Shown here: piece after piece, positions 1 through 59,784 of the stretch
How positions within the stretch are numbered: position 1 is the stretch's first letter
Layout: each line of letters begins with the position of its first letter
Assembly: GCA_028286665.1 (NCBI GenBank)
Contig: JAQBRD010000016.1
Coordinates: 1-59,784 of the forward strand
Origin: Candidatus Tayloriibacteriota bacterium
GTDB lineage: Bacteria > Patescibacteriota > Minisyncoccia > Phycocordibacterales > PALSA-1337
Length of the DNA: 59,784 bases
Direction of reading: 5' to 3'
Translations under genes and position numbers: made by a program
The notes under the pieces: generated by a model
What the model saw: the letters and a program-made list of their open reading frames with translations, nothing else
What the model was told of the DNA's origin: nothing
Database searches by the model: none

Positions 1-210
1 AATACGCAGAGCAACTTCAGCTATGTGAAAGGATTCGTCCTCAACGTCTGGCACGCTTATCTCGAGAAGCCGGTGATGAAGGTTTGGAGTTTCTTCCTGA
101 CATACATCTGGGGTCCTGCGATCGGAAACCTGCAGCATCTGAATAGCCGTCAGCCTCTGAATACGCCGCCGCCGATGATGCCGCCAATACCGCGCAGCAA
201 TGCAATTTGA
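1..210 (+). CDS. 3' end of an unidentified CDS entering from upstream of the window (Pro-rich C-terminus)
   Basis: Frame 1 is open from nt 1 to TGA 208-210 (NTQSNFSYVKGFVLNVWHAYLEKPVMKVWSFFLTYIWGPAIG...PPPMMPPIPRSNAI*). No family recognised. Confidence 0.35.
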   Translation, partial: NTQSNFSYVKGFVLNVWHAYLEKPVMKVWSFFLTYIWGPAIGNLQHLNSRQPLNTPPPMMPPIPRSNAI

Positions 211-232
211 TTATCAATAGTTTAAAAAATCC

Positions 233-523
233 ATGAAAAAAATAGATTCGAAGAAATTTCTCCATATAGCCCTGATCATCATCATTCTCATCTGCCTGTA
301 TGCGATCATCGCGCAGCTCGGTCCGAAGCCCGGATCGCGCGAAGGACAGGCTACTTCTACTTCGCAGGAAATGACGCCTTCGGCGCTGACGCCGGAGGAA
401 TCTGCTCAAAAAACCCTATCAACGGGCGTCTTCATGCAGCAGCAGCCGCAGCCTTTGTCGAAGGAGGAAGCTGCGAGCAAAGCTGCTTCGGTGAAGGCGT
501 TCAGGGATAATAGCCGACCATAA
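233..523 (+). CDS. hypothetical small membrane-anchored protein
   Basis: ATG ORF of 96 aa. N-terminal hydrophobic helix (LHIALIIIILICLYAIIAQL) followed by a polar Ser/Thr/Gln/Pro/Ala-rich tail. Confidence 0.45.
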   Translation: MKKIDSKKFLHIALIIIILICLYAIIAQLGPKPGSREGQATSTSQEMTPSALTPEESAQKTLSTGVFMQQQPQPLSKEEAASKAASVKAFRDNSRP

Positions 524-561
524 TAGATGGCATAATCATTAGCAATTTTTAATCATTCTCA

Positions 562-1353
562 ATGAAGAAAATCAATATAATAGATGCAGCGAAGACTCTC
601 ATACTCGTTCTCGTGCTCTCGATCGGCGCTCAGTATCTGTTCGCTTGGACAGGACCTTGCGGGTCTCCTGCATCCTGCAACGCTCCAGCCCCGATCAATG
701 TCGCAGGCGCTTTGCAATCGAAGGATGGTCCGCTGACTATCAACGCAAGCACGACAAGCCAATTCCCGATAGGATTCGAAACCTATGGAACATCCATCTT
801 CCACGGCACGATGCGCATAGCTACCGGTACTCCTGCAGCAGGCAAGGTCCTCACCGCGCTTGATTCGAGCGGAAATGCATCATGGCAGACTCCAGCAGCG
901 ACATCCACAGCTACTTCTTCAGGATCGACCTTCGTCGCTACTGACGGAGATCTCATCGTCGTTAACGGCATAACGACTGCGAACTCGTGGGTATCTGTCG
1001 ATCTCGGACCTGCTGGCTTGAATCTGGTTCCTGCGGGAGCAAAGACAGTCATGCTCAAAGCATTCCTGTCTGCGACGGTCAATCAGAACAACGGCGTTCA
1101 GGCTACGCTCAATTACGCTATGTACGCAAAGGGCTACACTGATACGAATACCAAAACCGTAACCAACGCGAATATGTCAATCAATAACGGCGGCAGCGGC
1201 TACGCGATCACAGGATTCGGATCGGGAGTCTCTGGCACAACTGTCGTCTCTTTGGACGGTTCGACAAAGATCTGGTATCAGGTCGCGCGAACCATCACTA
1301 ACGGAGGCGTGAACACAAGGTCAAGTCTGTACGTCGTAGGATATACGATATAG
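562..1353 (+). CDS. membrane-anchored or secreted surface protein of unknown function (WTGP...NAPAPIN motif)
   Basis: 263-aa ORF. Signal-anchor (LILVLVLSIGAQYLFA), then WTGPCGSPASCNAPAPINV and GKVLTALDSSGNASWQTP. The rest is Thr/Ser/Gly/Asn-rich and beta-like. A strong terminator follows. Confidence 0.6.
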   Translation: MKKINIIDAAKTLILVLVLSIGAQYLFAWTGPCGSPASCNAPAPINVAGALQSKDGPLTINASTTSQFPIGFETYGTSIFHGTMRIATGTPAAGKVLTALDSSGNASWQTPAATSTATSSGSTFVATDGDLIVVNGITTANSWVSVDLGPAGLNLVPAGAKTVMLKAFLSATVNQNNGVQATLNYAMYAKGYTDTNTKTVTNANMSINNGGSGYAITGFGSGVSGTTVVSLDGSTKIWYQVARTITNGGVNTRSSLYVVGYTI

Positions 1354-1385
1354 GGATAAGCATAGCGGCTCAGCGATCAATCTAG

Positions 1386-1415
1386 AAAAACGCATCACTA
1401 GCTGATGCGTTTTTT
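1386..1415 (+). terminator. rho-independent terminator after 562..1353
   Basis: aaaaACGCATCActagcTGATGCGTtttttt: 8-bp stem, 5-nt loop, T-run. An A-run precedes it. Confidence 0.7.
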
Positions 1416-1703
1416 GCTGCCAGCCAATGAAAGGGAAGACGGAGTTCCCTTGTCTGCCATAATTCTTTTCGATCATCATTGCTCGCCGCTGCAGATGCAC
1501 GTCGGTTATAGTGCATCCTTGCCCGCAGCCTTTACCAGGCTAAGTTTTCGCCATGAGTAAGGAGGGTAATTGAGAACTCATAGCATTGGCGACAATGCAG
1601 AAATGAATGGCATTCTATATATACAGCCGTATTCATTCTATTATGATGTCGTAAAAGATATATTGTACGACACGACTAATATATTGCGCCAGGCTGCCCC
1701 AGC

Positions 1704-1730
1704 AAAAAAAGCGCATCATTGCTGATGCGC
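1704..1730 (-). terminator. rho-independent terminator after 1760..2068 (minus strand)
   Basis: GCGCATCAttgcTGATGCGC hairpin with a 7-nt A-run on the plus strand, which is a U-run on the minus transcript. The stem sequence is nearly the same as the terminator at 1386..1415. Confidence 0.65.
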
Positions 1731-1759
1731 TCGTCCTCCCCTTCAACTCGGCTTTCTTG

Positions 1760-2068
1760 CTACTTAACGCCAAGCATTATGTGGAGGTCATTGCTTATTT
1801 CTCTGGACAATTCATCATCGGTCGGAATCCGAATGATGCGGCCTTTGCCGTAGGTGCTCAATTGAGCAAGTCCGATGCCGGTGTCCACTTGCGGTGATCG
1901 GATCACTACCGTCCAGATGTTTCTGGAATCTCTGAGCGGTTCACCTAAGCGATATCTTTCATTCCCATGAGGATACGAATTCAGCATTCGCCTGATCTCT
2001 CGCACAATTTTCTTGCAGACTTTGTTTTTGCGACTATCATGAACTGGTTTCAGGTTCTTTTTATTCAT
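1760..2068 (-). CDS. hypothetical basic protein (102 aa)
   Basis: The ORF opens at 2128, but ATG 2068 is preceded by AGGAA about 6 nt upstream. MNKKNLKPVHDSRKNKVCKKIVREIRRM... No family recognised. The gene is isolated between terminators. Confidence 0.5.
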   Translation of the reverse strand: MNKKNLKPVHDSRKNKVCKKIVREIRRMLNSYPHGNERYRLGEPLRDSRNIWTVVIRSPQVDTGIGLAQLSTYGKGRIIRIPTDDELSREISNDLHIMLGVK

Positions 2069-2146
2069 ACGATTTCCTGCATTGTGGTTTTTTGGAGTGC
2101 TATATGTCCGCAGCCGCAGATTCAGCATTCGATATTACGCAATTAG

Positions 2147-2176
2147 AAAACCGCCTCCCTTTCGGAAAGCGGTTTT
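2147..2176 (-). terminator. probable intrinsic terminator after the 2203..2739 gene
   Basis: aaaaCCGCctccctttcggaaaGCGGtttt: imperfect hairpin flanked by A/T runs. Confidence 0.5.
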
Positions 2177-2202
2177 CTGAGACTTTAAGTTATAGCTCTC
2201 GC

Positions 2203-2739
2203 TTATCTCACTGCAAGCGGCTCTGCCTTCGACCAGCATGGAGATGATGAAACCCACGGCGCTGCTCCCTGTTCTTCGTAGATATATCGAGCGTAGGCAA
2301 GATTGCCTTCGACGCTGTAGATATCGTATCCGAGGGCTTTCGAAGCCGCAAGGTGGTATTTCTCGTTGATCTGCATGATCCCGACGTCCTGGTTATTGAC
2401 GATGCCGCGGATGACGGTGCCGTCCTTCTTGAACTGGCGGAACTCTGATTCGCATCGAGCGACTTCGATGAGGATCGGCTCGTTCTTGAAGTATTCCTGG
2501 ACTTTCTGGCGATATGAGAGGCTGCGGCCAACCGGCGAATTTGCGTCTATAGTCTGGATGATTGCTGTCGTTGTTGCCGATGTTGTCGTCGCTGCCATGG
2601 CTGTCGAGGTCACTGTGCCGGTCACGCTGGAATTCAGCGCTACCGTCGAAGCGAGCATCGACATGCCGGTTATGAGTTCAAGCATATAATTTAAAAAGAT
2701 ACAGGCAAGCCCGTATCTCAATACAAGATATACTAGCAC
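2203..2739 (-). CDS. lytic transglycosylase / lysozyme-like (SLT-type) cell-wall hydrolase, membrane anchored
   Basis: The C-terminal half carries ARCESEFRQF...VNNQDVGIMQINEKYH...GNLAYARYIY, an SLT-like catalytic Glu-Ser plus the MQIN motif. The N-terminus is a hydrophobic segment followed by a Thr/Ala-rich linker. The start is uncertain because there are internal ATGs. Confidence 0.7.
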   Translation of the reverse strand: MLVYLVLRYGLACIFLNYMLELITGMSMLASTVALNSSVTGTVTSTAMAATTTSATTTAIIQTIDANSPVGRSLSYRQKVQEYFKNEPILIEVARCESEFRQFKKDGTVIRGIVNNQDVGIMQINEKYHLAASKALGYDIYSVEGNLAYARYIYEEQGAAPWVSSSPCWSKAEPLAVR

Positions 2740-2880
2740 TTTTGAAAACTGATGTCAAGGGTGTTTTTGGCTGAAAGGCTGATTATACGTTGTAAAATAA
2801 GGGTTTCTTGACCATATATTTCGATCTACTTCAAGCAGCTCCTATTCCCTTCAGGAATCTTCCGGAAATCGGCATAGGTA

Positions 2881-2908
2881 TTGCTTTTTCCGGGTCCTCT
2901 GCTATACT
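2881..2908 (+). promoter_or_regulatory. candidate promoter of rpmA (TTGCTT-16-TATACT)
   Basis: The -10 TATACT (2903-2908) ends 9 nt before the rpmA ATG (2918), and there is no SD. This implies a leaderless or near-leaderless mRNA. Confidence 0.35.
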
Positions 2909-2917
2909 GTTTCCACT

Positions 2918-3208
2918 ATGGCAACCAAAAAAGCAGGCGGTTCAACAAAAAACGGTCGCGATTCCGGACCACAATATCTCGGAGTCAAAGTAAACCACGG
3001 CGAAATGGCTCAGATCGGGTCTATCATCGTGCGACAGCGCGGTACTGACGTCGTTCCAGGCCGAAATATCGGCATGGGCAAGGATCACACCCTTTTTGCG
3101 CTCAAGGACGGCATCGTCCAGTTCAGCACGAAGCGAAAGATGCATTTCGACAACACGATGAAGCGAAAGAAGATCGTCCACGTCGTTCCTGCAGTTTCAG
3201 CGAAGTAA
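2918..3208 (+). CDS. rpmA: 50S ribosomal protein L27
   Basis: [24 protein letters not shown]...IIVRQRGT...[15 protein letters not shown]: canonical L27 signature. Confidence 0.97.
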
Positions 3209-3266
3209 TATCTTCGCAATCTCCTGCTTCCAGTCAGCCTCTGTTATATAAAAGCCACATCTAAGG

Positions 3267-3292
3267 AAAAACCGCCCATCGGGCGGTTTTTC
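3267..3292. terminator. bidirectional intrinsic terminator between rpmA and rplI
   Basis: aaaaACCGCCCatcGGGCGGTttttt: 7-bp GC-rich stem with A-run and T-run flanks. Confidence 0.8.
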
Positions 3293-3317
3293 TGTGGCGT
3301 TTGGCTGATATTCAGTG

Positions 3318-3761
3318 TTATGCCGCTTTAACGACGAGCTTGAATTTCGCGCTCTTTTCACCTACCTTGATCTGGATGGTGTATTCGCCAGTTTCCTTGA
3401 TCGGCTTTTCGAGGACGATGTGTTCCGCAGAGATCTGGATGCGTGTCTGCTCCTGGATGACCGGAATGAGCTCATCCTTGTGGATGCCGGCGAAGAGGTG
3501 GCCTTTTTCGTTGGCTCGTTCGGACATAGTGATCATCTTGCCGTCGAGTTCGCTGAGATTCTTCGCGAGAAGCTCCTCATGAACCTTCTGTTCGCCGATA
3601 GCGCGGGCCTTTTCGAGCTCGATGCGCTTGGTGACTTCGGGAGTGGCTGCGACCGCAAGGCCTTTCGGAAGGAGGAGGTTGAGGGCATATCCGTCAGCGA
3701 TGTTCTTCACTTCGTACTTCTTCCCTACTTTCGGGACGTCTTTGAGGAAAATGACTTTCAT
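3318..3761 (-). CDS. rplI: 50S ribosomal protein L9
   Basis: [36 protein letters not shown]: canonical L9 N-domain plus a long helix and C-domain. Confidence 0.95.
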
Positions 3762-3816
3762 GGGTTTGTGGGTTATGCGTGTGAATTAATATGGCCGTAT
3801 GGGGCTAATCCTACTG

Positions 3817-5043
3817 TTATTTCGTGAGAATTTCAATAGCCTTCTTGAGCTGCGGATCGTTCTTCTTGAATTCCTCAGCGGTGGTCTTCGGATCGATCTT
3901 CACCTCGAAATCAGGAACGAGTCCGTCATGCGAGAGATTGTGGCCGAGCGGCGTAAGCCATCGGGCGATGGTGACCTTCAGAGAAGTGTTGCTCGTGACC
4001 GGGATGAGTTCTTGGACAGAACCCTTTCCGAATGTCTTTGTGCCGACAAGCTTCGCTATGCCGTGCTCATGGAGCGCGCCAGCGAGAATTTCAGCTGCTG
4101 AAGCGGATCCTTCATTGACGAGGATGGCCATATGAAGATTGCTGTTGAAGATATTGTAGCCTTTGCTTCGGAAGACATTCGGATCTTGTTTCCCTCCGAA
4201 ATCCTCGGTCACGACTACCTTTCCTGCAGGAAGGAACCAGCTTGCCATATCCCAGGCTGCATCAAGATAGCCGCCAGGATTGCCTCGGAGGTCGAGAACA
4301 AGCTTGTTGTTGCCTGAACTGACGAACTCGCGCAGAGCTCCCCGGAAGAGATTCGCAGACTGAGCGGTGAAGCTGTAGAGCCGTATGATGAATACGCCGT
4401 CTTTCGTTTCTGTGTCGATGGTCGGAACGTCGATGATGTCTCGGGCGATGGATTTCTCGATCACGCCTGCGACTCCGTCGCGCACGATCGTTAATTTGAC
4501 GATGGTGCCTTTTGCACCACGGATCATCTTTACGGCTTTTTCTACGCTGAAATCAATGGTCGGCGTATCATTGATCTTGACGACCTTGTCGCCAGACTTG
4601 ACGCCTGCTCGCTCAGCCGGGCTGTTCTTGATCGGTGCCACGACCGTGATCGTGTTGTCCTTCAATCCGATTTCCATGCCGACGCCTTGGAAGTTGCCGC
4701 TGATCTCTTCCTTGAAGAGCGTATTGTCTTCGGGAGGAAAGAATACCGTGTATGGATCGCCTTCTGATGCTGCGAGGCCTTTTATCGCTCCCCAGATCTT
4801 GTCTTGAGAAGTGCTGCTTGCTGCAGTCACGTATTTGTCGTCGAGCAGCTTCCAGACTTTCCAGAAGGTGTCGAATTGCTCGTCGGTCACGACTCCGCCT
4901 TTCTCTGCTGCGGGATGCGCGATCGCAGGACCGCCTGAATGGTTTCCGCTATAATAGCCGATTCCGAAGGCTATGCCGATGACTATTATGACGACTGCCC
5001 AGATTTCTATTTTTTTTCCGTTTGCTTTTGTATTTTCTTGCAT
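3817..5043 (-). CDS. carboxy-terminal processing protease (peptidase S41), membrane anchored
   Basis: N-terminal TM, a PDZ-like segment, LDLRGNPGGYL, LVNEGSASAAEILAGAL, GTKTFGKGSVQ. Confidence 0.93.
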   Translation of the reverse strand: MQENTKANGKKIEIWAVVIIVIGIAFGIGYYSGNHSGGPAIAHPAAEKGGVVTDEQFDTFWKVWKLLDDKYVTAASSTSQDKIWGAIKGLAASEGDPYTVFFPPEDNTLFKEEISGNFQGVGMEIGLKDNTITVVAPIKNSPAERAGVKSGDKVVKINDTPTIDFSVEKAVKMIRGAKGTIVKLTIVRDGVAGVIEKSIARDIIDVPTIDTETKDGVFIIRLYSFTAQSANLFRGALREFVSSGNNKLVLDLRGNPGGYLDAAWDMASWFLPAGKVVVTEDFGGKQDPNVFRSKGYNIFNSNLHMAILVNEGSASAAEILAGALHEHGIAKLVGTKTFGKGSVQELIPVTSNTSLKVTIARWLTPLGHNLSHDGLVPDFEVKIDPKTTAEEFKKNDPQLKKAIEILTK

Positions 5044-5126
5044 ATTGTATTAGTTTTGCGTACTCTGCATTATCTCAAATTACCGGCGCTCTGACAAATA
5101 TCCGCTTCATATAGTATACTTATCGC

Positions 5127-6047
5127 ATGGTAAACACATATACGTACAATGGCCTGACCTGGGTCGATGTCGAATCCCCGACGCGCGACGAGATCGGCGA
5201 GCTCGTTCGGAAATATGATCTCCATCCGACGATCGGCGACGAGCTCATCTCACCGATATCGGAACCTCGGGTCGAACTCCATAAGAACTGCGTATATCTC
5301 AACCTCGATATTCCCTCTCGCACGAAGCAGGGCCACAAAGGCGTCATCATGAAGAAAGAAGTCGACTTCGTCGTCGGCAAGGATTTCATCATCACTACAA
5401 AATACGATACAGTCGAGCCGCTCCATAATTTCTCCCGCATCTTCGAGACGAATTCGATCCTCGATAAGAAAGGCATCGGCGAGCATGCCGGCTTCATTTT
5501 CTACTACATGATAAAGAAGCTGTATGCGCACGTCGGTCGCGATCTGAGCAATATCCGCGATGATATGAGCCATGCTGAAACGAGGATCTTCGAAGGACAG
5601 GAACGCCGCATGGTCGTCGTCCTCTCGAATATCGGCCGGGAGCTCATCGATGCGCAGCAGATCCTCAGGACGCACGCGGAAGCGATCGAACTCGTCGGTC
5701 TCGCCATGGAGAAATTCTTCAGCCCGACATTCCGCTACTATACTGACGACATCACTGCCGACTACAAGAAAGTCTCGGAGCAGAGCAAGAACCTCCATGA
5801 GCTTCTCCGCGAACTCCGCGAGACGAACAACCTCCTCCTCACGACGAAGCAGAATGAGACGATGAAAAACCTCACGCTCATGGCTTTCGTCACATTCCCG
5901 CTCTCGCTCATCACCGATGTCTTCTCGATGAATACGAGTCATGCGCCGATCGTCGGCCTGCCCTATGACTTCGAGATCATCGTCGGAGTCATGCTCGTCC
6001 TGACGCTCTGCATGTTCGGATTCTTCCGATGGAAGAAATGGCTCTGA
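5127..6047 (+). CDS. corA: CorA-family divalent cation transporter (variant SMN motif)
   Basis: Soluble N-domain plus two C-terminal TM helices. MKNLTLMAFVTFPLSLITDVFSMNT is at the position of the YGMN loop. Confidence 0.8.
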   Translation: MVNTYTYNGLTWVDVESPTRDEIGELVRKYDLHPTIGDELISPISEPRVELHKNCVYLNLDIPSRTKQGHKGVIMKKEVDFVVGKDFIITTKYDTVEPLHNFSRIFETNSILDKKGIGEHAGFIFYYMIKKLYAHVGRDLSNIRDDMSHAETRIFEGQERRMVVVLSNIGRELIDAQQILRTHAEAIELVGLAMEKFFSPTFRYYTDDITADYKKVSEQSKNLHELLRELRETNNLLLTTKQNETMKNLTLMAFVTFPLSLITDVFSMNTSHAPIVGLPYDFEIIVGVMLVLTLCMFGFFRWKKWL

Positions 6048-6110
6048 TGTTTCGGCCGGCCTAGCCGGACGCCGCAGCTCATGATAGGCTCAAGGCAATA
6101 CAACATACGC

Positions 6111-7508
6111 ATGGATATTCTGATACACAATACGCTCAGCGGGAAAAAAGAGGTCTTCAAGCCCCTCGTCAAAGGCCGCGTCAGCATGTACCAGTGCGGA
6201 CTGACGGTCTATGATACCGGGCATATCGGCAATTTTCGGACATTCATCATGGGCGATATTATCCGTCGGACGTTCGAATATCGGGGTTATTTCGTGACGC
6301 AAGTTACGAATATCACTGACGTCGATGACAAGACTATCCGCAGAAGCCGCGAAGAGAAAACATCGCTTCTCGAGCTTACCCGGCGGTATGAAGCGCTTTA
6401 TTTCGAGGATATGGAATCGCTGAACATCCTCATGCCGCACAGGGTTCTTCGAGCTACCGATCATGTCAAAGACATGATCGAAATGATCAGCACGCTTCTC
6501 GAGAAAGGCTTCGCCTATCCATCGAAGGACGGCATCTATTTCAGCATCGGAAAATCAGCAGAATACGGCGCTCTTGCGCGTCTCGATAAGATCAGCGCTA
6601 CCGCAAACGACATGCTCAGGGAGCGGATTTCGAACGATGAGTACGAGAAGGAGAATCCTCGGGACTTCGCGCTCTGGAAATTCGAATCGGATGCCGATCG
6701 TGATGGCGAAAAAATCGTTTCCTGGGATGCACCGTTCGGAAAAGGCCGCCCTGGATGGCATATCGAGTGTTCCGCGATGGCGACTCGCGCGCTTGGCGAT
6801 ACGATCGACATCCATACTGGCGCTACTGACCTCATTTTCCCGCATCATACGAATGAGATCGCCCAGTCTGAAGCGGCTACCGGCAAGCGATTCGTGAATT
6901 ACTGGATTCATGGCGCTTTCATGAATGTGAACGATGCGAAGATGTCGAAGTCCAAGGGCAATTTCATAAAGATCGCAGATCTTGAAGCTGAAACCATCTC
7001 GCCGCTCAGTTTCAGATATTGGCTGCTCACCTCCCATTATCATACGCAAGTGAACTTCACTGCTGATGCGGTCAAAGCCGCCCAGCATGCGTTTATTCGC
7101 CTTGCAGAAGCATACGTCAGCTGGCCTGAAGGCGGTGCTGCTGATGCGACATATGCTGACAAATTCTCGGCTTTTATTAGCGATGATTTCGACATGCCGA
7201 AGGCTATCGCGCTTGTCTGGGAGCTTGCGAAGGACAAGAAGGTTTCAGACGCGGACAAGCGAGCTACTCTCCTTGATTTCGACCGCGTATTCGGACTTGG
7301 CTTCGATGCGCTTTTGCATGTAGATCAGGATTCAGGCATCCTCGCTCCTGCGGACGTTCCGATTGAAATTCAAGTTCTTGCTGAAGCTCGCGACGAGGCT
7401 CGCAAAGCGAAGGATTGGGCGAAAGCGGATGCGCTTCGCGCTGAGATCGAAGAGCGCGGCTATTCTGTTCAGGACAGCGATGCTGGCTTCGTGATTCGCG
7501 AGCTCTAG
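6111..7508 (+). CDS. cysS: cysteine--tRNA ligase
   Basis: CGLTVYDTGHIGNFRTF (HIGH) and KMSKSKGN. The ORF opens at 6081, but the conserved N-terminus begins at ATG 6111 (MDILIHNTLSGKKEVF). Confidence 0.95.
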   Translation: MDILIHNTLSGKKEVFKPLVKGRVSMYQCGLTVYDTGHIGNFRTFIMGDIIRRTFEYRGYFVTQVTNITDVDDKTIRRSREEKTSLLELTRRYEALYFEDMESLNILMPHRVLRATDHVKDMIEMISTLLEKGFAYPSKDGIYFSIGKSAEYGALARLDKISATANDMLRERISNDEYEKENPRDFALWKFESDADRDGEKIVSWDAPFGKGRPGWHIECSAMATRALGDTIDIHTGATDLIFPHHTNEIAQSEAATGKRFVNYWIHGAFMNVNDAKMSKSKGNFIKIADLEAETISPLSFRYWLLTSHYHTQVNFTADAVKAAQHAFIRLAEAYVSWPEGGAADATYADKFSAFISDDFDMPKAIALVWELAKDKKVSDADKRATLLDFDRVFGLGFDALLHVDQDSGILAPADVPIEIQVLAEARDEARKAKDWAKADALRAEIEERGYSVQDSDAGFVIREL

Positions 7509-7870
7509 GCTCCTGCCCTCTCTCTTCTGAAATCCTCAAATTCAGCGAGCTCATCTGCTTCATCCGAGCTCGCTGATTCCTTCGACTCTTCTTCGAAATT
7601 ATGGAGCGGCTGCATGGCGTCGAGTCGCGCCATGATTTTCAAGAAGCCGATATTCATTGCTGTTTCGAGCTTATCTATCCTTAATTCAAGCTGATTGAAT
7701 CTCAGCTCGAGCTTGTCTATTCTTGAACATACTTTATCGATCGAAGAATCGACTCGGACGAACTGATCGTTCACGAGAATCGCGAGATCATTGATCGCGG
7801 TGTCTATGATTTCCTTGACTTCGGTCCTTGTAGCGAAAGGCGTTTGATATTGCTGATGTTGCTGGCTCAT
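7505..7870 (-). CDS. hypothetical coiled-coil protein with acidic tail
   Basis: 121-aa ORF. Heptad-like IDKLELRFNQLELRIDKLE and an acidic C-terminus. It shares the tetranucleotide CTAG with the cysS stop (convergent overlap). Confidence 0.5.
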   Translation of the reverse strand: MSQQHQQYQTPFATRTEVKEIIDTAINDLAILVNDQFVRVDSSIDKVCSRIDKLELRFNQLELRIDKLETAMNIGFLKIMARLDAMQPLHNFEEESKESASSDEADELAEFEDFRRERAGA

Positions 7871-7970
7871 GCGTATTGCGTTAGCTGATATGAGATCAGC
7901 GTATCAAAGCGCGATGAAATTCCCTTCAAGAAGATATGAAGGAATACTAAAAGTTTATTTTGATTTTATC

Positions 7971-8711
7971 CTAAAGCTTGCCGAGGAATACCTTCTCGAG
8001 AATGCCGGTAGCGAGGAGCTGCTTCGGTTCGCCTTGGGCGACGACGCGGCCTTTGTCGAGGACGTATGCGCGATGCGTGATCTCGAGGAGCGATGCGAGA
8101 TTGTGTTCTACCACGACGACTGCTGTTCGGCGCCGTTCGTTGATCTCTTTGATCTTCGCGAAGACTTCCTTCACGATCTTGGGTGCGAGTCCGAGCGATG
8201 GCTCATCGAGCAGCAATACCTTCGGATCGGTCATGAGGCCTCGGGCTATGGCGAGCATCTGCTGCTGTCCGCCGGAGAGGCTGCCTGATTTCGCCTTCAA
8301 TTTCGCTCGCAATGCCGGAAATAATTCGAGCACATTCTCAATGCGCTCTTTGCGCTCTTTCGCGCTACTGATGGCCCATCCGCCGATCTCGAGATTCTCT
8401 GCGACGGTGAGATGGCGGAATACGCGTCGGCCTTGCGGGACGAATGAGATTCCGCGGTGGACGACTTCATGCGAGACCGGCTTGAAAGCTTGAGCTTCCC
8501 AGGCTACCGTGCCTGACTCGATCGGAGCGAGGCCGAAAATAGCCTTGAGGATCGTGGATTTTCCTGCACCGTTCGGTCCCATGAGCGCGACGACTTCCCC
8601 CTCGTCTATCGACACTGAGGCGCCATCAAGAGCCTTCACTCCGCCGTAATGGACGTGGATGTCGGTGAGGGTGAGGAGGGTTTCTTTCTTCATGAGGTAA
8701 TTATACCTCAT
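7971..8711 (-). CDS. livF: branched-chain-amino-acid-type ABC transporter ATP-binding protein (LivF-like)
   Basis: GPNGAGKST, LSGGQQQMLAIARGL, LLLDEPSLGL. An alternative start is ATG 8693 (MKKETLL). Confidence 0.9.
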   Translation of the reverse strand: MRYNYLMKKETLLTLTDIHVHYGGVKALDGASVSIDEGEVVALMGPNGAGKSTILKAIFGLAPIESGTVAWEAQAFKPVSHEVVHRGISFVPQGRRVFRHLTVAENLEIGGWAISSAKERKERIENVLELFPALRAKLKAKSGSLSGGQQQMLAIARGLMTDPKVLLLDEPSLGLAPKIVKEVFAKIKEINERRRTAVVVVEHNLASLLEITHRAYVLDKGRVVAQGEPKQLLATGILEKVFLGKL

Positions 8712-8716
8712 TTGTG

Positions 8717-9868
8717 TTACTTCTCTAGCCGTACGAACTTTCCATCCCGTACTGTCTTCATGAAGAAAGCATAGCTCACGTCCCCATTCTTATCGAATGA
8801 AAGGGGTCCGAAAAGCGACTCGCGGAGTCTGATTGACGATAGGAAGCTTTTCGTGCAGTCAGTAGCTTTTATGTTAGGCATACTATCCTCTTGGATAACA
8901 CTGCCACACTTGGCGTACGCATCTGCGATGAGACGTACTGCTTCATACGCTTCAGCCGCATAGCCATTCGGAAGTTCGTGATACTTTTCTTGGTATGCTT
9001 TTACAAAGCTAGCGTTTATGGAATCTGTAGCGTTAGAATCGTAAGCATTGGTGTATACGAGGTTTTCCGCAAGCTTCGCTGTACCTTCTTTGACTAGAGC
9101 TGGGTCTTCTGCTCCGCGATAGCTCACGAATACTGGCTGTATCTTCAGATTTGCTGCTTCTGCAAGAATGACGCTTGAATGAGACGCAAGTGACGCAAGA
9201 TATATGCTATCTACTCCAGCTTGCTTCATTTTCAAAAGAATCGTATTGAATTCCTTGCTGTCTGCAGGAAAGCCTTCCTCAGCAACTACGCTTATCCCGC
9301 TGCCCTCGGCTGATTTCTTTAGCGCATCACGAAGACTTACTCCGATCTCATTGTTCATATACATGATGCCGAGCTTTTTCTTGCCATGGCTTTTCAAATA
9401 TTCGATTGCAGGAGCCGCTTCCGTGTTCGCTTTGGAAGTGATTCGAAAAGTAAGGTCGTTCGGAGTACTGAATGCCGTCGCAAGTGTCGAAACTGCAATA
9501 TCAAGCACGCCGGCTTTTATTGCGAGAGGCTCTATGGCGACGCTTACATTGCTTGCCATGCTTATCACTGCACTGATGTTCTTTGTCTGGCGGAGCTTGT
9601 TGTATGCATCGATGCCGCCCTTCGGAGTGAAGAGGCTATCCTCATGAAAAAGATTGACCGGCAGATTCGGATGTTCATTCAGTGCTTTTATTTTTCCTAG
9701 CTCAGCACCTTTCATGGTTGATTCTCCAATATACGATGCTTGCCCAGTCAGGGTGCTTATGACGCCGATATTGAGAGCCTGCTTTCCTGCGGATGTATGT
9801 TTGCTTGCCCATACTCCAAGAATGATAAGGATAATGAGAGCAGCAGCGCCTAAGATTTTTTTGTTCAT
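8717..9868 (-). CDS. ABC substrate-binding protein, Leu/Ile/Val-binding-protein family (SBP1), TM anchored
   Basis: MNKKILGAAALIILIILGVWA anchor, then LNIGVISTLTGQASYIGESTMKGAELG, typical of type-I PBPs. The ORF opens at 9943, but ATG 9868 gives a normal N-terminus. AT-richer than livF by eye. Confidence 0.85.
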   Translation of the reverse strand: MNKKILGAAALIILIILGVWASKHTSAGKQALNIGVISTLTGQASYIGESTMKGAELGKIKALNEHPNLPVNLFHEDSLFTPKGGIDAYNKLRQTKNISAVISMASNVSVAIEPLAIKAGVLDIAVSTLATAFSTPNDLTFRITSKANTEAAPAIEYLKSHGKKKLGIMYMNNEIGVSLRDALKKSAEGSGISVVAEEGFPADSKEFNTILLKMKQAGVDSIYLASLASHSSVILAEAANLKIQPVFVSYRGAEDPALVKEGTAKLAENLVYTNAYDSNATDSINASFVKAYQEKYHELPNGYAAEAYEAVRLIADAYAKCGSVIQEDSMPNIKATDCTKSFLSSIRLRESLFGPLSFDKNGDVSYAFFMKTVRDGKFVRLEK

Positions 9869-10024
9869 GATATGTAGTATAACTTGATTTATGAATTTGC
9901 TTATTGTACCCAATGTAAACTTTAAAGCCATTAAAAATGACATAAAAAATATGAATAGGATTAATAGCTTGTAAATAAAGGCTATTTATGTATACTATTG
10001 TTGTCAATAATACTGGCAGTATCA

Positions 10025-10792
10025 ATGAACATAGTACAATCACTTTCAGATATCGGACTTGAGCCGAAACAGGCGGAACTCTATGCGCATCTTCTGAAGC
10101 AGCCAAAAGGGTCTGAACAGACGGTATTTTCTATTGCACAAGGAGTGGGCATGCCCCGCTCCACCACGTATCTCATTCTCGAGGAATTGGAAAATAAGAA
10201 ACTCGTCTCATCTTACAAGAAGAATAATGTGCTCCATTACCTGACGGCTGATCCCGTACGGCTTTCAAGAGATCTTGAGGAAAAAAAGGATCTACTTCAA
10301 TCGATTCTTCCGACGCTCCAGGCACTTTCGAAGGACGCTGCTTTTCGGCCGTCAGTGCAGACATTTACGGGCGCTCGCGGCGTGAAGATTGTCTTTGATG
10401 ATGCCTATAATAATCCACGCAAGCACGGCATCAAGGAATACCACACGATATCTCATCCGAAACTTCTTGAATACATGCCGAGGCAATTTCCTAAGTATAT
10501 GGAAAACAAGCGCCGACTCAATCTCTCGAGTAAGATTCTTGTGCCGAATTTCGTTTCAAGAAAAGGCCCTCCTGAGTATATGAGCGATAGCCACCGCGAG
10601 ACTCGCTATCTTACGCAGGATTTTTCGTTCGAGGGAACGCTTATGATATATGGGCGGAAGACTGCACTCATTTCACATAAGGACGGCGAGGTGTATTCCA
10701 TGATCATTGATTCACAGGCCATTACCGAAATGTTCGATGCGGTATTCAAATGTCTATGGAATCTAATTCCACAGGAAAAGTCCTCTCGTTAG
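10025..10792 (+). CDS. TrmB-family HTH transcriptional regulator-like protein (R1)
   Basis: MNIVQSLSDIGLEPKQAELYAHLLKQPKGSEQTVFSIAQGVGMPRSTTYLILEELENKKLV is a TrmB-type wHTH, with a roughly 170-aa C-domain. Divergent from SBP1. The ORF opens at TTG 9998. Confidence 0.75.
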   Translation: MNIVQSLSDIGLEPKQAELYAHLLKQPKGSEQTVFSIAQGVGMPRSTTYLILEELENKKLVSSYKKNNVLHYLTADPVRLSRDLEEKKDLLQSILPTLQALSKDAAFRPSVQTFTGARGVKIVFDDAYNNPRKHGIKEYHTISHPKLLEYMPRQFPKYMENKRRLNLSSKILVPNFVSRKGPPEYMSDSHRETRYLTQDFSFEGTLMIYGRKTALISHKDGEVYSMIIDSQAITEMFDAVFKCLWNLIPQEKSSR

Positions 10793-10803
10793 AGATTTTT
10801 GAA

Positions 10804-11565
10804 TTATTCCCCCAAATACGCCTCGATTACATCCCTTCGCGAAAGCACCTCGTCCGGCTTTCCTTCAGCGAGCAGCTGTCCTGCGTCGAGGACGTAGAGA
10901 TGATCTGATAGCTCTCGGATGATGTCCATGTTGTGCTCGATGAGGATGACGGCCTTGCCCTGCGTGCGAAGTTCCTTGATGACGCTGATGACCGTCTTTA
11001 CCATTTCAGGGAAAAGCCCCGCGAACGGCTCATCGAAGAAGATGATCTCGATGGCTGCGCCGTCGCTGCCGTGGCACATGGCGAGCACTCGCGCGATCTC
11101 GAGGAGCTTGCGCTGGCCGTATGAGAGGTTCTTCGCCATCTCGTGGCGCTTTTCCCAGAGGCCGACTTTGCGGAGCGTTTCCTCCGCTTTTTCGAGATGA
11201 TATGCGCTGTGCTTCTCGAAGAGCGAACCCCAGACGCCGCGCTTAGTGAGGACGATGAGCAGGTTGTCGAGCACTGGCATCTGCTCGAAGAGGCGCACAT
11301 CCTGGAACGTACGGGTCATGCCGTATGAAGGCACTTCATTCGGTGCGATCTTCGAAATGCGGACGCCACCGTCGCCGATGACGATCTCGCCTCCGTCCAT
11401 TGCATGCATGCCGGTGAGCGTATTCACGAGCGTCGATTTGCCGGAACCGTTCGGTCCGACGATCGAAGTGATCTTGCCCTGTTCGAAAGCGATCGACAAC
11501 TTATTGACCGCGTAGACGCCGTCGAAATGCTTCTCTATTTTGTTCGTCGAGAGCGCAGATTTCAT
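10804..11565 (-). CDS. livG: branched-chain-amino-acid-type ABC transporter ATP-binding protein (LivG-like)
   Basis: GPNGSGKST, LSYGQRKLLEIARVL, IFFDEPFAGL, and a LivG-type C-terminal extension. Confidence 0.9.
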   Translation of the reverse strand: MKSALSTNKIEKHFDGVYAVNKLSIAFEQGKITSIVGPNGSGKSTLVNTLTGMHAMDGGEIVIGDGGVRISKIAPNEVPSYGMTRTFQDVRLFEQMPVLDNLLIVLTKRGVWGSLFEKHSAYHLEKAEETLRKVGLWEKRHEMAKNLSYGQRKLLEIARVLAMCHGSDGAAIEIIFFDEPFAGLFPEMVKTVISVIKELRTQGKAVILIEHNMDIIRELSDHLYVLDAGQLLAEGKPDEVLSRRDVIEAYLGE

Positions 11566-11571
11566 GCCTGA

Positions 11572-12732
11572 TTATTTTACGAGATCGACATAGGTGCCGC
11601 CCTTCACGGTTCGGAACACGAGCGCGCGATTCACTTCGCAATCGCTGTTGAATGTGAGCGAGCCGGTGATTCCTTGGTAGCCCTTGAGCGAGCTGATGTA
11701 GTCACCGACTTTCTTCGGATCATTGCCGACTTTCGAGATTGCTTCTGCGACGATCTTGAGCGAGTCATAGTATCCTGCAGCGAGATAGACCGGCTTCGAG
11801 CCGAATTTGGTTTCATAGGTCTTCTTGAAAGCTTTGGTGACGTCAGAATCGGTCGCGAGCGCATCTCGCGAATAATCATAGTCGACGAAATCCATTCCCT
11901 CGGCGAGCGAGAGGTCCTTGAGCGCAGGATTCTGGGCGAGATAGTAATCGCTCACGAGCGGCTTCTTCCAGCCGAGTTCTTTCACCTGCTTGAGCATCGG
12001 TTCGACGGTGTTCGCGACATTCACGAGGATCATCGCGTCAGCGTTTGCCTGCTGCGCCTTGAGCTTCGTGATATTCGTTCTGAAGTCTCCGTTGCCGGTC
12101 GCATTGTAGAATTCGATCGCGGCGATCTTGCCGCCGGTCGGCTCGAATGCTTTGGTGAATTCAGCAGCGATTCCCTTTCCGTATTCGTTGTCCGGGAGGA
12201 GCATGACGACTGATTTGTAAGCCTTCTTTCCGAGGAGTTCCGTATATCCTGGTCCGAAGCTCTTCGCAGTGAGTGCAATTCGGCATGAGAGCGGCGAACC
12301 GTCGAAATATCCAGGCGTTGTTGCTCCGACTGCGAAGATAAGATTCCCGTCTTTGACAGCAGTCTCTCGGATTGCGCCGACTACCGGGCTTCCGTCAGCG
12401 AGGATGTACTTCACGCCGCGCAATTTGAGCGCATTGTATGCGTCGACAGATTTCTTCGGATCATACGCTGAGTCCTCGAGGACAAGCTCCACCTTCTGTC
12501 CATTGATGCCGCCATTGGCATTGATCTCATCGAGCGCGATCTGCGATGCGTTCTTCTGGAGGTCGCCAATAAGCGCCTGCGGACCCGAGAGGATATATGC
12601 TCCGCCGATCTTGATCGTATCTTTCTTCGAATTGCCCGCGCTTGCGGCTATGACGAGGACTATGGCTACGATAATAACGATGCCGACGATCAGATTCTTC
12701 TTGCTCTTGCTTGACTGGACGGTTGGTTCCAT
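11572..12732 (-). CDS. ABC substrate-binding protein, Leu/Ile/Val-binding-protein family (SBP2), TM anchored
   Basis: N-terminal TM (LIVGIVIIVAIVLVIAA), then IKIGGAYILSGPQALIGDLQKNASQIALDEINANGGINGQKVELVLEDSAYDPKKSV. Confidence 0.88.
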   Translation of the reverse strand: MEPTVQSSKSKKNLIVGIVIIVAIVLVIAASAGNSKKDTIKIGGAYILSGPQALIGDLQKNASQIALDEINANGGINGQKVELVLEDSAYDPKKSVDAYNALKLRGVKYILADGSPVVGAIRETAVKDGNLIFAVGATTPGYFDGSPLSCRIALTAKSFGPGYTELLGKKAYKSVVMLLPDNEYGKGIAAEFTKAFEPTGGKIAAIEFYNATGNGDFRTNITKLKAQQANADAMILVNVANTVEPMLKQVKELGWKKPLVSDYYLAQNPALKDLSLAEGMDFVDYDYSRDALATDSDVTKAFKKTYETKFGSKPVYLAAGYYDSLKIVAEAISKVGNDPKKVGDYISSLKGYQGITGSLTFNSDCEVNRALVFRTVKGGTYVDLVK

Positions 12733-12848
12733 TGTGTTTTGGGCTAGCTGTTATTATGCTGCTCGATTAATACGAGAATTCTAGCACATGCACGCCGGCC
12801 GTCTAGGAACATGAATCATTGAAAGCCTTTTGAAATTCGGGCGATTTT

Positions 12849-14012
12849 CTAGTCTATTTTCATGAATTTCCCGTCTCTAACAGTCTGTATTTCAAAGCCA
12901 TTTTCAGGAGTCCGAATAAAACCTGCCGCATTGAACTCGATTTTGTCGGAAGATGCTCCGCTCAGGGATTTTGTTGCAGCGATCGCGTCACGCAATGCTT
13001 TTCCTCCCCGGAGCTTCGATCGCTCAAGCCCATTCGCGATGACATATGCGGCATCATAGGCCGTTGCAGCTGAAGGATATCTCGGATATTCGCCAAATTC
13101 GGCTCGATACCCTTCTGCGAATCGCGGATATCCCTTAGTCTGCGTTGGCGTACTGAAGTATCGATCTTTCATTAGTTCTGGGCACGTCGTGAGCGAAGTT
13201 GGATCACCTGATGATTCTGTTCCGAGTGTCGGCCCTGCATATCCGAGCTCCTTTGCTTGCTTCAGGAAAGAACACTGATTGTAATCGCTTGTCACGATGA
13301 ATATCGCATCAGGACTATGCTGCATGGTCTTGGAAATTATCGTCCTGAAATCGGTCAGTAGCGGATTTCCCGCATCCTCTTCGCTTACCACAGTTACTCC
13401 GTATGAAGGAGCCTCTTTTTTGAATGCTTCAGCTGTGTATTCCCAGAACCCTGCAGCAAGCGGCTTTATTATTGCTACGCGCTTCAGATTGCTTTTCTGT
13501 GCGAAGCGAAGCAGCTCACGCACGCCGACCCTGTTGTCATGCCAGGTTGAAAAGAAGTATTCATAGTTCTTCACTCTCTCTAGGTCAGGAGTATTATTCG
13601 CACCGACCGTAGGCACTTGTGCAGCCTCGATTATCGGAAGCATTGGCATGGCAGGCTCATCCCATTGGGGACCGATTATCGCAACGACCTTGTCCGCATC
13701 GATGAGCTTTCGGGCTACTGAAACAGCATTTTTGATCTTGTCGAGCGACAAGTCTTCGCTTATCAATCGAATCTTGTGTCCTGAAACGCCCCCGCGAGCA
13801 TTTATCTCTTTGACCGCAAGTTCCGCTCCTCGCTTTTCTTCTTCGCCGATCGATACTCCGACTCCGGTGAGTGCGGAAATGCCGCCGATGCTTATTGTGT
13901 CTGGGCTGTCTGGGATCGCATTCTTTTGCGGTGATCTTTTTGCTGCGATTATTAGTCCAATGCTCGCGAGGATCAATATTGCCAGGAGGACTGCACAAGC
14001 TGATTTTTTCAT
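12849..14012 (-). CDS. ABC substrate-binding protein, Leu/Ile/Val-binding-protein family (SBP3), TM anchored
   Basis: N-terminal TM, then ISIGGISALTGVGVSIGEEEKRGAELAVKEINARGGVSGHKIRLISEDLSLD. Confidence 0.88.
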   Translation of the reverse strand: MKKSACAVLLAILILASIGLIIAAKRSPQKNAIPDSPDTISIGGISALTGVGVSIGEEEKRGAELAVKEINARGGVSGHKIRLISEDLSLDKIKNAVSVARKLIDADKVVAIIGPQWDEPAMPMLPIIEAAQVPTVGANNTPDLERVKNYEYFFSTWHDNRVGVRELLRFAQKSNLKRVAIIKPLAAGFWEYTAEAFKKEAPSYGVTVVSEEDAGNPLLTDFRTIISKTMQHSPDAIFIVTSDYNQCSFLKQAKELGYAGPTLGTESSGDPTSLTTCPELMKDRYFSTPTQTKGYPRFAEGYRAEFGEYPRYPSAATAYDAAYVIANGLERSKLRGGKALRDAIAATKSLSGASSDKIEFNAAGFIRTPENGFEIQTVRDGKFMKID

Positions 14013-14021
14013 AGAAATTTG

Positions 14022-14050
14022 TTGACTAAATCTGATAATGGCACTACTAT
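14022..14050 (+). promoter_or_regulatory. candidate sigma70-type promoter of TrmB-like R2 (TTGACT-17-TACTAT)
   Basis: -35 at 14022-14027 and -10 at 14045-14050, in the divergent SBP3/R2 intergenic region. Confidence 0.4.
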
Positions 14051-14118
14051 AGCCATATCAAATATGTCAGCAAACTCTCCTCAATAGGAGAGCAACTATT
14101 TAGAATTAGAGTACACCG

Positions 14119-14874
14119 ATGAAAACAGACATTCTCAGCAGGTATGGCCTCAATAAGAACGATATCGCCGTATATGACGCGCTGCTTCGCATCGGCAGAT
14201 CGAAGACCGGGCTTATTATCCGTGAGACCAGGATCGTGAGTTCCCGAGTGTACGAATCCCTTCGCATTCTCGTCGGCAGAGGTCTCGTGTCATACCAGGC
14301 TCGAAATAATATCAAATACTATCAGGCCGAATCGCCGGACCAGCTTATCGAAGAGGCATCGAAGGGTGTGAATGATCTGAAGGATCTTGCGAAGGATATC
14401 GCCAACTTCCCTATCGCGATTCCATCCAGAAATGACATCAACATATACGAAGGCCGACATGGCTTCAAGATGGCAACAACCCAGCACGTCGAGCGTCTCA
14501 AGAAGGGCGAAGATCTCTGCATCATCACCTTCTCTCATCGAATTTATACTGGCGGCAAAGGCGCTCGCGAACTCAGGAGCTTCTTCACTGAAACCGATAA
14601 GCCAATGATATCGAAAGACGTCGGCGCTCGGATGATTGCCGATCGCGGCATGCAGAAAACCATGAAGAAAGAGCGCATCGATGCGTCGATATATGACCTG
14701 CGTTATCTTCCTTCGGGATATTTTGGTCCCTGCGCCGTGGATATTTCAAAGACGGAAGTCCTGCTCCTCGTCTGGGGCGATAGCCCGATCGCATTCAGCA
14801 TCAAGAATCCGACCATTGTCGCAAGCTTTCAGAAAAACTTCAATTTCCTATGGGAAATGGCGAAGAAGAAATAG
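14119..14874 (+). CDS. TrmB-family HTH transcriptional regulator-like protein (R2)
   Basis: LSRYGLNKNDIAVYDALLRIGRSKTGLIIRETRIVSSRVYESLRILVGRGLV wHTH plus a C-domain. Divergent from SBP3. Confidence 0.75.
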   Translation: MKTDILSRYGLNKNDIAVYDALLRIGRSKTGLIIRETRIVSSRVYESLRILVGRGLVSYQARNNIKYYQAESPDQLIEEASKGVNDLKDLAKDIANFPIAIPSRNDINIYEGRHGFKMATTQHVERLKKGEDLCIITFSHRIYTGGKGARELRSFFTETDKPMISKDVGARMIADRGMQKTMKKERIDASIYDLRYLPSGYFGPCAVDISKTEVLLLVWGDSPIAFSIKNPTIVASFQKNFNFLWEMAKKK

Positions 14875-14885
14875 CCGCCGAGCCC

Positions 14886-16004
14886 TTATTTCAAAGGAAA
14901 TTCGACAAGCTTTCCGCCGCTGTATCTATAGTAGACAGGGTCCATATCGAAGATCCGATCATCGCCGAAGCCTGCAGACTGAAGGGCGCCTTTATGGGCA
15001 TCCTTCTTCATCTCAGAAACGATGCAGCTTGTATCGTTCTGTGCGCACTTCGACATGCCCCCATAGAGATATATAATCTCATCATAGCCGTATGCAGCCG
15101 GAATGAAGTCCTTTTCGGTTATCGCAGGGTATTTTTTCTGGATATTCGACTTGAATTCGGTTGAGAGCGGCTGATCGAACGTGATGACGCCTTCGAGCGA
15201 CGATGTCGCGACTGATGATCGGACTTTCTCTGTGAAGACGTCCGGAATGCCGAGGCCGGTGAAGACTGGCACATTAAATCTGAGATCGCCCTTCTGCTTG
15301 AAGAAGCTGACCGCATGATCTTCATAGAATACCGGAATAATCGAATCTACGCCTGCCGTTTTCATTTTTGAGATCGTCGTCTTGAAGTCAGTCATGTCCT
15401 CGCCGAACAGATATGGCGTCACCTTGATCCCATGTCGGATCGCCACCGCATCGAGCGCCGTCTGGCATTCCGGAGCAAAATCGAGGTTGATGGAAACAAG
15501 TGCGATGTTCTTTGATCCATGCTCTGCGAGATAATCGCCAGCGATGCCGCACTGCTTCGCCACATCAAAATAGAATTTGAATGCATTCGGATTTTCATTC
15601 ACGAATTTCTTCACGACTGCATCGTAGACGAGCGGGATGCCTGCCTTGAGCGCGATCGGAGAAACCGATGAAGATGGGCCGGCGAATTCGACGGTGAGCG
15701 CATTTACTTTGTCGATATTGATCAGCTTCTGAGCTGCGGTCGCTGATTTCTGCGCATCGGTTCCGCCGTCCTCGATCACAACATCGACATTCCCGCCTTT
15801 TGCCCTGATTTCGTCGACGGCAAGCGCAATTCCTTTGTTGTAACCTTCGCCCCAATACGCTCCCCAGCCGGTGAGCGGCGAGATGACGCCGATCGTGTGC
15901 ATCGTCTTTCTGTGCGGCGTATTGTTCGTCGTCATCAAAAATGCCAAAAGAATGATTACAGCTGCAGCGACTATCGTCCAGGTTATTTTCTTATTCATAT
16001 GCAT
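14886..16004 (-). CDS. ABC substrate-binding protein, Leu/Ile/Val-binding-protein family (SBP4), TM anchored
   Basis: N-terminal TM, then IGVISPLTGWGAYWGEGYNKGIALAVDEIRAKGGNVDVVIEDGGTDAQKS. An alternative start is ATG 15998. Confidence 0.85.
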   Translation of the reverse strand: MHMNKKITWTIVAAAVIILLAFLMTTNNTPHRKTMHTIGVISPLTGWGAYWGEGYNKGIALAVDEIRAKGGNVDVVIEDGGTDAQKSATAAQKLINIDKVNALTVEFAGPSSSVSPIALKAGIPLVYDAVVKKFVNENPNAFKFYFDVAKQCGIAGDYLAEHGSKNIALVSINLDFAPECQTALDAVAIRHGIKVTPYLFGEDMTDFKTTISKMKTAGVDSIIPVFYEDHAVSFFKQKGDLRFNVPVFTGLGIPDVFTEKVRSSVATSSLEGVITFDQPLSTEFKSNIQKKYPAITEKDFIPAAYGYDEIIYLYGGMSKCAQNDTSCIVSEMKKDAHKGALQSAGFGDDRIFDMDPVYYRYSGGKLVEFPLK

Positions 16005-16010
16005 TTAAAT

Positions 16011-16877
16011 TTATAATTTATACTCCCCCACCAACCCCTGCGGCCGATACAGCATGAGCACGATGAGAATGACGCCGTAGGTGACCTGTCGCATCTGCGC
16101 GGCGATGTCCGACGGGAATCCGACGAAGCGGAGGATTTCCGGCAGGAGGATGAGTACCGCTGCGCCGATGACCGCGCCCTTGTTCGATGCAAGGCCGCCG
16201 AGGATGACGATGGCCAGGAGGAAGATCGATTCGGTCAGGGTGAATGTCGACGGGTCGATGAAAGTGATGTAGCTTGCGAACAATGCCCCGGCGACCGATG
16301 CGAGCATCGCGCCGATGACGAAGATGGCGAGCTTGTAGAAGAGCGTGTTGTAGCCGAACACTCGGAGCGCCTCCTCATCTTCGCGGATTCCCTTCAGCAC
16401 GCGGCCGAATGATGAATTCGTCAGATATTCGCAGAAGAAATAGATCGCCACGAGGAATACCGCTGAAAGTACGAGGAACCAGATGTTTTCGCTGAAAGTG
16501 AATCCGAAAAGCGAAGGTCGGCCGATGCCTGGAATGCCGAGCGGGCCTCGCGTGAGCGATTGCCAGTTGAGGAAGATGCTGTAGACGATGATGTTGAAGC
16601 CGAATGAGCCGAGCGCATAATAGTCGTCCTTGAATTTCGAAAGGACGAAGCCGATGCCGAGCGAAATAACCGCAGTGATCGCCATGCCGATGAGCACCGC
16701 GAAGAAGAAATTCATCCCGACTGTCGTTAGCAGGATAGCCGTCGCGTATGCGCCGATTCCATAGAATGCCGCCTGCGTAATCGAGAGCAATCCTGTCACT
16801 CCCACGATCAAATTGAGCGAAAGTCCGAGGATTCCGTAGATGCAGATCAGGATGCCGATGTGGATGAGATATTCCAT
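16011..16877 (-). CDS. livM: branched-chain-amino-acid-type ABC transporter permease (LivM-like)
   Basis: 288-aa polytopic protein. GLLSITQAAFYGIGAYA and REDEEALRVFGYN motifs typical of LivM. Confidence 0.9.
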   Translation of the reverse strand: MEYLIHIGILICIYGILGLSLNLIVGVTGLLSITQAAFYGIGAYATAILLTTVGMNFFFAVLIGMAITAVISLGIGFVLSKFKDDYYALGSFGFNIIVYSIFLNWQSLTRGPLGIPGIGRPSLFGFTFSENIWFLVLSAVFLVAIYFFCEYLTNSSFGRVLKGIREDEEALRVFGYNTLFYKLAIFVIGAMLASVAGALFASYITFIDPSTFTLTESIFLLAIVILGGLASNKGAVIGAAVLILLPEILRFVGFPSDIAAQMRQVTYGVILIVLMLYRPQGLVGEYKL

Positions 16878-16880
16878 GTT

Positions 16881-17747
16881 TTATCTTTTTAATATTCCCT
16901 GCGGCCGGAACAGGAGGAATATTATGAGTACGCCGAAAGCGATCGCATCTTTCCATTCGCCGGAGATCTTCCAGATGCCGAAGTTCTCGACGAAGCCGAG
17001 GAAGAATGCGCCGAGCACGCCGCCATAGATATTGCCGATGCCGCCGATGATCGAGGCGATCACGCCTTTCAAGAGCAGCGAAAGCCCCATAGTCGGCTCG
17101 ATGCCCGTATCGAAACCGACGAGGATGCCGGCGAGTCCTGCGATCGCAGATCCGATGAAGAATACCTTGCCGATGACGACGCGGGTGTTGATGCCGACGA
17201 TCTTCGAGACCTCTTCATCGTCGCCGACCGCTTTCACGGCCTTTCCGAACATCGTGTATTTGAGCGACAGCGCCATGCCGAGCATGAGGACGATGCCGAT
17301 AATGAGCGTGATGAGCTGGACTTGGGTGATGACGCCGCCGAGAATTTCATACACATGATCATTCCCCGCACTCGTCGAGAGCGTCTGGAACTGGCTGGTG
17401 AAAAGGATGGCAATGACGGCTTGGATCGCAGTGAAGGCGCCGAGCGCCGCGACGAGAAGCACCATGCTCGAGGATTTGCGTTCGCGGAGCGGCGCATAGA
17501 TGAAGCGGTACAGGAGCCATCCGAGAAGTCCTGAGACGAGCATGCCGATGACTATCGCGAAGAAGATGTTGAGGCCGAGAGATTTGTAGAAGTAGAAGAC
17601 CGCATATCCGCCGACCGCCGTGAGCGCCCCGTACCCGAGGTCGAAGAATCGGGCTGTTCCGTAGATGAGATTGAAGCCAAGAGCGACCATGGTGTAGATG
17701 GCGCCAGCGATGATGCTGTTGACTATGAGTTGCGGGACAATATCCAT
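16881..17747 (-). CDS. livH: branched-chain-amino-acid-type ABC transporter permease (LivH-like)
   Basis: 288-aa polytopic protein. LVNSIIAGAIYTMVALGFNLIYG and VGDDEEVSKIVGIN motifs typical of LivH. Confidence 0.9.
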   Translation of the reverse strand: MDIVPQLIVNSIIAGAIYTMVALGFNLIYGTARFFDLGYGALTAVGGYAVFYFYKSLGLNIFFAIVIGMLVSGLLGWLLYRFIYAPLRERKSSSMVLLVAALGAFTAIQAVIAILFTSQFQTLSTSAGNDHVYEILGGVITQVQLITLIIGIVLMLGMALSLKYTMFGKAVKAVGDDEEVSKIVGINTRVVIGKVFFIGSAIAGLAGILVGFDTGIEPTMGLSLLLKGVIASIIGGIGNIYGGVLGAFFLGFVENFGIWKISGEWKDAIAFGVLIIFLLFRPQGILKR

Positions 17748-17789
17748 ATAGCTCGCGTTGTGCTCACAGTATAGCCTGTATTCGAGATT

Positions 17790-18563
17790 TTATGCAAAGT
17801 CGCCTTTTTCCTGCTCCACCCTCTTCCAATGATCATCGAAAACATGTTTGAGCATGCTCACAATAGATTGATTTTCGATCATGATGCCGACATTGTCTGC
17901 ATATGAGAAGAAATATGCACGATTGGCTACGAAATAGATGCCGGCCATCTGCGGATCGATATCGAGATGCTTCACGGTTCGACGATATGCGCTTTTTTCA
18001 TCTCGTATATTGAATCCGTCCGGTCCTTTGGCGATGAAAAGACGCGTATCGACTTTATAGGAAGCTCGCTTCTGTATGAAATACTTCAAATAATTTTCCA
18101 AGCCTTTCGCATGCGTGAAATAATTGATGCCGTATCCTCGGAACATCTTGCTTTTGCCGCGCTTATATATATCGAGAATGCTCTCAAGAAGCCGCTCTTG
18201 CCCCATGCTGCCATCATAGAATTCCACTTTCGGGAGTTTGCCCGTCATCGGCCTGATTCTTTCGGAAGTGCTCGCAGCTTCGCCTTGCAGCTCTTTCCTC
18301 AATTTCGCCATTCTCTCCTGCTCATTCTTCAGGTATGCGGAGAGATGAAGCTTGTCGGTATGAAAATGCTTCACGTTCCTTATCGCAGTCTGAACTACCA
18401 GCCCTTTTTCTGCCAAACCGATGAGGATCGAATATGCTGTCTGCCGCGGAATCCCGATCGACGACGCGATATTGGCGGAAGGCATCGGCGGTTTTCCGAC
18501 GAGCGCTACGCAGATCGAAGTTTCAGTTTCGGATAATCCAATTTTCTTGAGAATCTGTTTCAT
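17790..18563 (-). CDS. TrmB-family HTH transcriptional regulator-like protein (R3)
   Basis: MKQILKKIGLSETETSICVALVGKPPMPSANIASSIGIPRQTAYSILIGLAEKGLV wHTH plus a C-domain. The ORF opens at 18638, but that would overlap SBP5, so ATG 18563 is chosen. Confidence 0.75.
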   Translation of the reverse strand: MKQILKKIGLSETETSICVALVGKPPMPSANIASSIGIPRQTAYSILIGLAEKGLVVQTAIRNVKHFHTDKLHLSAYLKNEQERMAKLRKELQGEAASTSERIRPMTGKLPKVEFYDGSMGQERLLESILDIYKRGKSKMFRGYGINYFTHAKGLENYLKYFIQKRASYKVDTRLFIAKGPDGFNIRDEKSAYRRTVKHLDIDPQMAGIYFVANRAYFFSYADNVGIMIENQSIVSMLKHVFDDHWKRVEQEKGDFA

Positions 18564-18571
18564 GTGGAAGG

Positions 18572-18589
18572 TGACGAAAATTTTCGTCA
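18572..18589. promoter_or_regulatory. perfect 18-nt palindrome in the divergent R3/SBP5 intergenic region (candidate operator)
   Basis: TGACGAAAATTTTCGTCA equals its own reverse complement. It starts 9 nt upstream of the R3 start codon. Confidence 0.4.
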
Positions 18590-18620
18590 GACATGCTAAA
18601 AATACATCGGAATAGAGCTT

Positions 18621-19805
18621 TTGGCAAGGGTGTTTCATTCAGGATCGAGCTTGAAACAATTGCTTGCGTATCATGAAGCAGTGAATACAAAAACCAATAA
18701 GATTCTGCTTTGGATTTTCGGAATGGTCGCGATAGCTGCCCTGCTGCTTGCGGTGAGCAAAGGTTTCTCCCATCCGCCGAAGCAGATCCGGCTCGGCTTG
18801 ATGGTTCCCCTCTCTGGAAATAGCGCCTCAGTCGGCGAGCGCATCAGGAATGGCGCGCAAATAGCCGTTGCCGATCTCGAAAGGAATGGCCAGCACATCT
18901 CGCTCATCATAGAAGATGACAAAGGTGACTCTCCCACTGCAGTCAGTGTCGCAAATAAGCTCATCTCGAGCGATCGCGTCCGCATCATTATCGGAACTGC
19001 GAAGTCAGATCCGATGCTCGCGATAGCTCCGATCACCGAAAAGAATAAGATCATCCTCATTTCCCCTACTGCTGGTGCCGATGCAATATCTTCTGCCGGC
19101 GATTATGTCTTCCGGACGATCGAGCTTGCTGACGGACATGGCAAGGCTGCTGCAGAATTCTTCTCTTTGAAAAATATTCGGACTGCCGGAATGTTCGTGG
19201 CAAATGCTTCCAATGCGCAGAGCTATGGGAATGCTTTCGTTCGGCATTTTTCTGAAACTGGCACATTGACCGCGACTTCGACATATAATCCCGCAGACGC
19301 TGATTTCCGAACGATCATATCGAAAATCATCTCGACACATCCGCAGGCAATGTATCTCGGCGTCGCTACGGCGAAAGATGCCGGACTGATCGTGAAGCAG
19401 TCCCGCGAACTCGGCTACGCCGGGCCAATCGTGGCAAGCGTAGCTGCCTTTGCGCCGGAATTTATCACGACAGCAGGAAGCGCAGCCGAAGGCGCTTATG
19501 TGAACGCGCCGTCATTCGATGCTTCGGTCAGCCCTGCATTGGAATTCAATCAGAAGTATCGAACGCGATTCGGCGCCGACAGCGATGGCTTCGCCGCGAA
19601 TTCATACGATGCGATCATGCTTGCGGCTCGGGCTATCCATTCATGCGGTGGCGACAGCAATACTGACTGCATTCGCGACACGCTCTATCAGACAAAGGAC
19701 TACCGAGGCGTAAGCGGCACCATGACGTTCGATCGCAATGGCGATGTCGCGAAGCCTGTGGCTATCAAGAGAGTTGCTGGGGGTAAGTTCGTGGATGCAC
19801 AATAA
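18621..19805 (+). CDS. ABC substrate-binding protein, Leu/Ile/Val-binding-protein family (SBP5), TM anchored
   Basis: TM (ILLWIFGMVAIAALLLAV), then IRLGLMVPLSGNSASVGERIRNGAQIAVADLERNGQHISLIIEDDKGDSPTAV. The start is uncertain: TTG 18621 or GTG 18681. Confidence 0.85.
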   Translation: MARVFHSGSSLKQLLAYHEAVNTKTNKILLWIFGMVAIAALLLAVSKGFSHPPKQIRLGLMVPLSGNSASVGERIRNGAQIAVADLERNGQHISLIIEDDKGDSPTAVSVANKLISSDRVRIIIGTAKSDPMLAIAPITEKNKIILISPTAGADAISSAGDYVFRTIELADGHGKAAAEFFSLKNIRTAGMFVANASNAQSYGNAFVRHFSETGTLTATSTYNPADADFRTIISKIISTHPQAMYLGVATAKDAGLIVKQSRELGYAGPIVASVAAFAPEFITTAGSAAEGAYVNAPSFDASVSPALEFNQKYRTRFGADSDGFAANSYDAIMLAARAIHSCGGDSNTDCIRDTLYQTKDYRGVSGTMTFDRNGDVAKPVAIKRVAGGKFVDAQ

Positions 19806-19829
19806 AACCCGATCTTGCGATCGGGTTTT
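19804..19829. terminator. bidirectional intrinsic terminator between convergent SBP5 and SBP6
   Basis: aaaaCCCGATCttgcGATCGGGtttt. Confidence 0.75.
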
Positions 19830-19852
19830 ATTTCTACGCTTTAATTGAGGTT

Positions 19853-20974
19853 TTATTTCGAAACAACAGCCTTCCCGTCCCTGATGACTGCAACTTCGTA
19901 ATTCGCCGTCTTGAGATCCCCGTTCTCATCGAAGCTGATTTCCTTGGATGAAACCCCGCTTGTATAAACTGTCTTGTAGAGTTCGTTCTTGATAGACGTC
20001 TTGTCTGTTCCGACCGATCCAATCACTTTTGCGATGATCTTCGTGCCGTCATATGCTGTCGCGCTGCAGCCTGCGATCTCATCCGATGCTGTCTTCGCCT
20101 TCATTGCTGTCCTGAATGCATCGGTCGGATTGCTTGTCACTCGACTGTACATCGAACCTTCGGCGACTTTGCCGGCAGAACTCCATATCTTCGGATCGTC
20201 CCAGCCGTCTCCGCCGAACCAGGTCGTCTTCAGGCCAACATCCTTTGCCTGGCTGAGCGCTACTACTGTCTCATTCGAATACCCGAGGAAATAGAGAGCA
20301 TCGACATTCGCAGCCTTTACTTTCGTGAGGATCGTCCTGAGATCGTGAGTATTCTGGTCATATCCGTCATCGACAGCGACTGTGCCGCCGAGCTTCTTGA
20401 ATTCCTGGATGAAAACATCATTGATCCCGATGCCCCAATCAGATTTCACATAGAGTACCGCCACCTTCTTCTTTCCAAGCGTATTGAAAAGATGGTCAGC
20501 TCCGAATTTTCCTTGGAATGAATCAGATGGATAATTTCTGAAAATATAGTCCCCAGCCTTCGTCAGTGTGGGGACTGATGAGCAGTATGAGAGAACCGGA
20601 GTCCTCGACTGTTCTGCGGCCTGTGCAAAAGCCATCGTTTCGCCTGAACAAGCTCCGCCGAGAATTACGGATACTTTGTCGACATTGATGAGCTTATTCG
20701 CCGCACTCGAGGCCGCTGTTCCTCCGCATTTGCCATCCTCATACATAACTTCAAGCTGTCGGCCATTGATTCCCCCGGCAGCATTCACTTCAGCTGTTGC
20801 GATTTCTACTGCCGCCTTCGCATTTTGTCCGATGTTCGCAGCGTCTCCTGAAAGAGGTCCTACGAAGCCGATCCTGATCGGTCCAGTTTCCTTATTCCCC
20901 GACATCGAAACGAATGCGATGACGATGATAATGAGCACGACTATCCCGAGCGCTATTTTCCCGTTCTTGGTCAT
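19853..20974 (-). CDS. ABC substrate-binding protein, Leu/Ile/Val-binding-protein family (SBP6), TM anchored
   Basis: TM, then IRIGFVGPLSGDAANIGQNAKAAVEIATAEVNAAGGINGRQLEVMYEDGKCGGTAA. Confidence 0.88.
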   Translation of the reverse strand: MTKNGKIALGIVVLIIIVIAFVSMSGNKETGPIRIGFVGPLSGDAANIGQNAKAAVEIATAEVNAAGGINGRQLEVMYEDGKCGGTAASSAANKLINVDKVSVILGGACSGETMAFAQAAEQSRTPVLSYCSSVPTLTKAGDYIFRNYPSDSFQGKFGADHLFNTLGKKKVAVLYVKSDWGIGINDVFIQEFKKLGGTVAVDDGYDQNTHDLRTILTKVKAANVDALYFLGYSNETVVALSQAKDVGLKTTWFGGDGWDDPKIWSSAGKVAEGSMYSRVTSNPTDAFRTAMKAKTASDEIAGCSATAYDGTKIIAKVIGSVGTDKTSIKNELYKTVYTSGVSSKEISFDENGDLKTANYEVAVIRDGKAVVSK

Positions 20975-21022
20975 TTGGATTTGCTAATTGATAATTAGCA
21001 ATAGTATGTACCAGACTATGCC

Positions 21023-22111
21023 TTATTGTCCAATAGTGACCGGCTTGCCGTTCCGTATCATTCTGACCACGGCTTTGCTGATGACGAAGCCTTCTGGGTC
21101 GATCGTCAGATCGCCGAGCGCCCCGCTCATGCCTTTGATGTTCAGCAATTCTGATACGATGGCATCTTTGCTTGACTTGCCTGTCTTCGCATACGCAGCC
21201 TCGCTCGCATTCGCAATCATGCCGACGATGTCGTATGCATTGGCTGAGCCGAGGGTTGGCTGCTTGCCATACTTGTTCTGATACAGATCGATGAATGCAT
21301 TCGTCGCATCAGCTGCATTCACATACCAGTTGCCTTCATACAGCTGCGGCTGGTCAGTCTGCTCGAATGATTCGATAGCAGTGATCGGGGTTTTCACGCC
21401 AAGCTCCCTGAGCTGTTTCGTCACGTTCTCGAGTTCGGGACTGAAAGCGAAGAGCACATAGATGTCCGGCTGCTTCTCCTGCGCTTTCAATATCCTTGTC
21501 TTGAAATCGGTTTCTCCGAAGTTGAAATCCTCTTCATCTACGATTGAGATCTCGGTTCCCGCGATCTGCCGCTTCATCTCGTTATTGATCGCGATGATTC
21601 CTGGGATATGGGCGCCGAATATCGCGATCTTGCGGATCTTGCGGCGTCCGAGCTCTTTGATGAACGTTTCTACCTCTGCCTTCGGCGGAGTCCAGTGGAT
21701 GAAATTGTAGTTCCCTTTGGCGATCGTCGGATCTGAGGCTATTGCGAAATGGATTACCTTGTTCTTCTCAGCAATCGGATTGACGATATTCCCAGCGCTT
21801 GAAGCGAGCGTCACTATCGCGTCGACTTTGTCGATAGAAATCAGCTTTTGAGCTGCGCTCGCGGTCCTTTTCGGATCGAAGCCGTCATCCTCGAAAATTA
21901 ATTCGTATTTCAGGCGCGTATCATGAAGCTGAGACTGGGCAAGCATCGCCGCATTCCTAACTCCTTCTCCGAGAAAAGCCACATTGCCGGAGAGCGGTAC
22001 AATGACGCCGATTTTGATTGAGGCTGGCGGTTTATTCGGCATCCGCGCGATCAGTACTGCAATGGCAATGAGGATTATGATGCTCAGGATTATTTTGAGA
22101 TGTTGTTTCAT
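21023..22111 (-). CDS. ABC substrate-binding protein, Leu/Ile/Val-binding-protein family (SBP7), TM anchored
   Basis: MKQHLKIILSIIILIAIAVLIA anchor, then IKIGVIVPLSGNVAFLGEGVRNAAMLAQ. The ORF opens at 22162, and ATG 22111 is chosen. Confidence 0.85.
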   Translation of the reverse strand: MKQHLKIILSIIILIAIAVLIARMPNKPPASIKIGVIVPLSGNVAFLGEGVRNAAMLAQSQLHDTRLKYELIFEDDGFDPKRTASAAQKLISIDKVDAIVTLASSAGNIVNPIAEKNKVIHFAIASDPTIAKGNYNFIHWTPPKAEVETFIKELGRRKIRKIAIFGAHIPGIIAINNEMKRQIAGTEISIVDEEDFNFGETDFKTRILKAQEKQPDIYVLFAFSPELENVTKQLRELGVKTPITAIESFEQTDQPQLYEGNWYVNAADATNAFIDLYQNKYGKQPTLGSANAYDIVGMIANASEAAYAKTGKSSKDAIVSELLNIKGMSGALGDLTIDPEGFVISKAVVRMIRNGKPVTIGQ

Positions 22112-22274
22112 ATTTGTGTGTTTATTCAGTAACGATACCGAGCTCGCCTGTTTTTGTCTCAAATAACATCCAATATATAGCTGAAATATACTTGCAAAAT
22201 AAGGGCAGAAATTAATTCATTGGATTTTGTTCGTGGTTAGTGACAAATAATATATCCTGTGGTATCGTGCAAAT

Positions 22275-23084
22275 ATGAAAAACGAAGCACTCATAAGGAA
22301 TCTTCAGAAGACTGGTCTCAGCGAGAAAACAGCTTTGGTCTATACTGCCCTCCTCGAAATGGGCGGTGCCTACCCGTCAGCGATCTCGGAGAAGACGAAG
22401 ATCAATCGAAGCACCGTATATAAGATCCTCCTCGATCTTTCGATCAAAGGCCTCATTACTGAAATCGAGCGCGGAAAGAAGCTCTATTATCAGGTCGAAA
22501 AACCCGAGAAGCTGGTTCGATATGCGAAAGCTCAGGCGGATACGGCAAAAGACGCATATGAAAAGACCCGCGAGCTCATTCCTGACATCGCCGGCATCTT
22601 CGCCATGAGTCCGAATAAGCCGAAGATCAGATTCTTTCAGAATGCAGATGGCATCATGTCCATCTTCGAGGATCATGTGAGCATCAGCAAGAAGTATGAA
22701 ATGCTTGGCTTCGCCAATACCGCCGAGCTGTCGCGATTCTTCGATCCTGGATTCCTCACGAAATACATCAAGAAGAAGGAGAAGATCGGAATCACCACTC
22801 GCGGCTTCGTTCCGAACACCTCCGGAGACAGGCACTATGCCGAGGAATTCTATAAAGGCGTAAAAGAGTCCATAAAGCTCAAGGTTCGCTACATTCCTCG
22901 AGAAGAATTCCCCTTTAACGGCGAAATTACCATATATGGGACTGATAGGGTTTCAATAATCAACTTCGACGATCGCGGCATTGTCGGCATTATCATAGAA
23001 GACAAGCCGATACATGATATGATGACGCGTATTTTCGAACTTGCGTGGAAAGGCGGAGAGTCAAGCGTTATTAAATCTAAGTAA
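22275..23084 (+). CDS. TrmB-family HTH transcriptional regulator-like protein (R4)
   Basis: LQKTGLSEKTALVYTALLEMGGAYPSAISEKTKINRSTVYKILLDLSIKGLI wHTH plus a C-domain. Divergent from SBP7. Confidence 0.78.
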   Translation: MKNEALIRNLQKTGLSEKTALVYTALLEMGGAYPSAISEKTKINRSTVYKILLDLSIKGLITEIERGKKLYYQVEKPEKLVRYAKAQADTAKDAYEKTRELIPDIAGIFAMSPNKPKIRFFQNADGIMSIFEDHVSISKKYEMLGFANTAELSRFFDPGFLTKYIKKKEKIGITTRGFVPNTSGDRHYAEEFYKGVKESIKLKVRYIPREEFPFNGEITIYGTDRVSIINFDDRGIVGIIIEDKPIHDMMTRIFELAWKGGESSVIKSK

Positions 23085-23155
23085 TCCACAGCTTATGAAG
23101 GTTGCGGGCGCTTTCGGGGAGATTTTTAATTTCGGCCGCATGTTAGAATAGATGC

Positions 23156-24565
23156 ATGAACGAAACCCAGCGCACCGCTTCTCCTTATTTCCGAGCAAAA
23201 GATCTGCGGATTCCTCCGCAGTCGCTCGAGGCGGAAAAGGCATTGCTCGGCTCCATCATGATCCGACCCGAAGTCATCCATGACGTCATCGACGTCATCA
23301 AGGAGCATTCATTCTATGCTGACCGACATCGCCACACCTGGACGACGATGATCGAGCTTCATGGCAAAGGTTCGCCGATCGATCTCCTTTCCCTTTCATC
23401 TCGATTGAAAGAGCGCGATCTCCTCGAGCAGGCCGGCGGCATGACGTATCTCACCGAGCTCGTCAACAGCGTCCCTTCCTCGACTAACGCCAAGCATTAC
23501 GCCGAAATCGTCCAGAAGAAGCAGCTCATGCGCGACCTCATCAGCGCATCGGAATTCATCGGCAATCTCGGCTTCGACGAGGAGGGCGACATCGAAGAGG
23601 TCCTCGACAAGGCTGAAAAGAAGATCTTCGACGTCACCAACTTCACCGGCACGCACAAATTCGTCGCCATCGGCGAAGAGCTCGTCACCGCGATGGAACG
23701 CATCGATATGCTCCATAAGACGCAGGGTTCGCTCCGCGGCGTGCGCTCCGGCTTCCGCGACATCGACAACAAGCTCGCCGGATTCCAGAAATCCGACCTC
23801 ATCATCCTCGCAGCGCGACCTTCGATGGGAAAGACTGCATTCGCGCTCGACATCGCCCGCAAGGCAGCGATCGAGCATAATGTCCCTGTGGGCATCTTCT
23901 CGCTCGAAATGAGCGCGCAGCAGCTCGTCGACCGTATGCTCTCCGCAGAATCCCAGGTTGACGCATGGAAGATCCGCACTGGCGCAAATTTGAGCATCGA
24001 TCACGATTTCAAAGCCATCCGCGAGGCGATGGATCGCCTTTCGCACGCTCCTATCTATATCGACGATCAGTCGAGCAACAACATCATGAAGATGCGCTCG
24101 GTCGCCCGCCGGCTCAAGGCTGAAAAAGGCCTCGGCCTCATCATCGTCGACTACCTCCAGCTCATGGTTCCTTCGAATACCAAAGCTTCGGACAACCTCG
24201 TCCAGCAGGTCACGGAAATCTCGCGATCATTGAAGAATCTCGCACGCGAGCTCGACGTTCCCGTCATCGCCCTTTCGCAGCTCTCCCGAGCGGTCGAGCA
24301 GCGCGGAGGCAGGCCTCGACTCTCCGACCTCCGAGACTCCGGTTCCATCGAGCAGGATGCCGACGTGGTCATGTTCATCCATCGCGAAGCAAATGAAGAA
24401 GGCGGCGGAAAGAAGCAGGAAGCTGAGATCCTCATCGAGAAGCACCGAAACGGACCGACCGGCGTCGTGAAGCTCTTCTTCGACAAGGAAAAGACCTCGT
24501 TCGTCACCATGGAAAAGGGCGAGTTCGGCGACTTCGATGGAGGCGGTTCGGGCGGCGGATTCTAA
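23156..24565 (+). CDS. dnaB: replicative DNA helicase DnaB
   Basis: PPQSLEAEKALLGSIM, Walker A ARPSMGKTAFAL, LIIVDYLQLM, ALSQLSRAVEQR. No intein-sized insertion. Confidence 0.96.
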   Translation: MNETQRTASPYFRAKDLRIPPQSLEAEKALLGSIMIRPEVIHDVIDVIKEHSFYADRHRHTWTTMIELHGKGSPIDLLSLSSRLKERDLLEQAGGMTYLTELVNSVPSSTNAKHYAEIVQKKQLMRDLISASEFIGNLGFDEEGDIEEVLDKAEKKIFDVTNFTGTHKFVAIGEELVTAMERIDMLHKTQGSLRGVRSGFRDIDNKLAGFQKSDLIILAARPSMGKTAFALDIARKAAIEHNVPVGIFSLEMSAQQLVDRMLSAESQVDAWKIRTGANLSIDHDFKAIREAMDRLSHAPIYIDDQSSNNIMKMRSVARRLKAEKGLGLIIVDYLQLMVPSNTKASDNLVQQVTEISRSLKNLARELDVPVIALSQLSRAVEQRGGRPRLSDLRDSGSIEQDADVVMFIHREANEEGGGKKQEAEILIEKHRNGPTGVVKLFFDKEKTSFVTMEKGEFGDFDGGGSGGGF

Positions 24566-24615
24566 CGCCTGCCTTTCCTCGCTCATTTTGGTATACTTCG
24601 CAGTATCATTCTCTT

Positions 24616-25230
24616 ATGGACCCCATTTCCCGCTTGGCTGAATACTTCCGCGACTTTCCCGGCATCGGCCCTCGACAGGCCAAGCGTTTCGTCTATTATC
24701 TCCTCACCAGGAATGCAGGCACGCTTGATGAGATCTCGCGTCTCATTCTCGAGATCAAGAAGCAGGTGCATATCTGCAGCAGATGCTTCCGTTTTTTCAA
24801 TGCTCAGAATGCAGCTGTCGGAAATGTCTGCCCGATCTGTGCCGACAAGGACCGCGACCAATCCATCCTCATGGTCGTGAGCAAAGATGCGGATTTTGAA
24901 GCGATCGAAAAAGCCCATGTACATCATGGCCTCTATTTCATACTCGGCGGCACCGTGCCGATCTTGGAGAAGAATCCTGAGCAGCGCATCCGATCGCGCG
25001 AACTCATGAACCGGCTTAGTGACGATGTCTCGATAAAAGAGCTCGTGCTTTCCCTTTCGGCTACGCCTGACGGCGAGCATACTGCCGATGTCATCCGCAG
25101 TCTCGCGAAAGACATCGTCGCAGAGCGATCCATCCGCGTCACCGTCCTCGGCCGCGGCCTTTCTACTGGCAGTGAGCTTGAATATGCAGACAGCGATACG
25201 ATCAAAAGCGCGTTCAATAATCGAATATAA
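24616..25230 (+). CDS. recR: recombination protein RecR
   Basis: FPGIGPRQAKRFVYYLL (HhH), C4 zinc finger CSRCFRF...CPICAD, Toprim LMVVSKDADFEAIEK. Confidence 0.95.
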   Translation: MDPISRLAEYFRDFPGIGPRQAKRFVYYLLTRNAGTLDEISRLILEIKKQVHICSRCFRFFNAQNAAVGNVCPICADKDRDQSILMVVSKDADFEAIEKAHVHHGLYFILGGTVPILEKNPEQRIRSRELMNRLSDDVSIKELVLSLSATPDGEHTADVIRSLAKDIVAERSIRVTVLGRGLSTGSELEYADSDTIKSAFNNRI

Positions 25231-25255
25231 AAAACTGCCCGAGCGGGCAGTTTTT
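25229..25255. terminator. bidirectional intrinsic terminator between recR and rplU
   Basis: aaaaaaCTGCCCgagcGGGCAGttttt. Confidence 0.8.
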
Positions 25256-25261
25256 CAGTAT

Positions 25262-25624
25262 TTATTTGATCGCGTCGATCTTGATTTCGAAGAATGGCTG
25301 TCGGTGGCCGTTTTTCTTAAAATACTTGCTCTTCTGCTTGAATTTGATGACGTTCACCTTTGCGAGGCGGCCGATCTTCGTGATCTTGCCGGTGACTGCT
25401 GCCTTCGGGATGAATGGAGCGCCAATAGTGGTGTCTGAACCGTTGTCTACGAGGAGAACCTGGTCGAATGTGACCGCATCGCCCTCCTTGTATTCCTTGC
25501 CAATTTCAGCAGAAATCTTTTCAATCTTGATCAAATCGCCGACTGAGACCTGGTACTGCTTGCCTCCGTTCGCGATGATCGCGAATTCCTTGTTTTCTGC
25601 GGTTTTTGTTGCGCTATTAGCCAT
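25262..25624 (-). CDS. rplU: 50S ribosomal protein L21
   Basis: FAIIANGGKQYQVSVGDLIKIEKI...VIKFKQKSKYFKKNGHRQPFFEIKIDAI: L21 signature with a short N-terminal extension. Confidence 0.93.
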   Translation of the reverse strand: MANSATKTAENKEFAIIANGGKQYQVSVGDLIKIEKISAEIGKEYKEGDAVTFDQVLLVDNGSDTTIGAPFIPKAAVTGKITKIGRLAKVNVIKFKQKSKYFKKNGHRQPFFEIKIDAIK

Positions 25625-25705
25625 AGTGGAGATATTCTATACTATCCGCTGAAAAATGCAAGCACCAAGCCGCTATTTGAGCGTTTCTGCCGCCGAATGG
25701 CCATT

Positions 25706-26866
25706 CTACTCCTCAATTTCAGGCTTTTCGAGCAATTCAACCTCAAGTCCTGGCGTCGCGCCAGTGATCCTGAGCACATCCTTGTCCACTTTCTTGAGCT
25801 CTTTCGAGGCGTTATTGAAATGGCTGACCGTCGTTCCGAGCGTCGCGCCGAGCTTCGTGTGATATTCCTCGTATTTCTTCAGATGCGTGCCGAGTTCCTC
25901 GACGCGCTTGATGATGTCCTTGGCAGTCTCCTCGATCTGCATCGCTTTCAAGCCCTGCAGCACTGTCTGGAGATATGCGAGGAATGACGTCGGCGAAACG
26001 ATTATGACCTTGTACTTGCTTGCTGCTCGCTGGATGAGATTCTCATTCTCGCCGTCTGATCCGCTGCCGCTCGTCGCGACTGCGCCGATCTTATTGATGA
26101 GCAGGTCATAGTAGATGGCTTCGTGCGGGATGAACATGAAGGCGAACTCCATCGTTCCATCCTGCGGACGTACGTACTTCGAAGTTTCCTGGATTCGCAT
26201 CTTGAGATCGTTCACGAAGAGCTTCTCAAGGCGCTCCTTCTCGAGCGGATCGCGCTCCTCGATGAGGCGGTTGTAGTTCTCGAGCGAGAATTTCGAGTCG
26301 ATCGGAATGACCTTGTCCTTCACGAATACGGCAGCATCGACGATGAGGTCTGCGCCGTCATCGGTCTTGCCGAGCTTGTACTGCATCTGGTAATTCCCTG
26401 GCGGCAGGATATTCTTGAGCAATGTCTCGAGGTAGTATTCGCCGAGCACGCCGCGCTGCTTCGGGTTCTTGAGGATGTCCTGGAGGCTCTGGAGCTGGTC
26501 TGCGAATGAGATGACCTGCTTGCCGGTCTCCTTCACTTCTGCGAGCTCGACGGTGATCTCCTTGATGAGCTTGGCGGATTCGCTGAATTGGCGGTGGACG
26601 GTCTCGCTCATATGGCGCGTGCTCTCCGTCATCTTCTGATCGACGGTGCGGTTGAGATCGCCGACTTCCTGGCGCATATTCTGGGATTCCTGGCGGACAT
26701 TGCGGGAGAGCTCATTCATCTGCTCGAGGATGAGCTTCAAGCCGACGTCTTCCTTGGTATCGAGGTCGTTTTCGCGGAGTTTCTGGCCTTTTTTCATATA
26801 GACCACCATGAAAACGATATTGGTGACGAATACGAGGGCGACGAGTACGATGAGGAATGCGGTCAT
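25706..26866 (-). CDS. rmuC: DNA recombination protein RmuC
   Basis: N-terminal TM, long coiled coil, and an RmuC nuclease-like core (DAAVFVKDKVIPIDSKFSLENY...FMFIPHEAIYYDL). Confidence 0.9.
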   Translation of the reverse strand: MTAFLIVLVALVFVTNIVFMVVYMKKGQKLRENDLDTKEDVGLKLILEQMNELSRNVRQESQNMRQEVGDLNRTVDQKMTESTRHMSETVHRQFSESAKLIKEITVELAEVKETGKQVISFADQLQSLQDILKNPKQRGVLGEYYLETLLKNILPPGNYQMQYKLGKTDDGADLIVDAAVFVKDKVIPIDSKFSLENYNRLIEERDPLEKERLEKLFVNDLKMRIQETSKYVRPQDGTMEFAFMFIPHEAIYYDLLINKIGAVATSGSGSDGENENLIQRAASKYKVIIVSPTSFLAYLQTVLQGLKAMQIEETAKDIIKRVEELGTHLKKYEEYHTKLGATLGTTVSHFNNASKELKKVDKDVLRITGATPGLEVELLEKPEIEE

Positions 26867-26885
26867 ATATGCTAGTATATCAGAT

Positions 26886-27377
26886 ATGACAATTCATGAA
26901 ACCATCAAGAACCAGATCAAGGACGCGATGCGAGCCAAGGACTCCGTGCGCCTCGACGTGCTCCGCGGACTGACCGCAGCTTTCTCAAACGAGATCATCA
27001 CGAAAGGCGCCGCTCTCGCCCCGTCTTCGACGGCTGGCGTCGAACTCATCAACGACGAATCGGCCCTCGCGCTCATCAAGCGCAGCGTGAAGCAGCACAA
27101 GGACTCGATCGACCAGTTCGACAAGGGCGGCCGAAAGGATCTCTCTGACAAGGAGCGCGCAGAACTCGTCATTCTCGATACCTTCGTGCCAGCAGGAATG
27201 AGCCAGGATGACATCCGGAAGCTCGCGGAGGCAAAGATCGCAGGTCTGCCAGGCGGCAAGCTCGAGAAGCCGATGGCCGGCAAATTCATGGGCGAACTCA
27301 TGCGCGAAATCAAGGCGAAAGGCATCGCGGCCGACGGTGCGGATGTGAAGTCGGTCATCGATTCGCTAGTTTCATAA
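26886..27377 (+). CDS. yqeY: GatB/YqeY domain protein
   Basis: MTIHETIKNQIKDAMRAKDSVRLDVLRGLTAAFSNE...LIKRSVKQHKDSIDQFDKGGRKDL. The ORF opens at 26808 inside rmuC, so ATG 26886 is chosen. Confidence 0.85.
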   Translation: MTIHETIKNQIKDAMRAKDSVRLDVLRGLTAAFSNEIITKGAALAPSSTAGVELINDESALALIKRSVKQHKDSIDQFDKGGRKDLSDKERAELVILDTFVPAGMSQDDIRKLAEAKIAGLPGGKLEKPMAGKFMGELMREIKAKGIAADGADVKSVIDSLVS

Positions 27378-27451
27378 TTGCAGCATTGCGCGCGGAATTC
27401 CGCATTTTAGAAAATTGCCCTCGCTGGGCTTTTTTCGTATAACAACATATA

Positions 27452-27480
27452 TTGACATATATAGTCAATGGTAGTATAAT
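27452..27480 (+). promoter_or_regulatory. consensus sigma70 promoter TTGACA-17-TATAAT
   Basis: TTGACA at 27452-27457, TATAAT at 27475-27480, spacer exactly 17 nt. A hairpin (GAACCAgtgagttgaatTGGTTC) follows immediately. Confidence 0.6.
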
Positions 27481-27562
27481 GAGGAACCAGTGAGTTGAAT
27501 TGGTTCTTGATTCCTCACCTTCTCAGTTCAGACAACCGTCAACAATTGATCCCTGAAAACAT

Positions 27563-27859
27563 ATGCAGCAGCAACCCCATGAAAAGACCATGATGGATCA
27601 ATTCATCGAGTACAACGACGGCCTTGAAGCACTATGTCGCCCCAAGGTCCCGCTCTATGAATTCCTCCGCATCATGGAAGCTTCCAGAATGGCAGAAGCA
27701 AAAAAGCAGGCAACCCCTCCGAAAGCAGCTTCGGTCAGGCTGACCGAGCCGCTCAAGCCGAAACCCCGCAAGAAGCCACGAACCGAAATTGGTTGGTGGC
27801 AGGAGTTTCAGCAGAGACAAGAAGCTCGTGAAGACAGTCGCCAACCCAGGTTCGCTTGA
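27563..27859 (+). CDS. hypothetical 98-aa protein (basic Lys/Pro-rich centre); coding status uncertain
   Basis: ATG ORF between the consensus promoter and a strong terminator. No SD before the ATG. No family recognised. Confidence 0.4.
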   Translation: MQQQPHEKTMMDQFIEYNDGLEALCRPKVPLYEFLRIMEASRMAEAKKQATPPKAASVRLTEPLKPKPRKKPRTEIGWWQEFQQRQEAREDSRQPRFA

Positions 27860-27871
27860 GTAATGAAAGCA

Positions 27872-27908
27872 ATGCCCTTCCGTTCAATTCGGAAGGGCAT
27901 GTTTTTTT
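27872..27908 (+). terminator. rho-independent terminator
   Basis: ATGCCCTTCCGttcaattCGGAAGGGCATgttttttt: 11-bp stem plus T7. Confidence 0.8.
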
Positions 27909-27934
27909 GAATGGTATTGATTCGAGCGACTGAG

Positions 27935-29626
27935 TTATGCTGCCGCAAGTTCGACGATGAATGCAGAGCCCTTTCCTTCACCTTCTGATTCAGCCCAGAT
28001 CTTTCCATGATGCGCGAGGACTACGTCCTTCGCGACGAAGAGTCCGAGGCCGGTGCCGTGGATATTCACCGCACTTGCGTTATTCGCTCGGCTGAATTTA
28101 TTGAAAAGCTTCGGCATAACTTCGGGAGCGATGCCGACGCCGTTGTCCTTCACCATGAAGCGGATCGTCGCTCCCGGTCCTGCGGGCAAAGCTATCCTCT
28201 CCAATGAGACATTCACGAAGCCCTTCGGCGTGTACTTCAGCGAATTGTCGATGACGTTGGCAAGCACCTGCTTGAATTTGTCCCGGTCGGCGCTCACGAT
28301 GTAGTCGCCCGGATCTGCTGAGAATGAGAAAGCGACGTCTTTCTTTGCGTCGATGTTTGGCCTCAATTCGCCGATGACTGATTTCACGAGCTCGTTGAGA
28401 TCGAGCTTGTCGAGTGTATATTTCATCGTGCCGAGCTCGATGCGCGAGACGTTCAGGTAATCGTCGACGATGTTTGTAAGCGTCTTCGATGATTCGAAGA
28501 TTCGGGAGACTGCCTCTCGCAGCGGATCTCCCATGGTTCCGAGATCTCCCTCGAGTATCATGGATGCGTAGCCCTTCATCGCCGTGAGCGGCGCCCGGAG
28601 CTGATGCGTGGCGAATGAGACGAACTCCGACTTCTGCTTGTCGAGCTCGGTGAGGCGGTTATTTGCTTTCTGGAGGCCTGTTGCGAGTTGCTCGATCTTC
28701 TCACGCTGCTCGACTTCGCGTTTGACGCTGCGAACGAGAAATACGCCGCTTATCAGGAATGTGATGAAAGTTATCGTTGTGAGCACCACGTCGAGTACGC
28801 TTGATGGGAAGAAAAGCTGCGCACCAATGAGGATCGCCGTACCGGTGATAAGGGCTTGGGTGGCGAGAAGCTTGATATTGAAGGTCTTGAACTTCACGAT
28901 GCTGTAGATGAGGAATCCGAAAAATACCGGCATCGTGAAGAGGCCTATCTGGGCATATGTCCAATCCTCAGTGGAGCTGCTTATGATATTGCCGATAGAG
29001 AAGCAGAGGAGAAGCGCAATTATGCCCGTAGAAAGCATTATGATTTCCCTCCTACCTCCCGTTTTCTCCTTGATTACTTCCTTTACTGAAAAATACAATA
29101 TCCAGAGAAGATAGAAGAGTTCTACTCCATACGTATAATAAAGAGCTATCGGTCCTTCTTCGCTCAGGCAGCTTCCGGTATTGAATCCTGACAATGTCAA
29201 ACTTGTTGGCACGAGGATGACTATTGGCAAGTATACGAGAGCGATCAGCAGTTTCTTTTTGAATGTAATGTCTCGCTTTTTTACGAGGACATCAATCAAG
29301 TAAAGAGCGCTGATATAAATAAGCGGTTCGACAAGGATCTGGAGCGACCAGACGAACATGATTACATCGCCTCTGTTGCTTGCCCAGAAAATAGAATCCA
29401 GGAAAACCCACGCCGAGAATGCGAGCGTAAGGCTAAAAAGAATCCTATTCGGCAAAGCTTTAGGATCCTTCAAGAGGATGAAGAGTCCGAGGAAGAATGA
29501 AATGATCGTGATTGGCAGATGCGAATAATAGACGAGCGGAGGAACTTTGTCTGCAAACAAGAACAGATGCGGAGTTGGATCGCTGCAAAAACCTGGGTTT
29601 GAAAAAAAGCTATTGATGAAATTCAT
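27935..29626 (-). CDS. sensor histidine kinase with polytopic N-terminal membrane domain
   Basis: About 7 predicted TM segments. H-box SFATHQLRAPLTAMKGY. ATPase boxes DNSLKYT, VKDNGVGI, GTGLGLFVAKDVV. No adjacent response regulator. Confidence 0.92.
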   Translation of the reverse strand: MNFINSFFSNPGFCSDPTPHLFLFADKVPPLVYYSHLPITIISFFLGLFILLKDPKALPNRILFSLTLAFSAWVFLDSIFWASNRGDVIMFVWSLQILVEPLIYISALYLIDVLVKKRDITFKKKLLIALVYLPIVILVPTSLTLSGFNTGSCLSEEGPIALYYTYGVELFYLLWILYFSVKEVIKEKTGGRREIIMLSTGIIALLLCFSIGNIISSSTEDWTYAQIGLFTMPVFFGFLIYSIVKFKTFNIKLLATQALITGTAILIGAQLFFPSSVLDVVLTTITFITFLISGVFLVRSVKREVEQREKIEQLATGLQKANNRLTELDKQKSEFVSFATHQLRAPLTAMKGYASMILEGDLGTMGDPLREAVSRIFESSKTLTNIVDDYLNVSRIELGTMKYTLDKLDLNELVKSVIGELRPNIDAKKDVAFSFSADPGDYIVSADRDKFKQVLANVIDNSLKYTPKGFVNVSLERIALPAGPGATIRFMVKDNGVGIAPEVMPKLFNKFSRANNASAVNIHGTGLGLFVAKDVVLAHHGKIWAESEGEGKGSAFIVELAAA

Positions 29627-29696
29627 AGTTGGTTTCTTGGGTTTGCTGCTCTATCTGATTGTGGTATGATGCTCGTATAATATAAACAATATTACC

Positions 29697-30086
29697 ATGT
29701 TACGCGTAAAGACAAAAATCGGAAAAAGCGCAATTGAGGGCATAGGACTGATAGCCGATCAGTTCATTCCGAAAGGAACGATAACTTGGCAATATGATCC
29801 TCGTTTCGATATTTCGTATGATGAAAATGAATTGAAGGAGTTGCCTGATTTTCTTCAAAGCCAATTTTCAAAATATTCTTATTTCGATCATGATCTGAAG
29901 AAATACATACTATGCTCCGATGATCAGAGATTTATTAATCATTCAGATGCTCCGAATGTCAAATCGACCCCTGAGAAAGATGTGTCCGTACAGGATATTC
30001 AGCCTGGAGAAGAGATTACCTGCGATTATACCCACTATGAGCATGACTGGTTTGAGCGTCGAGGAATAAAGAAAGGCTTCAAATAG
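29697..30086 (+). CDS. minimal SET-domain protein (putative protein lysine methyltransferase)
   Basis: GIGLIADQFIPKGT, RFINHSDAPNV and GEEITCDYTHY are SET-domain core motifs. 129 aa. Confidence 0.8.
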   Translation: MLRVKTKIGKSAIEGIGLIADQFIPKGTITWQYDPRFDISYDENELKELPDFLQSQFSKYSYFDHDLKKYILCSDDQRFINHSDAPNVKSTPEKDVSVQDIQPGEEITCDYTHYEHDWFERRGIKKGFK

Positions 30087-30693
30087 ATTGTTTCTTTGCA
30101 AATTTCCTTCTAATAATAGGCATGTACAGGAATAAAGTAACGATTCCATTGACAATCAATAGGTAAAGCGGATAAAAGGCTATAGAGAATGTCCATTTCT
30201 CTATAGCGAAGATATTCAAAGCTCCTGAAAATGATTCGAGCGTCCAAGCGGCACGATCCTCACCTTCGGGTCTGAGATACGATTTCTTGATAGTAGGGAT
30301 AAGTCCTAGAAAATCCATGACTATGTTGGTCACCAGCGCGATCTGAGCTGATCGGAATATAGCCCAGACGGAGGCGCTGATTATCGCACTCGCTAGGCAC
30401 CATTTATCGAGGCGTTCCCATTTCCCTTCTCCATACTTGAGCGAAAGTATGGAGATTATCAATGGGCCAAGCACGTAGCTTAAGGCTACCCAGATTGTAT
30501 CCCTCGCTCCGCTTGCGTAATAACTGCTGGCGATCATTATTCCCACAAGTGTCAATATCCACCAGGTTGATCGGCTTGGCTTCGTCCTGCCCTTGACCGT
30601 GGAAATCATATACAGAACGTATGCGCTGAATGAAATACAGCCAGCGACGATTCCGAGCACCGGACTAATTTGCGGCAGCATCAGAACTTTCAA
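30079..30693 (-). CDS. hypothetical polytopic membrane protein
   Basis: About 6-7 hydrophobic segments. The ORF opens with TTG 30693, and the first ATG is at 30681. Its 3' end overlaps the SET gene by 8 nt (convergent). Confidence 0.6.
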   Translation of the reverse strand: MKVLMLPQISPVLGIVAGCISFSAYVLYMISTVKGRTKPSRSTWWILTLVGIMIASSYYASGARDTIWVALSYVLGPLIISILSLKYGEGKWERLDKWCLASAIISASVWAIFRSAQIALVTNIVMDFLGLIPTIKKSYLRPEGEDRAAWTLESFSGALNIFAIEKWTFSIAFYPLYLLIVNGIVTLFLYMPIIRRKFAKKQSI

Positions 30694-30799
30694 TTATCGG
30701 ATAATCCTTGGATATAACGGTTCTGTAAAACGTAAAGCAAATAGAAAGTGCTATGAGTATGAGGATGACTTTAATCAAAATTTTAGATTTTTTGTCCAT
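30665..30799 (-). CDS. possible 44-aa single-TM micro-protein
   Basis: MDKKSKILIKVILILIALSICFTFYRTVISKDYPIIESSDAAAN*. Its stop overlaps the start region of the downstream membrane protein. No SD. It falls below the ORF-track cutoff. Confidence 0.25.
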   Translation of the reverse strand: MDKKSKILIKVILILIALSICFTFYRTVISKDYPIIESSDAAAN

Positions 30800-30803
30800 A
30801 ATT

Positions 30804-31196
30804 CTAGTATATGTTACTTTCCGGATATCTGAGGCCGCGCTTGATGAAATTGAATTCGATGTCTTTCAGATCGAACTTTGATTTGAAGTATGCGAGGATC
30901 TTCTCGGTATCAAGGCCGTTCTGGCAGGTATATACGTCTGCGCTCACGAATCCTCGCGCTGGGAATGTGTGGATGCTGATATGGCTTTCTTCGATCACTA
31001 CGAATCCGCTCCAGCCGCCTGGGTCTTTCAGGTCGTTTCCTGGCGCAAAATAGATTTCAGGCGTTGAGAGCTTCTTCATTCCAAGGACGCCTGGAAGGTC
31101 GTTCACGCATGAAAATACGAGTTCCTTGTCGTTAAGCTTGTCCTTGTTCCCTTCATAGCCGTCGATGGTGAGATGTTCGCCGAAATGCATGTGCAT
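30804..31196 (-). CDS. speD: S-adenosylmethionine decarboxylase proenzyme (small, class-1 SpeD/SpeH type)
   Basis: Autoprocessing site and pyruvoyl motif VVIEESHISIHTFP. 130 aa. Confidence 0.9.
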   Translation of the reverse strand: MHMHFGEHLTIDGYEGNKDKLNDKELVFSCVNDLPGVLGMKKLSTPEIYFAPGNDLKDPGGWSGFVVIEESHISIHTFPARGFVSADVYTCQNGLDTEKILAYFKSKFDLKDIEFNFIKRGLRYPESNIY

Positions 31197-31222
31197 AGTA
31201 TAGCAGGAAAAATTCTTGATGC

Positions 31223-31252
31223 AAAAGAAAACTGCAGGATAGATCCTGCAGT
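31223..31252 (-). terminator. intrinsic terminator after 31284..31934 (minus strand)
   Basis: CTGCAGGAtagaTCCTGCAG hairpin with an A-rich run on the plus side, which is a U-run on the minus transcript. Confidence 0.65.
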
Positions 31253-31283
31253 TTCGCGTATTTAGGGGGCATCAACCCCACTC

Positions 31284-31934
31284 TTATCTGATTGTGCAAA
31301 CGGCGCAATCATCGCAGGCGCCTCCGCCTCTGCATCTGTCGCAATTAGCCTTCTTTCCTTCCCAATTCCCCGACAGCTTTCCGAATATCCGGCGGGCGAC
31401 GGGAGCGATCGGAGTCACTTTGGCCGCCTCGACCGCACGATTCTCCTTCGTGAACGGGTTGTGGTGGATGAAGTATCCGAAGTGCTCGTTGCAGAACTTC
31501 GCATACTCCCGGGTGAAGATGATGAACGTGTGCCACGCTTCATCGATCATGGGCGACGGAGAGTATCCGTGCTTTCCGGTGTTCGTCCCGCAGATATACA
31601 GGAACATGAGCATGTCCTTGAAGAGGCGGTTCGCCTCGCGTTTGGACAGCTTCAATTCCTCCTGGAGGCGTTCGACGAGCGGTGGAAAGCGATATGCCAT
31701 CACTTCCTCTCTCGAGCGCATCTCCTGGATCGGAGGCTTGTTGCTGGTTGTCTTGCCGTCGGTATAACATTTTCCGCAACTACTGCATCTGTCACTATGC
31801 GGCAACGCGCCTGATTTTTTCCCCGCACTTGGAGGCGGGCTCTTGCAGTCAGTGCTGCATATTGCGCCAGCCAGTGAGGGATTCCTTCGCACTCCTGCAT
31901 GCTGAGGCTTTCGCTCAGCTTGGATATTTTTCAT
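31284..31934 (-). CDS. Cys-rich protein of unknown function, paralogue A (D..WH...Y..FC....G.FIHH.P core)
   Basis: ATG 31934 is preceded by the AGAGGA SD (the ORF opens at 31988). The core is about 60% identical by eye to 32664..33233. Cys clusters: CSTDC, CSSCGKC, CDRCRGGGACDDCAVC. Confidence 0.7.
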   Translation of the reverse strand: MKNIQAERKPQHAGVRRNPSLAGAICSTDCKSPPPSAGKKSGALPHSDRCSSCGKCYTDGKTTSNKPPIQEMRSREEVMAYRFPPLVERLQEELKLSKREANRLFKDMLMFLYICGTNTGKHGYSPSPMIDEAWHTFIIFTREYAKFCNEHFGYFIHHNPFTKENRAVEAAKVTPIAPVARRIFGKLSGNWEGKKANCDRCRGGGACDDCAVCTIR

Positions 31935-32041
31935 TTGTTGTCCTCTCTTTGTTTCAGCAGAAAAATTCAATGACCGATCTACCTGCATTCCATCAAGGTT
32001 CTGCCTGTGAAAATAGTATTATAAAACTATGATTTGTCAAG

Positions 32042-32590
32042 TTACTTCTTGATGAGCACCACCTCAAATACATGCCAATATTTCAACCCTTCTTTAATGG
32101 TATCTCCCATTCCTTCGTATTGATTAAAATTGCGCAGCTTAGCATTGGGTATCTCTGAAACAAACTTTTTTATTTCTTCAAGATCCCATATATGCCAATT
32201 AGAACGATCTGCCCAAGCATCTCTGTCACCGATGACATTGAAGATGACAACTCCACCAGAAACGATACCATCAACCATATCCTGAATGACTTTTTTTGCA
32301 TCCTCCTTGGATAAAAATTGAAGTGAAAATGAAGCGATGATCAAGCTGTAGTAATTCTTCTTAATTGAAAAATGTTCAATTTTGCTCTCAAGCACTTCAA
32401 TGTTGGAGTTATTTTTTTTGATAGCGTCCAAAGATGATGATGCGTGGTCTACAGCCTGAACATCAAATCCTTCATCGGCTATAAACAAAGTATCAAATCC
32501 TTTGCCGCATCCCAAGTCTAAAGCAGCACCCTTTGGAGTGGCAAAAGAATTTTCCTTGATCAGTTTTGTTATGATGTATTTAAATGCCAT
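32042..32590 (-). CDS. class-I SAM-dependent methyltransferase (small, TehB-like size)
   Basis: Motif I ALDLGCGKGFDTLFIA, then DVQAVD and GGVVIF. The gene is visibly AT-rich. Confidence 0.85.
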   Translation of the reverse strand: MAFKYIITKLIKENSFATPKGAALDLGCGKGFDTLFIADEGFDVQAVDHASSSLDAIKKNNSNIEVLESKIEHFSIKKNYYSLIIASFSLQFLSKEDAKKVIQDMVDGIVSGGVVIFNVIGDRDAWADRSNWHIWDLEEIKKFVSEIPNAKLRNFNQYEGMGDTIKEGLKYWHVFEVVLIKK

Positions 32591-32663
32591 GTATTTGCTT
32601 AATTAAAAAGCTGGCTATTCTTTCTTCAAATAGCCAGCTTGTGAATTCGGTCCTCACTCGAAG

Positions 32664-33233
32664 TCATGGACAACCGCAGTTGCCATCGCATGTGCAGATA
32701 GCATAGCTATCCCCTTTTGAATTCCAGTTATCCGAGAGTTCTTTCCCGAAAACTCGGGCAGCAATCTTGCTGGCCGGCCTCGAATTTTTCACATCTTGTT
32801 CGCGGGTCTCCTTTGTGAAAGGGTTGTGATGAATGAAGAATCCGAAGTTTGTCTCGCAGAACTTGGCATATTCTTTCGTAAAGACGATAAAATTATGCCA
32901 CGCTTCGTCAATTTTCTTTGACGGAGAGAGTCCGAATTTGGTGGTGTTTGTTGCGCAGAGGTAAAGAAACTTCACCAAATCTGCTACCAACTCCTCAGCT
33001 TCCTTTTTGGAGATTTTGAGTTCTTCCTCCAATCTCTCCACTAAGGCTGGGAAACGGTAGGCAAGCACTTCCTGCTTGCTGCGCATTTCCTTAACGGGGG
33101 GTTTGGTAATTACCTGGCCGCAACCGCTTTGGCAATCATGGCAGGAACCTCCACCACACAACGCTGTTTTCTGCTTGATTTTACCATGAGCAGCTCTGGC
33201 TTCACCACTTAGTCCTAACAATGTGCTTTTCAT
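32664..33233 (-). CDS. Cys-rich protein of unknown function, paralogue B
   Basis: CGGGSCHDCQSGCG ... KPPVKEMRSKQEVLAYRFPALVERLEEELKISKKEA ... IDEAWHNFIVFTKEYAKFCETNFGFFIHHNPFTKE ... CTCDGNCGCP. Confidence 0.75.
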   Translation of the reverse strand: MKSTLLGLSGEARAAHGKIKQKTALCGGGSCHDCQSGCGQVITKPPVKEMRSKQEVLAYRFPALVERLEEELKISKKEAEELVADLVKFLYLCATNTTKFGLSPSKKIDEAWHNFIVFTKEYAKFCETNFGFFIHHNPFTKETREQDVKNSRPASKIAARVFGKELSDNWNSKGDSYAICTCDGNCGCP

Positions 33234-33440
33234 TTTTTCTAACCGATCTTGTTTCTTATAGAATCATGTTGAGAGGTCATATGTTCCCATCAACATTTCC
33301 ATAAGTCAGCGAAATTCGCTGAAAACTGCACCTGAAGCTGCTTATAAATAGCATGAGGTAAAGTTTCCAACGAATCTCTCTAGCTAAAGAATATAACAAA
33401 TTGACAACATGTCAAGGTCGCCTGTTGATAACATTATTGC

Positions 33441-36400
33441 CTAGATAACCACATTCACCAGCCTTCCCTTCACGATGATGACTTTCTTCACCGGCTTGTC
33501 GCCGATCCATTTCTTGATTTCAGAGATGGCGAGGGCGCGCGCTTCGAGGTCGGTGTTGCCGGCGTTCGTTTCGGATTCGAAGGTCGCGCGGACTTTGCCG
33601 TTCACCTGGACGATGATCTCGACGGTCGATTCGGCGAGCTTGGCTGCGTCGAAGACCGGCCACGCTGAAACATGGATCGATTCTTTGTGCTTCAATTTCG
33701 CCTGCCAGATCTCGTCGGCGACATGCGGTGCGAATGGCGCGAGGAGCTTGAGGAGCGTTTCATACTGGCCTTTCGATACCGTTGTCTCCCGCTCGAGCTC
33801 GTTCACTGCGATCATCATGGTGCTGATGGCCGTGTTGAAGCGCATCGCGTCGATGTCTTCGGTCACCTTCTTGATAGTCTTGTGGATGAGGGCCTCGATC
33901 TTCGCGGCGTTGCCTCCGATGATGATCTCAGCTGCGGTGACCTTCTCCTGAAGTCGCCAGACTCGCTCGATGAAGCGGCGGGAACCGATGGCGTTGTTCG
34001 TGCTCCACGCAGCCTGCTGGTCGAACGGACCGATGAACATTTCGTACACGCGGAGCGAGTCAGCCCCGATGTTCTTGATGATTTCATCCGGATTCACCAC
34101 ATTTCCCCATCGCTTGCTCATCTTGCGTCCGTCTTCGGCCATGATGAGGCCGACATGCTGGAGCTTCTTGAACGGCTCGATAGTCGTCACGACGCCGATG
34201 TCATAGAGGAACTTGTGCCAGAAGCGCGCATATATCAGATGTCGTGTCGCATGCTCAGCGCCGCCGACATAGAGGTCGACCGGTGCCCAGTAATGCTCTT
34301 TCTTCGAATCAGCGAAGGTTTTCTTGTTCTTCGGATCCATATAGCGGAGATAGTACCAGCATGAACCTGCCCATTGCGGCATGGTGTTGGTCTCGCGCTT
34401 GCCGAGACCTTTGCATTGCGGACATTTCACATTGACCCATTCTTCGATCGCGGCGAGCGGAGATTCGCCGGTGCCGGTCGGTTCGTAGAATTTCACCCGA
34501 GGGAGCTTCACCGGGAGATCTTTTTCAGGAACAGCGACGATGCCGCACTTCTCGCAGTGGATGATCGGGATAGGCTCGCCCCAATAGCGCTGGCGGGAGA
34601 AGACCCATGGTCGGAGCTTGTAATTCACTTTGCGCGTCGCGTAGCCCTTCTGCACGAGATGGTCGATGATGTCGCTGCGGACTTCTGACCATTCGCGTCC
34701 CGCGAATTCTGCGGGTTCAGTCAGGATGCCGTTCTTCACCGGAGGCTTGTCCTCGATGCCGTGCGCGCGGTTCCAAGCGATGACGAGCGCTTCTCGGTTG
34801 AGGAATTTCGACACTTCTTCAGACGAAAGCCACACTGCATCGTGCAGCGCTTTCTCCGATTCCGAGGTTTCCTTTCGATCTCCGTTCTTTAATTTGAAAA
34901 GAGCCGGCTGGAAATGCGCGAATCGATTCTCTTTCTTCACGATATGATAAAACTGCGCATGGAGCTTGCCGCCAAGGATCTTCACGAACTCAGGATTCGC
35001 ATACCCGGTCTCTTCGACTATCTCGCGGACGCCTGCAGCCGCAGGACCTTCATTGCCCTCGATGCCGCCGATGACGAAGCCCTTCCAGTCGACTGCCTTC
35101 GTGCTGAGGCAGAGATATTTGTCTTCTGACCAGTGCTTCACGACGCACATGACCGCATTTCGTTCTACATACGGAGCTTCCGGACGGACAGCATCTTCTC
35201 CTTCAGTGGTCTTGATGAGCTTCTCTGCGACCGGATGAAGCGGAAGATCGTATTTCTTTGCGAACGCATAGTCGCGCTCATCGTGCGCCGAGCAATTCAC
35301 CATGCCGGTGCCGTAGTCAGCCAAGACGTATGAAGCGATCCAGATCGGCAAGTCGCGACCGGTTCCTGCGAAATTCTCGATGTATCGGCCGGTGAACATC
35401 CCTTCCATGTCCTTGTCGATGTCGAAGCGGTTCGCGGCTTTCTTCGCCTTGATCTTCTCGACGAATTCGAGGACTGCCTTCTCGTTCTTCGTTCCCTTTA
35501 TGAGTTCAGCGACGAGCGGATGCTCAGGCGCGATGACGGTAAAAGTCTCCGCACAGTAGGTCTGAGGCACGGAGTTGTACATCTCGACGAGGATGCCGAG
35601 GTCTTTGATCTTGCACATGAAATTGACGCCTTCGCTGCGGCCGATCCAGTTCTTCTGGAGTTCCTTGATGGATTCGGGCCAGTCGAGGAGCGGCTTGTCG
35701 GCGGCTGCCTCTATCTTCGCGAGCTCCGCATCGCTCATATTGAGGCGCTGCATCCACACATCGAGCTCTGCGCAGGTAAAATTGTCGTGATTGAGCTTCT
35801 TCGGATCGAGCCAGACCGGCGCATGCTTCGCCTTCTCTTCGGCGCCGATCGGAGCCTGCGCATCGTCGATCAATTCGAAATGGATCGCATTCGAATATGC
35901 GACTCGGTTCTCGCCCTTGTGCGCTGCATAGTATTCGCCTTTGACGATGCCTCCGAGGACTCTGATGAATTTGAGATTCTTGTAGCCTGTCTCCTCGAGG
36001 ACTTCGCGGCGGGCTGCTTCGACGATATCCTCGCCTTCCTCAACGCCGCCGATGACGAAGCCTGTCCATGGGAATTTCTTCCACTTGATGCAGAGGATCT
36101 TGCCGTTCTTCGGATTCACGACGAGGGCATGAACGGTCTTTCGCTCGACCGATTTCTTGCCGGCGAGCGGCGGGTTCTTCCGGTCGACGAGATGCGGAAT
36201 ATCATCCCGATTCTTCGCATCGAGATCCTTGAGCATTCGATCTGCATAATCAGTGATCTTGAGGATCCACTGGCGCATCATTTTCTTCTCGACGGGCGTG
36301 CCGCAGCGTTCGCACTTGCCGTCCTCGACGTCTTCGTTCGCAAGGCCTGTCTTGTCGACTGGGCACCAGTTGATCGGCTCGAATGATTCGTATGCGAGCC

Positions 36401-36839
36401 CTCGCTTGAAGAGCTGCACGAATATCCACTGCGTCCATTTGTAGTATTCGGGATCGGTCGTGTTCACTTCTCGAGTCCAGTCATAGTCGAAGCCGATGTT
36501 CTCGAGCTGTTCCTTGAAATGCGCGACATTTTTCTTTACGGCGTCAGCCGGATTCGTCTTCATCTTGATCGCGTAATTCTCTGCAGGCAGGCCGAAAGCA
36601 TCGAAGCCCATCGGATGGAGGACTTCATGGCCCTGCATGCGTTTCATGCGCGAGACGATGTCGGTTGCGATATAGCCTTTCGGATGCCCGACATGGAGAC
36701 CCTCACCGGACGGATACGGGAACATGTCGAGGACGTAGAATTTCTTCTTCGCGCTATCGTCGCGCGTTCTGTAGATCTTCTTCGATGCCCAATTTTTCTG
36801 CCATTTCTTCTCGATTTTTGAGTGGTCGTATTGCTCCAT
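33441..36839 (-). CDS. leuS: leucine--tRNA ligase with two inserted Nudix-hydrolase domains
   Basis: HIGH (LHVGHPKGY), Zn finger CPVDK...CERCG, NWIGRSEG, VIAPEHPL, SAHDERD, SRQRYWGEPIP, KMSKR. In addition there are two perfect Nudix boxes, at nt 35982-36050 and 35001-35069. Confidence 0.95.
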   Translation of the reverse strand: MEQYDHSKIEKKWQKNWASKKIYRTRDDSAKKKFYVLDMFPYPSGEGLHVGHPKGYIATDIVSRMKRMQGHEVLHPMGFDAFGLPAENYAIKMKTNPADAVKKNVAHFKEQLENIGFDYDWTREVNTTDPEYYKWTQWIFVQLFKRGLAYESFEPINWCPVDKTGLANEDVEDGKCERCGTPVEKKMMRQWILKITDYADRMLKDLDAKNRDDIPHLVDRKNPPLAGKKSVERKTVHALVVNPKNGKILCIKWKKFPWTGFVIGGVEEGEDIVEAARREVLEETGYKNLKFIRVLGGIVKGEYYAAHKGENRVAYSNAIHFELIDDAQAPIGAEEKAKHAPVWLDPKKLNHDNFTCAELDVWMQRLNMSDAELAKIEAAADKPLLDWPESIKELQKNWIGRSEGVNFMCKIKDLGILVEMYNSVPQTYCAETFTVIAPEHPLVAELIKGTKNEKAVLEFVEKIKAKKAANRFDIDKDMEGMFTGRYIENFAGTGRDLPIWIASYVLADYGTGMVNCSAHDERDYAFAKKYDLPLHPVAEKLIKTTEGEDAVRPEAPYVERNAVMCVVKHWSEDKYLCLSTKAVDWKGFVIGGIEGNEGPAAAGVREIVEETGYANPEFVKILGGKLHAQFYHIVKKENRFAHFQPALFKLKNGDRKETSESEKALHDAVWLSSEEVSKFLNREALVIAWNRAHGIEDKPPVKNGILTEPAEFAGREWSEVRSDIIDHLVQKGYATRKVNYKLRPWVFSRQRYWGEPIPIIHCEKCGIVAVPEKDLPVKLPRVKFYEPTGTGESPLAAIEEWVNVKCPQCKGLGKRETNTMPQWAGSCWYYLRYMDPKNKKTFADSKKEHYWAPVDLYVGGAEHATRHLIYARFWHKFLYDIGVVTTIEPFKKLQHVGLIMAEDGRKMSKRWGNVVNPDEIIKNIGADSLRVYEMFIGPFDQQAAWSTNNAIGSRRFIERVWRLQEKVTAAEIIIGGNAAKIEALIHKTIKKVTEDIDAMRFNTAISTMMIAVNELERETTVSKGQYETLLKLLAPFAPHVADEIWQAKLKHKESIHVSAWPVFDAAKLAESTVEIIVQVNGKVRATFESETNAGNTDLEARALAISEIKKWIGDKPVKKVIIVKGRLVNVVI

Positions 36840-36887
36840 ATGATTGGAATTAAGAGTGAATATAGTATAGCACTTCTTCCTTGTCGC

Positions 36888-39098
36888 TTATTTGATCGGC
36901 CATTCGGTGACTATGAGCGGCAGCTTCTGCTTGTCGTCGACTGATCCTGGGATATATGACCAGATTTCTTCGGTAACGAAAGGTATGAACGGATGCAAGG
37001 TAATAAGCACTCTTTCGAGAGTTCGGAGGAGGAACTGCTGGCGCGATAGGACGACCGCCGGATCGACTGCTGCTGCGGAAGCATCCTTCGGGCCGAATGG
37101 ATTCGGTACGATCTTCTTGCTGTCTTCGAGGATGACATCGGCCAAGGTGTGCCAGACATAATGATAAAGCTTCTCTGCAGCCATATAGAAACGGTATTCT
37201 TCCATGTCCTTCGTAATATCGACGATGAGCGCATGGCGTTCCTCGCTGAGTTTCTTGTCAGCTTCGGTGTATGCGGTGAAATTTCGATCGTACGCGACGC
37301 CTTCGGTCGATGAAAGAATGAATCGGGTGATGTTCCAGATCTTGTTCGAGAAATTCTTGTATCCCTTGATCTTGTCTTCTCGGAGCGACATTTCGCTTCC
37401 TGGAGTATTGCCGACGACGAGGCCGAGGCGGAGCGCGTCGGTGCCGTATTTGTCGGTGAGATCGAGCGGATTGACCACATTTCCCTTGCTCTTGCTCATT
37501 TTTTTCCCCTGAGCATCATTCACCATGCCGTGGAGATATACGTATTTGAAAGGCTCCTTCTTCTCGAGATAGAGGCCGAAGATGACCATGCGCGGAATCC
37601 ATTTGAAGATGAGATCGGAGCCGGTTTCCATGACATTCGTCGGGTAGAAATTCTTGAAATCTGGCGAATCTGGATACCCGAGCGCGAGAAGCGGCCACTG
37701 GCCTGATGAGAACCATGTGTCGAAAGTATCGGTGTCCTTCGTGACTTCTGCCGATCCGCATTTCGGGCACTTCGAAATCGTTCCGTCGACATCGACGAAA
37801 TATTCTTTGCATCCGCCGCACAGCTTTGCCGGAACAGGAATTCCCCAGACGATCTGGCGCGAGATATTCCAATCGATGGTGTTCTCCATCCAATAGTTGA
37901 AGATCTTCCGGTAGTTATCAGGGATGAATTTCACTTTTTCCTCTGCGATAGCTTGCAATGCCTTGTCAGCAAGCGGTTTCATCTTCACGAACCACTGCGC
38001 CTTCACCTGCGGCTCGATGGCCGTACCGCATTTGTAGCAGCATGGAACGCTGTGCATATAATTTTCCTCAACCTTCTCGAGCAGTCCTTTCGCTTTGAGC
38101 TTCTCGACGATCTTCGGTCGAGCCTCGGCAATCTTCATGTCAGCGAATTCTCCTGCGATCGGCAAGAGCTTGCCTCTCCAGTCGATGATCTGCTCCTTCT
38201 CGAGCTTATGGCGTTCGGCGATCTCGAAGTCGATGCCGCTGTGCCACGGAGTGATGGTCATGACGCCGGTTCCGAAAGCCATGTCGATAGCCGCGTCCTT
38301 GATGACAGTCGCGGTGATCGGGCCATTGATCCATTCGAGATCGAACTTGTCGCCGTGCTTGTATTGCTCATATCGCTTGTCGTCCGGATGCATTACGACG
38401 TACTTGTCGCCGAACTTCGTCTCAGGACGAGCTGTTCCGATAATGAAAGGCCCGTATTTGAAATAGTAGAAGGCATCTTTCTGCTCTTTGCTCTCGGTCT
38501 CAACATCTGAGAGCGATGTCTGATGCTTCGAGCACCAGTTTACGATTCGCGAACCTCGGTATACGAGGCCATCATCAAAGAGCTTCTTGAAAGTATTCTG
38601 GACTTCCTTCACGATCTTCTCATCGAGCGTGAATCTATTGCGAGACCAATCGCATGAAGCGCCGATCTTCTGAATCTCGGACTCGATATGCTTCTTGTTC
38701 TCAAGCGTGAAGGCCATGATCTCATCATAGAGCTCTTTCGGCTCCATCTTGAAACGGGATCGTCCTTCCTTTTCGAGTTTTTTTTCGTACACCACCTGCG
38801 TCTCAAATCCGGCATGGTCAGTACCTGGAACCCAGAGAGCTTTGTAGCCCTGCATTCGCTTGAAGCGGATCATGATGTCTTCGAGGGTCATCGCGAGTGC
38901 GTGACCAGCGTGAATATGGCCGTTGGCATTGAGCGGCGGCATGATGATCGTATACGGCTTTGTGAAGCGGTTGCCGCCATTCGCTGCGCCGATCTCCGCG
39001 AGCTTGTCAGGGTTGAAATAGTCGCCGTCGAGCCACATTTTGTATATGCGGTCCTCTGTTTCCTTCGGGTTGTAGGGTTTCAGGAATTTGTCATTCAT
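36888..39098 (-). CDS. valS: valine--tRNA ligase (short form, 736 aa)
   Basis: PPLNANGHIHAGHAL (HIGH), GTARPETKFGD (editing domain), KKMSKSKGN. The conserved N-terminus starts at ATG 39098 (MNDKFLKPYNPKETEDRIYKMW). The upstream part of the ORF (to 39365) has no ValRS similarity. Confidence 0.93.
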   Translation of the reverse strand: MNDKFLKPYNPKETEDRIYKMWLDGDYFNPDKLAEIGAANGGNRFTKPYTIIMPPLNANGHIHAGHALAMTLEDIMIRFKRMQGYKALWVPGTDHAGFETQVVYEKKLEKEGRSRFKMEPKELYDEIMAFTLENKKHIESEIQKIGASCDWSRNRFTLDEKIVKEVQNTFKKLFDDGLVYRGSRIVNWCSKHQTSLSDVETESKEQKDAFYYFKYGPFIIGTARPETKFGDKYVVMHPDDKRYEQYKHGDKFDLEWINGPITATVIKDAAIDMAFGTGVMTITPWHSGIDFEIAERHKLEKEQIIDWRGKLLPIAGEFADMKIAEARPKIVEKLKAKGLLEKVEENYMHSVPCCYKCGTAIEPQVKAQWFVKMKPLADKALQAIAEEKVKFIPDNYRKIFNYWMENTIDWNISRQIVWGIPVPAKLCGGCKEYFVDVDGTISKCPKCGSAEVTKDTDTFDTWFSSGQWPLLALGYPDSPDFKNFYPTNVMETGSDLIFKWIPRMVIFGLYLEKKEPFKYVYLHGMVNDAQGKKMSKSKGNVVNPLDLTDKYGTDALRLGLVVGNTPGSEMSLREDKIKGYKNFSNKIWNITRFILSSTEGVAYDRNFTAYTEADKKLSEERHALIVDITKDMEEYRFYMAAEKLYHYVWHTLADVILEDSKKIVPNPFGPKDASAAAVDPAVVLSRQQFLLRTLERVLITLHPFIPFVTEEIWSYIPGSVDDKQKLPLIVTEWPIK

Positions 39099-39183
39099 AA
39101 CGTGGGCAGCGCATCGCGCAATGCCTATAAATATAGCAGAAATAAGGCTTTTTGCCACTCGCGAGGAGGCTTCGTTGGTATGC

Positions 39184-39212
39184 TTGACAAAGAATAATAA
39201 GTCTGCTAGTAT
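39184..39212 (+). promoter_or_regulatory. candidate promoter TTGACA-17-TAGTAT driving the non-coding locus
   Basis: TTGACA at 39184-39189 and TAGTAT at 39207-39212. It points away from valS into an ORF-poor region. Confidence 0.45.
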
Positions 39213-39219
39213 ACTCAAT

Positions 39220-39726
39220 ACGGCAATCTGATGGAATCCATTGGGTCTGCCGGTCGTAACAAAGCACACGAGCGAGAAAGTCTTGGGGTATTGACCAAGC
39301 TGCATATAAGCCAAGCAATGATTCGCCTGAGTGGAAGCTAAACAACTAGGCAGATCAAGTGGCAATATTCAAGATACAAAGGTTTGCAACTGACCACTAA
39401 GTCCATAATTGGAGCATCGGGTGGAAAAGTTAGGGCAATATTCGCAGCAGAGTGCGCGATGAGCCGTTACAAGCGATGGAGTCCGACCATAAGACTGAAG
39501 ATGCGAGCGGAGACTATCGCATCAAAGAATTATGGATTAAGCACAAGCGATCCTCAGTCTTCCCGGTAAAAAAAGGTGAGTTCCGGGAGCCACGCCTGAT
39601 TGTGACCAGCAAGTAAGTGGTCAGATACAGAGCGGAAAGGTAAAACTCGGTACCAGTGGTATCCAGAAGGCCAAAGTGTTCGTGGGTCGCCGATTGCCTT
39701 GTGCATCGGCGGCCCTTTCTTCTTTT
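39220..39726 (+). ncRNA. candidate structured non-coding RNA of about 0.5 kb, class unassigned
   Basis: 633-bp gap between valS and tkt. It has a plus-strand promoter-like element, several 5-7-bp hairpins (39282-39299, 39500-39523, 39603-39623), a 10-nt direct repeat GGCAATATTC (39361 and 39434) and a strong plus-strand terminator. The only ORF is a TTG-initiated one of 61 codons without an SD. Confidence 0.45.
39684..39726 (+). terminator. rho-independent terminator (plus strand)
   Basis: GGGTCGCCGATtgccttgtgcATCGGCGGCCCtttcttctttt: 11-bp stem (one G-U) plus a U-rich tail. The minus-strand version has no U tail. Confidence 0.75.
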
Positions 39727-39731
39727 ATATT

Positions 39732-40748
39732 TTATTTCTTCCTCAAAAGTACCTTCATGACAGCCGCCTTGATATGCGACTCCCCCATGCCGTAGTGCTC
39801 GATAAGCTCGTTCGGCGTTCCTGATTGGCCGAATTTGTCTGCGACGCCGACGAATTCGATCGGAACCGGACAATGCTGCGCGAGGCATTCGGCGACTGCT
39901 CCTCCGAGGCCTCCGGCGATCTGATGCTCTTCGACGGTGACGATGGCACCGCACTCCTGTGCCAATTTCCATACAGCTTCCTCATCGAGCGGCTTGATGG
40001 TCGTGATATTCAGAACTTTGACTGCTTTGCCCAGCTGCTCGAGCGCCTGCGCGACCTTAATCGCTTTGAAAACGAGCGCGCCGGTGGCGATGATGCCGAC
40101 CTCGGTTTTCTTGTCGGGCGTTTTTGACGCGTCTCCAGGCGAGAACATGAGCTGCGCCTTCCCGATGACGAATGGCGTCGCGTCGGTCGTGATGATTGGC
40201 GTCTTTTCGCGGGCGAGGCGGATATAGGTAGGGTCTTTCGTCATTGCGCATGCGATTGTCGCCTTCTTTGCCTCGATGGCATCGCATGGAGAGATGACGA
40301 CCATGCGCGGAATGACGCGAGTGATGGCGATGTCCTCGAGTGCCTGATGGGTGCCGCCATCCTGGCCGACAGAAATTCCTGCATGAGAGCCGGCGATCTT
40401 CACCGGGCGATCATTGTATGCGATCGTCGTGCGGATCTGTTCCCAGTTTCGTCCCGGAGAGAACATCGCGTATGAAGTAATGAAAGGAATCTTCCCCATC
40501 GCCGCCATTCCTGAAGCGACCGAAGCGAGATTCTGCTCAGCGACGCCCATCTCGATGAAGCGATCCGGAAAGCGCTGCTTGAAGAGATTCATCTGCGTCG
40601 AATCCGTGAGATCAGCGCAGAGCCCGACGACTCGCGTGTCATTGATGCCTGCCTGCAGGAGGCCTTCGCCGAAGCCTTTTCGGATCGGAACCTGCTCGAC
40701 ATCTGCGTCGAAGATCTTCGGATTGAGCTTTTGCGATGGATTGATCAT
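39732..40748 (-). CDS. transketolase, C-terminal (pyrimidine-binding) subunit
   Basis: GVAEQNLASVASGMAAMGKIPF, GSHAGISVGQDGGTHQALEDIA. 338 aa. Confidence 0.92.
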   Translation of the reverse strand: MINPSQKLNPKIFDADVEQVPIRKGFGEGLLQAGINDTRVVGLCADLTDSTQMNLFKQRFPDRFIEMGVAEQNLASVASGMAAMGKIPFITSYAMFSPGRNWEQIRTTIAYNDRPVKIAGSHAGISVGQDGGTHQALEDIAITRVIPRMVVISPCDAIEAKKATIACAMTKDPTYIRLAREKTPIITTDATPFVIGKAQLMFSPGDASKTPDKKTEVGIIATGALVFKAIKVAQALEQLGKAVKVLNITTIKPLDEEAVWKLAQECGAIVTVEEHQIAGGLGGAVAECLAQHCPVPIEFVGVADKFGQSGTPNELIEHYGMGESHIKAAVMKVLLRKK

Positions 40749-41035
40749 ATGAGATTATTCGGAATCAGATACCAGAAGCAGAATACGATGCTGACGATTG
40801 CGAATACGAGGAGTACCGCACCTTCGATTCGGCGGTACGAATACTCGAGTTCGGAGCATTTGTAGCCATAGCTCGATTCTTTGTTGAAGATGAGCGTGAT
40901 GCCGAGGAGCAGGCTCGAAATGAGGAATGCGAAAGCCCAGACCCGCTCAAACCAGCCCTGCGCCCAGAGCATGCTCACCGAAAGGACGAATATCAGTTTC
41001 AATGCGATCTCGATTTTCTTCAGGTTCTTCTTCAT
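40745..41035 (-). CDS. hypothetical 96-aa three-TM membrane protein lodged between the transketolase subunit genes
   Basis: Three hydrophobic segments. Its stop overlaps the start of the downstream tkt gene (ATGA, 4-nt overlap), which implies co-translation. Confidence 0.55.
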   Translation of the reverse strand: MKKNLKKIEIALKLIFVLSVSMLWAQGWFERVWAFAFLISSLLLGITLIFNKESSYGYKCSELEYSYRRIEGAVLLVFAIVSIVFCFWYLIPNNLI

Positions 41036-41065
41036 GTGTATGGAAATTATTTTTGATTATGCAGG

Positions 41066-41974
41066 TTACGCCGATTCGTTCTCGCTCTGTATCTTCCCGC
41101 CGAGGGTCCGGACATTCCAGAGCGCGCGCTTCACCTGCTCGATTTCTTCAGGCGTGGTCGGAGCCTTGCCATGCCATTCGAATTTGCCTTCGAATTCAGG
41201 CACGCCCTTTCCAGGAATCGTATACGCGATGATGACTGAAGGACGGTCTGAAACCGCTCGCGCCTGGCCGAAGGCTTCGTCGATCGCGCGGAAATTATGC
41301 CCGTCGACTTCCTGGACATGCCAGTTGAACGCGCGCCACTTATCCGGCAATGGATTGAGCGGCATGATATCCTCGGTGAAGCCGTCGATCTGGATATTGT
41401 TTCGATCGACGACGACGGTGAGATTGCCGAGGCGCTCCCGTCCGGCAAGCATGATCGCTTCCCAGTTCTGTCCTTCATCGAGCTCGCCGTCTCCGAGGAA
41501 GCAGTACATCTGCTTCGATCCGGTGCGGCCGGTATCGATCCGCTCGGCTATCGCCATGCCAACTGCCTGAGAAAGTCCCGACCCGAGCGGGCCAGATGAA
41601 GTCTCGAGCATCGGCAGCCACTCGCGATGCGGATGACCTTGGAGGCGCGAGCCGAATTTGCGGAGCGTCTTGAGTTCGCTCACGGGAAAATATCCCGAGT
41701 GCGCCATCGTTGCGTAGAGTACCGGGCAGATATGGCCGTTCGAGAGGACGACTCGATCGCGGTACTGCCAGTCGGGTTTCTTCGGATCATGCTTCAGCGC
41801 GATGAAGTAGAGGTATGTGAAAATATCCGTCATGTCGAGCGGACCTGCGGTATGCCCTGTCTTCGCTTCGATGAGCATCTCGATGATCGAGCGTCGGATG
41901 TCGAGCGCCTTCCCTTCGAGATCTTTTATTTTTTCGTCGGTGAGTGCCATGTGTTGGTGAAAGTATAGCATCAA
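41066..41974 (-). CDS. transketolase, N-terminal (thiamine-diphosphate-binding) subunit
   Basis: GHTAGPLDMTDI, SNGHICPVLYA, LGDGELDEGQNWEA. AAGGA SD before ATG 41974. An alternative start is ATG 41950. Confidence 0.92.
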   Translation of the reverse strand: MMLYFHQHMALTDEKIKDLEGKALDIRRSIIEMLIEAKTGHTAGPLDMTDIFTYLYFIALKHDPKKPDWQYRDRVVLSNGHICPVLYATMAHSGYFPVSELKTLRKFGSRLQGHPHREWLPMLETSSGPLGSGLSQAVGMAIAERIDTGRTGSKQMYCFLGDGELDEGQNWEAIMLAGRERLGNLTVVVDRNNIQIDGFTEDIMPLNPLPDKWRAFNWHVQEVDGHNFRAIDEAFGQARAVSDRPSVIIAYTIPGKGVPEFEGKFEWHGKAPTTPEEIEQVKRALWNVRTLGGKIQSENESA

Positions 41975-41992
41975 ACCGATCCTTGCGGCTGG

Positions 41993-42667
41993 CTATATAT
42001 TCTGAAAAGTGTGGATTGCTTCCGGGATGTTCTCTTCATTGAAGATCGATGATCCGATGATGAGGCGGTTCGCTCCGGCTTCCTTGAGAAGCAGCGCCGA
42101 GTCGTGATTCACCCCGCCGTCGACGGATATGATCATTTCAGGGTATTTCGCTCGGACTTCGCGGATCTTGTCGAGGACCTTCGGATCGAATGTCTGACCC
42201 TGGAATCCGATGCGGTCGATTCCCATGCACTGGATGAATCTGATCCGATTGCCATAGGTGCTGATGAGCTCATCGACTGCCGCCATCGGCGTATCTATGC
42301 TGACTGCGATGCCGATCTCTACGAGCTCTGTCGCATTCTCGAGCACTTTGTCGAAATGCTTCGTCGATTCGATGTGGATGACGACGCGCGCGGCACCTGC
42401 GGCGACCCAGCGAGCGATATCGTCTTCGGGATTCGTGACCATGAGGTCGATCTCATAATCGACATCTTCCCATGCAGGCATGCCGCGGTCTTCGCGGAGG
42501 ATTTCCTCGAAATTGGTGTCATGCTTCTTGTACGGCCAGCTGAAGCTCGAGACGAATCGTCCGTCGCAGATGTCTACCTGCACTACCGGAGCGAAGCCTC
42601 TGACGGACTCGATGCAAGTTTCGAGATCATTGAAGTCTTTTGGGAGGATTGCGGGGATTATTTCCAT
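41993..42667 (-). CDS. ribulose-phosphate 3-epimerase-like TIM-barrel protein (divergent)
   Basis: VQVDICDGRFV, EIDLMV, IGFQGQTFD, ISVDGGVN and IIGSSIF are co-linear with the Rpe motifs HxDvMDGxFV, DvHLM, PGFGGQxF, vDGG and vaGSaiF. Confidence 0.75.
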   Translation of the reverse strand: MEIIPAILPKDFNDLETCIESVRGFAPVVQVDICDGRFVSSFSWPYKKHDTNFEEILREDRGMPAWEDVDYEIDLMVTNPEDDIARWVAAGAARVVIHIESTKHFDKVLENATELVEIGIAVSIDTPMAAVDELISTYGNRIRFIQCMGIDRIGFQGQTFDPKVLDKIREVRAKYPEMIISVDGGVNHDSALLLKEAGANRLIIGSSIFNEENIPEAIHTFQNI

Positions 42668-42697
42668 ATATTTGAAATTATGATTCGTTGCTTAAAA

Positions 42698-43156
42698 TTA
42701 CTCGATATTATCGATGAGCGCGATTCGCCGTGCATGGCGCTTATCTCCTGAGAAAGGCGTCGTCAGCCAGAGATCGACGACGTTCTTCATCTGCTTTTCA
42801 TCGATGAAACGGGCGCCGAGCGACAGGACGTTCGCATCGTTATGCTCGCGGGACAATTTCACGATCTCGATCGGGCCGCCGTAGTAGACTGCTGCTCGGA
42901 CTTCCGGAAAGCGATTGCAGATCATCGCCTCGCCATTGCCTGAGCCGCCGAAGACGATCGCCTTGATATTTTGAGGGTCTTCGAGCACTCGCATAGCTAC
43001 AGGAATGAGCAATTTCGGATAATCATCCTCTGGATCAAGCGTATGCGCTCCCATATCCTCGACATTATAGCCGTTTTCCTTGAGATATGTGACGAGGATA
43101 TTCTTCAGTTCGAAGCCTGCGTGGTCGGTGCCGATGAGGATTTTGCCGTTTTTCAT
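42698..43156 (-). CDS. rpiB: ribose-5-phosphate isomerase B
   Basis: KILIGTDHAGFELKNILVTYLKENGYNVEDMG, GSGNGEAMICNRFPEVRAA: RpiB/LacAB family. Confidence 0.93.
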   Translation of the reverse strand: MKNGKILIGTDHAGFELKNILVTYLKENGYNVEDMGAHTLDPEDDYPKLLIPVAMRVLEDPQNIKAIVFGGSGNGEAMICNRFPEVRAAVYYGGPIEIVKLSREHNDANVLSLGARFIDEKQMKNVVDLWLTTPFSGDKRHARRIALIDNIE

Positions 43157-43177
43157 GGGGTGATTATAGCATTTATT

Positions 43178-43645
43178 TTAGAGCGGAGGAGAAAGCTTGA
43201 AATTGAAGCCGTACGATTCAAGCGGAGTCTCCTTGCCTGTCTTCGTTTTCGGCTCGATCTGTAATAGTGAAATTACGCAATGAGGAGTGATGGTGTCTTT
43301 GCCGAGCTCTATATCATAATCCTGTCCCCCATCGCCTTTGAATGAAATATGCGTCTTTACGACAACGGTGCCTGCCCAGATGCAATTCGCGTTTGCCTGA
43401 CACCTGCTATCCTGGATGATTTGATAAGGCTTGATCCTAAAATAGCCGACAGATATCTCATCGCCGAGCTTTATATATACTTCTATGTCAGGCTTACGGG
43501 CCAACTCATCCATATACTGTGCTGCGGTAGAGTGCTGCAGTCCAGTATCCTGCCCGTATTCCTTCGTCACACTGATGCTGCTGACATACATGCCTGCTGC
43601 AAGGAGAATCGCTACTGTTATTATTGCAACTATGATTTTCTTCAT
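43178..43645 (-). CDS. hypothetical membrane-anchored or secreted protein
   Basis: 155-aa ORF with an N-terminal signal-anchor (IIVAIITVAILLAAGMYV). No family recognised. Confidence 0.5.
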   Translation of the reverse strand: MKKIIVAIITVAILLAAGMYVSSISVTKEYGQDTGLQHSTAAQYMDELARKPDIEVYIKLGDEISVGYFRIKPYQIIQDSRCQANANCIWAGTVVVKTHISFKGDGGQDYDIELGKDTITPHCVISLLQIEPKTKTGKETPLESYGFNFKLSPPL

Positions 43646-43692
43646 CCGCTGATTATATCATGAGGCCTCTTAGAGATATCGTCGTGCGAATA

Positions 43693-43723
43693 GAAAAGCC
43701 GGTCGATTGCCCGACCGGCTTTT
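43693..43723 (-). terminator. intrinsic terminator after gap (minus strand)
   Basis: aaaAGCCGGTCGattgccCGACCGGCTttt: 9-bp stem. Confidence 0.7.
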
Positions 43724-43742
43724 CCGCTCACTGTGGATTGAG

Positions 43743-44798
43743 TTAGATCAGTTTCCCAACCTCCATCACATGCCGCACGAGCGTGTGCGTGTATCCCATC
43801 TCATTGTCATACCAGCCGAGGACCTTCACGAGGTTTCCTCCGACGACGCGAGTGAATGCGAGATCAGCGATCGATGCGTGCGGGTTGCCGATGATGTCTC
43901 GAGAGACGAGCTGTTCTTCGGTGACGGTGAAGATTCCCTGCCATCGTGCGTCAGCCGCGGCCTTCTTCAGGATCGCATTGACCTCTTCGGCCGTGGTGTC
44001 CTTCTTCGAAATGAATGTGATGTCGACGAGCGAGCCGGTGACGACTGGAACTCGGATAGAAATACCGTCGAAGAGTCCCTTGAGGTGCTTCACGATCTTG
44101 GTGACTGCGATTGCTGCTCCGGTCGATGATGGAACGAGGTTCATGGCTGCTGCTCGGCCTTCTCGATAGTCCTTCTTGCTTGGGCCGTCGACGAGCGCCT
44201 GGCTCGCGGTGTAGCCGTGAACGGTATTGAGGAGCGCCTTCTCGATGCCGAGTGCTTCGTCGAGGATAGCGAGGAGCGGGCTTCCGGCATTCGTCGTGCA
44301 TGAAGCATTCGAGCTCACGATGCAATTCTTCAGATCGCCTTCATTCATCGCCATGAGCACGGTCGCGCTCTGGAACGGAGAGGTCGGTTCGTCCTTCGTC
44401 GGAGCAGAAACGACGACGCGCTTAGCGCCTGCGGTGACATGGGCCATCGCCTTCTCTGCTGATGTGAAAAGTCCTGTCGATTCGATGACGACATCGACGT
44501 TATTTGCGCCCCATGGGAGCTTCGTCGGGTCTTTTTCGCTCACATACTTCACCTCCTGAGTTCGCTTGTCAGAACCGATATTCGAAATGACGAAGCCAGA
44601 GCCGTCAGCCTTTGCTACAACGTCGAATGTGCTCATGCCTTGCGCGGTATCGTACTTGAGGAGGTACGCCATGTTCTTGATATCGCCGAGATCGTTCACT
44701 GCGACGACATTTATTTCAGGATGTTCGAGAGAAACTTTCAGGAACGCTCGTCCGATGCGTCCGAAACCGTTGATAGCGACATTGATTTGCTTGCTCAT
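43743..44798 (-). CDS. gap: glyceraldehyde-3-phosphate dehydrogenase (type I)
   Basis: NGFGRIGRAF, SNASCTTN, WYDNEMGY. The conserved N-terminus starts at ATG 44798 (MSKQINVAINGFGRIGR). The ORF extension to 45005 overlaps the divergent gene. Confidence 0.95.
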   Translation of the reverse strand: MSKQINVAINGFGRIGRAFLKVSLEHPEINVVAVNDLGDIKNMAYLLKYDTAQGMSTFDVVAKADGSGFVISNIGSDKRTQEVKYVSEKDPTKLPWGANNVDVVIESTGLFTSAEKAMAHVTAGAKRVVVSAPTKDEPTSPFQSATVLMAMNEGDLKNCIVSSNASCTTNAGSPLLAILDEALGIEKALLNTVHGYTASQALVDGPSKKDYREGRAAAMNLVPSSTGAAIAVTKIVKHLKGLFDGISIRVPVVTGSLVDITFISKKDTTAEEVNAILKKAAADARWQGIFTVTEEQLVSRDIIGNPHASIADLAFTRVVGGNLVKVLGWYDNEMGYTHTLVRHVMEVGKLI

Positions 44799-44882
44799 GA
44801 TATATGGTATGAAATTATTTCCGATAAATATTGTGTATAACGCAAAGTATATCATAAGTGATTCCTGAGCTATACTAGACCC

Positions 44883-45608
44883 ATGCTCCACCCTGCTCAC
44901 CAGATAAAGATGTACCGAAAGAAGCATCACAAGGTGATCGCGCTTCTCACCCTCCTTGTTCCGCTCGTCATCCTGCTCGTCATCGGCATGATCACGAAGA
45001 CCCAATGGTTCGACATCTTCACTGCGCTCGGCATCTCATGGTTCCGGCTCCTTCTCGGCTATATCATCTCGCTCGTGCTCGGCGTCGCGACCGCGCTCAT
45101 TCTCGGAACGAGCAAATTCGGCGAATCCGTCACGCCCGTACTCGACGTCATGCAGAATGTGCCGTCATTCGCCCTCATCCCGCTCTTCGCCATGCTTTTC
45201 GGGTATACGAATCTCATGGCGATCCTCTTCATCGCGAGCTCGGCGATCTGGCCGATCATCTTCTATGCAGTGAGCGCGATCAGGAATGCCCGCCAGGATC
45301 TGAATGATGCATCGCGGATATTCGGAGCGACTGGCTGGAGGCGTGTCTTCTATTATTTCATCCCGCTTTCATTCCCTGCGATACTCACCGGCTCGATCGT
45401 TGCCATCGCCATCGGCTGGGAGGCGGTCATCGGCATCGAGATCATCGGCTTCAAGAATGGCATCGGCGTCCTTCTCAATACGGCGAGCAATTCGAGCGAT
45501 CAATCGCTTGTCATCGCCGGCATATCCGCGCTCCTCTTCGTCGTCTTCATCCTGAATCGGCTCGTCTGGTCGCCGCTCATCGCAAAAACCCACGCATATG
45601 CAGACTGA
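44883..45608 (+). CDS. ABC transporter permease (nitrate/sulfonate/taurine-type, BPD_transp_1-like)
   Basis: Six TM segments. EAA-type loop ARQDLNDASRIFGATGWRRVFYYFIPLSFP. Confidence 0.85.
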   Translation: MLHPAHQIKMYRKKHHKVIALLTLLVPLVILLVIGMITKTQWFDIFTALGISWFRLLLGYIISLVLGVATALILGTSKFGESVTPVLDVMQNVPSFALIPLFAMLFGYTNLMAILFIASSAIWPIIFYAVSAIRNARQDLNDASRIFGATGWRRVFYYFIPLSFPAILTGSIVAIAIGWEAVIGIEIIGFKNGIGVLLNTASNSSDQSLVIAGISALLFVVFILNRLVWSPLIAKTHAYAD

Positions 45609-46335
45609 CCCTCATATTTTGAAATTAGCCGGCATCGGCCATACCTTCATCACGGATGCGGGCGTCGCGAGCCGTTCGCTCTCGGATATCGACCTCACGA
45701 TTAAGCGAGGCTCATTCGTCTCGCTTGTCGGTCCGTCAGGCTGCGGCAAATCGACGCTGCTCCGCATCATGGCGGGATTATTGAAACCGGCACACGGCAC
45801 GATCGAACGGAATTTCGACAAGCCGGCGATGGTCTTCCAGAATTTCGGATTGCTGCCATGGCTCACGGTCATCGAGAATGTCGGCTTCGGCCTCGAGATG
45901 TCCGGTATGAAAAAATCCGCTGCTCGCCAGATCGCTCACGAGAAGCTCCATGAAGTCGGACTGCTCGAGCACGCATACAAATATCCACGCGAGCTCTCCG
46001 GCGGCCAGCGCCAGCGCGTCTCGATCGCTCGCGCGCTCGCAGTTTCGCCTGACATCCTCTTCATGGACGAGCCATTCTCGAGCCTCGATCCGTTCACCGC
46101 TGCGGTGCTCAAGAAAGACCTCCTCATCATCTGGGAAAAATATAAAATGACCGTAGTGATGGTGAGCCACATCATCGAGGACGCGATCCTCATGTCAGAC
46201 GAAGTCGTCGTGATGGCTGCGCATCCCGGCACGATCATCGGGCATCATCATATCCATACGCTGCGGCCGCGCGACGATCGCTCTCCGGAATTCTTCGAGC
46301 TCTTCGATGCAATTGAGAAGTCGATCAAGGGCTAG
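45598..46335 (+). CDS. ABC transporter ATP-binding protein (nitrate/sulfonate/taurine-type)
   Basis: GPSGCGKSTLL, LSGGQRQRVSIARAL, LFMDEPFSSLD. 11-nt overlap with the permease gene. Confidence 0.9.
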   Translation: MQTDPHILKLAGIGHTFITDAGVASRSLSDIDLTIKRGSFVSLVGPSGCGKSTLLRIMAGLLKPAHGTIERNFDKPAMVFQNFGLLPWLTVIENVGFGLEMSGMKKSAARQIAHEKLHEVGLLEHAYKYPRELSGGQRQRVSIARALAVSPDILFMDEPFSSLDPFTAAVLKKDLLIIWEKYKMTVVMVSHIIEDAILMSDEVVVMAAHPGTIIGHHHIHTLRPRDDRSPEFFELFDAIEKSIKG

Positions 46336-46414
46336 AGTTGAATTTTTTGTAGAAAAAGCAAATCCCCAAGCCACATAGAGTGGTCCTGGGGAATTTCACT
46401 TCTTATTGGAGATG

Positions 46415-46825
46415 CTATTCTTCGGGATATTCGAACGGCTTGAGCATCCTGCTCAATTCTGCATTGAGTTGCTGAATCTTCTCGCTGCCGAAAGGCTTCG
46501 AGATTTCTACGCAATTTTCACCGCCCACTTCCATTTGCTTGTGACTATTATCACTGCTGATCATGATCATGCCGACCTCGATTCCTAATTTCTGGCGGAT
46601 TGCCTGGATGAGGCCATCTACGCTTCGGCCTCCGTGGATTGTGTCATCGAGCACGATTGCTTGGAAGCTTCCGGTTTCGATCGCGTGCATGGCAGTCTCA
46701 ATTGAGGGCGCAATATGGAATTCACGATTGTGATCCGGTGACCCTTTAATCAATTTCGGAATCAATGAAGAGATATTTTCTTCATCTTCAATAAGAAGGA
46801 TTGTTACTGGTTTCGCTTTATTCAT
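46415..46825 (-). CDS. single-domain response regulator (CheY-like receiver)
   Basis: ILLIEDEENI, phospho-acceptor region AIVLDDTIHG, MIMISSD. No output domain and no adjacent kinase. Confidence 0.85.
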   Translation of the reverse strand: MNKAKPVTILLIEDEENISSLIPKLIKGSPDHNREFHIAPSIETAMHAIETGSFQAIVLDDTIHGGRSVDGLIQAIRQKLGIEVGMIMISSDNSHKQMEVGGENCVEISKPFGSEKIQQLNAELSRMLKPFEYPEE

Positions 46826-46966
46826 CTTTCAACTTTCTGTATGCGCCGGTACGACGCGGTTTCGAGGGTTCATGATGTATATTATCACATAATATACATA
46901 AAGTCAAGTAAATACAGCATAAAATAGCCCTGAACAGAGCCATATTTGAGATTGTTTCGGATGAAA

Positions 46967-48973
46967 CTAGGAAACTGCCTCGATAAGCTTCGCAAGCGAG
47001 ATGGTAGCTACGCCAGTCATCGAATCCCCCGCTCCGTAGTAGATATAGACGATGCCCTTTCGGACGACTGCTCCGCATGGAAAGACGACATTGCCGACCT
47101 GCCCGCTGCGCTCGTATGGAGTTTCGGGTTCGAAGATCGGATAGGCTGTGCGGCCGATGACCTTCTCGGGATTTCGTCCGTCGAGCAACGCTGCGCCGAG
47201 GCGATAGAAGCCGTCTTCGCCGATACCGTGATAGAGCATGATCCAGCCTTTGTCGCACATGAATGGGGTACCAGCGACGCCGACTTTCTTGCTGTCCCAC
47301 ATGCCGGGGCGAGGTCCGAGGATGAAGCGATGCTCGAATGCATTGCGGTTGAGGAACTCGAGCGTGTCGGAATAATCGATGACGATGTTGTGATCGACTC
47401 GGTGGATGAGGGCGAAATGGCTGCCGGGCTTCCCTGGCGCCGCGGTCAGTTTCACTGGGAAGAGCACGCCATCTTTGTCGTCAACTCCGTCTTTGCTGAT
47501 CACGATCGGCGCCGTCCATTTCCAGATGCGCTTCTTGAAATCACGAATGGAAATAGAAGTCATCGCGATGCTCGGAACCTGCACGCCGTTGTATGCAGTG
47601 TAGGTCATGTAGAGGCGATTGCCAGTGAAGGTAACGCGAGGATCTTCGCAGCCGGAATTCCCTCCTGGAATGCGCTTCTCCTCGAAGCTCGCACGCGGAG
47701 TATAGATCGGGATCGTCAGTCGATCGCTCACGCGGATGCCGTCCTTGCTCGTCGCGAGGCCGACGGTCGAAGTGTTGTCATCTGACATTGCTCGGTAGAG
47801 AAGCTGCACTGATCCGCCGAGGTCGAAAGCCGCCGGATTGAAGACCGCTCTCGATTCCCATGCATGCTCGCGGATCGGTTCCATGAGCGGTTCTGCAGTC
47901 GGGCGGTTGAAGGTGTGGGAATGCTTGTATGCATGAACTTTCTCGCCATGGCCTGAGCTGTCAGTGAATTCCATGCTTGAGACGAGCGCTTCGAGGCTGA
48001 CTTCAGCTTCAGCTGTGACGGTGTCAGCGCCTCCGTAGAAGACATGGAGCTTGTCGCCGCTGCCGTCTTTCTTGGTTCCCTTCGTGATGAGCGCGCCTGA
48101 TGGGAATGTGATATCTGAAACGATTCCTTTTTTCTCGTAGGTTGTTTCAGGAACGATGAAAGCTCCGCGGGTCTTGGCAATGATCTTCCGAGGATCGTTC
48201 AGATCGAGAAGGACTGCCTGGATGCCGAAGATCTGCTTGCCCTGCGTGTAGTAATTCTGAATATGCGAATAGACGAGGAGCCAGCCATATCTGGTATGGA
48301 TCGGCGCTGCACCCACTTCAACCTGGTCGGTGTCGCGGCGAGGGATGTTGATAGTGTGCTCGTCGATATGATCGTGCCACTCACGCCATTTGGCTTCATT
48401 CCACATATCTGCCTCATGATCGAATTGCGCGATGGCGATCTTTGCCGGCGGCTCATCGGTATGCGCGGCGAAGATGATGGTGAATTTGCCGTTGATCTTC
48501 TCTGGGAAAAGCGACATGGCTTTCGCATTGAATGGCGTGACGAGGTGGCGCTCTTTGATCGTCTTCATGTCGTCACTGAGTGCGACTGCGGCCTTGATGC
48601 CTTCAGCTCGAAATGGAAAGGCTGAAAGGGCTGTATAGAAAATATAGTAGGTGTCGCCGAGCTTGGTCGCGCGAGGGTCTTCGCAGCCGAAACGTTCCCA
48701 TGGATATGTCGGCGCGAGAAGCTGCTCATGTGTCTCGAATGTTCCTTTCCCGGTCTGCCTCGATATGCCGATAGTCGATAGTACGAATGATTCTCCGCCG
48801 CCGCTATTGCCGCCATTGACAACTTTCTTCGGTTTCGACATGGCTCGATAGACGAGCGCCAGCGTGTTCTTGATCATGAGCGGCGCTCCGTTGCATGCGG
48901 AATACGATCTCCATGGCGTTCGTTCGCTCGGCTCGAGAATCGGATTGTGTTTGTTTCGGTGGACGGAGAACAT
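46967..48973 (-). CDS. tandem double GH130-type (beta-mannoside phosphorylase/glycosidase-like, DUF377) protein
   Basis: Two complete modules. Each has NPIL/EPL...WE...FNP...YRA, then GCEDPR (FGCEDPRAT, SGCEDPRVT) and YYGGAD/YYGAGD. Confidence 0.85.
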   Translation of the reverse strand: MFSVHRNKHNPILEPSERTPWRSYSACNGAPLMIKNTLALVYRAMSKPKKVVNGGNSGGGESFVLSTIGISRQTGKGTFETHEQLLAPTYPWERFGCEDPRATKLGDTYYIFYTALSAFPFRAEGIKAAVALSDDMKTIKERHLVTPFNAKAMSLFPEKINGKFTIIFAAHTDEPPAKIAIAQFDHEADMWNEAKWREWHDHIDEHTINIPRRDTDQVEVGAAPIHTRYGWLLVYSHIQNYYTQGKQIFGIQAVLLDLNDPRKIIAKTRGAFIVPETTYEKKGIVSDITFPSGALITKGTKKDGSGDKLHVFYGGADTVTAEAEVSLEALVSSMEFTDSSGHGEKVHAYKHSHTFNRPTAEPLMEPIREHAWESRAVFNPAAFDLGGSVQLLYRAMSDDNTSTVGLATSKDGIRVSDRLTIPIYTPRASFEEKRIPGGNSGCEDPRVTFTGNRLYMTYTAYNGVQVPSIAMTSISIRDFKKRIWKWTAPIVISKDGVDDKDGVLFPVKLTAAPGKPGSHFALIHRVDHNIVIDYSDTLEFLNRNAFEHRFILGPRPGMWDSKKVGVAGTPFMCDKGWIMLYHGIGEDGFYRLGAALLDGRNPEKVIGRTAYPIFEPETPYERSGQVGNVVFPCGAVVRKGIVYIYYGAGDSMTGVATISLAKLIEAVS

Positions 48974-48994
48974 GGGAATTTTTTTATTGTGCGG

Positions 48995-50851
48995 CTACTT
49001 GCATTTCGAAAGCTTGATCTGCTTGTCCTTGATTATATCATTGAGGAACTCCTGGAGCGGCACGGATGCGACGCACGTGACGCGATCTCCTCCGCCGTAG
49101 TAGACGAGGAGATGTCCGTCCTTCACGACTGCGCCGGATGCGTAGACGACTCCCGGCTTCCCTTCATTCTCATACGGCATTTCCGGCGTGAGGATCGGTT
49201 CGGATGATCGATAGAGGATCTTCTTCGGGTTCTCCAGATCAAGGATCATCGCGCCGAGCTTGTAGCGATTCGGATCGAAGGAATCGGTGGCGTGATAGAG
49301 GACGAGCCAGCCGAGATCGGTCTTGATCGGCGGCGGCCCTGCGCCGCGCACTTTCGTATCCCAGAATTCCCTGCGGCCGCCGCTCGGCGGCCGGCTCTTG
49401 ATATGCATTTTGTTCCGTTCGAACATGCCGAGATCGTCGACGTATTCGACGAGGACATCCGGCGTGATGCTGTGGAGGATGGCGAATTTGCCATCGACTT
49501 TCTCCGGGAACAGCACCCAGTTCTTGCTCATCACGCCCGGAGGCGAAATGAGGACGGGCTTCTTCCAATTCCATTGCTGCTTATTGAAATCTGAAACGGA
49601 GATCGAGGTCATGGCCATGCGCATGGAGTCCCAGCCGCCGAATGCGACATAGGTGAGATAAATTCGGCGGCCGATCTTCACTGCGCGAGGATCTTCGCAG
49701 CCGCCCCAGCCTCCGCCGGACGGATAATATGCAGGCGCATAGCTCAATGGGCCATGCGATCCTTTGCCGCCCTTTTCAGGAACATCGAAGCCTTTGCTCG
49801 GATGATAGATCGGGTGCGAAAGTCTCTCGTCGAAATTGAAACCGTCCTCGCTCGCTGCGTAGCCGATGCGTGAAATTCCATCAGGACCCATCGCTCGGTA
49901 GAAAAGATGCACGTCATCGTTATGGATGACTGCTCCGGGATTGAAGACGGCTTCGTTTTCCCATTCGTTGTGCGGATGCGGAACGAGAATCGGATTGAGT
50001 TCGTGCCGCTTGAGGACGACTCGCTCGATTCGAGGCTTGTGGAGAATGCGGCCGAATGGAACGATGTCCGCAGAGATGATGCGGCCGTCAGCTCGGCGCC
50101 AGTACGCGACCACCCGGTCGCCGAGTATCACGGCGCCGAGCGCCGCGCAGCCTGCGCCCTTGCCCTTCGGAATCGTCGTTTCCCAGAGCGGCTCATCGGA
50201 GCGCCAGATCATCTTGCGCATGTCTTTGCGATCGAAAAGCGCGCCGCCGACGAAGAGCTTCATGCTGCCATCGGCTTCCTGCTTCCGAGATTCATACATG
50301 AGGGCGATGCCGCGATCGGTATCGAATGCATTGAGCAGCGTCACATTTTCAGCATCGAATGAGCCTGCGCGAGACGTGAACAGGTACTGATCTCCGTCGT
50401 TCCATTTTTTCAGATCAGGCGACGTGAGTCCGCGGACGAATACGCCTCCTTCATATGCGAGATATGAGCCGGCGATCGGCTTGTCATCCGTGACGAAAAC
50501 GAATTCGAGGCTTTCGTATTCAGTTTCAGAAATGACATTCCATACATACAAATCCTTCGAGGACGCCACGACGAGCGAAGCCCGTCCTCTGAAGGTGCGG
50601 GTGTAGGTCATGAGATTGCGTCCGACGTATGAAAATCGGAAATTGGAGCAATGGAGCGGATTGTGGATGGTGAGAGCCTTCTTGAAGATGACTTTCTTCG
50701 GATCAAGCTCGAGCGAACCGCGGCGATCGACCCAGGAGAGACGGAATTCTGAATTGTCGAGATCTGTTTGTAGCAAAGCGACCCTGTGATCATCAGAGAC
50801 GACTCCTACCGGAAGCAGCGTCGGATGGGTTTTTGCTTTTGCGATGATCAT
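48995..50851 (-). CDS. GH130-type protein: degenerate N-terminal beta-propeller-like module plus complete C-terminal GH130 module
   Basis: The C-terminal half has LNPILVPHPHNEWENEAVFNPGAV...LFYRAMG, GGCEDPRAV and VYYGGGD. The N-terminal roughly 285 aa lack the CEDPR motif. Confidence 0.8.
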   Translation of the reverse strand: MIIAKAKTHPTLLPVGVVSDDHRVALLQTDLDNSEFRLSWVDRRGSLELDPKKVIFKKALTIHNPLHCSNFRFSYVGRNLMTYTRTFRGRASLVVASSKDLYVWNVISETEYESLEFVFVTDDKPIAGSYLAYEGGVFVRGLTSPDLKKWNDGDQYLFTSRAGSFDAENVTLLNAFDTDRGIALMYESRKQEADGSMKLFVGGALFDRKDMRKMIWRSDEPLWETTIPKGKGAGCAALGAVILGDRVVAYWRRADGRIISADIVPFGRILHKPRIERVVLKRHELNPILVPHPHNEWENEAVFNPGAVIHNDDVHLFYRAMGPDGISRIGYAASEDGFNFDERLSHPIYHPSKGFDVPEKGGKGSHGPLSYAPAYYPSGGGWGGCEDPRAVKIGRRIYLTYVAFGGWDSMRMAMTSISVSDFNKQQWNWKKPVLISPPGVMSKNWVLFPEKVDGKFAILHSITPDVLVEYVDDLGMFERNKMHIKSRPPSGGRREFWDTKVRGAGPPPIKTDLGWLVLYHATDSFDPNRYKLGAMILDLENPKKILYRSSEPILTPEMPYENEGKPGVVYASGAVVKDGHLLVYYGGGDRVTCVASVPLQEFLNDIIKDKQIKLSKCK

Positions 50852-50854
50852 TTG

Positions 50855-51199
50855 TTATGAAACTCGTCCATAATCATCCTCGATTCGGACAATGTCCGTC
50901 TCGTCGAAGGTGCCGAGCGCTATTTCAAGGAATACGACTCTGTCTTTCGTTGCGGCAATGCGATGCGGCGTTTTCGTTTCGACGAAAAATTCGTCTCCTT
51001 CCTTCCCACTCATAGTCTGATCGCCGATAGTCACGGTCGGGTTTCCCTGGACGATCCTCCAGAATTCCTGGCGATGATCGTGATACTGCAGGCTCAGCTT
51101 TTGTCCAGGCTCGACAGTGATGATTTTCACAGTCGAAATCTCGTTGTGCGTATACCGTACAAAATTACCCCATGGACGCTGCTCGAGTAGCTTCTTCAT
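50855..51199 (-). CDS. cupin protein resembling the type-II phosphomannose isomerase cupin domain
   Basis: RPWGNF...VKIITVEPGQKLSLQYHDHRQEFWRIVQG...PHR. The ORF opens at 51229, and ATG 51199 (MKKLLEQRPWG) is chosen. Confidence 0.75.
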   Translation of the reverse strand: MKKLLEQRPWGNFVRYTHNEISTVKIITVEPGQKLSLQYHDHRQEFWRIVQGNPTVTIGDQTMSGKEGDEFFVETKTPHRIAATKDRVVFLEIALGTFDETDIVRIEDDYGRVS

Positions 51200-51950
51200 A
51201 TGTCGAAAGTATAGCATGCAGACGATCAAGGGTGTCCTGTGGATTACTTACCTTGATGCACTCGACGGTCGTTTCAGCCTGCACCGAGTAATCATTTCCT
51301 CCGGGAAAGACGGCATCTCCGAAAAAAAGCGCTTCGCTCGCGTCGATTTTCAGATATTCGAGCATCTTGCCGATTGCGAATGCCTTGTTGTAGCCTTTCC
51401 TCGTGATGTCGATGGATGTCATGCCGCCGATCTTAACGTCGAATTCAGGCAGGAGCGGATCGAGCGCAGCTTTTATCCGCATGCGGATGGATTGGTCAGG
51501 ATCCCAGGTCGATTTCTTCTCGATCGGCGCTTGTTGACCGAGGCCTGAGAGCGTTACTTGTCCGCCGCGGTTCTCGACGATGTCTCCATATGGGCCGGTT
51601 CGAGCGAGATTGAATGGTGGCTCGAATGCGAGTTCGAGAGCGTCCACGATCTTCGTGCCTTCCTCTTTCGAAAAAAGGTCTTCGTAGATCGTTTCATATC
51701 CTGCAGTATTTTTTGAAACAAGGAGCGCTGCGCCATTCTGCGGAAAAAGCATGAATTTCGAAAGTCGATCGCCCTGACATGGAAGCCTCTCGATGATCTG
51801 CGTCGACATCTGCTCGACTGCTGCTCCGGAGATGACCGCGAGGTGCACGTGCGAGAGGAGGCCGCAGAGAACCTCTGCCATTTCAGGGGTGATCGCTGAT
51901 TTGCTTTCAGCAAGCGTTCCGTCGAGATCGAATGCGAGGACTTTTTTCAT
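51165..51950 (-). CDS. HAD-IIB hydrolase, phosphomannomutase-like
   Basis: Motif I AFDLDGTLA, ITRKGYNK, and motif IV FFGDAVFPGGNDYS. ATG 51950 is chosen (the ORF opens at 52040). 35-nt overlap with the cupin gene. Confidence 0.8.
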   Translation of the reverse strand: MKKVLAFDLDGTLAESKSAITPEMAEVLCGLLSHVHLAVISGAAVEQMSTQIIERLPCQGDRLSKFMLFPQNGAALLVSKNTAGYETIYEDLFSKEEGTKIVDALELAFEPPFNLARTGPYGDIVENRGGQVTLSGLGQQAPIEKKSTWDPDQSIRMRIKAALDPLLPEFDVKIGGMTSIDITRKGYNKAFAIGKMLEYLKIDASEALFFGDAVFPGGNDYSVQAETTVECIKVSNPQDTLDRLHAILSTYEEATRAASMG

Positions 51951-52020
51951 GATGAAAGTATACCAGCTTGCCATTGAAAGCCGAAGAGCTGTTGCAACAA
52001 TTGGTTTTTGCCAGCATCTC

Positions 52021-52048
52021 TTGACATTTATGATTTTCAATGTAGATT
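52021..52048 (+). promoter_or_regulatory. candidate promoter of the GNAT gene (TTGACA-16-TAGATT)
   Basis: TTGACA at 52021-52026 and TAGATT at 52043-52048. A GGAGG SD at 52056-52060 lies upstream of ATG 52073. Confidence 0.4.
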
Positions 52049-52072
52049 GAATATCGGAGGAAACAATATATT

Positions 52073-52540
52073 ATGTCTGAACTATCGAAAACAGCGATCT
52101 TCTCTTTTCCTGCGTCATATGTCATCGACCTGCGATGGCGCGAACTGCGCCAAGGCATGCCGATTGAAACAGCCCATTTCGAGGGAGACGAGCTGAAGAC
52201 AACGAAGCATTATGGCCTGGTCTATCCGTATCCACCGTATGAAACTTCGGAGCTTGCGTCATGCGTGACCTTCATGCTCAATGAGCATGAAGGCAAGCAA
52301 GCATGGCAGCTTCGAGGAATGGTTACGGAAAAGCAGTACCAGGGAAAAGGCTTCGGCAGAATGCTGCTCGCCAGCACTACAAAAAATCTTGCTGACAAAT
52401 CTGGCATTCGGCTCTTCTGGTGCAATGCCAGGAAAGTTGCAATCAAGTTCTATGAGAAGCAAGGCTGGGCAGTAGTCGGGCCGGAATTCGACATCAAGGA
52501 TGCCGGACTGCACTGTGTGATGAGCTACGAACAGAAATAG
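52073..52540 (+). CDS. GNAT-family N-acetyltransferase
   Basis: Acetyl-CoA motif A-like QYQGKGFGRMLL and FYEKQGW. Confidence 0.85.
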   Translation: MSELSKTAIFSFPASYVIDLRWRELRQGMPIETAHFEGDELKTTKHYGLVYPYPPYETSELASCVTFMLNEHEGKQAWQLRGMVTEKQYQGKGFGRMLLASTTKNLADKSGIRLFWCNARKVAIKFYEKQGWAVVGPEFDIKDAGLHCVMSYEQK

Positions 52541-52556
52541 AGAATCGAAAAAGCAA

Positions 52557-52582
52557 AGCGGCCTGCAAGAGGCCGCTTTTCT
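52557..52582. terminator. intrinsic terminator between convergent GNAT and oxygenase genes
   Basis: AGCGGCCTgcaagAGGCCGCTtttctcgttt. Confidence 0.75.
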
Positions 52583-52601
52583 CGTTTCACATACCCATTG
52601 T

Positions 52602-53432
52602 CTATTTCTTGAAGAGTCCGGCGAAAGCCTCAGGCTTCATGTCGTAGTTGAAACCCTGTGCCTTTTCCTGGAGTCGGCCGTGCGCATCTTTGTCGTACTT
52701 CGGAGTGTCTTTCAGCTGCACGAAGCAGACGGACGAATAGCGACCTTTCTGCGCAGTTTCTGGCGTAGCGACGACTCGGTGACAAGTCGCTTTCAATTCG
52801 CTGCCTGAACGGAGCTGCATCTGCATCGACGGAATAATGAGCGTCTCGCCTGCGGTGATCGGCAGATTGATCCACTTTTTTCCTGGCGTAAGAATCTGGA
52901 ATCCGGGAGCATCCTCGAAAAGGTGCAGCGTGAATCCGCTCTGATCGACATGGGCTGAAGCCGTCTCATCGCCGACTTCTCGGTTATCGAAATAATGGAT
53001 GAATCGTACAAAGAACGCCTTGTCGCTCGCTGAAACCTCTTCAGCAAAACCTCTGAGTGAGAACGCCGACTCCGACTGTTCGGCGAAATCGACGACTGTC
53101 GGCTTGATGAGGCTGACAAGCGCGATCGCCTTTTCGAGGAAATCGAGCACGACCGGATTCGATATCACTTTCGAATTTGCAGCAAGCCAGTTCTTGGCTT
53201 CGACGGTCACATCGAAATTCTCTTTCCGGTCGCCCTTATTGCCAGAACCGTCCTTGATTTCGTAGCCGACGCCGGCTCCGCCATTGCTGTATGGCAGGCC
53301 TTTCTTCACTTCGACCGGAAGTGCGCAGAATTTCTTCCAAGACTTCTCCGTTTCCTCGACTGCTTTTCGCAATGCGGCAGGATATGCGAGCATGAAATGA
53401 CCGTTGTTTTTTAGATCTAGAATCGTATTCAT
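52602..53432 (-). CDS. 2-oxoglutarate/Fe(II)-dependent oxygenase superfamily protein
   Basis: HxD...H facial triad candidates AHVDQSGFTLH and ATCHRVV, with isopenicillin-N-synthase-like layout. Confidence 0.75.
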   Translation of the reverse strand: MNTILDLKNNGHFMLAYPAALRKAVEETEKSWKKFCALPVEVKKGLPYSNGGAGVGYEIKDGSGNKGDRKENFDVTVEAKNWLAANSKVISNPVVLDFLEKAIALVSLIKPTVVDFAEQSESAFSLRGFAEEVSASDKAFFVRFIHYFDNREVGDETASAHVDQSGFTLHLFEDAPGFQILTPGKKWINLPITAGETLIIPSMQMQLRSGSELKATCHRVVATPETAQKGRYSSVCFVQLKDTPKYDKDAHGRLQEKAQGFNYDMKPEAFAGLFKK

Positions 53433-53520
53433 ATCAATGATTGGGTTAAGGTTAATTGCGACTTCAGGCTACATGCTATCTCGTGTATAAATATTGAATA
53501 GTGAGGACGCCCTCGGCAAA

Positions 53521-54291
53521 CTAACTGTCGCTCTGCACGTTCTCTTCGTAGAAGAATGGCAGCTTTTTGATCTTGCCTGCTTTGATCGCGACGAGGACAT
53601 CGCGGATCTTCACTAGCGAATCGAACTCGGCTGATTCATTCTGAATGGCCTGATCGATGCCGACCCAGACATTCCTGCCGAATTTCGATTCAGAAATGAG
53701 CTCGCCGGAAAATGTTTCAGCATATGAGATCGGAAACATGACGTCTGAAAAAAGCTCATGATTCACATACATCATGCGTCGCTGGAAGCCGAGCAGCCGG
53801 AAATCATAGGAAACGAGGCCGGTTTCATCCTCGAGCTTGCGGGCTGCTGCGGCAAGTATTTCCTCGCCCTTGCGGACGACGCCGCCAGGCACGCCGATCT
53901 TGCCGTATGAGGGATGCACGCCGCGGATCTGATTGAGAATCTGGGTGCGGCCGCCTTTCCTGACTGGCTCGCCTCGATCATTGATTCTGCGAGAAACGAT
54001 CGTGATGACATTGATTTTGAAGAGACTCGCATTCTTTTCCTCTTCTTTGTTGAGCGGATATGCGTCGGCGACATGCTTCACGCCGATTTCTGTGAGCTGG
54101 TATCCATCACGTGAGGTTGCCTTTGCCCCTCCTACTTTTCTGATGAAGCTTTTCTTTACGAGGAATTGCAAATGATAATTGAACAGGTCGTTCGGGACGG
54201 CTTTCGGCTTCATTTCGCTGTAGCGAAGAGACTTCGCGTTCTTGAGCTGCGTGAGGATCTGGTTCTGGATTGGCGAAAACGAGATTGGCAT
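53521..54291 (-). CDS. winged-HTH / Nudix fusion protein with slightly degenerate Nudix box
   Basis: N-terminal wHTH (ILTQLKNAKSLRYSEMKP...LFNYHLQFLVKKSFIRK). Nudix box GVVRKGEEILAAAARKLEDETGL, where REUxEE reads RKLEDE. ATG 54291 is chosen (the ORF opens at 54420). Confidence 0.75.
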   Translation of the reverse strand: MPISFSPIQNQILTQLKNAKSLRYSEMKPKAVPNDLFNYHLQFLVKKSFIRKVGGAKATSRDGYQLTEIGVKHVADAYPLNKEEEKNASLFKINVITIVSRRINDRGEPVRKGGRTQILNQIRGVHPSYGKIGVPGGVVRKGEEILAAAARKLEDETGLVSYDFRLLGFQRRMMYVNHELFSDVMFPISYAETFSGELISESKFGRNVWVGIDQAIQNESAEFDSLVKIRDVLVAIKAGKIKKLPFFYEENVQSDS

Positions 54292-54319
54292 GAGGTATTT
54301 ATAGCTTTTCCACAAGGAA

Positions 54320-56017
54320 ATGCAACCATTCGGCGGTATACTATACGGCATGACCACCCAATCTATCGAAGCGACGCGGAAGTTTTTCGACACGATGAAA
54401 TCGACATTCAAGGGAGACATCGATTATGCCGACAAGACGCTTGATTTCTATTCGCATGATGCGAGCCTTTTCGAAGTCCGACCGCAGATCGTCGTCTACC
54501 CGAAAGACTCTGCAGACGTGTGCGCGCTCGTGAAGTGGGTGAATGAGAATCGCGCTATCCATCCAGGACTCTCCATCACCGCCCGCTCGGGCGGAACCGA
54601 CATGACCGGCGGCTCGATCAACACGTCGATCATCATGGATTTCACCCGCTCCATGAATGCGATCGGAGAGATCACGGATGAAACAGGAACCGTCCAGCCA
54701 GGCTGCTTCTATCGGAATTTCGAGGCTGCGACGATGAAGCGCAAGCGATATATGCCGACATACCCTGCTTCGCGAGAGATCTGCGCGGTCGGCGGCATGG
54801 TCGCGAATAATTCCGGCGGCGAGAAAAGCATCAAATTCGGAAAGACCGCCGACCATATCCGCGCTTTGAAGGTCGTCTTCAATGACGGCAAGGAATATTC
54901 AGTCACGAAGATGACAGTCGCTGAACTGAAAGCAAAAGCATCCTCAGGCAGCTACGAAGGCGGCCTCTACCAGAAACTCTGGGATCTCGTTCAGAAAAAT
55001 TATGATGCGATCAAGGCTGCAAAGCCTGATGTCTCAAAGAACTCCTCCGGTTACTACCTCTGGGACGTGTACGACAAATCATCGGACAGTTTCGACCTCT
55101 GCCGCCTCATCGTCGGCTCGCAAGGAACGCTCGGCATCATCACCGAGATCACCTTCGAGCTCGTGCCGGTCATGCCGCATTCGAATATGCTTGTGGCTTT
55201 CCTGCCGGATCTGTCGAAGCTCAGCCTCATGATCAACGAGATCCTTCCCTTCGGCCCGGACAGCCTCGAATCATATGATGACTACAGCATGGTCCTCGCC
55301 TTCAAATTCTTCTTCGATTTCTTCAAGGAACTGGGATTTGTCGGCGCGATCAAGCTCGGCCTCCGTTTCATTCCCGATATGTGGACGGTGATCGCGAGCG
55401 GCCGCATCCCGAAGCTCATCCTCATGGCGGAATTCACCGGCGAATCAGAGACCGAGATCAAAGCGAAGCTCGTCGCGCTCAATGCGCAGCTGAAGCATTT
55501 CAAATACAAGACGCACATCACCAGCTCGTCCGAAGAAGCTGAGAAATACTGGCGCGTCCGCCGAGAGAGCTTCAATCTCCTCAGGAAGCACGTGCACAAC
55601 AAACGAACGGCGCCGTTCATCGACGATATCATCGTCAAGCCTGAATATCTGCCGGAATTCCTTCCTCGCGTGACGAAGCTCATCGATTCATACCACCTCG
55701 AATACACCATTGCAGGACATCCGGGCAATGGAAACTTCCATATTATCCCGCTCATGGATCTCCATTCGGCATATTCTGCTCAGACCATCCTCGAGCTCTC
55801 GAAGAAAGTCTATGACCTCGTCCACGAATACAAAGGCTCGATCAGCGCCGAGCACAATGATGGAATCATCCGCACGCCGTATCTCCTGCAGATGTTCGGC
55901 CAGGAAATGGTGGATGTCTTCCGAGAGACGAAAGAGATATTCGACCCGAATCATATCTTCAATCCGGGCAAGAAAGTCGGCGGCACATTCGAGGATATCC
56001 GTCTCGCGATAAAATAA
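54320..56017 (+). CDS. FAD-linked oxidase (GlcD / D-lactate-dehydrogenase-like)
   Basis: FAD_binding_4-like ITARSGGTDMTGGS and a C-terminal oxidase domain with GSISAEHNDGIIR. An alternative start is ATG 54350. Confidence 0.9.
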   Translation: MQPFGGILYGMTTQSIEATRKFFDTMKSTFKGDIDYADKTLDFYSHDASLFEVRPQIVVYPKDSADVCALVKWVNENRAIHPGLSITARSGGTDMTGGSINTSIIMDFTRSMNAIGEITDETGTVQPGCFYRNFEAATMKRKRYMPTYPASREICAVGGMVANNSGGEKSIKFGKTADHIRALKVVFNDGKEYSVTKMTVAELKAKASSGSYEGGLYQKLWDLVQKNYDAIKAAKPDVSKNSSGYYLWDVYDKSSDSFDLCRLIVGSQGTLGIITEITFELVPVMPHSNMLVAFLPDLSKLSLMINEILPFGPDSLESYDDYSMVLAFKFFFDFFKELGFVGAIKLGLRFIPDMWTVIASGRIPKLILMAEFTGESETEIKAKLVALNAQLKHFKYKTHITSSSEEAEKYWRVRRESFNLLRKHVHNKRTAPFIDDIIVKPEYLPEFLPRVTKLIDSYHLEYTIAGHPGNGNFHIIPLMDLHSAYSAQTILELSKKVYDLVHEYKGSISAEHNDGIIRTPYLLQMFGQEMVDVFRETKEIFDPNHIFNPGKKVGGTFEDIRLAIK

Positions 56018-56022
56018 TATAT

Positions 56023-57084
56023 ATGAAACAAACCTACCTGAACAAATACATTCTCGGCACAGCCTTGCTCTCTGTTTCGGCGCTATTCCCCACCGCCGCA
56101 TCGGCCTATCTGGTCACAAGCGCCCCAGATGTCGGAAACTGCATAGAACTGAAAATCGATCTGAGCGTCGGATCAGATGACGGCGCAAAGAAAGGCGAGG
56201 TCACGCAGATCCAGCAGTTCCTCAAGTCGAAAAAGCTGCTGACGTCCGAGCCGAACGGATATTTCGGCCCGGCGACCAAAGCGGCTGTGAAGAAATTTCA
56301 GACGGCCAACAAGCTTGCGGCTTCTGGAAATGTCGGGCCGCTGACGAGAACGCTGATTCGGAAGATGACCTGCCAAACTCCAGTCGCTGCCGCCGCTCCC
56401 ACCCCAGTCAGCAGCACGAATGCTTCTGATGCGACGCCGATAGCGAGCACCTCACTGCCATCTCCTGCGCCTTCTCAAGCAACGGCAACGACCGTGTCAT
56501 CCCCGAGTGCTGGCGAAATCATCACCGCAGGCCAGATGCTCAATATCCGATGGAAATCCAAGAAAGGAATCGGCTATGACGTCATTCTCGAGGATTCGAA
56601 AGGCGCGACCCAAGGATATATCGTTTCAAGCCGCTACGAGCTCGATATTTTCGCTTGGAAAACCGGCCAGCTCATGAAAACGGAGGGTTCGAATAGCGAA
56701 TTCGTGCCTCCTGGCGACTATCGAATCCGCATCGTCGATGCGAGAAGGAGCGCGGCCGTAACTGACCAAGTCAGCGGCGTATTCACCATCAAGGAAAAGC
56801 CGCTCAATCTCATCAGCATTCTGCCGGCGACTGCGGCTGAGAATTCGCATGCTGACATAGCTCTCTTCGGCAGCGGCTTCAGCAGCCTCACGATGGTGAG
56901 ATTCGACGGCGAAAGCAGCCGTACCGTTTTCCCGACTACGGTTTCGAAAGACGGCAAGATCATGATCTTCACCTTTCCTGAGAGCATCGCAGTCGGCCAG
57001 CATAGCGTGGATTTATATAACAACTACGCGAATGCATCGTCTACGCCAAGCAATAGCAAGGACTTCGTAGTTACCGCCCAATAG
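56023..57084 (+). CDS. secreted protein with peptidoglycan-binding domain and Ig/IPT-like repeats
   Basis: Signal peptide. PG_binding_1-like GEVTQIQQFLKSKKLLTSEPNGYFGPATKAAVKKFQ. Ala/Pro/Ser/Thr linker. Beta-rich C-terminus. Confidence 0.75.
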   Translation: MKQTYLNKYILGTALLSVSALFPTAASAYLVTSAPDVGNCIELKIDLSVGSDDGAKKGEVTQIQQFLKSKKLLTSEPNGYFGPATKAAVKKFQTANKLAASGNVGPLTRTLIRKMTCQTPVAAAAPTPVSSTNASDATPIASTSLPSPAPSQATATTVSSPSAGEIITAGQMLNIRWKSKKGIGYDVILEDSKGATQGYIVSSRYELDIFAWKTGQLMKTEGSNSEFVPPGDYRIRIVDARRSAAVTDQVSGVFTIKEKPLNLISILPATAAENSHADIALFGSGFSSLTMVRFDGESSRTVFPTTVSKDGKIMIFTFPESIAVGQHSVDLYNNYANASSTPSNSKDFVVTAQ

Positions 57085-57092
57085 AGAATAAG

Positions 57093-57121
57093 AAAAGCGC
57101 CCGCATCGCGGGCGCTTTTCT
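57093..57121 (+). terminator. rho-independent terminator
   Basis: aAAGCGCCCGCatcGCGGGCGCTTttc: 10-bp stem. Confidence 0.8.
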
Positions 57122-57133
57122 GAGCGAACTGTA

Positions 57134-57313
57134 TTATACGCATCTGTAAGACATGCGGACTCCGATGCCTCGGTATTCGAGCAGGATGCAGCGGACGCAC
57201 ATCGTCTGGCTTTTCCGAGTCTTGATGTAGCGGTTGCCGCAATCGCAATCGATGACCTTGCATCTCGAGAAGAGATACTCTGCAGACCAGCGTTTTTTCA
57301 TTGGATTATTCAT
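57134..57313 (-). CDS. possible 59-aa Cys-rich (zinc-ribbon-like) protein
   Basis: MNNPMKKRWSAEYLFSRCKVIDCDCGNRYIKTRKSQTMCVRCILLEYRGIGVRMSYRCV*. One residue below the ORF-track cutoff. Its start is 1 nt after the stop of the upstream micro-ORF. Confidence 0.4.
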   Translation of the reverse strand: MNNPMKKRWSAEYLFSRCKVIDCDCGNRYIKTRKSQTMCVRCILLEYRGIGVRMSYRCV

Positions 57314-57314
57314 G

Positions 57315-57404
57315 TTATTTGGTGAAGATGAGACCGGCGGCGAAGAATAACATTCCGCAGAGCGCTACAGGGATCAGCATGCTTGTCCAGATGAGGGTTT
57401 TCAT
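57315..57404 (-). CDS. possible 29-aa single-TM micro-protein
   Basis: MKTLIWTSMLIPVALCGMLFFAAGLIFTK*. It lies between the 186-aa gene and the 59-aa ORF on the same strand. Confidence 0.3.
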   Translation of the reverse strand: MKTLIWTSMLIPVALCGMLFFAAGLIFTK

Positions 57405-57416
57405 GATAGTTGCTGA

Positions 57417-57977
57417 TTAGCGGACGTATGTCACCTGTCGGTATTTGATAAAGCCATATACTGCCGAAGCGGCGATGAGGGCGAGGATCGCTGCGAGCCA
57501 GAACCAGAAGCTGCTTGCTCCCGCGATCAGAGCGTCAGAAACCGATGCGAGCTGGCTCGCAGAAGCCGCATCGTCGGTGCTTGTCGCCGTAGCTGCAAGC
57601 GCTTCATTCGTTCCGAACGATGCGAGCGATACGTCTGATGCTCCCGAGTTCGATCCGGCACCGGCGCTAGAAGCGTCTGCTGCTGAGAAGTCCTGAGAAC
57701 CTCCCATTCCATTCGATTCAGCAGTGCCGCCCGATGATGCTCCAGCACCTGAGCCGATCGCTTGGCTCATGCCGCCTGAATGGTAGCCGCCCGTGCTTCC
57801 GCCTCCCGAACTGACCGTCGCCGGCGGGGTTCCTTGCGCCGCGGACTGTCCTGACGGGTTATTCGACGAGCCATTGTTAGACGACAGCGTTCCGGTGACT
57901 TCAGAAGCGTGAGCGAATGAAGCGCTGAGGAAGACGATTGCGATAAGGGTGCCGATGCCTGCGGTGAAGATTTTCAT
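57417..57977 (-). CDS. secreted low-complexity Gly/Ser/Ala-rich protein with C-terminal TM anchor
   Basis: Signal peptide (LIAIVFLSASFAHA), a long G/S/A/N-rich region, and a C-terminal helix FWFWLAAILALIAASAVYGFI followed by KYRQ. Confidence 0.6.
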   Translation of the reverse strand: MKIFTAGIGTLIAIVFLSASFAHASEVTGTLSSNNGSSNNPSGQSAAQGTPPATVSSGGGSTGGYHSGGMSQAIGSGAGASSGGTAESNGMGGSQDFSAADASSAGAGSNSGASDVSLASFGTNEALAATATSTDDAASASQLASVSDALIAGASSFWFWLAAILALIAASAVYGFIKYRQVTYVR

Positions 57978-58012
57978 TTTGATTGGTTGCTTTTTATTAT
58001 GCCTTCTATTAA

Positions 58013-58132
58013 TTAATTGAATGCGTGCACATATGAAGCTGAAACATATGCGATGCTCATGAGCGCGATAGCTCCGAATATGAGGCTCATTGAAACCTGC
58101 GAAAGCGTCGTCTTGTTTGTATTCGTATCCAT
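58013..58132 (-). CDS. possible 39-aa single-TM micro-protein
   Basis: MDTNTNKTTLSQVSMSLIFGAIALMSIAYVSASYVHAFN*. No SD. Found by hand translation. Confidence 0.25.
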   Translation of the reverse strand: MDTNTNKTTLSQVSMSLIFGAIALMSIAYVSASYVHAFN

Positions 58133-58201
58133 GGTCTTATGAAAATTAGTTTGATATTTGCTGATAAATGATGCTACTTACTTCCTGCAGATTGGGCTGA
58201 G

Positions 58202-58342
58202 CTAGGGATCGTACAGATCATCCTGATACTGCTCGCGCATCCTGTCGATGATCGTCTTGATGTGTACGCAGCTTTCGCTGAGCTGCTTTTCAGCAAGATC
58301 GAATGTACATTTAATGTAACCGAGCTCTCTCTGAGGTTTCAT
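58202..58342 (-). CDS. possible 46-aa soluble micro-protein
   Basis: MKPQRELGYIKCTFDLAEKQLSESCVHIKTIIDRMREQYQDDLYDP*. Found by hand translation. Confidence 0.25.
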   Translation of the reverse strand: MKPQRELGYIKCTFDLAEKQLSESCVHIKTIIDRMREQYQDDLYDP

Positions 58343-58483
58343 ATAGTGGACGCCGGCATATATGCATATCTATTACAATCTAATTTTAATGTAATAAATA
58401 AAGAGCTGCAACGACTTCCTTGATATGGGTCAAACCCGTTTGCATTATCAGTTCGATTATTTATATATAATTTCTTACAAAAA

Positions 58484-59784
58484 ATGAATCACACAACATT
58501 ATTCACTCGTTACACAGTCCTGAAGAAGATCATGACTATGGCGACGACGAGTGCGATGATCATCGTCGGACTTGCACCAGCAATAACTCCGATGCTTGCG
58601 CACGCAGAAGGTCCAGCTCCGGTAATCTCATCGGTTACCGCTGACCCGGCGAGCGGTACCGTGCATGTCGGAGAAGAATTCGATGCATATTTCATAGAAG
58701 CAAGCGGAGCGAACGATCTCGTCATCGACGGATCGTGCACCGTCAACAACAAGGACGTCGCATCGACGCTCCAAAGTCTCACGGACGGACGATATAAGGT
58801 GAATTATTTTGTTGCAGCGGGCGATGAGCCTCGGACTGCCGGAAGCATTCCGATCTCATGTTCATTCAAGAACACGGACGGAGCGACAGTTTCAGCTGCA
58901 TCTTTTACAGATGGAAACACTACGGCTATCGATAGCGCGGTAGTCGACGGCACAGGTACAGATACTGGTACCGGCGACACGGGAACAACCACCGACACTA
59001 CGGGCGGTACGGGAACAACAACAGATACCACCGCAACGACTACGGATACGACTGGCGGCACTAACGCCACATCCACAGACACTACCACTACTACGGGCGG
59101 CGGCAATGGCACCGGAACTGTCCTGTATAGCGAAGATTTTGAGGGCGCAAATACGCCAGACCTCCCTGCTGGCTGGACTATCGGCGGCAATACTCCGAAC
59201 TGGGGTACGTACGATACCGGCGACGGAGCCTTCGGAAAGGTACTCTATTCGGACTACCAGAACTATCCATACCTCCCGAATGCAGACACAACCGCGACTT
59301 CCCCGACGATCGATTTGAACGGACAGACAGCTGCGGCACTCGGCCTCACGGCTCGCTGCGACTCTGAATATACGAATCCGACTTCGAACTCTGACTATAT
59401 AGCTCTCGAAACAAGCTCGGATGGCGTGAACTTCCACGAGCTCACTCGATGGAACGAATTCAGCATGGATACTGATACTGAATCAGACGGTTCCTCGATC
59501 AAAACTTTCAGCGGCATCGCTATTCCAGCCCAGGATCTCACGTCCAATTTCAAATTCCGACTTCATTGGATAACGAATGCGGATGACGGCGGATACGACG
59601 GCTGCATGGTTGATCAGATCAAGATCACTAACGGCTCGGATACGAATGTCGGCGGCGCTGACACCACTGCCCCCGTCATCACAGGCCTTCCGGAGCATTC
59701 GGTCTCTACCGCCACCCCGTTCGAATGGTTCTGGAGCGCGAACGAATCGGCCCAGTTCCGATCGCTCGTCGACGCTGACCCTAA
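58484..59784 (+). CDS. large secreted surface protein, 5' part (runs off the window)
   Basis: Open frame from ATG 58484 to the window end, so it is absent from the ORF track. Signal peptide (...APAITPMLAHA/EGP), an Ig-like segment, a Thr/Gly/Asp-rich linker, then a MAM / choice-of-anchor-J-like module (LYSEDFEGANTPDLPAGWTIGG...SPTIDL...ALETSSDGVNFHEL). Confidence 0.75.
   Translation, partial: MNHTTLFTRYTVLKKIMTMATTSAMIIVGLAPAITPMLAHAEGPAPVISSVTADPASGTVHVGEEFDAYFIEASGANDLVIDGSCTVNNKDVASTLQSLTDGRYKVNYFVAAGDEPRTAGSIPISCSFKNTDGATVSAASFTDGNTTAIDSAVVDGTGTDTGTGDTGTTTDTTGGTGTTTDTTATTTDTTGGTNATSTDTTTTTGGGNGTGTVLYSEDFEGANTPDLPAGWTIGGNTPNWGTYDTGDGAFGKVLYSDYQNYPYLPNADTTATSPTIDLNGQTAAALGLTARCDSEYTNPTSNSDYIALETSSDGVNFHELTRWNEFSMDTDTESDGSSIKTFSGIAIPAQDLTSNFKFRLHWITNADDGGYDGCMVDQIKITNGSDTNVGGADTTAPVITGLPEHSVSTATPFEWFWSANESAQFRSLVDADP
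58946..59118 (+). repeat. coding low-complexity Thr/Gly/Asp repeat (ACN-GGN-GAY rich) inside the surface-protein gene
   Basis: Translates to GTGTDTGTGDTGTTTDTTGGTGTTTDTTATTTDTTGGTNATSTDTTTTTGGGNGTG. Confidence 0.5.

What the first reader, a model, noticed from the sequence alone, without database searches (positions are those of the whole stretch)
39184..39726. Roughly 0.5-kb ORF-poor transcription unit with its own promoter and strong terminator: candidate large structured RNA
The 633-bp gap between valS (start 39098) and the transketolase gene (stop 39732) is by far the longest non-coding stretch in the window. On the plus strand, which is antisense to both neighbours, it has TTGACA-17-TAGTAT (39184-39212). 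It ends in an 11-bp GC-rich hairpin plus a U-tract (39684-39726) that works only in the plus orientation. In between are several local hairpins (39282-39299, 39500-39523, 39559-39590, 39603-39623) and a 10-nt direct repeat GGCAATATTC (39361-39370 and 39434-39443). The only ORF is a TTG-started one of 61 codons without an SD. A few stretches are reminiscent of bacterial RNase P RNA. These are GAGAAAGUCUUGGGG (39274-39288), ACAGAGCGGAAAGGUAAAACUC (39627-39648) and AGAAGGCCAAAG (39665-39676). However, I could not assemble a P4 helix or the canonical order of elements. I also see no tmRNA ends and no SRP domain IV. It may be a divergent housekeeping RNA or a novel large ncRNA.
Basis: partly seen in the sequence, partly recalled or inferred. 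Interest (0 to 1): 0.65.

Follow-up and report, generated by a model that had tools for sequence, protein, structure and literature searches.

The report
Orphan expressed 0.5-kb non-coding RNA gene
A soil Parcubacteria (CPR) genome carries, between valS and a transketolase gene, a roughly 505-nt stand-alone unit with no detectable protein-coding signal that is the best-represented piece of the whole 60-kb window in a matching soil metatranscriptome, but it matches no known RNA family, has no detectable relatives, and its supposed likeness to RNase P RNA does not hold up.

Summary
There is a 633-bp gap (39099-39731). On the + strand it has TTGACA-17-TGcTAGTAT (39184-39212), and an 11-bp GC-rich hairpin plus U-tract (39684-39726, dG -23.6, z -5.8). 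The local hairpins, the 10-nt repeat and the 61-codon TTG ORF are all as described.

New evidence:
- A soil metatranscriptome from the same study holds a 316-nt contig identical to 39285-39600 at depth 12.5. Across the other 59 kb, only two 151-nt pieces (depth 3) are found.
- The A/T and G/C skews flip to a sense-like composition on the + strand only inside the gap.
- No ORF has coding-like codon usage or any credible protein relative.

Against the stronger reading:
- Rfam 15 gives nothing, not even at E<=10 on the short pieces that carry the RNase-P-like strings.
- ARAGORN finds no tRNA or tmRNA.
- The CR-I-like string folds as a local hairpin, there is no CR-V, and the element order is wrong.
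- 18 spaced patterns plus one motif scan over GTDB genomes and JGI metagenomes, 12 of those patterns over IMG/VR, and blastn against phage and plasmid records, found no homologue. The nearest relatives lack the region.

Covariation therefore cannot be tested, and the fold signal is modest (z about -3).

Verdict: a probable lineage-restricted ncRNA gene. Its function is unknown and it is not shown to be a conserved structured RNA.

The parts
39184..39212 (+). Sigma-70-type promoter TTGACA-17-TAGTAT with extended -10 TG (39204-39205). It lies back to back with a weaker valS promoter-like site on the - strand (39158-39130).
39217..39726 (+). Predicted transcript of about 505 nt. The start is inferred at about 39217-39220 from the -10 box, and the end in the U-tract at 39716-39726. 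It is purine-rich (A151 G140 U109 C108 over 39219-39726).
   Evidence: The ends are inferred, not mapped.
39221..39252 (+). 5'-terminal stem-loop directly after the inferred start (dG -17 kcal/mol, z -4.6). It probably protects the 5' end.
39285..39600 (.). Stretch covered by a 316-nt metatranscriptome contig with 0 differences at word depth 12.5. The contig has no direction.
39385..39629 (+). Predicted multi-branch domain closed by a 9-bp helix CUGACCACU/AGUGGUCAG (39389-39397 with 39616-39624). It holds the hairpin 39500-39523 and the helix 39491-39502/39550-39561. A competing 13/14 helix pairs 39397-39410 with 39528-39541.
   Evidence: z -3.06 for 39380-39635. Predicted only.
39361..39443 (+). 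Two copies of GGCAATATTC (39361-39370 and 39434-39443).
   Evidence: Weakly above chance, meaning unknown.
39684..39726 (+). Intrinsic terminator: an 11-bp GC-rich stem, a 10-nt loop and UUUCUUCUUUU. It ends 6 nt before the stop codon of the convergent transketolase gene.

Best explanation
The gap holds an independent, apparently non-coding RNA gene on the + strand, antisense in orientation to both neighbours but overlapping neither.

How it most likely works:
- An extended -10 sigma-70 promoter (39184-39212) starts transcription near 39219.
- The RNA begins with a stable 5' stem-loop and runs about 505 nt through a chain of local hairpins and one or two domains closed by long-range helices.
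- It is released at a strong intrinsic terminator (39684-39726).
- The two terminal hairpins would protect it from exonucleases and 5'-end-dependent decay. That fits its being the most abundant piece of this 60-kb region in a soil metatranscriptome.
- It has no downstream cis target, because it converges on the transketolase gene. The most likely mode of action is therefore in trans, as a stable multi-hairpin regulatory or protein-binding RNA of the Staphylococcus RNAIII or 6S/Ms1 size class. It is less likely to be a ribozyme.
- It appears restricted to this poorly sampled Paceibacteria lineage.

Shown: sequence anatomy, absence of any detectable coding signal, presence in RNA.
Inferred: strand, ends, stability mechanism, trans action.
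For: - Promoter and terminator are in the right order and orientation.
- AT skew changes from about -0.2 in the flanking - strand genes to +0.15 to +0.25 inside 39150-39600. GC skew is positive there. The + strand therefore has the purine-rich composition of a sense strand (base counts).
- The metatranscriptome run X2, from the same study as the DNA run that holds the contig, has an exact 316-nt contig at depth 12.5. The neighbouring genes are at 0. The only other exact pieces in 59.8 kb are two 151-nt pieces at depth 3. Uniform DNA carry-over would not give this pattern.
- ORFs in the gap score -0.36 to +0.14 on a codon-usage log-odds scale, where real genes score 0.47 +/- 0.21.
- The ORFs have no significant Pfam match (one weak DUF3363 hit at E 0.04, far below its cut-off) and no relative among 5.8 billion proteins at E<=10. 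There is only a spurious tandem-repeat hit among 1.84 billion representatives.
- Fold energy z is -2.9 to -3.4, the lowest of 24 windows of the same size.
- The strong terminal hairpins have z of -4.6 and -5.8.
Against: - No homologue was found anywhere, so there is no evidence of selection on sequence or structure.
- Relatives with 76% identical ValS or 82-84% identical transketolase have neither the region nor the valS-tkt adjacency.
- The RNA-seq evidence is one unstranded contig from one small run. It covers 316 of the roughly 505 predicted nt.
- Contig depth is a poor measure of abundance, and the depth-3 single-read-length pieces suggest duplicates.
- The - strand folds almost as well (z -2.4).
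- A 10/12 promoter match is common in this window.
Confidence: 0.55

Rival explanations
1. Transcribed but functionless spacer. A lineage-specific rearrangement brought valS and the transketolase operon together. The gap is a scar that happens to hold, or has kept, a promoter. The hairpin mainly insulates the convergent units, and the RNA is stable noise.
For: - valS and tkt are adjacent only in this genome, and relatives have genes directly upstream of valS.
- There is no conservation of any kind.
- Promoter-like 10/12 matches are frequent.
- The fold z-score is only modest.
Against: - CPR genomes are compact. 633 bp of junk carrying a near-consensus extended -10 promoter, a 5' hairpin directly at the inferred start and a very strong terminator is a lot of coincidence.
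- tblastx finds no gene remnant.
- The sense-like skew on the + strand suggests long-term transcription or selection in that orientation.
- It is the best-represented piece of 60 kb in the RNA run.
Confidence: 0.22
2. A strongly diverged housekeeping RNA, above all RNase P RNA. CPR bacteria are known to have RNase P RNAs that fall below Rfam thresholds.
For: - Lui et al. 2021 (PMC8172020) report that 10 of 35 closed CPR genomes needed RF00010 scores down to 5 bits. Many of those RNAs lack helices or have large extensions.
- RNase P RNA and tmRNA are, from general knowledge, among the most abundant non-rRNA species in total-RNA metatranscriptomes, which fits.
- The strings GAGAAAGUC, AAGUCCAU, GGUAAAACUC and AGAAGGCCAAAG recall CR-I and S-domain strands.
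Against: - No RNase P model scores even at E<=10, on 751 nt or on the 71- and 76-nt pieces (about 9-12 bits).
- GAGAAAG(U)CUUGG pairs locally with CCAAGCU 8 nt downstream, not with a distant strand.
- There is no ACAGNA...GNCUUA (CR-V) strand before the 3' end.
- The alternative AAGUCCAU/AUGGAUU helix encloses only 117 nt and leaves the S-domain-like strings outside it.
- The inferred 5' end leaves no room for P1/P2, and the 3' end is a terminator.
- The two-block motif occurs by chance in a cyanobacterial protein gene.
- No tmRNA by ARAGORN.
Confidence: 0.04
3. An mRNA for one or more very small proteins, for example the 46/54-codon frame at 39452/39476-39616 or the 61-codon TTG frame.
For: - The 54-codon frame has the least non-coding-like codon score (+0.14).
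- valS itself has no obvious SD, so lack of an SD is weak evidence in this genome.
Against: - All frames score below real genes.
- No Pfam match, no relative at E<=10 among 5.8 billion proteins, and only a spurious repeat-protein hit by full HMMER.
- The frames overlap each other and are no longer than expected in 500 nt of this composition.
- A 505-nt RNA with a roughly 230-nt structured leader for a 46-aa peptide is unusual.
Confidence: 0.07
4. The RNA signal is from the - strand. It would be read-through from the transketolase operon into valS, or a long valS leader, with a stable processed fragment.
For: - Contigs carry no strand.
- The tkt gene has no U-tract terminator of its own on the - strand.
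- A public gene call even extends valS upstream to 39305 because the frame is open.
Against: - tkt C-subunit and valS coding regions have depth 0 while the gap has 12.5.
- No T-box or other leader family was found on either strand.
- The valS promoter-like site at 39158-39130 gives a short leader.
- The - strand would be pyrimidine-rich, unlike the coding strands of this genome.
- The valS extension has non-coding codon usage (-0.20 against +0.66 for the first 70 real codons).
Confidence: 0.08

Closest known systems
Bacterial RNase P RNA (Rfam RF00010/RF00011), including the diverged CPR forms of Lui et al. 2021
   Same: The size class is similar. It is a stand-alone gene in an intergenic gap, abundant in total RNA and purine-rich. 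It has short strings like CR-I (GAGAAAGUC, AAGUCCAU) and like the GGUAAAC...AGCAAGGCCAAAU strand.
   Different: There is no covariance-model signal at all. There is no long-range P4 enclosing a specificity domain, no CR-V, no P1-P3, and the element order is wrong. The 3' end is a terminator placed directly after the S-domain-like strings.
Staphylococcus aureus RNAIII (a 514-nt multi-hairpin regulatory RNA). This comparison is from general knowledge, not tested here.
   Same: It is about 0.5 kb and has its own strong promoter lying back to back with a neighbouring promoter. It is a chain of about a dozen hairpins with long-range closing helices, and its last hairpin is the intrinsic terminator. 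It is abundant, restricted to a narrow lineage and poorly conserved in sequence.
   Different: No embedded peptide gene such as hld is evident. No repeated C-rich anti-SD loops were seen. No targets are known. The organism is a CPR bacterium with a reduced genome.
Large orphan structured RNAs (OLE, ROOL, GOLLD, HEARO, raiA)
   Same: It is 0.3-0.8 kb, non-coding, intergenic and of unknown biochemical function.
   Different: Those classes are defined by wide conservation and extensive covariation. Here no second member is known, and none of their models match.
6S RNA / mycobacterial Ms1 (abundant RNA-polymerase-binding RNAs)
   Same: It is an abundant, stable, stand-alone transcript. 6S-type function is known to be carried by RNAs that are hard to recognise by sequence (general knowledge).
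   Different: The predicted fold is multi-branched, not a rod with a central bubble. The length is more than twice that of 6S. There is no Rfam 6S match.

Membership tests
Bacterial RNase P RNA (RF00010/RF00011) | Detectable match to the family covariance model | tested here: not met
   There is no hit at gathering score in the window. There is none at E<=10 on 39050-39800, nor on 39255-39325 and 39615-39690. Caveat: scores of 5-9 bits, as used by Lui et al., cannot be listed with this tool.
Bacterial RNase P RNA (RF00010/RF00011) | Long-range P4 helix between CR-I (..GNAAAGUC..) and CR-V (ACAGNA....GNCUUA), with a bulged U, enclosing P5-P18 | tested here: not met
   AG(U)CUUGG pairs with CCAAGCU across an 8-nt loop (39279-39301). 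No CR-V string is present in 39213-39730. The other candidate, 39397-39410/39528-39541, encloses 117 nt only.
Bacterial RNase P RNA (RF00010/RF00011) | P1 pairing of the 5' and 3' ends, with P2 and P3 before CR-I | tested here: not met
   The inferred start at about 39219 is followed at once by a closed hairpin at 39221-39252, and the 3' end is the terminator hairpin. The ends are inferred, not mapped.
Bacterial RNase P RNA (RF00010/RF00011) | Sequence likeness to reference RNase P RNAs above chance | tested here: not met
   nhmmer with E. coli and B. subtilis rnpB gives no hit to the gap at E<=100. Smith-Waterman scores lie within the shuffles: 235/300 shuffles reach the E. coli score and 13/300 the B. 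subtilis score.
Bacterial RNase P RNA (RF00010/RF00011) | Cleaves pre-tRNA 5' leaders | not testable with these tools
   This needs an in-vitro assay.
tmRNA | tRNA-like acceptor/T-arm ends and a tag-peptide reading frame | tested here: not met
   ARAGORN finds no tmRNA in the window. There is no Rfam tmRNA-clan hit. There is no GGUUCGAnUCC...CCA end.
SRP RNA / 6S RNA | Domain IV motif (SRP); rod with central bubble (6S); match to the family models | tested here: not met
   No Rfam hit. The predicted fold is multi-branched. A 6S-like function cannot be excluded by sequence.
Known large structured RNAs (OLE, ROOL, GOLLD, HEARO, raiA) and T-box leaders | Match to the family covariance model | tested here: not met
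   No hit on either strand at E<=10.
Stand-alone bacterial ncRNA gene (generic kind) | Own promoter and intrinsic terminator on one strand, bracketing a stretch without a credible ORF | tested here: met
Stand-alone bacterial ncRNA gene (generic kind) | Transcribed, on the predicted strand | tested here: inconclusive
   It is present in RNA run X2 at depth 12.5 while its neighbours are at 0. The strand and the ends are not resolved, because only contigs are kept.
Stand-alone bacterial ncRNA gene (generic kind) | Conserved in relatives, with covariation supporting a structure | tested here: not met
   There is no homologue in 172 loci of relatives. There is none in GTDB genomes, JGI metagenomes, IMG/VR, or phages and plasmids. 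The searches need runs of exact matches, so distant homologues could be missed.

The most novel reading that the evidence does not exclude
The RNA is the first seen member of a new class of abundant, large structured RNAs of Paceibacteria. In the extreme version it is a radically rearranged RNase P or another essential ribonucleoprotein RNA. On this reading its relatives have escaped detection only because the lineage is hardly sampled and the available searches require exact word matches.
Probability: 0.1. Interest if true: 0.7.

Novelty: new member of a known kind. Interest (0 to 1): 0.35.

Why it matters
CPR bacteria have tiny genomes with little spare DNA and almost no experimentally known regulatory RNAs. 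A 0.5-kb transcript with no detectable coding signal that outnumbers the surrounding mRNAs would be a rare handle on RNA-based regulation, or on an unrecognised ribonucleoprotein, in this uncultured group. As it stands it is a single-genome orphan. Its value is as a flagged candidate for stranded metatranscriptomics and for a proper homology search across Paceibacteria genomes, not as an established new RNA class. The case also shows that recalled RNase P-like strings can be pure chance: one two-block motif recurs inside a cyanobacterial hydroxylase gene.

Tried and rejected
1. Rfam 15, on the whole window at gathering score, on the region at E<=10, and on two short pieces. The only hits were junk snoRNA/scaRNA matches at E of 7-8.5.
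2. ARAGORN: none.
3. Synteny. I fetched 80 loci around tkt relatives and 80 around valS relatives. nhmmer, blastn and tblastx of the gap found nothing. valS and tkt are not neighbours elsewhere, and relatives have no large gap upstream of valS.
4. Closest proteins. The nearest transketolase relatives are only 83-84% identical, and their contigs lack the region.
5. Pseudo-protein trick. I translated the + strand in all three frames, with stops as X, so that six spaced degenerate patterns per scan were searched. I ran it against genome contigs twice, metagenome contigs twice and viral contigs twice. No relative was found.
6. Two-block motif GGTAAAACTC-N10-24-AGAAGGCCAAA in GTDB genomes: 9 hits. 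Five lie in one cyanobacterial FAD-hydroxylase gene on the other strand. None is an RNA family and none is similar beyond the motif.
7. Phage and plasmid blastn: none.
8. Pseudogene or small-protein reading: Pfam, a 5.8-billion-protein search, full HMMER and codon usage were all negative.
9. Internal duplication into about 74-nt units, suggested by two repeat pairs with spacings of 73-74: not above shuffles, and TRF found nothing.
10. A possible paralogue on the - strand at 1386-1640. It has a 41-nt similar stretch, a shared AATACGGC after a TAGNAT box, and a similar 7-bp/10-nt-loop hairpin. In a window-wide chained-alignment scan it ranks only 4th-5th of 970, and nhmmer does not see it, so it is treated as chance.
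11. CsrB-like GGA enrichment, SD-like loops, the 11-nt tetraloop-receptor look-alike (CCAUAAG...UAUGG) and DnaA boxes were considered by eye only. None was convincing.
12. Literature: no report of such an RNA in Patescibacteria.

Full report
**What is there.** The window comes from a soil Parcubacteria/Paceibacteria (CPR) genome. The closest ValS and transketolase relatives are all MAGs of that group, at 76% and 82% identity at most. The only public run that holds the contig is a soil metagenome. valS starts at 39098 on the - strand, and relatives align from its first residue. The transketolase C-terminal subunit gene stops at 39732 on the - strand. This leaves a 633-bp gap.

**Checking the observation.**
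- Promoter: TTGACA-17-TAGTAT, preceded by TG (TGc), at 39184-39212. It matches 10 of 12 positions.
- Terminator: an 11-pair stem (one G-U), a 10-nt loop and UUUCUUCUUUU. dG is -23.6 kcal/mol and z is -5.8. It works only on the + strand, because the other side has no U-tract.
- The four named hairpins fold as described.
- I add a strong hairpin at 39221-39252 (dG -17, z -4.6). It starts one or two nucleotides after the inferred transcription start.
- The 10-nt repeat and the 61-codon TTG ORF are confirmed.

Two qualifications apply. A 10/12 promoter match is not rare here: there are 13 in the window against 8.9 expected. The repeat is only weakly above chance.

**Is it transcribed?** A metatranscriptome run (X2) from the same study as the DNA run contains a 316-nt contig identical to 39285-39600 at word depth 12.5. 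I laid this run over the whole 59.8-kb window. The only other pieces from this organism are two 151-nt pieces at depth 3 in the 3' end of the transketolase N-subunit gene. valS and the C-subunit gene next to the gap have depth 0.

This is not what DNA carry-over would give. It makes the gap the best-represented part of the window in RNA. The limits are real, though. It is one small run, contigs carry no strand, depth is a rough measure, and the first ~66 and last ~126 nt of the predicted transcript are not covered.

**Which strand?** Three independent features point to +.
- The promoter is on the + strand.
- The one-sided terminator is on the + strand.
- The composition points the same way. 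The flanking - strand genes give AT skew near -0.2 on the + strand. Inside 39150-39600 it flips to +0.15 to +0.25, with positive GC skew. The + strand is A151 G140 U109 C108, the purine-rich pattern of sense strands in this genome.

A - strand reading, either tkt read-through or a long valS leader, is disfavoured for several reasons. The neighbouring coding regions have zero depth. No T-box or other leader family is present. A valS promoter-like site sits close to the gene. A public gene call extends valS to 805 aa, starting at 39305. That is an artefact of an open frame: the extension has non-coding codon usage (-0.20 against +0.66) and no counterpart in relatives.

**Is it coding?** I found no evidence that it is.
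- On a codon-usage log-odds scale trained on 27 long ORFs of the window, real genes score 0.47 +/- 0.21 and wrong frames score -0.64 +/- 0.43. The gap's ORFs score -0.36 to +0.14.
- The ORFs have no significant Pfam match. The one listing, DUF3363 for the 84-aa - strand ORF, is at E 0.041 and 13.4 bits against a cut-off of 28.4.
- A concatenate of all five ORFs found nothing at E<=10 among 5.8 billion proteins.
- A full HMMER search of the best-scoring frame against 1.84 billion representatives returned only a 1340-aa tandem-repeat protein. Thirteen weak matches add up to E 1.4e-4 there, which is spurious.
- tblastx against 160 loci of relatives shows no gene remnant.

**Is it a known RNA?** No.
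- Rfam 15 gives no match in the whole window at gathering scores.
- At E<=10 on the region the only match is a chance snoRNA hit.
- ARAGORN finds no tRNA or tmRNA.

Lui et al. (PMC8172020) report that 10 of 35 closed CPR genomes carry RNase P RNAs below Rfam's cut-offs.
- The 71-nt and 76-nt pieces carrying the RNase-P-like strings give no RNase P hit at E<=10. On pieces this short, that corresponds to about 9 bits.
- GAGAAAG(U)CUUGG pairs with CCAAGCU just 8 nt downstream, not with a distant strand.
- There is no CR-V-type strand.
- A second P4-like pairing, AAGUCCAU.../...AUGGAUU at 39397-39410/39528-39541, encloses only 117 nt. It leaves the GGUAAAACUC...AGAAGGCCAAAG strings outside it.
- The inferred 5' end leaves no room for P1-P3, and the RNA ends in a terminator right after those strings.
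- The two-block motif GGTAAAACTC-N-AGAAGGCCAAA occurs nine times in GTDB genomes. Five of these lie inside one cyanobacterial FAD-hydroxylase gene on the opposite strand, and none lies in an RNA family.

The resemblance is chance. The residual probability for RNase P rests only on the tool's inability to show scores of 5-9 bits, and on the fact that the rest of the genome is unseen.

**Is it conserved or structured?** I could not find a second copy anywhere.
- Not next to tkt or valS in 160 related loci.
- Not on the contigs of the closest transketolases.
- Not in GTDB species genomes, JGI metagenomes or IMG/VR. There I searched 18 spaced patterns derived from the three + strand frames (12 of them against IMG/VR) plus one motif scan.
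- Not in phage or plasmid records.
- Not as a diverged copy in the same soil runs at 80% likeness.

The organism itself has no close relative in the databases. Its own transketolase cluster has one member, and the next is 84% identical. The searches also need runs of exact matches. Absence is therefore weak evidence, but it does mean that covariation, the decisive test, is unavailable.

Thermodynamically the + strand folds with z of -2.9 or -3.4. 23 other 512-nt windows give -0.07 +/- 1.25 with a minimum of -2.6, so this is the lowest of 24 but not an extreme outlier. The - strand gives -2.4. The sub-domain 39380-39635 closes with a perfect 9-bp helix and has z of -3.06. Competing long-range helices exist.

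**Most likely explanation.** The best reading is a stand-alone non-coding RNA gene of about 505 nt.
- It is transcribed from an extended -10 promoter that lies back to back with the valS promoter-like site.
- It is stabilised by a 5' stem-loop and the terminator hairpin.
- It acts in trans. It converges on tkt, so it has no downstream gene to regulate.
- In architecture it is closest to long multi-hairpin regulatory RNAs such as RNAIII, or to abundant protein-binding RNAs. That comparison is by analogy only.

I put about 0.55 on 'real ncRNA gene'. The rivals are:
- about 0.22 on a transcribed rearrangement scar without function;
- about 0.08 on a - strand artefact;
- about 0.07 on a tiny-peptide mRNA;
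- about 0.04 on a diverged housekeeping RNA.

**Novelty and score.** It is a new, so far single-member, example of a known kind of feature: a bacterial stand-alone ncRNA. It is not established as a new class. Interest is moderate to low (0.35). The expression signal in a CPR genome is worth following up, but nothing yet shows conservation, structure or function.

Noticed in passing
window 1354-1759: This is the second ORF-poor stretch, about 406 bp. It has a bidirectional-looking terminator hairpin with an A-run and a T-run (about 1386-1415) and a - strand terminator (1732-1709 plus T-run). It also holds an SD-preceded (AAGGAGGG) TTG ORF of 51 codons on the + strand (1570-1725). On its - strand, 1433-1468 is similar to 39524-39564 of the candidate RNA. 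It also shares AATACGGC just after a TAGNAT box, and a GAUGC...GCAUC hairpin with 7 pairs and a 10-nt loop. A window-wide scan ranks this similarity only 4th-5th of 970 windows, so it may be chance. The 512-nt window at 1001-1512 also folds well (z -2.5).
   Followed up: partly
window 27452-27907: A perfect TTGACA-17-TATAAT promoter at 27452-27480, a 98-codon ATG ORF at 27563-27859 with no obvious relatives checked, and a hairpin plus T-run terminator at about 27878-27907. Together they form a compact stand-alone unit on the + strand.
   Followed up: no
window 39099-39305 (- strand): The frame upstream of the valS ATG is open for 89 codons. A public gene call on the Logan contig extends valS to 805 aa, starting at 39305. 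Codon usage and relatives show the true start is 39098, so the extension hides part of the candidate RNA gene in automatic annotation.
   Followed up: yes
window 40745-41035 (- strand): A 96-codon ORF, hydrophobic and without a Pfam hit, sits between the transketolase N- and C-subunit genes and overlaps the C-subunit start by 4 nt. In a close relative (L161) the two subunit genes are directly adjacent without it.
   Followed up: no
window 2730-2758 (- strand): The same promoter hexamers as the candidate's (TTGACA-17-TG-TAGTAT) occur at the 5' end of the 178-codon ORF 2203-2739. This suggests that this hexamer pair is a genuine promoter form in this genome.
   Followed up: no
window 1-59784: There is no tRNA, rRNA or any Rfam family at gathering score in nearly 60 kb.
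   Followed up: no
L164, L165, L167, L169, L171 (cyanobacterial loci): The motif GGTAAAGGTAAAACTCC..CCAGAAGGCCAAAAAC is nearly invariant in a 437-aa FAD-dependent hydroxylase gene (opposite strand) of several filamentous cyanobacteria. It shares 26 nt in two blocks with the candidate RNA by chance.
   Followed up: yes
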